A DNA stretch of 39,883 bases from contig MRSU01001119.1 in assembly GCA_008369845.1 (NCBI GenBank), forward strand, positions 1 to 39,883, in the 5' to 3' direction. The first letter of the stretch is position 1, and each line of letters starts with the position of its first letter. This DNA is from Trichomonas gallinae (taxonomy: Eukaryota). Shown here piece by piece: positions 1 to 39,883 of this stretch. The notes beneath the pieces were generated by a model. The model made no database searches, was not told the DNA's origin, and saw only the letters and a list, made by a program, of their open reading frames with translations. The position numbers and the translations under genes were made by a program.

Positions 1-1800
1 CATAAACAAATTTGAAAGCACTCAGAAAGTTGTTCTAAGGCTATTCAATTGTACCTTGGCTATTGTGCCCTCGGTATAAAATTTATTAGCTATATGTGCT
101 ATAAATATATTATATTTTTTTTCTCAAAATTAATCCCTGTTTTGTTTAATATCGCTGTCAGAGGATTTTTTTCATTAGCAAATCTCTCGTTACATCGATA
201 TTTAATATATAATAAACTGGAAACGGTTATTTTATTTTTTTGATAAAAATATCGCTTATTGGTTTGCATTAAAATGAAGATAAAGTTTTATTACAATTAT
301 TTCTGAATGCGCACCGTGCTTTTTGAATTAATTTGATAATGTTATCAAATTCTCACAAATTGACCAATTGTCTTTTCCAACTAGTACTTATTATATATTA
401 ATCTATAAACACCAAATTTACAATCAATGATATTTTTTAAAGTTCCAAAAATTTCAAAAATTTATTAAAAAATTGATTTCAGAACATTTTCACCAAAATA
501 TATAATTTATGGCCTTCATACGGAGTTATAGTCTTGTTGCTGCAATTAAATTTTTAACTTAGTTTTATTGAAGTTCAATATTCCGAATTTTGGATTTAAT
601 TAATTAAATAAATCAATATTATACACGATATGCAGCCTATATTTCCGCAAAAAAGTTCCTATTATCAATAGCCGTATTGGAATCGTAGATCAAATGCAAA
701 ACAGGCTGCGAGACATGATAAGTCAACTATTTTCAGCCTATTTCATGAATATTCTTAGAGAAGCAATCAAGATATGAACTTTGAGAGAATTTTACGTTTG
801 ACAAAAGGATTTTCTTTATGATCAATTTCGTGCTCATTTTATTCATATCAATCTGTGGAATTTAATTTGATTGTAAAACGTTCCAGAAGTGAAATTTTCA
901 AAATATTTTTGGCCATGGATTTCTGCATGCAGTATTTCTGATGCTTAGTATGATACATCAAGTCGCATCGGCATCAGATACACATTCAAAGTTTGAAATT
1001 GAATGAAATTTTTGTGTAGAACGCTGATAGCGGCAAAAAACAGATTCAAAAAAACGACTTTTGCTAAATCATAAAATCATTCATACAATGAATAGATTTA
1101 TTGGTGCTTTAGTTATTTTTCAAATCAAAAATACCACAATCCACTAATAATTTCGAGAACCAATTAATTTCTTTCGTTTTTTGAACCAAATCTAGTTGAT
1201 ATGCTCATTTTTGTGGAAGATAAAGATTTTCATAAATAGCAAATACTCCAATTCAATAATATATATTTCTGTTGATTTTAAATATTTGCTTTTTGAATTA
1301 AATGTAACTGATATTTTAATTTGTGCAGTATATAAAGCATATTTCGAGCTACCAGGAAGCAATTTCTTTAATATTTTTTTGAAGTAATTTAAATTTTTGA
1401 GTAGTCCAATGCAGATCAAATTATTTTATACATTCAATAGAGTATAAACTTAATATAATTGTTACAGGTCACAGTTCGCAAAATATCTTTTGTTGTTTCT
1501 ATGATGTGTTTTTCAGACTAAATCCCATTATATTATGAATTTAATAAAGATTGAAAGCGTGATACAATTGGAAAAATTGATTAAACTCAACTTTTTTGAA
1601 ACAATAATTATATAAACAAAATCGACTCATATTTTTAATATTGTAACAAGGTGGTGGATCTATATTCATTGGCAGACAAATAAAACCATGGATTAACGAT
1701 CTTTTAGGTTTTTCTTTTTGAGGACTTGTTTGGTCACTTTTAAGATATTTTATAAGAGACTTCATCCAATAAATATATTTTATTACCCACATCTGTTATT
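1..1800 (-). pseudogene. Possible highly decayed ankyrin/DUF3447-type gene remnant
   Basis: Minus-strand fragments resemble ankyrin motifs: IIKLI-(frameshift)-KHGA at ~305-340, NERFANEKNPLTAI at ~150-195, and LPGSSKYAL at ~1330-1360 (compare ITKDTPKYAV in the 18661 gene). Many stops and frameshifts; limits are uncertain. Confidence 0.3.
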
Positions 1801-2185
1801 TTTTTTTATTGTAACATAAATTGACAGACAAAATTTGACATAGTTAAACATAGATAAATTATGTATTATATTAAATGACGATTAATCTTAGTTTTGAATA
1901 AATTTTTGAATGTCTCGATCTGACGACCATTTATCTTTATTCTTGATAATTTTGATTAATATATGATGTTAATTGTATTATGTTATTTATGCAACGTTAG
2001 AAATTTTTGCAAATATTAAATATTTGGTTATTATATGTCATATTTTTATATCATAATTTGTCAGACATAGAAATAAGTACGTTTTTCTCAAAATTGAAAG
2101 CAATCAATTAAAACCCGAAAGTTGCTCTACTATTATAGACAAATAACATTGTAAAAATTTTATTTTTTTCTTCCTAAAATAAAAA

Positions 2186-5100
2186 ATGAGGTCTAAAACA
2201 ATGCCACCATTATCTTTAACTCCAGCTTATAACTCAGACTTCCACCAGCTTGATGTGTCAGTCATGGATCGTGAGTTATACTCATTCCCTTTTGATAATA
2301 CAACTATTGGACAAGTAATTCTAGATTTAATGGAGTTTAAGGGCATTGACAACTATGTGGCACTTGTTGATAACTCACCGAAAACAAATATGATACCAAT
2401 TTACGTTTCTTCTCCGGTAACAGAAATTTTGAATCTGATAAAAGACAACGATCAGTTCCCAACGACTCCACTATCAAATAAATTGCAGCCAAATAGAAAT
2501 GTATCGACAAGAAAACAGCGTTTTACGATTTATATTGTTTCAATTCCAGATTACCAAAATTTATTGGAGATTCAGTCCTTAAATTTAACAACAAAGAGTA
2601 TTCTTAAACGTGCCAAGCGACATAAAATCAATATTTTATTACCAAATCACTCAGTTATTAAATATAATTTAGACCCATCACGAACATTTAAAGAAATCAA
2701 CGACAATATATTTCAGAAGCTATGCAAAATCTACGGCTCAAATAACATTGCTAAACCTGACCATTTTGTTCTAAGAATCGCTGATTCAAAATTCGAATAT
2801 AAAAGTAGCGAAGAAACGTTTCAAGAGTGCCCAGAAATGGTGGCGGCGCTTGAGAAACAGGTTAGAAACCCAGAATTTATCATATTTAGCTTATATATGA
2901 CTTGCAATCCGAATAATTTCCTCGAAACGATTGTAAATGACGCAAAAGAGCTTGATCTCTCTTTGCCGCAACTCTCTCTTGAAACACAAAGTCTCTACGC
3001 CTCAATGTCTAAGAATCGTCACATTGTTGAATCCGAGAGAAATAATAAAATTTCAAATAACCCGTTATTAGCGAGAATGCGTATTTCACAGACAGATCCG
3101 CCACTTTATACATGCACCAAGACCAATGTCGCCATTAAATGCGAGCTTAGAGCAGGAATAACGGAAGCAACAGTTACAGGTGCTTCAATTCAAGTTTCTT
3201 ATCTTGTATCAGCGGATCAAGCAATCCAGCAGCTCATATCTAGAATAGAAAATCACTCGAAAATCAATATAGGTAAAGATGCATCAGAATTTGTTTTATT
3301 AGTTACAGGAACAGACGAAGTCATCGCAGGAGAATACAATTTAGTCGAATTCATGTCCGTAAGACAGTTCCTTGTATCAAATCAGCCTGTTATGAATGTA
3401 ACTCTCGCGTTAAAATCTCAAATCATCGATTCAATCAAAAATAAAGAACTTGCAGCTACGCCAATGGAAGAACCAGATGAGTCTGATTTCGTTCCAAGTA
3501 TTACAGCTACGTCTCAAGGATCACTTTGTATTTCAAATCTTAAATTAACAACGCCAATGTCGATTATGATACGTAGCTTCAAGCATTTTCCGGCGAGTGT
3601 CAAAAATGTAGGTGTCACAGTTGCTATTATCAACGGAACACAGACGATTTGCGATCCAGTGACTTTACCAGTGCAAAAAGGCGGCTCTAAACACATTCTT
3701 ATCAACCAGTCAGTATCGTTCTCAGCAACACCGCGTGTTTTACCAAGATCTGCTAGATTATCAATTTCTGTTTTTGATTATGATCAGAGAAAGAAATATT
3801 TGAAAAAGCCAAAGAAAAAGAAAGCTAATGGTAACATTGCCAGCATGAATTTCCCGCTGTTTACACATGACGGTTGGCTAAATCAAGGTTCAATGAAGAG
3901 AAAAATGTGGCCAAAGCATTATTTGGACTTCTTCCTTACAACATCACAGTCCAATGAATCTGGATCAGTTGTTTGTAACTTCGATCTTCCAATTTACAGA
4001 TTCCCAGTATTTCATCAAGTTCCAGAAGTTCGTCCTCCATCAAACAGAGTTTCACTGCATCTTAAAATCGAAGAAATTAAGCGTCTTGGTCAGCTAGAAA
4101 ACCTCGACGTCCTTCAAACTTTGAGCGCAGAAGATAAAACTCTTATTTGGAACAACAGAGCGAAGTACTTGAGTGACACACAGATGCTTCCTTTAGTTCT
4201 ACAGTCATTAGATTACACTAGTCCACTTCAAGTTGCCGAAATTCCTTATATTCTAAAAGAATGGGCTCCAATTTCATCAACAGAAGCATTATCGTTGTTA
4301 GATCCGAAATTCGCTGACTTAGACGTCAGAAAATACGCTGTATCAAGGCTAGAAAATCTAAACGACAACGAACTCATGCTCTACATGCTGCAGCTCGTCC
4401 AGGCTCTTAAATTTGAGCTCTATGACGACTCTCCTTTAGCACACTTCTTATTAAGACGCGGACTTGCTGAGCCGAAGTTCTTGGGACACCAGTTGTTCTG
4501 GCAGCTGATATCTGAGGCCCACATTTCTCAGATCAGACAGAGATTCTCGGCTGTTTTAGTCAACTTCATTTACGGAATCGGAAGCTACAGGAAGGAGCTG
4601 AAAACAGGCTACAGATTCACACAGAAGCTCGTCGAACTCAATCAGGATTTGTGCAAGTTATCACACATCGAAGCGACTGAGCAGTTCAAGATCAAGCTGA
4701 AAGACGTAGAAATTCCAGACGAATTCCATCTGCCCATGGACCCAAGATTAGTTGTCGACTCATTCATTTTAGAAGACTGCAAAGTCATGAACTCCAAGAA
4801 GAAGCCTTTCTGGCTCACATTCCACAACGCAGCTCCTTTCTCGACAGAGCCAGTCAAAACGATGTTCAAAGTCGGCGACGACTTAAGACAAGACCAGTTG
4901 ACTTTACAGATCATGAAAGTCATGGAGCATCTCTGGCGCCAGAACCAGGTGGATTTGAGAATGAACTGCTATGGTGTCTTGCCAACTGGCTTCAACCAAG
5001 GATTCATCGAAGTTGTTCCAAACTCAATAACAGAGCAAGTCCTGCAGCAGGAAGGAGGAAGATGGACTGGCGTTTTCAAGACGAACACTATGAAAGATTT

Positions 5101-5644
5101 CTTGGAGAAAAACAACTCATCTCAAATCAATTTAAACATCGCAAAAGAAAACTTCTTGCTGTCGTCTGCAGGCTACGCTGTTTCTTCATGCGTAATTGGT
5201 CTAGCCGACAGACATCCAGGCAATATCATGGTCCAGAGAGACGGACACTTTTTCCACATCGATTTTGGACACTTTTTAGGTAACTTCAAGAAGAAGCTCG
5301 GATATCAAAGGGAAGACGCGCCATTCCACTTCTCGCCTGCTTGCGCTGAGGCACTGGGTGGTGTCGGCAGCGAACAATATAAGAGATTCGAGGAAACTTG
5401 TGCGAATGCTTATAATATTTTGAGAAATAACGCGAATTTGCTCATGAGCATGATGCTACTGATGTTGGGAACAGGAATCCCAGAGCTGCAGAAGCCGGAA
5501 GACATTACTTATATGAAGAACATGTTGAACTTGTCTCTTTCTCAAGAAGATGCTGCGGCAATATTCAGGAAATATATTCAGATGTCTCTTGATTCTACAA
5601 AGACAACAGTCAATAACTGGATTCACAATCTTGTTGTAAGTTGA
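2186..5644 (+). CDS. Phosphatidylinositol 3-kinase catalytic subunit, class I-like (Ras-binding, C2, helical PIK and kinase domains)
   Basis: 1152-aa ORF with MNSKKKPFWL, FKVGDDLRQDQLTLQI, GLADRHPGNIMV and HIDFGHFLG; helical-domain YMLQLVQALKFE and GHQLFWQL; C-terminal NNWIHNL. Confidence 0.95.
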   Translation: MRSKTMPPLSLTPAYNSDFHQLDVSVMDRELYSFPFDNTTIGQVILDLMEFKGIDNYVALVDNSPKTNMIPIYVSSPVTEILNLIKDNDQFPTTPLSNKLQPNRNVSTRKQRFTIYIVSIPDYQNLLEIQSLNLTTKSILKRAKRHKINILLPNHSVIKYNLDPSRTFKEINDNIFQKLCKIYGSNNIAKPDHFVLRIADSKFEYKSSEETFQECPEMVAALEKQVRNPEFIIFSLYMTCNPNNFLETIVNDAKELDLSLPQLSLETQSLYASMSKNRHIVESERNNKISNNPLLARMRISQTDPPLYTCTKTNVAIKCELRAGITEATVTGASIQVSYLVSADQAIQQLISRIENHSKINIGKDASEFVLLVTGTDEVIAGEYNLVEFMSVRQFLVSNQPVMNVTLALKSQIIDSIKNKELAATPMEEPDESDFVPSITATSQGSLCISNLKLTTPMSIMIRSFKHFPASVKNVGVTVAIINGTQTICDPVTLPVQKGGSKHILINQSVSFSATPRVLPRSARLSISVFDYDQRKKYLKKPKKKKANGNIASMNFPLFTHDGWLNQGSMKRKMWPKHYLDFFLTTSQSNESGSVVCNFDLPIYRFPVFHQVPEVRPPSNRVSLHLKIEEIKRLGQLENLDVLQTLSAEDKTLIWNNRAKYLSDTQMLPLVLQSLDYTSPLQVAEIPYILKEWAPISSTEALSLLDPKFADLDVRKYAVSRLENLNDNELMLYMLQLVQALKFELYDDSPLAHFLLRRGLAEPKFLGHQLFWQLISEAHISQIRQRFSAVLVNFIYGIGSYRKELKTGYRFTQKLVELNQDLCKLSHIEATEQFKIKLKDVEIPDEFHLPMDPRLVVDSFILEDCKVMNSKKKPFWLTFHNAAPFSTEPVKTMFKVGDDLRQDQLTLQIMKVMEHLWRQNQVDLRMNCYGVLPTGFNQGFIEVVPNSITEQVLQQEGGRWTGVFKTNTMKDFLEKNNSSQINLNIAKENFLLSSAGYAVSSCVIGLADRHPGNIMVQRDGHFFHIDFGHFLGNFKKKLGYQREDAPFHFSPACAEALGGVGSEQYKRFEETCANAYNILRNNANLLMSMMLLMLGTGIPELQKPEDITYMKNMLNLSLSQEDAAAIFRKYIQMSLDSTKTTVNNWIHNLVVS

Positions 5645-6136
5645 TCATTGTAAATATTGAAATTAATATTATTTATTTAAATACACTTTTTTATATAATA
5701 ATTAGTCAAGGTAATTCAATAAATGGCTTAAATATTATCAAATATGAAATAATTTTGTAATATTTTATAAAAATTTTATATTTCTAAAACTATCATATGT
5801 CATTAAATATTTAATATATTTGATGATAGTATAAGAAAATTCTATTATATATTAGTCATAATAACGATAAAAATGTAAATCAATTGAAATATCGAAAATC
5901 AAATGTGTGATTTATAAAAAAATAACTAATAAAATCAAATATAATGGATAAATGGTAAATTAATTTACATGTTAGAAAGCTTAAAATGCGAATTAATTTC
6001 AAAAATCAAATTTTCCAAAAGATTTCGGTAAATTGCTAAATAAATTATGCTTATTTAATGATGTAGTATAAGAATATGATGTTATTTTGATCTAAAATGA
6101 ATAACCTTATTATTCCGATCATATGTAAAACGAAAA

Positions 6137-6988
6137 ATGCGAATTTTTCGGAATGTGAAGATTAAAATTCCATTCTTGAAGTTCCTGGCTGCTTTTGCAC
6201 CGAAGCTTGTTTCATTAATCGTTGACATTTTGATCGTTTTCATGCCTGCAATTGGATATATCGATCAATGCAGAATAATTATTTCTACACGATCATCGGC
6301 TAAATTTAAGCCAGAAACATCATTAGTTACGATCACATCCAATCTACTGAGGGTTATCTTTAGATTTGGTGTGAAATTTGATAATAGTTTATTATTTCAA
6401 GCGATATGCATGGCATTAACACACATAGTTCTCATGTACTTATCTTTTAGATACTCATCACCGGGCCAACAAGACAAATCTCACAGTAATTTTAGAAGAC
6501 ATATTCGATTCATCACTTTTACACACGCAGAGAACTTTTTCCAGTTTATCTTGTCCACAATCTTCATGTTTTCTATCATTACTTTAGTCTGCTTCAAAAT
6601 GACTGAATATTTTCCAAAAAAGAGCGTTTTCAACGTTGTTGGCATAATATCCAATATTATAGAGAGTTTTATACCTTTCCCTCAGTTTATTTTGATTGTC
6701 GTCAAGTGTCAAATTCAATATATCACAGATATGTTAATTGTTCAATATATTCTTGCTGCAGCATTCAAGGCCTCGATTTACATGATTAGAAACGTTTCCT
6801 GGGTCTTTAAGCTTGGTTCTTTGATTCAATGTTTATTTACTGCAATTATCACGATTTGCTACGTAAGACTAAGACTGCAAAACAGACATCGCAGATTAAG
6901 TCTTGATACAGAAGCAGAAATCGAAAATCTCCATCAATCTCAAAATCACGATAATGACACAGAAGCATTCTTCCCAACAGTTGCCTGA
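6137..6988 (+). CDS. PQ-loop repeat membrane protein (PQLC1/Any1-like)
   Basis: 283-aa hydrophobic ORF with about 6-7 TM segments; PAIGYIDQ, SNLLRVIFRFG-x-FD-x-LLFQA and IESFIPFPQF match the PQLC1 pattern. Confidence 0.75.
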   Translation: MRIFRNVKIKIPFLKFLAAFAPKLVSLIVDILIVFMPAIGYIDQCRIIISTRSSAKFKPETSLVTITSNLLRVIFRFGVKFDNSLLFQAICMALTHIVLMYLSFRYSSPGQQDKSHSNFRRHIRFITFTHAENFFQFILSTIFMFSIITLVCFKMTEYFPKKSVFNVVGIISNIIESFIPFPQFILIVVKCQIQYITDMLIVQYILAAAFKASIYMIRNVSWVFKLGSLIQCLFTAIITICYVRLRLQNRHRRLSLDTEAEIENLHQSQNHDNDTEAFFPTVA

Positions 6989-7477
6989 AACCATAGTTGT
7001 TTATGTATATTTATAAATTCACTTTTCTATCATAATACTTAAATTATCTCATTATTTTTATTAATGCTGCAAATATATTGCGAAACAGCATATAAATCAC
7101 ATTCAATTACCGATATAGCACAATTTACGAATCCAAATTTGATTATTTTCCTATATGTTTCAATTTTTAATTTGATTAATGTAATATGCGAAAGAGATTA
7201 TATATATTTATATTTTATGCTGATATATTGATAAAACTAAATTTATTTCTTGTGATTTTATGTTTATATTTCATGAATTTTATTATATCATTTTTATGTT
7301 TTTTAAAGGTTAAATTAATATATAATTACCTTTTTCTAATCTAAATTTATGAGATTTTTTGCGTTGTGAATATATTATTTAATTTTTGTGATATATTTCA
7401 AATTTGTGATGAGTATTTATAAAACAAAATAGCTTGTATATAATTTACAAAGAAATAAACAAATAAACAAATAAAAA

Positions 7478-8794
7478 TCAAAATGATGAAGATGAATCTG
7501 ATGACGATGCATATAAATCGATTCCTGTTGTCGTCAAAACGAAGAATCTTACATCAGCGAGCATCTTAACAAGGAAGTCAGCGTTCTTGGACTCAAGGAA
7601 CATCTCTCGCGTTAAGTAGCCTTCGTGGAACTTCAAAGTATCCATAATTTCTGGTAGATTAAGTTTTATCGGGATTTGGTCGTTTTTAATTGCCTCGCGA
7701 GCTTCGACTACGCAGCCTTTTATGAAGAAGTCGATGTCCTCTTGCCCAATACGGCCGTCAGCATCGTAGTCTAGCGCGTCGTAGACGAAGGAATTCGCCC
7801 AAACAGCTCCGAGATTTTCCCAAGCTGCTCTGAAGCGTACGAACCACGGAAAGTCGGGCTCACTGTGCGTGCAGCTTCCAATTAGGGCCTCTGCGAACGT
7901 GTGCGTGAGATGTGTCGTTGATAAATGCGTTAAATCTTCTGATGATAAAATTCCGTCTGAATCTGAGTCTATTTCGTGGAATTCTGATATGATGAAGTTT
8001 GCTGAGCTGAGTGAGAATATGTTGTTGCGATCGAAATTGCAATCTTCGTCATCTGGATCTAAACTGATAAAATAATATAAAAATGGTGATGTTACTAAGC
8101 TTTTGAGTGGCGCAATTCCAGTCTTGAGGTAGTCAATCGATGAAAAAACAAAGCTGAAAACGATTGTGATGTATTGGTCAAGAAAATGTTCATTTGTTTC
8201 CATTTGTAACTTTACGAAGGCCATTTCACTTGCAAACTGCCTTAGATACTTAAGAAACGCTTTATCGCTGATGGTTCCAGTCCTAAATGGATCATATGTG
8301 CGTAACTCGAGAAAATGCGAAGCTGCTCGCGGCAAGAAGTATAAAAAGTCGAAGAATTTGTCATAGAACATCGTATTAGGTGCATTTCCCCCTATTGCTA
8401 AGAATAATTTCGTGTTTAGAATTTTTTGTAGATTTTCCGGCCATTTCATTCGCAATTGCTGATATTGCATGTATCGCATTGTGCGATTTTCGCGTTTTAC
8501 TCCAAGAACAGGGAGTCCAGAAGGCGAAAGGACCATTTGCTCGAATTCATCTCTGAGATTGTTAACGTCTTCCTGCCTCGGAATTCTATTAAGAACGTTA
8601 GATAGGCCCTCTTCTGTGCACATTTCGTTAAAATAATTCGTATAATCGTGTGCTTTTACTCTGTACGATGTAAAAAATCTCGGAATTTGCTCGTTATCCT
8701 TGTTTTCTTTCGTCAGTTTTGTGTACTCTTCGAGAACTTGCTTGTGACCAGTTCGCATAAGAATTCTAGCCAATTCTTCCGAACTTGTTAACAT
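7478..8794 (-). CDS. Divergent PP2A B''-type regulatory subunit / EF-hand protein
   Basis: 438 aa; EF-hand-like loops YDPFRTGTISD, IDSDSDGILSSEDL and LDYDADGRIGQEDI; NIFSLSSA-x-F just before the EF hand, as in B'' subunits. Confidence 0.7.
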   Translation of the reverse strand: MLTSSEELARILMRTGHKQVLEEYTKLTKENKDNEQIPRFFTSYRVKAHDYTNYFNEMCTEEGLSNVLNRIPRQEDVNNLRDEFEQMVLSPSGLPVLGVKRENRTMRYMQYQQLRMKWPENLQKILNTKLFLAIGGNAPNTMFYDKFFDFLYFLPRAASHFLELRTYDPFRTGTISDKAFLKYLRQFASEMAFVKLQMETNEHFLDQYITIVFSFVFSSIDYLKTGIAPLKSLVTSPFLYYFISLDPDDEDCNFDRNNIFSLSSANFIISEFHEIDSDSDGILSSEDLTHLSTTHLTHTFAEALIGSCTHSEPDFPWFVRFRAAWENLGAVWANSFVYDALDYDADGRIGQEDIDFFIKGCVVEAREAIKNDQIPIKLNLPEIMDTLKFHEGYLTREMFLESKNADFLVKMLADVRFFVLTTTGIDLYASSSDSSSSF

Positions 8795-9218
8795 TTATTC
8801 AAAAAATTAAAATATTTGACATTTGTCACTTTACAAAATATTTTTTGATATTTTACAAACAAATATTATTATTTCTATAATTTTATAGCTAATTACTGCA
8901 TTTATCATATAAAATAGATCTTAAAAACATATTGTAGACTTGCTTAAACATAATAATTAGGTTAGAAAACATTATTTATAAATTTCAAATTCAATATTAT
9001 ATTTTATCTTATAGAAGTCATCTGCTTATTAAAAGACTCCTCTCTTAATTGCCGTTGAGATTGAGTCACTTGATATCGTCGAGATATCTTTGTGGATACT
9101 ATAAATGGTGATGATATTATCTTTATATATTGATATAATGATACAATAGGGTTTATAGTCATCACCGTTTTTATTGGAATCATCATGACTTTATTCGAAT
9201 AAAGTGAATTTGGAATAA

Positions 9219-9315
9219 TGCACCTTAAAATTTTCTAAAAAGTGACGATGACAAATATATAATTTACAAGTCAAAATATTTTGTGCACTTTAAAATTTTC
9301 TAAAAAGTGACAATG
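9219..9315 (+). repeat. 32-bp direct repeat of the core promoter and ATG of the Rrp15 gene
   Basis: 9219-9250 TGCACCTTAAAATTTTCTAAAAAGTGACGATG vs 9284-9315 TGCACTTTAAAATTTTCTAAAAAGTGACAATG (2 mismatches, 65-bp period). Each copy carries AAAGTGAC. Confidence 0.85.
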
Positions 9316-9771
9316 TCTTCAGACGAAGAAGAACAAATTACAGAGGAAGAATTAACATCTTCTGATGAGGACGAACCAACAGACAGATCATTTGGCGAGA
9401 ATTACGCTGCGTTGCTGAAGGAAGAAATCCCAGAAGGCCAATGTCCTATTCTATTTTTATCAAAAATTCCGGCGAAAATCAAAGCTGAGCGCGAAAAACA
9501 ACTTCAACAGACAAGAGAAGCACAAAGATACTCTCAAGGACTTAAAGCAATGCTAGATCAATTCCATACAGGCTACGAAGCATACAACGAGGAAGATGAG
9601 TATAAACTTAGAAAGAAGGCCACCAAGGGCGTTATAGAGTTATTCAAATCAGTGTCACAAGCGCAAAGCAAGAAACCTGCTGTAGAAACTCCAGCACAGG
9701 ATGATACACCTAACGATGCAGATGAATATTTGAATATTCTCAGCATGGCAGCTGCTAAGCCAACAAAATAG
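9313..9771 (+). CDS. RRP15: Rrp15-like ribosome biogenesis protein
   Basis: Acidic N-terminus, PILFLSK and EYKLRKKATKGVIELFKSVSQAQ match the Rrp15 signature. The true ATG is at 9313; the track start at 9307 is GTG. Confidence 0.8.
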   Translation: MSSDEEEQITEEELTSSDEDEPTDRSFGENYAALLKEEIPEGQCPILFLSKIPAKIKAEREKQLQQTREAQRYSQGLKAMLDQFHTGYEAYNEEDEYKLRKKATKGVIELFKSVSQAQSKKPAVETPAQDDTPNDADEYLNILSMAAAKPTK

Positions 9772-10157
9772 AATAAATTTTATTATTAGATTATATTTTA
9801 TAAAAAGTTATCCATTAACATCATTGTTATTTTCATTTTTCACATCATATATACTCCAATTTCTCAATTTACGCCTTGAACAAAGTTATTTAATCTCTCA
9901 TCTTTCAAATAATATTAGAGTCATCAACAATGGACTCATCCAAAGAATTTCTTTCTCTATTTGTAACATGTTCTCTAAATTGGTTAACTCATAAAGTCTT
10001 ATTTTTTTTTTATTTTGATTGGAATTTGTGAAGAGTTCATTCTGATGCGTTGGAATATTAACATCTAATAAATATATGTATTTAGTAAACTAAAAATAAT
10101 AATAAAACTAATATATAAAATTAATCACACTCTAAATTCAAAAAAATACTAAAAAAA

Positions 10158-12203
10158 TTATGTCTTAACCAAGTTTTCGACAACACTTTGGTAAGCGAAC
10201 TTCTTCATTTTTGCGTCAACAATCTCGTCAACGCCTTGGACAGGTATATCAGGGATCTGCAAGTCCCAGTCAAGTGGCGCAATAGTTTCTTCTGGCTCAT
10301 CTACTGTTTCTATGTCAGTTCCAAAGTCCAGCTGCGTTTGCTGGCCTTCCTCTTCCATCTTCTCCTCGCACCCGTTCATTATATTAGTCCAGCAGTCGTG
10401 TAAGTGATCCAAGTCTTTCTGCGTGAAAACTCCATCATCTTCGAGCTTGGCGAATTCTGACGGCCACAAAATTTCCAGTGGTGGGCCTCTCTCTGTGAGT
10501 TTCTCGAAGAACTGGTACCACGCGTCTTTGCTTGAGACACCAGAGTTCTCGAATTCGATGTAAGAGATCGATTTGTTAGCTAACAAAAGCTCGCACATTG
10601 CAGCTAATCCTTCTTCGCCGAAATTCTGCTCGTTGAAGGCCAGCCTTTGAATATTCTTGCAGTTTCTGATGCCTCTCAGTAAAGTGACTGATTTCTCAAC
10701 ATTCAGTGGATTGTTGGATCCGTTTATAACCAAATTCGACAAATTTTGGCAAGTTTCGATGAAATCTGCGAAAGGAAGGATTGTTTGCTCAGACAATGAA
10801 CCACTAACAGACAGGAGGTCTAAGCTCTTGATATCATGAAGCATTTTCATGATTGGTGGAGTTATTGGATTGTTATCCCAGAAAAATTCTTTTAATGTCG
10901 TTTCTTCGCTGACATCGAACGAATAAGACGAGAAATGATCCCAAGACTTTTCATCCATAATGATTCCGCTGAAATTAAGCTTGAATCCCTGAGTTGGATT
11001 GAGATTTACAAAATAATTCAAGAATCCATGAAGAGCTTCAGGGGACCATTTGACATTCTTGAACTCGATTGTGCTGATGGTTTCTGGAGGTGTCAACTGC
11101 TCGAATGTTGTCATTACTGTATCAGTATCAATCAACAATTTCATTAAATATGGAGGAAGCTTAGTTATTATCTGTGGAATGTTGACATTGCATTTCGTGA
11201 ACTTGACTGCTTCAAGCCATGGAGCAGCAGTGAATAATTCAACTGCTTTAATTCCTTCGATCGAAATAAATTCCATATGAGTAATTTCTTTGAATCCTGG
11301 CTCTTTAGAAAGTGCTGTTAAGACCTTGGAGAATGTCTTTTCGTTGCAACACTTGTCGAAAACCATTGTATCGAGTTTCTTCAATGATGCAATTGTTCTT
11401 ATGTAATCTTTGTCGCGATCTGAAATGTCATTCTCTCTGAATGTGACCCTTTTGATGCCGCAAGACTTCAAATTTTGTAAATCTTCGATGATATGTTTAA
11501 AAGATGAATCAAATGAGTTGCATATGATGATGCTTGAAATCCGTGTCTCATATTTGACGCATTTAAGGAAATTTGCCCAGACATGCTTCGTTTTCGGAAG
11601 TGTTATTTCAGAAACCGATGTAAGCGTTTCAATGCAGTCGATAATCGAGTCTGCATGCTTCAGTAGATCCTCATCTACCGTAAAATCGAGGTAACGAAGT
11701 TTCTTTGCTGTTAATATTTTTTCGAGTTTTTCAATTGTTGCCGTTGGAATCTTCAGCTTGTGTTTGAGATTGATGTACTTCAGCCTGTATCCAAAATTCT
11801 TGTTTGGCTTGAGTTTTCCCGTGTGTTTTGTTTCATAACTAATTTTTGGAACTTCACTCGCTAATAATATGCTATTGATGTAGTGGTAAATAGATTTGAA
11901 TATTGATATCATGTTTGAGTGCTCTAATGCGATGAATATTTTTGATGTGTGAATATCCAAAGATGCTTTATCGATAAGAGCGAGCTTTGTAATAGAATCG
12001 AATGGTATGCTGTCTTTTACTGAATATGATTTGCCTTTTGATTCCAAAATCGAAATCGAAAGTGTTGTAACGAATAATACGCATTTTTCTTTCTTCTTTT
12101 TATCAATTCGATTGCAGGACATGCATATCAATGCTTCTTCATCTTTCTTCAAGCACGAACTACAGTCCTTTCCCAACTGTTTTTCGATAAGATTAGCAAA
12201 CAT
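10158..12203 (-). CDS. Leucine-rich repeat protein (RNI-like LRRs with possible N-terminal PH-like domain; CARMIL-like)
   Basis: 681 aa from ATG 12203; degenerate LRRs (LKEFFWDNNPI, LDLLSVSGS, IQRLAFNEQNFGEEG, ISYIEFENSG); beta-rich N-terminus RIDKKKKEKCVLFVTT. Confidence 0.7.
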   Translation of the reverse strand: MFANLIEKQLGKDCSSCLKKDEEALICMSCNRIDKKKKEKCVLFVTTLSISILESKGKSYSVKDSIPFDSITKLALIDKASLDIHTSKIFIALEHSNMISIFKSIYHYINSILLASEVPKISYETKHTGKLKPNKNFGYRLKYINLKHKLKIPTATIEKLEKILTAKKLRYLDFTVDEDLLKHADSIIDCIETLTSVSEITLPKTKHVWANFLKCVKYETRISSIIICNSFDSSFKHIIEDLQNLKSCGIKRVTFRENDISDRDKDYIRTIASLKKLDTMVFDKCCNEKTFSKVLTALSKEPGFKEITHMEFISIEGIKAVELFTAAPWLEAVKFTKCNVNIPQIITKLPPYLMKLLIDTDTVMTTFEQLTPPETISTIEFKNVKWSPEALHGFLNYFVNLNPTQGFKLNFSGIIMDEKSWDHFSSYSFDVSEETTLKEFFWDNNPITPPIMKMLHDIKSLDLLSVSGSLSEQTILPFADFIETCQNLSNLVINGSNNPLNVEKSVTLLRGIRNCKNIQRLAFNEQNFGEEGLAAMCELLLANKSISYIEFENSGVSSKDAWYQFFEKLTERGPPLEILWPSEFAKLEDDGVFTQKDLDHLHDCWTNIMNGCEEKMEEEGQQTQLDFGTDIETVDEPEETIAPLDWDLQIPDIPVQGVDEIVDAKMKKFAYQSVVENLVKT

Positions 12204-12722
12204 CAAAATTTATTTTTATTTTCTGTTACATCGCATTAATTCATGGTACACACAGCATAGGAAGGAAATCCAATCAAAAAGTTCTATGAAATTTAAGGTT
12301 ATTCTCAGAAATCAAATTTGTCATGTAAAATTTCTGATCTGATTTTTGTCATGTAAACTATCGATTTACATGTCAACTATATTATTCTAAACTTTCTTTG
12401 ATTTAAACAATTTAAATCAATTTAATACAATGATACACTATATTAGAAAGGCTTAACTCATTTGCTAATAATATATGCATGGTGATTTGAATTAAATATT
12501 CTCTTTATATTAAATTATGGCTATGAGAACTTAGAAATATAATTAAAAACAAAATATATTGGTATGTTGCTTTTCTAAAGTGATTGTTAATTGCAAAATA
12601 AAAATTATTAGATCATAATTATGAAGGATTGATTTCTGTGCGAGGTAAATGCAATATAGAGAGTTCAAAAATAAAATATTTAGGTACAATAAGTTTTCAA
12701 CAAAAATATATATAATAAAAAG

Positions 12723-13895
12723 TTAATAATTCTTCTTTGAACCTTCTGTAATAACCTTCTTATTACCTCCGCGGCGTTTGGCGGCGCCTTCGTTCTCTTT
12801 GAGGTTCAAATGATATCTGTTCAAATAATAGAATTCAATAACTTCCTTAACATCTTTTTCTGGGAGTGCTTCTGCTATCTTTGCAAAGTCTTTAGGATGC
12901 TGACGGTATTTCTCAACGAATATCGTTTTCTCTTCTTCAGTCCAAGCGAGACGATGCCTGTACTGATCGAATACAGTAACAGGATCTGGTACAAAAGCGT
13001 TTGTATCGATGTAAGCGCGCGAAAGTTTTTCTTTTTCTGAAAGAATTTGAGGAATATCTTGAGCTGCCCATTTAAGGCGCTGCACTTCATCAAGGTTCGG
13101 CCTTTCGAAGTAAAATTCAGATGGCCATTGCTCTGATTTCTCGCCCGTTCTGTCATTATATTCGTCAATAGTTTTTTGACGCTCTTGCCAAGGTCCATCG
13201 AGCTCATTGTATTTCTTAGCGAGCTCATTTTCTTTTTCGTATAGGACATCTTGCTCTGCGTACCTCACAGCGAATAATGGAACTAATAATTCGTTATTCG
13301 TATCGATTTGATTCTTAAATTGCGGATAATCGACAATATGTCTGTACATTGGGAGTGTATGATGAGTTTCAGGCGAATTTGTTGAAGCATCAACTAATGC
13401 GCATTGCTGAGCTTCTTTGGCTTTCCTTTGGTTATCCTGAATGATAGATTCTATTGACGTATCGATCATAATCAATCCTCGGTACTCGTGAATGCCGTTT
13501 GTCGAAGTGTTAGGAGTCAACGCTTGAGCGGTGTGCTTGAAAGACTTTAATTCGTATTGCAATGAGGAGAGCTCCGCACGTAGCCTACTAATCTCCGCGT
13601 CGGTTTCGTTCTTTACATTCTGAACTTCCTGCTTAGATGGAATTGAAGGGAAAGGTGCAGCGGAAGATATAGTATCTTTCATGTCATGGAAGCTGAAGGT
13701 CGAAATGGAGCGGACTGGGACAGGATTTCCGTGTTTTATAACAGCTGGTGTGTGAGATTCGGGCGTTGCCGCAATTTGGAGCCAAGGCGAGTTCTGCTTC
13801 GGTATATTTATTGTTGTGGAGTTGGCGCGTGGACTTGGTTGTGTGGAATTGGGCACTAGGAACGTGTTGAGGTCCTCGCGCGCAGGAGTAGACAT
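12723..13895 (-). CDS. SANT/Myb-domain protein resembling the NCoR/SMRT (Snt1) N-terminal core
   Basis: 390 aa; AWTEEEKTIFVEKYRQHPKDFAKIAEALPEKDVKEVIEFYYL is an NCoR SANT1-type domain, preceded by a DAD-like segment IPQILSEKEKLSRAYIDTNAFVPDP. Confidence 0.85.
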   Translation of the reverse strand: MSTPAREDLNTFLVPNSTQPSPRANSTTINIPKQNSPWLQIAATPESHTPAVIKHGNPVPVRSISTFSFHDMKDTISSAAPFPSIPSKQEVQNVKNETDAEISRLRAELSSLQYELKSFKHTAQALTPNTSTNGIHEYRGLIMIDTSIESIIQDNQRKAKEAQQCALVDASTNSPETHHTLPMYRHIVDYPQFKNQIDTNNELLVPLFAVRYAEQDVLYEKENELAKKYNELDGPWQERQKTIDEYNDRTGEKSEQWPSEFYFERPNLDEVQRLKWAAQDIPQILSEKEKLSRAYIDTNAFVPDPVTVFDQYRHRLAWTEEEKTIFVEKYRQHPKDFAKIAEALPEKDVKEVIEFYYLNRYHLNLKENEGAAKRRGGNKKVITEGSKKNY

Positions 13896-14904
13896 TTTTT
13901 TTACTTAAAAACCGCAGATTTTAATTTCAAAAGTTGTGAAATTTTTCATCTAAATCTTGCTTGGTTTTACTGCATTTTCGGACTAGTTTCGCTTTATTTG
14001 TTATATATTTCGCGTTTTTATATCTATACACGCAGTTTTTCCTTGAAATTTTTGATTTTGTTGCTTATTTTTCGATGATATTTAATATATATAATATGTA
14101 TAATGGGCATATTCATGCTTAGACAATTTTGGCTCTTAAAATGCATTTTTTCCTTGAAAAATTCGACATTGTTTTTTGATATTTAATGAAAGATGGATGG
14201 TGTAATATTTATTTTAAGTGATTTCATTTGATTATATTTTTGGCTCCAGATTATTTTTTAATTTGATATTTTTTGTTATTTATGTTCACAAACTTTATCT
14301 ATAACTATATTTTTACATTATAAGTTATATCACAAAAAGATTTGTTTTAGAATTAGATATTTGAAAATAAATTCATTTGATTAACTACATAGTGGTCTGT
14401 ATTATATAGGATAAGCTTAAATATAGACACATATTATATTTATGAAACGATTGAATACATTTATATGACTTCATTACAAAATCTTATAATTTGCAAAATT
14501 GATAAGCAAGTATATTGTTCTATATTGCCAATCTCATATATGAATAGAATTAAAACTTTTCATGATGTGAACAGTCATCAGTATATATATTTTTATCATT
14601 CATCTCATAATTAATTATTGTAAAAAAATAGAAAATAATTAAAAGGTATGTGTATATGCTTATATACTTACTGATTAATATAAATTTGTTTACAAATAGT
14701 GCTATTCCTTATATAAAATGAATTTCAAACAAATAATTGGGATTAGTTAATGATATCATGCTTATATGTTTACTAATTGATTTAGTTTAGGAGCAATATG
14801 CTTTTGCTATAAGCTAATTATATATATTTCGTTGCTGGTAAAATAAAACTAATTTAAATAACATACCTTTATTACAAAACAATAGTATTTGAACGCACAA
14901 TGAG

Positions 14905-15321
14905 TTAGAATAGTTCACCTACAAACTCAAAGTTATCAACATCGAATTCAAATTCATCAAATGAGAATTCTTCAGTTGGAATCTGTTCAACTTCTGTAAT
15001 TTGCTTTTTTGCACGATTCTTAAGAACTTTGTAATGTGTTTTAACTTGAATATCTGTTCTTCCTGAAAAATGAGACGCGATTTCCTTCCAATGTGGGCTC
15101 ATTGTAGGAACTAATCTGATTAGGAGATCCTCCTCTTCATGTGTCCATGGGTTGCGATTAACTTCTGGTGATAAGTATCTCAACCATCTATCTTTAACTT
15201 GTCTATATGTTCTTCCGTACATCTTGGAAGCTATAATCTTCCAGTTGTTCTCGCCATACTTCTCTACGAGTTCCTTTAGACGGGCATCATCCTTAGGGCC
15301 AAATCTGTTGTAGACAGACAT
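14905..15321 (-). CDS. R2R3 Myb-like DNA-binding protein
   Basis: 138 aa with two Myb repeats: FGPKDDARLKELVEKYGENNWKIIA...RQVKDRW and PWTHEEEDLLIRLV...WKEIASHFSGRTDIQVK. Confidence 0.93.
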   Translation of the reverse strand: MSVYNRFGPKDDARLKELVEKYGENNWKIIASKMYGRTYRQVKDRWLRYLSPEVNRNPWTHEEEDLLIRLVPTMSPHWKEIASHFSGRTDIQVKTHYKVLKNRAKKQITEVEQIPTEEFSFDEFEFDVDNFEFVGELF

Positions 15322-15325
15322 TAAA

Positions 15326-15337
15326 AATGATAAATGA
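15326..15337 (-). promoter_or_regulatory. Tandem initiator (Inr, TCATT) elements upstream of the Myb ATG
   Basis: Minus strand reads CTCATTTATCATTTTTA-ATG; matches the trichomonad Inr consensus TCAYW within 20 nt of the start codon. Confidence 0.6.
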
Positions 15338-15713
15338 GTTCGTTTGTCAGCCAGTAGATATTTTAAGAAGTTTACAAATTACTTTCTCTCTCAAAATACT
15401 ATCATCTCTCAATTTTTTTGGATTTAAAATTTTATTTTACATGTCAAATCTGCTATTTTATTCGTCTTCGTTTTTATCGACATATTTGTAATGCAAATAG
15501 AATTTCTATTCTAAATATCTAATAAAAATCCATATTTTCAAAAAAAATATAATTTAAAATCATAAATTGATTATATATTCAAATATACATTTATATTTAA
15601 GAAATGGAGCTTCAACGCAAATTTTATAATTTTGTCATGTAAAGAAATATTACATGATTTATTTTTGGAAAAATTTATGTATTAAGAGTAATGACTATAT
15701 TGCATCATTTGAA

Positions 15714-15782
15714 AAGTTTACAAATTACTTGAGTTTGAATAGTTTACAAAATACTTGGGTTTCTGAAGTTTACAAAATACTT
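15714..15782. repeat. Three 26-bp-spaced copies of (A)AGTTTACAAAWTACTT, with a fourth copy at 15368-15384
   Basis: Copies read directly at 15714-15730, 15740-15756, 15766-15782 and 15368-15384. Confidence 0.85.
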
Positions 15783-16606
15783 CATGAAGAAAAAAGTTAA
15801 AAAAAAATATGATGGTTGTTGACTATTGTCATATTCCAAATTCATATTTTCTTTATCGAAGCATGCACGAGATTATATCACATATCAAACAAACATGTTA
15901 ACGCTTACATTTCTAATTTTCAATATTCATAAAATACAAATCATTAAACTATTATTTTAGAATGATGTGCAATATGATCACTCGATCAATTGCATTAGAT
16001 TAATGCTGAATGAAATAATATATATCTTTCTTTTTGTTGAATATTGAATTTATTTGAAGCAATTTATATTTCGAATTTTCAAGCTACAATCATTGACCAT
16101 CGTCCAAATATAGATTTATACTTCTAATTATTAAAACCATTCTTTAGTTTTCACAGGTAAATCATACAAGAAATGATATTACCACACGATTCAATCATTT
16201 GCAACGTCCATATTGAAACAGACAAATTCTCTTGCTTAAAGCGTTTTCACATTATCAATAATTTTCAAAAATTATCGATCAAAGCACAATCACGCATGTA
16301 TATATATTCATTCATAGTAACATTCATAAATAATATGAGCATTAATTTGTAATCCTTTTTGAATTTTCTCACGCAGATTGTTGTAAGTTCTGACTATATT
16401 ATGGATGACACTAGATGAGTCCATTAAACTCAAAATCATTTTAGCAGCCAAAGGTTTATCCCCAATCATATTGACTAAATAGAGAAAAAATATTTTGACA
16501 AATATATTGGTTCGATTCACGCAAACTGTTTGGGTTCCATTAATAAAAACATGGTTTTGACTTTAACATGTAGAATGTGATATTTAGCATGAATACAAAA
16601 ATCGCA

Positions 16607-18661
16607 TTAAATCTTAAAATATTTTGTTGGATGTTTATCTTCTGGTTTTCTCTTATTGAGCAGAAGATTGGCTGGTATTTCACCACGCAGTGCATTGATG
16701 TGTAATTCGCTTTTTCTATCCCACGCAAGCTTTAAAGGAGTTCTATAACAAAAAAGATGAATACCATTTGAAATAAAAGAATTTCTCCAAGATCTAAATT
16801 TATATCTGCACCGTTATCTAGAACGATTTTGATGAGCAAGAAGTCATTATTCCATAAGTAAAGAGAAAGAGGACAATCAAATGTAGTTTTGTCCCTAGGA
16901 ATTTTCATATTTACATTAGTTCCATGCTTTAAAAGATATTCTAGTATTTCATATGATTTGTGCTCCTCGCAAGCCAAAAAAATTCCGCCAAAGTTGATAT
17001 CGCATCCATGCTCAACGAGAATTTTCACAATTTCTAGTCTATTCGTTGCAATTGCTGCTGTCATTAGTTCGTTTTTGTTCACATCTGCCCCATTTTCAAC
17101 TAAAACTCTGACAATTTCTTCTTTCTTTTGCACAATTGCGTCTTGTAGAGGAAGAATTACATCATCATTTGTGTCGACATCACTGTAGGTATCATTGATA
17201 TCTATTCCTTTTTCTATCAAATACTTCAAGATTTCGACATCGCCGCGTTTTATTGCAGCAGCGAGAGGACTTATTTCAGTCTCGTAATACGCGAAATATT
17301 GTTTGTATTCGTGATCAATTTTTGCACCTTTGTCAACTAAGAATTTGATTATTTCCAATGAAGAATGCAGAATAGCATCAATTAAACAGCTTTGATGATA
17401 AAATTAAAAATGAATTACATATTTTTCGCCAGCTTCATCGTCATCAACTCTCGCTTTTTCATAAGAATAAAGAAAATCTTTGTTGATGTCTGCGCAATAA
17501 TCAACAAGAATTTTAACAATATCTAATTTCTTTGTCATGACAGCATAGGAAAGAGGAATGCTTTCAGCACCATTGTCTTCTTTAAGTGGTTCAACTAAAT
17601 AAACAAATAAATGAATTTTGTAAATAAAATATAAACATCATAAACAATATTAACATCAGCTCCTTGTTTCACGAAAAAAGAAACAACTTCAAATGACCCT
17701 GTTTTAATTGCAGATTTAAGAGCATTACCTTGATGAAATTATTAATGAATAAATCCATTATATATAAATAAATGTTATGAAAAAATGAATGAATTTCGTC
17801 TGTGTAAAGTTCGTCTATGTCATAACCGTTTTCGAAAAAGAAACTTGCAGCCTGAAAGTTTCCCCACTGTATGCATTCACCCACAGAGATTCCTGTGGAC
17901 CCATAGTGCTCCATTATCCAGTCAGCGACATGGTTCTGGTTGCCCCTCACAGCGTAAATTAAAAAATTTTCAAACGAAATTCCATGATGACCTAAAGTCG
18001 CAATTATCTCCATGTTGCCACTTTCAACAGCGTATTTTGGGGTATCTTTTGTAATTTTAGACCCATTCACAAGAAAGAACTTAAAAGATTTCGCAGCTCC
18101 CAATTTGCACGCGCAATCAATTAATGTTAAATTAGGATAATTATATAAAGTCATATTCCAATCAAAATTTTCGATGTTTTTGATTTTATCTGTTATTCCA
18201 TCTATGTTGTCATTATATATAAAATTCAATGAACTGCCTTCATCAAATATACTTCGAAAGTAATAACCTAAAGTTAAAATAGAATTTCCATAATCTTTGA
18301 ATAATCTGTCATAATCACCGGATTTATATTCATCATACCCCGGGAAGTATTTAATCTCGTAGTAATCAATGAGTAATTTAAATAAATCGGAATAAAAAAT
18401 TATATTTCTAAATCGTATTGAGCAGACGAGTTCTAGTATATCATAGATATAATTTTCTGAAGTGATACCTTCAGTAATAGCTTTTTTTATAATTTCGAAT
18501 GTTTCTTCAACAGAATTTTTATTCTTTTCTCTATTCCAGATCAAATCGCATACTTTATGTATTTTTCTAAATGGTGTCGATACTTCCATGTCCGCAATCT
18601 CCTTATATCTGAGACTATAAGTGTCAATAGTGTTTGAAAATGCAATTTTCATTTTTGGCAA
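16607..18661 (-). CDS. DUF3447-type ankyrin-repeat protein split into 5 coding blocks (18661-17795, 17729-17637, 17595-17419, 17391-16783, 16744-16607; ~627 aa joined)
   Basis: The N-terminal block has LIDCACKLGAAKSFKFF-x-KYAVESGNMEII. Later blocks are ankyrin repeats (GNALKSAIKTGSFEVVSFFVKQGADVN; IPLSYAVMTKKLDIVKILVDYCADIN; SPLAAAIKRGDVEILKYLIEKGIDIN; RTPLKLAW), each stop-free but offset by AT-rich inserts. A pseudogene is the alternative reading. Confidence 0.75.
16745..16782 (-). other. Non-canonical intron-like insert 4 (~38 nt, ATTCTT...GTTAT)
   Basis: Removal joins ...GADINLDLGE to RTPLKLAW; internal AATGG as in insert 1. Confidence 0.6.
17392..17418 (-). other. Non-canonical intron-like insert 3 (24-27 nt, (GTA)ATTCATTTTTAATTTTATCATCAA)
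   Basis: In frame but contains TAA at 17404-17406; the 29-nt GT-AG version is out of frame. Confidence 0.5.
17596..17636 (-). other. Non-canonical intron-like insert 2 (41 nt, GTTTAT...TTTA)
   Basis: Removal joins ...NIVYD to VEPLKED...; the 42-nt GT-AG version is out of frame. Confidence 0.6.
17730..17794 (-). other. Non-canonical intron-like insert 1 (65 nt, ATTCATTC...TTCATCAA)
   Basis: Removal joins ...YTDE to GNALKSA...; U/A-rich with an internal AATGG; exact ends may slide. Confidence 0.6.
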
Positions 18662-18939
18662 TTTTATAAATTTTACTTGACAAAAAAATATTTACATGGC
18701 AAAAACATTACATCTAAATTATTTTGCTGTAAAATTACGCATATTTGCAATTCTTGTTCAAATTACATTATGAGTAGTGTGATACAACCTTATAATGACG
18801 AAAATTTCTATAACCTTTGCAAAGGATAAAAAATGAGAATATTTTTCTGCAAATTTGCAGATTCAGATGAAAAATGATGATGACTGATTTAAAAAATATT
18901 AATGAACAGAATTTATTATAAAAAAACAACGAAAAAATT

Positions 18940-21900
18940 CTATGACTTCAGCATTCTTTTGATTGACAAGTCTTTGGTTGTCTTTGATTGGTCCTCATTT
19001 GATACAATCTTTGGAGCTTCGATGACTTTCTTCTTTATGACTTTCGGAGATGCGTGGATCTTTGTCGGCGTCTCAACTTCGACTTCTTTATGCTTCTGAG
19101 GTGTTGATGGCGTCGGGTTCAAAAACTGTGGAGTTGTTGACGGTTGTGCAGCAAGTGTCTGTATTGAAGGAATCGTCTGCATAACAGGGACCTGGATCTT
19201 ATTGACTGTGTTGACTTTAACAACAGTTGGCTGCGACGTTTCTCTTGTAGTGTGAATTAATATATTTGGTGTGGGAGGAGTCTCTCTCACTGGGTGAACA
19301 ATAATATTAGGCGTTGCCGGCTGCGCGTGAATCTGAGGTGACTGGCTGACTTGGTGTACTACTGGCGTTGATGGCGCGTGTACAACGACAGGAGTACTTG
19401 GAGCTGCATGCGGTGTTGCCGGAAGAGGAGGCAGCTGGTTGTTGGCCTGTATTGAAGGAAGATGGCTTTGTATAGGAATGGTTGGAACAGGAGGCATTCT
19501 TGAGATCATAGGAATTGAAGCAGGCTGTGGTGGCTGCTGAGCTGGTTGTTGTTGTGGCTGCCTTTGTTGCTGCTGCTGTTGTTGCATAAGCTGTAGTGCT
19601 CTGAGGCTGGCTTCTGGAGAGTCCTGGGCAATACATTTGACATAAAAGTCCCACTTCATCTTTGCCTGTGCGTCTTCTGTTTTAACAGGCTGCGGTAGTG
19701 GTGTTGCTTTTGGTCTGGCCTGTCTTCTTGGCGCTCTTTGTGTTGTCTCTGTCTCCGAGAATTCCCTGAATACGTAGCCTTGGCATTTGTCGGCGTTCTT
19801 CATGTGTTGGATGACGTAAATTGTTTCGGGTGCAGCCAGTCCGTAATAATCAGGTCCTGAAATACTCAACTGTTTCGCGGCATCATTTTCTCTCATCTTC
19901 TGGACGATTTTCAAGATCATTGACCACGGAGACGTTGGCGAGACTCCTTCGAATGAAATCTCCGGATTCTTCTCGTTCGTGACCCTAAACAATGGACCTG
20001 GGCCGCCGTTGTCGATGATTTCGCAGATGTATTTAACTCTTTCGCTCGGATTAATTGTTGACCTGTACTGCTTCGTTATCTTGTAGCCGGCCGGGTAGAT
20101 ATACTTCTCCGTGTGGAATCCTGGCCTGTCATAAACAATCGTGCCGAAAGAAAGGATGCATGACGATGGCGTCAGATTTAACGGCAGCTCTGGCAAACCA
20201 TCTTCATTCAGCCTGATGTTAGGTAACGGCAAAGCGTCTGATGTCGGCGTTGGTCTTCTCTTGACTCTCGCAGCGTCTTGTTCTTTGAGCTGCTCGAGTG
20301 GAGTGTTTTCTATCAAGTCGAGGCAGACCATCAAACGCTTCATGACCCTGATATCGTTTGTCACAAACTGAGGCGGTTTTTCGCCAACAATCGGAACAAA
20401 CTCTTCCTGCTTGAGAATGTCCGCACACTGGCCCCATCCGCGCTCTGATATTGCCTTGAAGAACTTGAACTCTATCTCGTTCGTCCACAAGTTGGGAACA
20501 TTCCTCCACCTTGGCATTGTCTCGAAATATTCTTTGAGTTTTTCATCGCCGTGCTTCAGGAATAACCTTCTTAGTCTTGTCAAGCTTTCAACTCTCTGTT
20601 TGAGCCTGTTTGCCTGTGACTCATCTTCTCCATCCTTTTGTTTGGACTTCTTCTTCGATTTTTCCTCAGATTTCTCTTCGGTTTCAGGTTTCTCGGTTTC
20701 CTCGGTTTTTGCTTTTTCTTCAGTTTCTTCTTCTTTTTCCTTTTCTTCACTTTTCTCTTTTTCTTCGTTTTTCTCTTTGTTTTCAGCATCCTTTCCATCT
20801 AATATCTCCTTTACGTATGCCTCCATCTGCGCGTCTGTCTTCTCCGTGAATCCAGTCATCTCCCTGAATTTGTCCCAGTCGAATTCACCGTCATCTTTCA
20901 GCGGAATTCCCTGGTGCTGGAGCAGGTTGACAACTGAGCTCTTGTCACGCTTCTTCCACGTCATTGGGCCGCGTGCCTTCCTCGCTTTGTAGTTCGGTGC
21001 GTTCTCGTCCAGCTCTCCGTTTATCAGCTTCCTCGTATCCAAAGCGATTCTCTTCAGTCTTGGCGTCAGATTCGCCGTTGAAGGCGGATCAAGAGATTTG
21101 TCTTTCATGAACGTCCACGGGATTTCATTATCATTCAGCATCTTCTCGTAGTTCGCAAAGCCGCATTTATATGTTCCGAAGACGAGGCACTTGTCGTCGT
21201 TCTCAGTCCACCATGGCGCAGGGGGTTGAGTGTGGCATGGAGGGATTGTTATTTCGTCGATGTTGTTGTTCGACGATTTCACTGCTTGAGATACGTAATA
21301 CAAAACTTCCAGGCGCCTGATCCATGACACTGAGTTGTGCTGCAGCTGCTGAACGAACTCATCCTCGTTTATCCTGAGAATCGAGCACATCTCGTTGTCC
21401 CTGTTTACTGCGTCTTCTTCGTTCGTGAATTTTTCGTCGAAAGTTGTCGTCATTGCGTCTTCCATCAATGTCTGGGCTGTCTCCATGTCTGTCTTATCCT
21501 GAGCATGCTGCATGATCTGCCTGAGAAAGGCTCTGGCGGCGAGTTTGACTTCATTCACTGGTTTTGACAAACTTAAAACTGATGCGATTTCCCAGCGGCC
21601 CCATCCGTATCTGAAAAGCAGTTGTTGCAGTCTTTCTCTGTCTCTGTGTGACCAGCTGCCCTTTGGAGGCTCGCCTTCTTCCTCTTCATCTGATTCTTTG
21701 AAATTAACATCGGCTTTCTTGCGGATTCTGACATTTGTGAGGCCTGCATATTCGCCTATTTCCTCTTCTTCGGCCGCCTGAGCGTTTGGAAGAATCTTTT
21801 GCCAAAATTCAGGATCATCGATGTCAATATTCATGTTTTCGTCGACATCGAACTGAGCCTTTGAGAACATTGAGCCTGCTGCTTCATTGATGACCATTGT

Positions 21901-24027
21901 TTTGGACCGAGATAAAATATCTTCGATATTATCTTCACAAAACGTGTCTTCTTCTACATCATTGAGGGCATAATAAGCACCTTTGCGCAATAATGTGTCA
22001 AGTTCTTTCTTTTTCGTCTTATCTAAAATCGCATGGCCTAATCCGAGCTTCTTTGATGAAATTTCGAACATGTTTTGTTCATATGTTCCTTTGGTTATGA
22101 GTCTGTAAACTTTTACTGTTTTTTGCTGGCCAATTCTGTGGCATCTTGCTTGAGCTTGTAAATCATTTTGTGGATTCCAATCACTATCGAAAATAATAAC
22201 TGTATCAGCGGCGTTGAGGTTGATACCGAGGCCACCAGCTCTTGTTGACAAAAGGAAGATGAAGTCATCTGAATCTGGAGCGTTGAAATGGTCAATAAGC
22301 GACTGTCTGACTGATGGCTTGACCTGTCCATCGAGGCGAAGGAACTTGTAGCCAACAGCTGTCAAATAATCTTGAAGAATATCTAATAAATTTGTCATTT
22401 GGCTGAAAATCAAAACTCTGTGGCCATCAGCCTTGAGCTTTGGCAACAGCTTGTCGATAAGAATCATTTTTCCACTTGATCTGATAATCGCATCAATAAC
22501 CTTGTCAGGCTGATTTGCAATTCCCATATCTTCGATGATTTTGTCTTCTGCACCTTTCACGAGGAACGGATGAATGCAAACTTTGCGAAGATCCATTGCA
22601 ATATTTAACAAATTTGTTCCACCAGACAAAAATGTTGAATTTTGCTCGAGAATTGCTCTGTAAAACTGTTTCTGATATTTAGTCATTGTGCATTCGATGA
22701 TTGTTTCTTCTTTTGGTGCGATTGTTTGATCTGTATCAACTTTTAGACGTCTTAAGAGATGCGGCTGTAATCTTACTCGTAATTTTTGAATGTCTTGTGC
22801 GTCCATGTCGTTGCTTAAGTCGGAAAATTCACCTGGATGTAAAAATTCTAATAAAGATTGTAATTCTTCGATTGAGTTCTGCAACGGTGTGCCTGTCAAT
22901 AGCACTCTAAATGATGTCTTTAAATGCTGAATTGCAGATAAAATCTTTGAGTTTTTGTTTTTCAATCGATGAGCTTCATCAACGACGAAAGCTGGGAACT
23001 TAAAGTCCTTCAATTCGTCAATATCTTTGTACAAAACTTCATATGATGTTAAAAATATGTCGAATTTCACTTGTTCTGTATTTGTCTTATAAAATTCGTA
23101 TTCTCTGATTATTTCTCTCGCCTGGCGGTTTCCTGTATACCTGATGCAATACAAATCGGTCCACGACTCTATTTGTCTCTGCCAGTGTGGCAAAGTCGCA
23201 AGAGGCGCAATAACCATATAAGGTCCCGGCAGTTTTTCTACGCTGTGAATTCTTTCAAAAAACGCAACAGCTTGGATTGTTTTGCCGAGACCCATTTCGT
23301 CTGCGAGAATGCAGTTGATATCCGAATACCAATTTTTCAAAAGCCAATTCACGCCTTGCAACTGGTATGGGAATAATTGCAGGCCGTTCTTGAATGTCGG
23401 GTTTTCTTCGATCTGTTTAAATTTCGATTTTGGAGGTTTTACGAATTCCTTTTGTTCAACGTATTTATCATATTTGTAAAATGAGTCAATACGCGATTGG
23501 TCTGTTTCTGTCTCCCACGTACATAAGTTATAATCAAGATTTTTCCACTTCACAAAAAATTCTCGGTGATCATCAACGTCTTTGTAAGCAATTACGCGCT
23601 CTGGCTCGTTGTAGCTCTGATCGTAGTAAGGTTCCGGTGGAGGAATGGGATTTTTCTTGAAGTATCTTTTCCATTGACGATTTGCTTCTGGAAAAGTGAG
23701 GAATTTCGACATTGGAAGCCATTCAGAGTGAATAAAAGCTTTTCCTTTATATTTTACAAAGACCATTTGTTCTGGATTTTCGTTATCTGCATTTTTATAT
23801 CCGAGAATAGTTTCGAAAGGAGATTTCGACGAATTTTCTGTAGAATGCTCATCATCAGAGCTTGTTGGTGGCAGAGATGTTGTTTCCTGGGAAGCTTCAT
23901 CGGAAGGTGAGTCTGGTTCATTTTCAGGTTCTTCTTCCTCGGCGATGTTAATTCGGAAGCTTTCATCATATTCGCTGTCTGTGGAAGAATAGTCATCATG
24001 GCGAATCCTTCCATGGAAGCGCCTCAT
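18940..24027 (-). CDS. CHD-family chromatin remodeler (tandem chromodomains, SNF2 ATPase, SANT/SLIDE-like region) with C-terminal FYRN/FYRC domains and a Q/P-rich tail
   Basis: 1695 aa; FVKYKGKAFIHSEW, FFVKWKNLDYNLCTWE, ILADEMGLGKT, DEAH, LLTGTPLQN, DSDWNPQNDLQAQARCHRIGQ; FYR motifs GFHTEKYIYPAGY and ISGPDYYGL. Confidence 0.95.
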   Translation of the reverse strand: MRRFHGRIRHDDYSSTDSEYDESFRINIAEEEEPENEPDSPSDEASQETTSLPPTSSDDEHSTENSSKSPFETILGYKNADNENPEQMVFVKYKGKAFIHSEWLPMSKFLTFPEANRQWKRYFKKNPIPPPEPYYDQSYNEPERVIAYKDVDDHREFFVKWKNLDYNLCTWETETDQSRIDSFYKYDKYVEQKEFVKPPKSKFKQIEENPTFKNGLQLFPYQLQGVNWLLKNWYSDINCILADEMGLGKTIQAVAFFERIHSVEKLPGPYMVIAPLATLPHWQRQIESWTDLYCIRYTGNRQAREIIREYEFYKTNTEQVKFDIFLTSYEVLYKDIDELKDFKFPAFVVDEAHRLKNKNSKILSAIQHLKTSFRVLLTGTPLQNSIEELQSLLEFLHPGEFSDLSNDMDAQDIQKLRVRLQPHLLRRLKVDTDQTIAPKEETIIECTMTKYQKQFYRAILEQNSTFLSGGTNLLNIAMDLRKVCIHPFLVKGAEDKIIEDMGIANQPDKVIDAIIRSSGKMILIDKLLPKLKADGHRVLIFSQMTNLLDILQDYLTAVGYKFLRLDGQVKPSVRQSLIDHFNAPDSDDFIFLLSTRAGGLGINLNAADTVIIFDSDWNPQNDLQAQARCHRIGQQKTVKVYRLITKGTYEQNMFEISSKKLGLGHAILDKTKKKELDTLLRKGAYYALNDVEEDTFCEDNIEDILSRSKTMVINEAAGSMFSKAQFDVDENMNIDIDDPEFWQKILPNAQAAEEEEIGEYAGLTNVRIRKKADVNFKESDEEEEGEPPKGSWSHRDRERLQQLLFRYGWGRWEIASVLSLSKPVNEVKLAARAFLRQIMQHAQDKTDMETAQTLMEDAMTTTFDEKFTNEEDAVNRDNEMCSILRINEDEFVQQLQHNSVSWIRRLEVLYYVSQAVKSSNNNIDEITIPPCHTQPPAPWWTENDDKCLVFGTYKCGFANYEKMLNDNEIPWTFMKDKSLDPPSTANLTPRLKRIALDTRKLINGELDENAPNYKARKARGPMTWKKRDKSSVVNLLQHQGIPLKDDGEFDWDKFREMTGFTEKTDAQMEAYVKEILDGKDAENKEKNEEKEKSEEKEKEEETEEKAKTEETEKPETEEKSEEKSKKKSKQKDGEDESQANRLKQRVESLTRLRRLFLKHGDEKLKEYFETMPRWRNVPNLWTNEIEFKFFKAISERGWGQCADILKQEEFVPIVGEKPPQFVTNDIRVMKRLMVCLDLIENTPLEQLKEQDAARVKRRPTPTSDALPLPNIRLNEDGLPELPLNLTPSSCILSFGTIVYDRPGFHTEKYIYPAGYKITKQYRSTINPSERVKYICEIIDNGGPGPLFRVTNEKNPEISFEGVSPTSPWSMILKIVQKMRENDAAKQLSISGPDYYGLAAPETIYVIQHMKNADKCQGYVFREFSETETTQRAPRRQARPKATPLPQPVKTEDAQAKMKWDFYVKCIAQDSPEASLRALQLMQQQQQQQRQPQQQPAQQPPQPASIPMISRMPPVPTIPIQSHLPSIQANNQLPPLPATPHAAPSTPVVVHAPSTPVVHQVSQSPQIHAQPATPNIIVHPVRETPPTPNILIHTTRETSQPTVVKVNTVNKIQVPVMQTIPSIQTLAAQPSTTPQFLNPTPSTPQKHKEVEVETPTKIHASPKVIKKKVIEAPKIVSNEDQSKTTKDLSIKRMLKS

Positions 24028-24339
24028 TTTATCTTTTTAATGGTCTTAAAAAAAAATTTAAAATGGCTTCATTTCAAATCAGGAAACATGACATGCAAAA
24101 GTGACAATAATTGTAAAAAGTTTACGTGTCAAATATTTTATATATCAAATTAAATCAACGATCAAAGGCGCTGATCCCCAATTTCTGAGATATGTAAGGA
24201 TTCCACTGGGAAGACTATGTGGCCAAACCTTTGGACGATCTGTGAAATATATTTATGTCAACTATCTCTTGAAAAAATTTAAGAATCGCGATTATCAAGT
24301 GACAGAAAAGAGATTTTTGACGCGTAAAATTGATAAATG

Positions 24340-24697
24340 AGATGTCAAAAAATGACGTTCATTCATCGATTTGATTGCATCAACATTATTCAAATATACA
24401 GTATCGAATATTTGATTGTTGCCATCTTTGTCTTTTCCTTCAGTATTTGTATCATGCTCAATCAACTTTGTGATAGATCCAACTTTGAATTCAAAAATGC
24501 GGTATCAAATAATGGAGTGTAGCTATGACTGTCTTTTACTATAATGTATGCACCAAATACATCTAACTCTGCAGTGATGGTATCAATATAACTCTGCCTT
24601 GCAACATAAGATAATGGAATTTTGTCATTACTATCTTTTGCTGTACTCTTTGAGGTAAGTTTACATTCTTTTTTGTCAAGAATATTAGTTTGAATAC
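24340..24697 (-). pseudogene. Ankyrin-repeat gene fragment (relic)
   Basis: Minus-strand translation AKDSNDKIPLSYVA...FGAYIIVKDSHSYTPLFDTA, then a frameshift to KLIEHDTNTEGKDKDGNNQIFDTV; stop at 24462-24464; no start codon. Confidence 0.75.
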
Positions 24698-24906
24698 TTT
24701 ACGTGTCATTTTTGGTTGTTGAGAAAAAAATTTTTTTTTGGTTGGAACAAATTGATTGATTGTGGAACATTTTTAATTTATCATAAAACGATGAAAACAA
24801 CGATGTATTGGGTTCTCAAAATGTTGACGGTTGGAATTTTCAAAATTTATCTGTGTCATTAGATCTATCATTTTGTGCTAAGTTTAAATTGAGAGAAAGA
24901 TTTCAG

Positions 24907-26874
24907 ATGAATAAATACCTCGAATTTCTCCTCCGCTTGGTGAAGCCAACGGTTAGGATTATACCATATATAATAACGCAGTATTCATGGCTTGGTATTA
25001 TATATCTGCTGTATCCACTTACTTTCAATGCGATATATCCAGATATAAAAACTTCAATTTCACCGATAACACATACAACAAATTGGAAATTAGAAACAGA
25101 TCCACTGATTTTAGCACATTTAACAGATATACATATTAAAGCTGACTGGAATCAACCAGTTGATAATTTCAAAAACGCAAGAGATAAAGTTGTTTACAAT
25201 ATAAAGCCTGATTGGGTTATACTTACTGGTGATCTTTGTGATAACTTCCCAGGAGGCGGATTTCCACGTTATTCTCAACAAGTTACTGAAGAATTTGAAA
25301 TTTACAGGCATGAAACAGAGAATTTCTCAAGATTTAACTTCTTTGATATGGCTGGAAATCATGATGAGATTGGTGTTTGGAGGTTTAATGATAAAGGTCA
25401 CTTATTTATGCAGGGAAAGAACATTACAAAGGATGAATTCCTTGTTTCTAGGAAGAAAGTCACATATAATGGTAAGAATATTTACTTTATCATTGTTAAT
25501 CCATTCGAATGGCCGTCTGCACATTTGAATTTCAATTTTTATCCACATTCAAACAAGAAACTCTTAAATATGATCGAAAAGCAATACGAAGGCATCACAA
25601 AAGACGATATTGTTGTTGTTTATTCGCATTTCCCATTAACTTTTTATGATAATTCGAAATCATCGAAAGGCCGCAAATTCATTGATATGATCCGCAAATC
25701 AGACTTCCCGCAGTATTTTATCAGCGGTCACAACCACCCACCAACTCCATTCATCTTCCATCATGAAGAAAATCTCGAAATTATCGGAACAGACTTGATT
25801 TTCCACAACAGATTCGGAATCATTTCATTCGACCACGACAGATTCGTTTACACAAGCATCGACAACAAGAATTTCACACCTTATGTTATCACTTCCCCAG
25901 TCCCAGAGAAGTTAATTACTAAACATAACCCAGTTGACGAGCAAAAATCATATGTAAGGATTCGCGCCTACACAGAAAAATTACCAAGCATCAGAATAAC
26001 TGGCGCTTTCGAGGCGGACATGGAGTGCAGAAAGGCAAATGATGGAAATGGATATGTTTGCAACGCTCCTTACGACCTCAAAGAAGGCAACCACACGATT
26101 TTCTTCAGTGGTGATTTTAACTCAAATCTTACATTTATTGTCGGCACCAAAACTGTCACTGTGACTGAAGTTGAGCCAAAAGACACGCACTACATGTTCC
26201 ATTACTGGAATCTGCTGATATTGTACATTCCAATTATTATAATGGTGCTTCCAATTCCTATGCCAAAGATCGTCGAGGAGACAGAAGATTGGATCTGCAA
26301 GAAGACTGATGAAGGATACTTCGCATGGAAGCGCTGGCTTATCACTATCCTGCTATTCCCGTTGCTGTTCAAGCAGAGAGTGAACAAGTTAGCTTTGTGG
26401 CTGAGAATTGTTGTTTATTTAGCTGTATTGTGGCCGTGCATTCTTCCTCACACTTTCCTGGAATTTGGCGGACATCCAGGCTTCCTTTGGATGTGGGGAG
26501 CTGTCTCCGACTGGAAGAATGTCTATGATATTCAGGCCCCAATATACTGCACTAACTATATCCTATGGGTTCTATATCCGTGCTTGATTGCTTTAGTCCA
26601 GTCTGGAGTCAACAATGACCTCTTGGGAATCTTTACTTGGGTCGACGGATACTACGCGTATTACTGCATCACGCGTAACATGAACTTCACTACATACCAG
26701 CTCATTATGACTGCTGGTTTCGTGTTAGCAAAATGTTCACTCGGCCAAGTCGTTTTGCCTGTTGTTTGGTGGTCTATTGCCATTTTGTATAAAGTTTACA
26801 AGACAATTTGGCCACCTAAGGAGCCTGAATACAGTTTGGATAGTGCTGAATTGCTATCTACTCCCCCAATTTAG
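24907..26874 (+). CDS. TMEM62-like calcineurin-type metallophosphoesterase with C-terminal TM segments
   Basis: Motifs HLTDIH, LTGDLCD, AGNHD, SHFP and SGHNH; N-terminal hydrophobic anchor and several C-terminal TM helices. First ATG is at 24907; the track start at 24808 is TTG. Confidence 0.85.
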   Translation: MNKYLEFLLRLVKPTVRIIPYIITQYSWLGIIYLLYPLTFNAIYPDIKTSISPITHTTNWKLETDPLILAHLTDIHIKADWNQPVDNFKNARDKVVYNIKPDWVILTGDLCDNFPGGGFPRYSQQVTEEFEIYRHETENFSRFNFFDMAGNHDEIGVWRFNDKGHLFMQGKNITKDEFLVSRKKVTYNGKNIYFIIVNPFEWPSAHLNFNFYPHSNKKLLNMIEKQYEGITKDDIVVVYSHFPLTFYDNSKSSKGRKFIDMIRKSDFPQYFISGHNHPPTPFIFHHEENLEIIGTDLIFHNRFGIISFDHDRFVYTSIDNKNFTPYVITSPVPEKLITKHNPVDEQKSYVRIRAYTEKLPSIRITGAFEADMECRKANDGNGYVCNAPYDLKEGNHTIFFSGDFNSNLTFIVGTKTVTVTEVEPKDTHYMFHYWNLLILYIPIIIMVLPIPMPKIVEETEDWICKKTDEGYFAWKRWLITILLFPLLFKQRVNKLALWLRIVVYLAVLWPCILPHTFLEFGGHPGFLWMWGAVSDWKNVYDIQAPIYCTNYILWVLYPCLIALVQSGVNNDLLGIFTWVDGYYAYYCITRNMNFTTYQLIMTAGFVLAKCSLGQVVLPVVWWSIAILYKVYKTIWPPKEPEYSLDSAELLSTPPI

Positions 26875-26898
26875 TAAAAATGCATTTCTATAACATTA

Positions 26899-27181
26899 TC
26901 TATAGAAGCAACTTATAAAGAAGGTAAGACTGCATTAATAATGGCTGCATTTTAAGAAAGAACTTATTGTCTAATAAAATCATAGATAACAGATCTAATA
27001 TTGAAACAAAAAAAAATGAAGGTAAGACAGCTTTCATTATAGCTGCATTTTTCAGAAAGAACAAAACTCGTTGATTGCAGATCTAATATTGAAGAGAGAG
27101 GGGAAAAAAAATGATGGTAATAAAGCTTTAAATATGGCCTCGAAATAATAACCTTATGTGTTGTCACTTTTGTATGCACGT
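26899..27181 (+). pseudogene. Ankyrin-repeat relic (about 3 decayed repeats)
   Basis: Translations SIEATYKEGKTALIMAAF*, RSNIETKKNEGKTAFIIAAF and NDGNKALNMASK**PYVLSLLYAR; DNA repeats GAAGGTAAGAC at 26920 and 27018 (98 nt apart) and AGATCTAATATTGAA at 26991 and 27079. Confidence 0.75.
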
Positions 27182-27196
27182 TTATTAATTCGGGTT

Positions 27197-28162
27197 TTGT
27201 CAGCGAGAAGTAGTAGCAGGTCATCACCGAGCAAGACAAGCTCACCATCGAGAGAGGGCTCTGGATATTCTTTTATTCCACAACCTCGCGGTGAAATTTC
27301 GACTCCGATCAATCAGATTAACGTGAATCAAAACTACCTTCCAAAATCTGTTACTTTTACATCAAGAAATCGTTTTGTCGAAGGAACAGAGAACATAACA
27401 ACTAAGAATATTACTCCAATTGTCAAATCAAGAAAAATTCTTGTAAATTCATCCGAAAAGTCACCAAATAATTATCCAGAAGACACAGATTCCGGTCTTT
27501 TGATTGGTAGCAAGTTCGAATATTCTCCAATTTCAGAAGACACCCATACAATCTCTAATTTCACGCCAAGAAAGATGAACGATACAAGCGGTTTTGAAAT
27601 GATGCCAGTTTCTGAGCCAAACCCTGAAAGCAAAATATCGGTTGATACAATTATTCCAAAATCGAAGCTCATTTCTGACGAGGAAGAAGAAGAATTAGTG
27701 GAAGAGGAGGATAATACCGAAACTCACTTCAATAACTCAGACAGTGACACTTTTAATGAACATATCTTAACAGGCAGTCTTCAGCAGATATCTGACTTGA
27801 AATCAGATTCTGATCATGATGAGAAGATTGCTGCGCTTGAAGAAGAGAACAAAAAGCTCAAAGAAAACCAAAATGTTTTAATTAGCGTAATTAAAGAACT
27901 AACAACTTCAATCATGTCAGGCTTCGGCTATGAGTCGAATTATAACTATGAGTCTCTTGTAGAAGGCAGAGAAGCCCAGAATTTCGTTGAAGAAATTAAA
28001 TCCGTTCTTTCAGCAGGAATTGCGAGCGCTACTAAAGACTCCCAGAAGCTAGGCGTGTCCACAGATGTTAGACGCTACATGGACCAAATTTCGAGACAAA
28101 TCGAAAATTATCAAAATAATCTGCAGAAACAGCACCAAGAGATCATGGAAGCTCTTAAATAA
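27197..28162 (+). CDS. Ser-rich, acidic hypothetical protein with C-terminal coiled coils; start uncertain
   Basis: Long open frame with coding-like composition and heptads (IAALEEENKKLKENQNVLISVIKEL). No in-frame ATG until ~27575; the start is placed at TTG-TCA-GCG (27197) by inference. Confidence 0.6.
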   Translation: MSARSSSRSSPSKTSSPSREGSGYSFIPQPRGEISTPINQINVNQNYLPKSVTFTSRNRFVEGTENITTKNITPIVKSRKILVNSSEKSPNNYPEDTDSGLLIGSKFEYSPISEDTHTISNFTPRKMNDTSGFEMMPVSEPNPESKISVDTIIPKSKLISDEEEEELVEEEDNTETHFNNSDSDTFNEHILTGSLQQISDLKSDSDHDEKIAALEEENKKLKENQNVLISVIKELTTSIMSGFGYESNYNYESLVEGREAQNFVEEIKSVLSAGIASATKDSQKLGVSTDVRRYMDQISRQIENYQNNLQKQHQEIMEALK

Positions 28163-28230
28163 ATAAAAATTGTTTCATATAAAGCAATAAAAATAACAGA
28201 TTATTTAGAAACAAAAATAATGCCAGATCT

Positions 28231-29557
28231 TCATCTGGTTGAAGGCAGGCATAAACTGAGCATGAACGTGCGGGGCTTGAGTATGTCCTCTACGAACATT
28301 GGGAAGTCTTCAGGAACGGTAAGTTCAGCAAGATTTCCGTGCATCTTATATGATTTTGCGACAACGGCGAGTATTTCAAACGAATTTGCGCGTAATGCGC
28401 TGATGGCATCGCTGTTTGCCATCTCAAATAAAGGATTAATGAGATTTTGGGCAAATTGATGTCTAAGATGTTCATTTTCCAATGAAAAGACGATCAGATC
28501 CTTTATTTTGTTTTGCAATGACGTGTGGTCTGGGAATTGCGCGAGTAAACGTAGAATTACTTGGTGGAAGCTGGTCTGATTAAGTACGGTCGCAAGATTT
28601 ACGTTATATTTAAGCATATCGGTTATTATAGCTAGAGCTGATAGTTTTGCATTGGTTATTTTTGTAAATGGCTCCGTCAGCTGAGAAATAATATGAGAAA
28701 TGTAAGGATTGAAATGTTTCGATGTAGATTTCTGGTGAAGTGCGGCAAGTGCTGCCCATCTCGCATCTTCGATGTTATCGTGCCAGAAATACACTCTTGA
28801 GAAAAATGAATGCATAATCGGGCATTTGAAAGCGTGCTCGATAAAAAGGGGGCTGGAAGCTGCTTTAGCGATGACATAGAATATGCCTATGAGATGCTGG
28901 ACTTCCTTGCTTGCATATGGATTTTCGATATTTTCGACGACGTCACAAAATTTGCGATTTCCGACGTACGTTAACAATATTGGGACGAATCCTGTTGTAT
29001 ATATGACTTTTTGCGCATGTTTATATGCTTTATCATCGGCTAAGATTGTTGCGAAAAAATCACGGGCAGGTTGAAGCGAAACGAACTGGATGAGTTGGAA
29101 TACGATACCATTGAGGTTCTCTGAAAACTTTCCTAACTTAGATATTGAGATCGAAATCAAATCCGCGAGACGACTCAGGATATGTGACGCAGGCTCTTGT
29201 GTCGCGAGGACATTTCGGGCAAATTCGGTTATATTCTTGTCTGTGAGTGTAAGTTTGAGACATTTATGTGGCGCAAAGCTTAAAATTTCGGTAATACGAT
29301 TATTAATATCTTTGCTCTCATGATCAAAAGCTGTTTTAATCACATCATCGGCATGGTCTATAAAACTGTTTGTTAGAAAATAAGATGTACTATTTGCAAA
29401 CATGAGGATTCTGCTGATAAAGGAGATATACTGTGCTTTTCATTGTCAAAGCCTTTTCGAAGGGGACCTCCTCAGACTCAAACAAGACAGTATCGCCCAG
29501 CAGCTCAGCGAAAGGGGGAGCAACTGGAACGCCTGCTTCAGACGGTTTGTATTCCAT
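28231..29557 (-). CDS. Two-exon gene (29557-29391, 29365-28231; 433 aa); helical-repeat protein, probably a divergent SAPS/PP6 regulatory subunit-like protein
   Basis: Upstream ATG 29557 frame MEYKPSEAG...QQNPHVCK joins through a 25-nt intron to YFIDHADDVIK. The PFEKAL...QNPHVCKYF...ITEILS pattern recalls SAPS N-termini (family call is tentative). Confidence 0.8.
29366..29390 (-). other. 25-nt spliceosomal intron (trichomonad short type)
   Basis: GTACATCTTATTTTCTAACAAACAG: GT donor, TCTAAC branch point adjacent to AACAG acceptor; removal turns TA|G stop into TAT and restores the frame. Confidence 0.92.
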
Positions 29558-29719
29558 CTTTTCTAAAAAAATAATAATGTTGTATATTCAAAATTTAGAA
29601 AAAGTCTTCTCAAAATTCTCCCCGAAAAAAAATATTTTATTTGAATTTTTTCAAATCGAATATTTTGGCTCTTCGGTGGTTTATCTACAAATTTGCTCTT
29701 TAAATTTTTATAAAATTGA

Positions 29720-30495
29720 GGGGTGATCCCTGGTTAGCCCCTGGATTTTTGTTTATGCAGGGTATATTAATATAACCCCCTGCAATTACAAAAACTATTT
29801 TTTGCATATTTTGCTTGTTGAAGAAAATCTGATAATAAAATTTGATTTCTAAAATATTCGGGGGACGATCGTACGGACCCTTTTTTGTCACTTTTTCTGA
29901 TGCAAATTAAATTATATTTATGCGGAATATTAATATTTTTGGATTGTGCTTGATATTATTTATTGATATTTCAACTTTATTAAGTCAAGGATTTTCCTAA
30001 TTAAATTTTGCAACAACTCAAATTTAGGGGCAGGAAAATGTAGACCCTGTTTTTTCACTTTTTTGACATCTAAATTTAATTCTTCTATTTTGAATTTCAA
30101 GATTTAGATTTTGTTTTATGTATATAATCTATATTTAAAGTTTTAAGGGAAAATGGTTTTTAAGGATAATTTTAAGGGTAGGTTAAATTTTGACCCTGCA
30201 TTTTCTCACTTTTCTGACAAAATTAAAAATAAGTTTTTTCCAAAAATAATTCGAAATTTGGATTTATTATAACTCACAATACAAATTTAATTTTTTAAGG
30301 AAAAATATTTTTTGATTAATATTTTAGGGGTAGGTTAATTTTAGACCCTTTTTTCTCACTTTTCTGACAAATTAAATTTTATTTTGTTTTTAAAATTCGA
30401 AATTTAGAGTTTATTTTTGACATATAATTTATATTTAAAATTAAAATAAAAAATATTTATTTAAAATTATTTAGGGGATAGAAGGTGTCGGTCCC
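29720..30495. repeat. Degenerate ~150-bp tandem array with a GGG(G)-N13-15-CCC core, usually followed by TCACTTTT(T/C)TGA
   Basis: Cores at 29860, 30027, 30176, 30327 and 30474, plus related cores at 29720 and 29760. Confidence 0.8.
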
Positions 30496-30510
30496 TAGAT
30501 TTATAGGTAA

Positions 30511-33500
30511 ATGGCTTTTTCACCGCAAATTGTGATTGCGGATGAATGCCATAAACTTCAGACTGAACTACGGAAGAGTTCTCAACGCTCTCTATTCCCA
30601 GACATACAGGCAGACTTTTTAAATCTAAAAACAAATCTTTGGAGAAATCATTTGGACGAATTATCACAGCAAGATATATTTTTCCCATTCAAAAACTTAC
30701 TCACGCATAAACTACTAACAGATGTCATAGCTTACAGCACTTTAAATTCACTGCAAAATTTAATCAAAACTAATATTTTCACGGAAACCGAACAAATTAA
30801 CGATATTATACAAACAATCTGTCAATGCAAATATCAGACAACGTCCGAATTCGATGCTTCAAGATGTTCACACCAAATTTTATCATGTTTTCAGTGTTTT
30901 TTAGCTCCTGAGAGAGTAAACTGGCTCACAATAGATGCTCTATACAATATACTAGAATTTGGAATTGCTGAAATAGAGCATTTACAAGGAATGATGGAAT
31001 TACCATTCATATTATTGGATACTTTCTCGAGTTTCGTTCAGTACATCTTTGAAAAAGTCGACAAATCCTATGATCCGCTGAGAAAGGAAACAATTTTGTC
31101 GTTTTTCTACATAGCAACAGCTTTTCAAAGTGACCATCATCCTGTTGCGCGTTTTGCGGCCCTTTCGATACTTTTATCAATATCTAGATCTAATATATAC
31201 GGCGATAAGACATTTTTAATAGCTGCAGCATGTGTTTTAGTTAATCAACAACTTGCTTTAAGTAATTCTAGGGAATCATTTATGCTTTCAATGAGAATCT
31301 TCTTCAATGTATTCAAAGATAGCTGTTTCGACTTATTTACTGTCTTTTCTCCGTGTTTTAATCTAATTCTTAATTATATTTTATCACCAGAGCCAAATAT
31401 TGGATTTAGATCATCGGCATTCGAAACAGTATACGATTTTGTCTCTCAACCAATGTTTTCTCAACGATTATACGCAAATACAAACAATATTGAAAATTTA
31501 TTCGATAAATTAATAGAAGTTACGACTTTAATTGCTAAAAATCCATCTGCAATACCTGATTCTCAGCAAATGGCTTTAAATATTATATCAATTATAACTC
31601 ATCAATTATCATCAACGTCGGGTAGATATGATGACGTCGACATCATGGAAGAAAACGAAACAGAAAAGGTGTACAAAGAATTCTCAGATGAATTCAACGA
31701 AAAATTCAAGAAATTTATCGATTTTGGAGATTCAACTGAGCTTGCAAAGCGTTTGTTCGTTTGCAGCGAGGTTTCTCCGAACAATATAGGCGAGTTCTTC
31801 GCATTGAAAAAGGATTTTGCCATTGAAACTTTACAAAAATATTTGGAATTTTTCAATTTCGAGTCTATGGACTTCGATGAGAGCATGAGAACATTCCTTA
31901 TATCATTTAAATTGGCCGGTGAAGGCCAAATTGTTGATAGAATCCTTGATAACTTTTCTCAAGAATATTACAAAACACATCCAGGAGAATTCGGTTCTGC
32001 TGGCGCCATCCACTTATTGGCTTACGCCTGGGTCATGCTACAGACGTCAACATTCAATAGAAACGCGACTAAAGATTCATTCCAACAATTCTCGGCGATG
32101 TTATATGGACAGAACGACGGCAAGAACTTCGACCCTAAATTCCTCAGGCAGATCTACAACAGTGTAAGCAGATTCTCAGTTCCAGCTGAGCCAGAACACA
32201 AAATAAATTCGCTTTCTTATTGGCATCTACTTTTATTGAAAGCAAAAGTTTACTCGCGGCCAATGAAGACAGACAATGAAGTCGTTTTAAAGACAAAAGC
32301 TTTGTTCGCCAGGATGTGGTCTTCTGTTTCCCCAATTCTGTCAGCTTCTTTCTTGTCAGCTCAAAGTAATTTCGACGAAATTTTGTCACCTTTCTTCGAA
32401 ACTGCAAGAATCGCTTCTCTTTTGGAGACAACAGACGTTTTAGATTCGATAATGAAGACATTCTGTCCGCATGCAATTGGAGACCTGAGCCAGGAGAAGC
32501 CACAGTGCGCGCTTAAATTCGTGTCTGTTGTCGCCAGAGAATACGGAACTTCGATAAGAGAAGTCGGCTGGAAGAATTATTCCGATGTGATTATGGCACT
32601 TTTCCAACTCGATTTACTTTGCGAAGAGATCTGCGCAGAAACGAATGTTTGCGATGGAAACAAGCAGATGATACTCAGCCCTAGAATGTACCAGAGAAGT
32701 GAGAAGAGAAACTCGAATTCGGTGATGACTATGTTTAGGAAACTCGGCAGGTCTGATTCTGACTCCGAAATCACTTTAGGAGGCTCACAGCAGATCAAAA
32801 TCTTCGTGTTCGAGACAGCAATACACTCAATAGCCAAGCAGTCACTCAGGTTTTCTTACAAGTCACTGCAAGATTTGCTAAAAGCTTTCGCAGAATGTTC
32901 TAAAAACATGGAATCGAACATCGAATTAAACGCCGTCTACATTGCTTTCTGTGTCCACGTCATGTGTCAGATATCAGCTGCAAACTCACAGAGGATACAA
33001 GCATTATGGGAATTCGTGTTCGGATACATCAAAAACATCTTCAATCTCTGCAGCCAGTCTAAAAACGGAAAACTTTTGTCGTCTTTGACAATCAACTCTC
33101 TTTTCGTTTTATTCGACGAGTTGTGGTGCGAAGACTCGATGAAGGACACGATTTTGGAGTCTTTATTGACTTTATCTAAGTTCGATCCAATATTTATCAA
33201 AGCGAATATTGACATAATCAACTCAGGTCTTTTGCTTTTCTTGCAGCATCACGCGAGCACTTTTATCCCTCTCTACAACTGGATGCCGATTTTGAATTTC
33301 ATCAGCATAGGTGTCGACTGCAAAGTTGAAAACGGTGTCGGCCACCTTTTCCACATTCTTTTAGCTAAGCAGTCCGTTCAGCCGCCTGGCATCGACAAAT
33401 TCAACGAGTTCTGGATGCCTGTTCTGCAAATTGCTGCACTTCTATGTATTTCTGATAGCGAGGCAAATTATGTCGAGAGATTCAGAGACTTCCAGTCACT

Positions 33501-33930
33501 ATTGATGTTCCCGAGTCTTCCTGACATAAGCGGGTTAAAGTGGAGGGATGTCTTCGAGAAGTTACTGTTCCCTGTTATGGGCCAGTTGACAATGAACGCG
33601 CAGAAGAATCCAGCAGTTGCGCAGAAAGCTTTGCTGATGGCTAAGATGCTAATGTCAACGTTCTTGTTCTCAATCAGCCACAAGAACCAGATGTCAGCGT
33701 TTGAGCCAACTTGGTACAGAATCCTTAAGTTTTCGCTCGATTTGACGAAAATCAAAGACTATGATGTAGTTGAAGCTGTTCCTGAAATGCTGAGCAATGC
33801 ACTAAGAGTGATGAAAGCGAGCGGAGTCTTCGACAGCGACCAGAGAAAGAACATGTGGGACGTCACGAAACAAGCAATTGCTTCTTCCTTCCCTGACTTT
33901 TCTAGTTCAATTCTTGATGATAATTGTTAA
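30511..33930 (+). CDS. Large Sec7-domain ARF guanine-nucleotide exchange factor (GBF1/Gea-like)
   Basis: 1139 aa; Sec7 motif MRTFLISFKLAGEGQIVDRIL with the catalytic Glu, LAYAWVMLQT, YGQNDGKNFD; C-terminal VEAVPEMLSNALRVM typical of GBF/Gea. Confidence 0.88.
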   Translation: MAFSPQIVIADECHKLQTELRKSSQRSLFPDIQADFLNLKTNLWRNHLDELSQQDIFFPFKNLLTHKLLTDVIAYSTLNSLQNLIKTNIFTETEQINDIIQTICQCKYQTTSEFDASRCSHQILSCFQCFLAPERVNWLTIDALYNILEFGIAEIEHLQGMMELPFILLDTFSSFVQYIFEKVDKSYDPLRKETILSFFYIATAFQSDHHPVARFAALSILLSISRSNIYGDKTFLIAAACVLVNQQLALSNSRESFMLSMRIFFNVFKDSCFDLFTVFSPCFNLILNYILSPEPNIGFRSSAFETVYDFVSQPMFSQRLYANTNNIENLFDKLIEVTTLIAKNPSAIPDSQQMALNIISIITHQLSSTSGRYDDVDIMEENETEKVYKEFSDEFNEKFKKFIDFGDSTELAKRLFVCSEVSPNNIGEFFALKKDFAIETLQKYLEFFNFESMDFDESMRTFLISFKLAGEGQIVDRILDNFSQEYYKTHPGEFGSAGAIHLLAYAWVMLQTSTFNRNATKDSFQQFSAMLYGQNDGKNFDPKFLRQIYNSVSRFSVPAEPEHKINSLSYWHLLLLKAKVYSRPMKTDNEVVLKTKALFARMWSSVSPILSASFLSAQSNFDEILSPFFETARIASLLETTDVLDSIMKTFCPHAIGDLSQEKPQCALKFVSVVAREYGTSIREVGWKNYSDVIMALFQLDLLCEEICAETNVCDGNKQMILSPRMYQRSEKRNSNSVMTMFRKLGRSDSDSEITLGGSQQIKIFVFETAIHSIAKQSLRFSYKSLQDLLKAFAECSKNMESNIELNAVYIAFCVHVMCQISAANSQRIQALWEFVFGYIKNIFNLCSQSKNGKLLSSLTINSLFVLFDELWCEDSMKDTILESLLTLSKFDPIFIKANIDIINSGLLLFLQHHASTFIPLYNWMPILNFISIGVDCKVENGVGHLFHILLAKQSVQPPGIDKFNEFWMPVLQIAALLCISDSEANYVERFRDFQSLLMFPSLPDISGLKWRDVFEKLLFPVMGQLTMNAQKNPAVAQKALLMAKMLMSTFLFSISHKNQMSAFEPTWYRILKFSLDLTKIKDYDVVEAVPEMLSNALRVMKASGVFDSDQRKNMWDVTKQAIASSFPDFSSSILDDNC

Positions 33931-34130
33931 CTTTTTGTTATATATAAATTGTTGTTTATTTCTTTCCATTCATAACTAACTTTTTAACTTTATTATTGAA
34001 GCACAAAATATAATACTTTCCTTTCATAAATAATTTCTAATCAATTGAAACTCTATTAGCATTTAAGGATAGCAAGATACATTTATAAATAATAATATAA
34101 TATACAAAACAAAAAAAAAATAAATGAAAA

Positions 34131-37100
34131 CTAAAAAGGATAATTCGCATCAAATTCGCTGTATTCCATGATTAACAGATTCTCATATACTTCTTCAGGA
34201 ATCTTTCCTAGCAATTCCTTTGGCGGTTCTAAAGGTTTCAATTCCCAGTCTCCAGCACTGAACTTTCCGTACTTTATTGTTGACGCTGAGTCCAGTCTTC
34301 TCAAGTAAGAAGACGAAGAATTGTGTTTGATTGATTTAGACTGAACTTTGACGACTCTCTTCATTCCTTCGATCATGTCTTTCTCCATGACGAAAGGAAT
34401 GACTTTAGGCGGCACGTCACCACCAATTAGTCCAATGATAGAAATCAGCGACATGTTGTCTGTGAGCTTAGGAATTGACGTTGAGCGCGGAATTGCTGTC
34501 TCTGGGTTGACGATTCTCGAAAGAGCCCTGACGACATCATCATAGGACCTCTCCCAGTCAGTGAATGCCAGTGTGCTCTTCATCACTGCCTCTGGATCAT
34601 GTTCTGCCAGTGAAATAACATATTTCATCGCTGTTGGAACAACACCAATCATGTTTAGAGCGGCTTTGTAGAGAATCGCGTATTGTTCTCTGACATTTAT
34701 GTTTGTTACTTTTATGATAATTTCTGATGCGATTCTGAATATCGGAGAAGCGAGTTGTTCGCTCGCTGTTTCTATCATCAAAGAATAGTGCTCAATAGCT
34801 TTGCACAGAAGAGTTTCGTCTGACTTCTCCATCAAATCGTTTATCGGTGTGCAAAAAGCAAAACCACCGAAAGCTTCTTTGATTGGCGCCGCAATCATCA
34901 TCAGTTCAGGAGACTGAGAAGTCTTCGCTAATATTTCCAAAATCTGTCGGCACCTTTCGTCTGTTTCTATTCTCGACAAAAGAGGCCTGACTATTGAAGG
35001 CAGGATTGACCACGCCTGTTTCGATGTTGCCTGGCTGTTCATGCTTTTCAGGAAGATGTCGATTGACTCCGCTTTGCAGTTGTCAGGAAATGCTGGGCAA
35101 TCTATGAACGCTGATGCGAAATTAAACGCCATGAGCTCATCTCTAGGGAAAATGTTTGAGAAGAACCTGAAAGCGTCTGTCAACAAATCAGTCAAAGAAA
35201 GTGGATCATCTTCGAAAGTTACAACGTAATAGTGAACGATTTTTATAACACCTTGAATAATGTTTCTGTCTATTGGCACGCCTAACACATTGTAGATCTT
35301 GAGAGAAAGGGCAGCAAACTTCAGCTTGTTGCAGCCAAACAGCCACTTCAATGCTTCAGTTCCCCAGTATTCCAAAGATTCTGGGTCATCTTCCGACAGT
35401 TTGATGACGAACTCGTTGACGGTGACCATTAAGTCTTCGTCGTGCGATGATGTTGGCGGGGCAACGTCGAAGTGTTTGCAGATGGCCTGGAGAAGAGGCT
35501 GAGTGGCTGGAATTTTATAAAATAGAAATGCGAAGTGAAGCAAAGCTATAATACTCGGAATTGAGCCGATTCTTCCCTCGAAGGCTTTCGTGAGCAGTTC
35601 TATAACCCAGAGATGTTCCTTGAAGCTGCGATTTTGTGAGGCAACATGCAAGAAGTAGTCGAATGAGCATCTAGTCATCAGTTTCTCTGAAACGAAAGGC
35701 GCGTCTTGTTTAACTAGAAACAGCAACAACTTCTTTTTGATTTCTGGATTCTCCCACTGCATAATAAACAACGGAACAATGTCCTCGTGGTCAGTTCTAT
35801 CCAGCAAATCTCTCCACAACAAATAGAAGTTAGATGCGAAGTCTTCGTTGATTGATTCAGTGACTTTCATCAAGGCAACTAAAAATTGATATGGTGTGTA
35901 AATCTGGAACCTTTCTGGCGAATCTACTGTGCATGAAGACTGCTTTGGAAGGAGTCTAATTTCAGGAATCAATGATCTTAAAACGTTCGATATTTCTTTG
36001 ACCGGCATGTGAAGGCTTTCTATAGACAAAATCCTGAATGCTTCAGAGAAAACAGCTTCGGCGGCCAACATGTATTTTTCGTAAACAGATGATGTGAAAG
36101 CCTCCATGAATTCGGAAGCTCTCGGATGCTGCATCTCATCATACACTAAGCCAACAAGCAGAAGACAACCTATTTGCTGTGGGGTGAAGTTGCTGCCTGC
36201 AGTGAAGACGACAAAAAGTGCATCGAAGAACAAATCCGCGTAATTTCGCGACAAAGTCAAACAAGCGTCGCAAAATTGAGATAAAACAAGTTTGACGTGA
36301 TAAAAGAGAACAGAATTCAATATCCTGTTGCCGCTGCATTCTATTTCTCCGAATATTTCTATGACATTTTTGTCAAAAATTGCCGCGTCACCAAACATTT
36401 GTCCTGATTTCGAAAAAGTCGCCAAAGAATCCTTCGCTTTGACTCTCAAGGACTCCAGTGCTGGCTGTTTCGTCATAGACCAGTTCAACAGACTTCTTAG
36501 AACGTTTTCGCGAGCAGGTGTTGACCAGTCTGCCTCAGAAATGCTTCGTGTTGCGATTTTGTTTATCAGCAAACAATAATTTTCTGCCAAAGTCGCCGAT
36601 TTCAAGACTTGTTTCTCGTTTTCAGGTGTGAAAGTTCTCGGAGATGTTGCTCCTTGCTTTATCAATATGCTGTGCATTGCATTCAGTAGATTTAAGACTT
36701 GATCGAAGATAACAATTTCCTCGGAAAATTGCGGCGAATCAAGCAAACTTAAGAAAGCTGTTGACGCCTCTGTGATTTGGTCTGGAGAACACTGAGAGAT
36801 TATGTCAGCTACATCTCCCGCATAGGATATGTGTAGGTACTTTATGACGATGAAAGCCAAGTTTTCTTTCCAAGATTTCGTTCCATCAAGTAATTTCGAC
36901 AGAAAAAGCAAAGGTGAGACTTGTGACGTTTGGGTTTCTGCTCTAAGCTCGTGTAGAGGCACTCTGTAGACTGATGGGCACCTTTCGAAGTTTTCTTTCG
37001 AAATTTTGGAATTTATGTACATTAAGTAGAGAGAAATCAAAACTGGCGAGTCATTTCTGGATTCAACATCAGCAGGAACTAAGTATGTGTATAAATTGTC

Positions 37101-39215
37101 CCCAAATCGTTGTAACAAAGGAGTATAATTTGAAGCTAAAATAATTTCAATGAATTCCGTGATATAAAGCAGCCACAGATCATAGTACCTAGAATCCATG
37201 ACGCATTGCAGCAGAACTTCGTCTTTATGAACAGATTTTCCAAATAATCTAATTTTGAACATTTTCTCCATCATCTGTTTGCAAGTGTGAATATAGAAAA
37301 CTAAACCTTTGTGCTCCAGCAACTCATCCAACCTATCTAACACCTTCCAGGACATAATCCTCGTGTTTGGCTGACATGAAATCAAACCAATGAACGCGTA
37401 AAACTCGATGTCGTGGTACATGTCTGACGATATCGAATTCGGATTCTCCTGGATTATCAAAGAAAGAAGCTTGAGACAAACGAAAAGAGTCTCCTGAGTC
37501 AGTCCGTTTGCCATGCTATTAACTATTTCTTTCGCAAAATGTTGCTGAAGATTTTCTGTCTTACATAGATACTTAGCGACGTCTAAAGCTGACAAAGCTG
37601 TCTGAAGTTTTTCTGAATTGCAGCACTCTAATATGTTTTTCATTATTCCGCTGTTGACGAAATCATCCTTTTCTAGAACATAAGGCAGGCACCTCAAAAG
37701 CTGTGCCTCCAAACTGTAGAACTCGCTCTCAACACTTAAGTCGTATTTCATGGTAAAAGGTACATATTTGTCCAAATTATTCTGCTCCAAAAACATTGAT
37801 ATTTTCGAGTCCGCCTGCTGTATTCTCCTCCATGCGCCTTCCAGGAAAATAAGCGGGACAAATCTTGGTTCCCTTGTTGTCAATATGTGGAGGTTTTGGT
37901 AAACTTTGCCCCTTATCATTAGATTTAAAGTGTCGATGTCTTCTTTGGTGATTCTCGAAACCGCGAAACTCTTGAATTTTTCGCTGTTTATTGGTTCTAT
38001 AATCGACAGCAATATAATAAACCTGATGTCTGAAATGTTAAGCATCAAAAAGCTTTGTAGGATTTCTCTGATGAAGTAAGAAAAATTGATTGAAGCCAAA
38101 TGAAGCAAAACTTTGCTGAAAATTTCGGGACAAATTGCGAAATTTGCTTTTTTGAAGTACAAATTCATGAACAAAGAGGGCATTTCAGGCGCATTCGATC
38201 CTGTCATGCCTATGAAAGACATGTCATCATCTGTGGTGAGTCCGTTGTAGCCGCCCATAACCAGACGCCAAAATAACTTTAAATCTCTTTCCGTCTTTTT
38301 CTCGGACATTCTTTTCTGGAAGAATTTTATTGCTTCAGCTGATTTGTTTGGCAAGTGCAGATATAAAGTAATGATCAGCTCGAATGCTCCATCTTGCACT
38401 GAAGACTGGTCCTTTTCGTACCACGCGATGTCGAAAATTTTTTGCAAAGAGTCTGAAAAAAAATCTAATGATGTTAAAATTGACGCAACGCTGGAGAAAA
38501 TCTTGTTCGTTAGTTCGCCTCTTTTCTGGAGTATTTTGAGCGCTGTGAAGATGTCCTCCACGAAGTGCGGTGCGATAGATTTGCAGGAGTCGAGGCGGAT
38601 CTTAGAAACTAATGTAAATAACATTTCGTTGTTTACTGCGTCAATGCAGGCCAAAAAAGGTGCTGTTGATTCTTGTAAATATTTTATGCTTGTTATTGCT
38701 AAAATTATGGACCATTCGTGTAGTAAATGTTCGTGAATATCTATATTTACTGAAGGATCGCAATTTTTGTAAGCTATTCTAGCAACGAATGGTCCTTGGT
38801 CACCTACACCATATTTTCTTATGATGGCTCCAGTAATATCAGTAGTAACGTATAATGCTAAATAATTGCAAATTATCTGCGGTGATGATGAATTTGGAGA
38901 TGTTATATTGGAATGCGCCATTAATATCGAAAATATTCCAGGATCTTGAAGCAATAAAGTATTAGCGTAAATATCAATAATATTTTTCAGGAATTGCGAT
39001 ATGTTGTTCTTTGATAAACTGCACATAGAGTCGATAATCAACTGATATAGTTGAGTATTTGTCAAATAAGTTTGAATTAAAGTATTCAATGATTTGTTAT
39101 TATCCGGATTGTTTATCAAATTGTCATACGCACTCGTCAGAGCCTGGAAACGTGGTGTGAGTGACTCAATGAGCCGGGAGAACACCGAACTAAATAACTC
39201 TGACGTAGGATCCAT
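34131..39215 (-). CDS. Large HEAT/ARM-like protein, divergent Furry/Tao3/Mor2-like
   Basis: 1694-aa helical ORF; EFYAFIGLISCQPNTRIMSWKVL and WGTEALKWLFGCNKLKFAALSLKIYNVLGVP resemble MOR2-PAG1 N- and C-terminal motifs as recalled. Confidence 0.6.
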   Translation of the reverse strand: MDPTSELFSSVFSRLIESLTPRFQALTSAYDNLINNPDNNKSLNTLIQTYLTNTQLYQLIIDSMCSLSKNNISQFLKNIIDIYANTLLLQDPGIFSILMAHSNITSPNSSSPQIICNYLALYVTTDITGAIIRKYGVGDQGPFVARIAYKNCDPSVNIDIHEHLLHEWSIILAITSIKYLQESTAPFLACIDAVNNEMLFTLVSKIRLDSCKSIAPHFVEDIFTALKILQKRGELTNKIFSSVASILTSLDFFSDSLQKIFDIAWYEKDQSSVQDGAFELIITLYLHLPNKSAEAIKFFQKRMSEKKTERDLKLFWRLVMGGYNGLTTDDDMSFIGMTGSNAPEMPSLFMNLYFKKANFAICPEIFSKVLLHLASINFSYFIREILQSFLMLNISDIRFIILLSIIEPINSEKFKSFAVSRITKEDIDTLNLMIRGKVYQNLHILTTREPRFVPLIFLEGAWRRIQQADSKISMFLEQNNLDKYVPFTMKYDLSVESEFYSLEAQLLRCLPYVLEKDDFVNSGIMKNILECCNSEKLQTALSALDVAKYLCKTENLQQHFAKEIVNSMANGLTQETLFVCLKLLSLIIQENPNSISSDMYHDIEFYAFIGLISCQPNTRIMSWKVLDRLDELLEHKGLVFYIHTCKQMMEKMFKIRLFGKSVHKDEVLLQCVMDSRYYDLWLLYITEFIEIILASNYTPLLQRFGDNLYTYLVPADVESRNDSPVLISLYLMYINSKISKENFERCPSVYRVPLHELRAETQTSQVSPLLFLSKLLDGTKSWKENLAFIVIKYLHISYAGDVADIISQCSPDQITEASTAFLSLLDSPQFSEEIVIFDQVLNLLNAMHSILIKQGATSPRTFTPENEKQVLKSATLAENYCLLINKIATRSISEADWSTPARENVLRSLLNWSMTKQPALESLRVKAKDSLATFSKSGQMFGDAAIFDKNVIEIFGEIECSGNRILNSVLFYHVKLVLSQFCDACLTLSRNYADLFFDALFVVFTAGSNFTPQQIGCLLLVGLVYDEMQHPRASEFMEAFTSSVYEKYMLAAEAVFSEAFRILSIESLHMPVKEISNVLRSLIPEIRLLPKQSSCTVDSPERFQIYTPYQFLVALMKVTESINEDFASNFYLLWRDLLDRTDHEDIVPLFIMQWENPEIKKKLLLFLVKQDAPFVSEKLMTRCSFDYFLHVASQNRSFKEHLWVIELLTKAFEGRIGSIPSIIALLHFAFLFYKIPATQPLLQAICKHFDVAPPTSSHDEDLMVTVNEFVIKLSEDDPESLEYWGTEALKWLFGCNKLKFAALSLKIYNVLGVPIDRNIIQGVIKIVHYYVVTFEDDPLSLTDLLTDAFRFFSNIFPRDELMAFNFASAFIDCPAFPDNCKAESIDIFLKSMNSQATSKQAWSILPSIVRPLLSRIETDERCRQILEILAKTSQSPELMMIAAPIKEAFGGFAFCTPINDLMEKSDETLLCKAIEHYSLMIETASEQLASPIFRIASEIIIKVTNINVREQYAILYKAALNMIGVVPTAMKYVISLAEHDPEAVMKSTLAFTDWERSYDDVVRALSRIVNPETAIPRSTSIPKLTDNMSLISIIGLIGGDVPPKVIPFVMEKDMIEGMKRVVKVQSKSIKHNSSSSYLRRLDSASTIKYGKFSAGDWELKPLEPPKELLGKIPEEVYENLLIMEYSEFDANYPF

Positions 39216-39712
39216 TGTTTCTTGCGTCGAATTTTTTGAAAAGAGGAGGTAATTTTTTCATAGAAAAAAGTTTTCTATAATCTATACCTTATATAAATAA
39301 TATATTTAATTAAAAATTCATTATATTTATTTTTATTATAAAAATAGCATATTTATAATGTATAAATGATATTTTTGGGGTGAATCCGCTTATTTATGAA
39401 AACTTCAAATTTTCAATTTTTGCTTTTTCAGAGAATTTGAGGTTGAACGCGTTATATTTCGGATATAGCACTCGCACATATTCAATGTGTCTTTGATTTT
39501 TCCGATCATATTTTTTCATAAAAAAAAATCTAAAAATTTGAGCAAAATATTTATAAATTCATAATATATATAATGATAATATGTGGAATTTATAAAAATT
39601 TTTATATATTTACGCTGATATTTTTTTATTTCATATTGAATTTGTTTATTTTTTAGTTATAGTAAACTAGAATAAAGAGAAGAAATTTAAAACATAGTAT
39701 AAAATAACATTT

Positions 39713-39883
39713 TTAGTTGCGTTCGCCGCGAATGCGCTGAGCGAGCTGGACATCACGCTCCATGATTGTAACACGGTTAGCGTGGATGGCGCAAAGGTTT
39801 GTGTCCTCGAAGAGGCCGACGAGGTAAGCTTCAGAAGCTTCCTGGAGGGCAGCAATAGCGGAGGACTGGAAACGAAGATCACC
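39713..39883 (-). CDS. H3: Histone H3, 3' portion (gene extends beyond the window)
   Basis: Frame not in the ORF track: [56 protein letters not shown]; strong codon bias; stop TAA lies within TAAA. Confidence 0.97.

What the first reader, a model, noticed from the sequence alone, without database searches (positions are those of the whole stretch)
16607..18661. Ankyrin gene interrupted by four non-canonical intron-like inserts: possible unrecognised splicing or recoding system
Seen: four U/A-rich inserts (17730-17794, 17596-17636, 17392-17418, 16745-16782). Each lies in the linker between ankyrin repeats, after the G-x-D-I/V-N/D motif and before the next TPL-like helix. Each can start at a codon boundary with RTTYWT (ATTCAT, GTTTAT, ATTCAT, ATTCTT). 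Inserts 1 and 3 end in TCATCAA; inserts 1 and 4 follow GAA and carry an internal AATGG. Three are 3n+2 long and one holds an in-frame TAA. The five coding blocks have no other lesion and join to ~627 aa. None has the CTAAC...AG signal of trichomonad spliceosomal introns (compare 29366-29390). An AG lies 1-2 nt beyond each 3' end, but adjacent GT-AG pairs give the wrong frame; the only in-frame one for insert 1 would delete YDIDELYTDE. Inference: position-specific, signal-bearing inserts between clean exons fit processed intervening sequences (non-GT-AG splicing, ribosomal bypass or frameshifting, or a regulated switch) better than random decay.
Basis: partly seen in the sequence, partly recalled or inferred. 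Interest (0 to 1): 0.88.

Follow-up and report, generated by a model that had tools for sequence, protein, structure and literature searches.

The report
Non-GT-AG inserts in trichomonad ankyrin genes
An ankyrin-repeat gene of a trichomonad protist is broken by four short U-rich inserts that share an 18-base end signal, yet the coding pieces behind them still evolve like working protein code, so the inserts are likely cut out of the RNA by an undescribed non-GT-AG kind of splicing, and related genes, two of them in Trichomonas vaginalis, appear to carry similar inserts.

Summary
The four inserts are real and are neither assembly errors nor decay. An independent ~93%-identical contig holds all four, one of them 1 nt longer and one with an earlier stop. 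The blocks behind them show 24 synonymous against 10 non-synonymous changes (pN/pS 0.11, P=7e-10), so they are most likely translated. No insert has the trichomonad CTAAC/AG signal, and no GT-AG pair restores a sensible frame. New here: every insert ends near a module ATTCAT-N9-YAT in the downstream frame; 5 of 7 matches in the 40-kb window lie in the inserts. All can start at phase-0 RTWYWD, the type B donor with G or A at +1. The pattern looks family-wide: 27 of 149 homologues end in U-rich-coded tails (interior control 3.75%), including two T. vaginalis G3 proteins. No RNA was available, so the mechanism is inferred: non-canonical RT...AT splicing (0.5) or ribosomal bypassing (0.27). I found no description in ten literature searches, and the scan's earlier notes hold nothing on it.

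The parts
17795..18652 (-). Block 1: ATG, N-terminal region, DUF3447 domain and first ankyrin repeat (286 aa)
   Evidence: Pfam PF11929 E=5.5e-7; orthologue P0001 93% identical, same start
17733..17794 (-). ATTCAT-N9-YAT modules at 17777-17794 and 17733-17750; the second holds TAA TAA in the downstream frame
   Evidence: the orthologue has 4 listed substitutions, one making an earlier in-frame stop
17637..17732 (-). Block 2: one ankyrin repeat (31-32 aa), with no Met
   Evidence: Pfam Ank E=0.0015, below the curated cut-off; 2 synonymous and 1 non-synonymous change
17599..17636 (-). Starts GTTTAT, a full type B donor match, and ends GTTTAT; module at 17599-17616
   Evidence: 1 nt longer in the orthologue
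17419..17598 (-). Block 3: long linker, one ankyrin repeat, long acidic linker (59-60 aa)
   Evidence: Pfam Ank E=0.0012; 6 synonymous and 2 non-synonymous changes
17395..17418 (-). Insert 3 (18-27 nt depending on the ends): GTA, then the module at 17398-17415 with an in-frame TAA, then CAT
   Evidence: no listed difference in the orthologue
16783..17394 (-). Block 4: about six ankyrin repeats (203-204 aa)
   Evidence: Pfam Ank_2 E=2.5e-27; 11 differences in 191 aa from orthologue P0002
16745..16782 (-). Insert 4 (38 nt): starts ATTCTT, module at 16745-16762
   Evidence: 2 listed substitutions plus 1 inferred from P0002, none in the fixed module positions
16607..16744 (-). Block 5: TPL-starting last helix, C-terminal tail and stop codon (45 aa)
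   Evidence: no Pfam hit; 4 synonymous and 2 non-synonymous listed changes, P=0.02
29366..29390 (-). Control: an ordinary 25-nt type B trichomonad intron (GTACAT...TCTAACAAACAG) in another gene
   Evidence: motifs from PMC12316389

Best explanation
The four U-rich inserts share a phase-0 RTWYWD start and an ATTCAT-N9-YAT end module, sit in ankyrin inter-repeat linkers between blocks under protein-level selection, and are likely a separate class of short introns removed from the pre-mRNA at RT...AT ends to give one 624-628-aa DUF3447-ankyrin protein. Shown: the inserts, the motifs, their presence in an orthologue, their change of length and frame, and selection on the downstream blocks. Inferred: that removal happens on RNA; that the 5' motif works as a relaxed type B donor (GTWYWD with A allowed at +1); that the 18-nt module replaces the fused CTAAC/AG signal as the 3' determinant; that the trichomonad spliceosome, perhaps with a special 3'-end factor, does the cutting; and that the inserts spread at one phase-0 position through duplication of repeat units.
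For: Selection behind the inserts: 24 synonymous and 10 non-synonymous changes in 729 covered nt of blocks 2-5, pS 0.157, pN 0.017, P=7e-10. Blocks 2+3 alone, from the separate close-up table: 8 and 3, P=3.5e-4. Block 4 is 94% identical in protein, against a neutral simulation mean of 85% and maximum of 93% in 2000 runs. Both orthologues carry all four inserts, so the selection acted with the inserts in place. Length and frame are free: insert 2 is 41 versus 42 nt; P0142 and P0277 (98% identical) read the same insert as IHFFYL-stop versus IHFFIY-RRTPL; TVAG_004680 has a stretch of about 50 codons in frame. ATTCAT is the only hexamer shared by all four inserts (shuffles: 0.0008 for one as informative; 0.0005 for any shared hexamer in one frame within 6 nt). 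5 of 7 window matches of the module lie in the 171 insert bases. All four starts fit RTWYWD and one fits GTWYWD (motif from PMC12316389). The published T. vaginalis intron pipeline discards junctions that lack the known motifs (99.7% filtered), and the long-read study removed such alignments in the same way, so such introns would be missed.
Against: No spliced read, transcript or spliced protein was seen. The inserts lack the CTAAC branch site and an in-frame AG, which all 63 validated T. vaginalis introns have. A minimal insert of 18-21 nt (insert 3, P0277) leaves little room for a separate donor and branch site. Long reads show mature unspliced T. vaginalis mRNAs across split genes, ankyrin genes among them, although these were not shown to be insert-bearing genes. 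An AG ends 2-5 nt after the YAT in 4 of 4 inserts and is unexplained (about 2e-4 post hoc from exon frequency). TVAG_004680's long insert does not end in an in-frame IH-xxx-Y/H hexapeptide, so the 18-nt spacing is not shown outside this gene, its orthologue and P0277. The family-level phase-0 signature rests on translated tails, not on DNA.
Confidence: 0.5

Rival explanations
1. Programmed ribosomal bypassing: the inserts stay in the mRNA, and the ribosome takes off on an early insert codon (CAT or TAT after an Ile/Val codon) and lands on the matching YAT codon at the end of the module, as in T4 gene 60 or the Magnusiomyces mitochondrial inserts, but on cytosolic ribosomes.
For: Both motifs lie in codon register, the 5' motif in the upstream frame and the module in the downstream frame. 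Matched pairs exist: CAT/CAT in insert 1, GTT TAT/GTT TAT in insert 2, CAT/CAT in insert 3. Bypassing can resume in any frame (PMC5009743 passages). Unspliced mRNAs over split T. vaginalis genes are reported.
Against: Insert 4 has no match to its terminal TAT, only ATT/ATT or CTT/CTT at the module start. Codon matches are easy to get in U-rich text, and I did not compute their chance rate. The first insert codons are not followed by a stop, ATT is a common codon, and no insert folds better than shuffles (z 0.02 to 1.78). Four hops in a row would be costly. A phase-0 intron with a fixed module-to-end distance explains the register equally well.
Confidence: 0.27
2. The inserts are internal RNA-processing or switch sites (cleavage/polyadenylation or initiator-like TCATT), or the blocks serve as cassettes joined by trans-splicing or by DNA-level gene conversion, so that full-length protein comes by another route.
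For: Three of four inserts hold the initiator-like TCA[CT][TA], and AATT followed by a U-rich tract resembles the trichomonad cleavage context (both motifs recalled, not from a call).
Against: Block 2 is 31 aa without Met, so it cannot be a gene of its own. The blocks lie in order in one complete gene with a start and a C-terminal cap. No insert-free copy was seen among the fetched proteins, though no genome could be searched.
Confidence: 0.1
3. Ordinary spliceosomal introns that use the nearby AG, with the frame restored by odd 5' cuts (such as AA...AG or AT...AG) or by editing.
For: An AG lies just past every insert and none lies inside one; inserts 2 and 4 end in a U-rich tract followed by TAG.
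Against: The in-frame donors would be AAATTC or ATTCAT (insert 1), ATGTTT (2), AATTCA (3) and AATTCT (4), which are not in one register to the shared motif. The absence of AG inside the inserts is expected from composition (P=0.067).
Confidence: 0.09
4. A decayed pseudogene or an assembly artefact.
For: Trichomonad genomes hold many broken genes, and this window has three decayed ankyrin or DUF3447-like remnants.
Against: pN/pS 0.11 behind the first insert, with no stop or frameshift seen in blocks 2-5 of the orthologue; 85% of neutral simulations of block 4 gain a stop; the same inserts lie in an independent assembly. The window's true remnants have scattered lesions inside repeats and no module match.
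Confidence: 0.04

Closest known systems
T. vaginalis type B spliceosomal introns (PMC12316389: abstract, Results part 1 of 2, passages, supplement rows; PMC6260720: passages, supplement search)
   Same: Short, U-rich, low-GC; the degenerate donor GTWYWD resembles the inserts' RTWYWD; some lie in ankyrin genes at phase 0.
   Different: Type B introns are 23-26 nt, GT-AG, with TCTAAC fused to the 3' end, and occur one per gene. The inserts are 18-65 nt or more, lack CTAAC and an in-frame AG, mostly start with AT, carry ATTCAT-N9-YAT and occur four to a gene.
Trichomonas 'split' or readthrough (RT) genes (bioRxiv 10.64898/2026.08.31.748405: first quarter of the text, Discussion, passages; supplements closed)
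   Same: One protein spread over adjacent predicted ORFs, ankyrin genes included; translation of the downstream part is proposed.
   Different: They are explained as stop-codon readthrough, with no insert class, motif or linker position described in the parts read. Simple readthrough cannot cross 3n+2 inserts. The closed supplementary tables may list insert-bearing genes.
Non-canonical introns of Fritillaria tunicates (PMC13326754, abstract) and Euglena nonconventional introns (PMC12501133, search listing with start of abstract)
   Same: Precedent that eukaryotes remove non-GT-AG introns, in Fritillaria through divergent U2AF heterodimers that read other 3' ends.
   Different: Those are genome-wide classes with their own signals. 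Here the class seems tied to ankyrin linkers in an intron-poor genome, and no end-pairing stem was found.
Translational bypassing: T4 gene 60 and Magnusiomyces capitatus mitochondrial inserts (PMC5009743, passages)
   Same: Short non-coding blocks break the frame, and coding resumes after a matched codon in any frame.
   Different: Known from a phage and from mitochondria, with a stop or unused codon at take-off and, in gene 60, a stem-loop. Neither is seen here, and the gene is nuclear.

Membership tests
Trichomonad type A/B spliceosomal intron | 5' GT in GYAYGY or GTWYWD | tested here: not met
   1 of 4 starts fits GTWYWD; all 4 fit only with R at +1, insert 3 from 17415
Trichomonad type A/B spliceosomal intron | CTAAC branch site fused to the 3' end | tested here: not met
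   no CTAA in 4 of 4 inserts
Trichomonad type A/B spliceosomal intron | 3' AG whose use restores the frame | tested here: not met
   no in-frame GT-AG for inserts 2-4; only a destructive 98-nt pair for insert 1
Any intron | removed from mature RNA | not testable with these tools
   no RNA holder listed
Any intron | length and frame free, flanking exons under coding selection | tested here: met
U12-type intron (consensus recalled) | 5' RTATCCTT and a TCCTTAAC branch site | tested here: not met
   starts are ATTCAT, GTTTAT, ATTCAT, ATTCTT; no TTAAC
Euglenid-type nonconventional intron (feature recalled) | stem that pairs the two ends | tested here: not met
   folding no better than 200 shuffles in 4 of 4
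Programmed translational bypass | [quoted passage not shown] | tested here: inconclusive
   end-matched in 3 of 4 inserts; chance rate not computed
Programmed translational bypass | stop or unused codon after take-off, and a take-off stem-loop | tested here: not met
   no stop follows the first insert codons; no stable fold
Programmed translational bypass | insert kept in translated mRNA | not testable with these tools
   no RNA or ribosome data
Parabasalid DUF3447-ankyrin protein | DUF3447 followed by ankyrin repeats | tested here: met

The most novel reading that the evidence does not exclude
Trichomonads, T. vaginalis included, run an undescribed processing system devoted to their expanded ankyrin gene family: short RT...AT inserts marked by ATTCAT-N9-YAT sit at phase 0 between repeats in a sizeable share of DUF3447-ankyrin genes and are removed by non-canonical splicing or skipped by cytosolic ribosomes, so that many annotated 'split genes' and pseudogenes are working genes and repeat arrays can be shuffled or switched one repeat at a time.
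Probability: 0.65. Interest if true: 0.9.

Novelty: new variant of a known kind. Interest (0 to 1): 0.8.

Why it matters
T. vaginalis is held to have about 63 introns, all GT-AG and one per gene, and its 1,465 'split' genes have been an open question since 2007. This locus gives a defined insert class, a searchable signal and named T. vaginalis test genes (TVAG_004680, TVAG_271400). The question can therefore be settled with existing RNA-seq and long-read data once the motif filter is turned off. Splicing would mean a second intron class in one of the most intron-poor eukaryotes; bypassing would be, to my knowledge, the first programmed case on cytosolic eukaryotic ribosomes. Either way the annotation of a large parabasalid gene family would change.

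Tried and rejected
RNA evidence: no RNA holder was listed, and two small metatranscriptomes of the same study laid nothing; neither is evidence on expression. No whole genome is held for this window, so no genome-wide insert scan was possible. A search for a longer, insert-free relative of block 1 found none among 1,113 candidates (weak). No related locus came from metagenome or viral contigs with the single protein. The 40-sequence alignment was too divergent to search with. A degenerate DUF3447 pattern gave 8 loci: L001, L002 and L005 look parabasalid-like but show no insert next to the match (L001 ends at its contig edge; the L005 print-out was partly cut), and the other five are unrelated or insert-free. 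There is no Rfam match and no stable fold. Rejected: homopolymer error; a fixed single-base frameshift; separate small genes; the absence of AG as a signal (P=0.067). A search among 41 truncated homologues for a close insert-free partner gave none above 69% identity, and P0175/P0189 did not fix a junction. Eight window proteins looked up by identity did not name the species: one was found, without a name. Supplements of PMC6260720 and PMC12316389 do not mention TVAG_004680 or TVAG_271400. The T. foetus, T. musculus and H. meleagridis genome papers (passages) report 7,715 unvalidated, 2,500 and about 600 predicted introns or intron-bearing genes and do not mention ankyrin; whether these include such inserts was not tested. 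No structure prediction or complex job was run.

Full report
Setting. The window is from a trichomonad (Parabasalia): it has intron-poor eukaryotic genes and an ordinary 25-nt type B intron at 29366-29390, and all ten listed Atlas rows for block 1 are mainly Parabasalia. The species was not identified.

Observation. On the minus strand a DUF3447-ankyrin gene (Pfam PF11929 and Ank families) runs from an ATG at 18652 to a stop at 16607. It is cut by four inserts of 65, 41, 27 and 38 nt, 56% T and 5% G, against 31% T and 19% G in the blocks. Without them the blocks read 624 codons with no lesion. All four lie in linkers between repeats (chance about 0.006, linkers drawn by hand). No insert has CTAA. 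An enumeration of about 600-680 frame-restoring boundary pairs per insert gave no GT-AG or GC-AG pair for inserts 2 and 3, and only destructive ones for inserts 1 and 4.

Not an error, not decay. Run X1, labelled a bird metagenome, holds a 31,872-nt contig about 93% identical over 16488-19000 (168 other letters), so it is not the window's own sample. It carries all four inserts. Insert 2 is one base longer, and insert 1 has an earlier in-frame stop, so the predicted protein P0001 ends nine residues into it. Among the listed differences, blocks 2-5 have 24 synonymous and 10 non-synonymous changes over 729 nt (pN/pS 0.11, binomial P=7e-10). Caveat: one search listed 40 of 164 differences and left out at least one inside my range (16763, inferred from P0002), and 288 nt of block 4 were not covered. 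Two checks do not depend on that table. The close-up (18 rows listed, 20 letters counted) gives 8 to 3 for blocks 2+3 (P=3.5e-4). Block 4 differs from P0002 at 11 of 191 residues, where neutral simulation at 6.7% divergence gives a mean identity of 85%, a maximum of 93% and a stop in 85% of 2000 runs. Block 2 alone is not significant (2 to 1, P=0.14); block 5 is weakly so (4 to 2, P=0.02). Since both copies have the inserts, the selection acted with the inserts in place. The window's real ankyrin-like remnants look different, with scattered stops and shifts inside repeats.

Signals. ATTCAT is the only hexamer common to all four inserts. The pattern ATTCAT-N9-YAT has 7 matches in the window on both strands. 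That total is close to chance (shuffle mean 3.4; 6 of 100 shuffles reach 7), but 5 of the 7 lie in the 171 insert bases on the sense strand (0.016 expected from insert composition, post hoc). In inserts 1 and 3 the module holds stop codons, so it is not simply translated. All four inserts can begin at phase 0 with RTWYWD, which is the published type B donor GTWYWD with A allowed at +1. The simplest common ends are therefore RT...YAT: 17794-17733, 17636-17599, 17415(18)-17395(98) and 16782-16745. The true junctions are uncertain by 3-6 nt. The inserts have 9 changes in 171 nt (8 listed, 1 inferred), fewer than synonymous sites (16%), and none falls in the fixed module positions; this last point is not significant alone. 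No insert folds better than shuffles, and none matches Rfam. Unexplained: an AG ends 2-5 nt after the YAT in all four.

Family. A search of 1.84 billion representatives found 598 relatives of the first ORF and listed 150. Of the 149 other than P0001, 27 end in a tail that looks like translated U-rich DNA by a motif-free score, against 108 of 2,880 interior cut points. Thirteen of the 27 had a regex-detected repeat-end motif within 25 residues, and a few (such as P0200, P0201, P0228) are probably not inserts. By a motif-based call, 55 of 149 end within 45 residues of a repeat-end motif and 22 of those have an [IV][HLYQFP]-led U-rich tail; the signature occurs in 27 of 55 terminal and 38 of 242 internal linkers. 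Ile/Val followed by His/Leu/Tyr/Phe is what phase-0 RTWYWD encodes, but the regex selects for it, so this is suggestive only. Of ten proteins looked up, eight are unnamed Logan records and two are T. vaginalis G3: TVAG_004680 and TVAG_271400. TVAG_004680 has an in-frame I/F/Y/H-rich stretch of about 50 codons between a repeat end and TPL, then stops three residues into a second such stretch. The pair P0142/P0277 (98% identical) reads one site as IHFFYL-stop or as IHFFIY-RRTPL, which matches the 18-nt module in frame and implies a one-base length difference; P0277 then stops in a further tail. I could not fetch DNA for any of these homologues.

Mechanism. Translation of the downstream blocks is strongly implied. 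The inserts change frame between close relatives, which rules against a fixed frameshift or plain stop readthrough and points to removal by the ends. I commit to non-canonical splicing at RT...AT ends (0.5): composition, a type B-like donor, a conserved 3'-proximal module and phase-0 placement between repeats all fit introns, and divergent 3'-end recognition has a precedent in Fritillaria (abstract). Ribosomal bypassing (0.27) fits the codon register and matched YAT codons in three of four inserts, but lacks a take-off stop and a stem-loop. Other routes are given under rivals. No RNA could be examined, so the removal step is untested.

Literature. Ten full-text searches showed no description of such inserts in the listings or in the papers opened. 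The library lacks most subscription papers. The T. vaginalis intron survey validated 63 GT-AG introns after discarding 99.7% of junctions that lacked the known motifs. The 2026 readthrough preprint reports 118 unspliced mRNAs over split genes, ankyrin genes among them, after the same filter, and leaves the mechanism open; its closed supplements may bear on novelty. Five look-ups in the scan's earlier notes found nothing on this system.

Verdict. A real, conserved, signal-bearing class of inserts in working trichomonad ankyrin genes. It is not a member of the known trichomonad intron types. It most likely works like a non-canonical intron, with ribosomal bypassing as the main rival. Interest 0.8.

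Noticed in passing
window 24040-24800 (-): Decayed ankyrin-repeat remnant with frameshifts and stops inside repeats, upstream of the chromatin-remodeller-like gene.
   Followed up: partly
window 26870-27150 (+): Decayed ankyrin remnant (GKTAL-type repeats, scattered stops and shifts) directly before the 27152-28162 ORF.
   Followed up: partly
window 1-2200 (-): Heavily decayed region with fragments that look like DUF3447-family sequence by eye; not scanned against Pfam.
   Followed up: no
window 29366-29390 (-): Canonical 25-nt type B intron near the start of a gene; read unspliced it stays in an open frame of the 28231-29439 ORF.
   Followed up: partly
window 16344-16488, run X1 contig: Downstream of the gene the orthologous contig has 447 and 223 other bases at two places, so the intergenic DNA turns over much faster than the inserts.
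   Followed up: no
window 18663-18713: A ~40-nt stretch just upstream of the ATG matches many other contigs of run X1 (summed depth 238 against 27), so it is a dispersed repeat or a shared promoter element.
   Followed up: no
window 39698-39883 (-): C-terminal part of a histone H3-like gene at the window edge (recognised by eye).
   Followed up: no
ESM Atlas rows for block 1: Several Parabasalia clusters of 189-386 aa are DUF3447-like with few or no ankyrin repeats, as expected if gene calls stop at a first insert.
   Followed up: no
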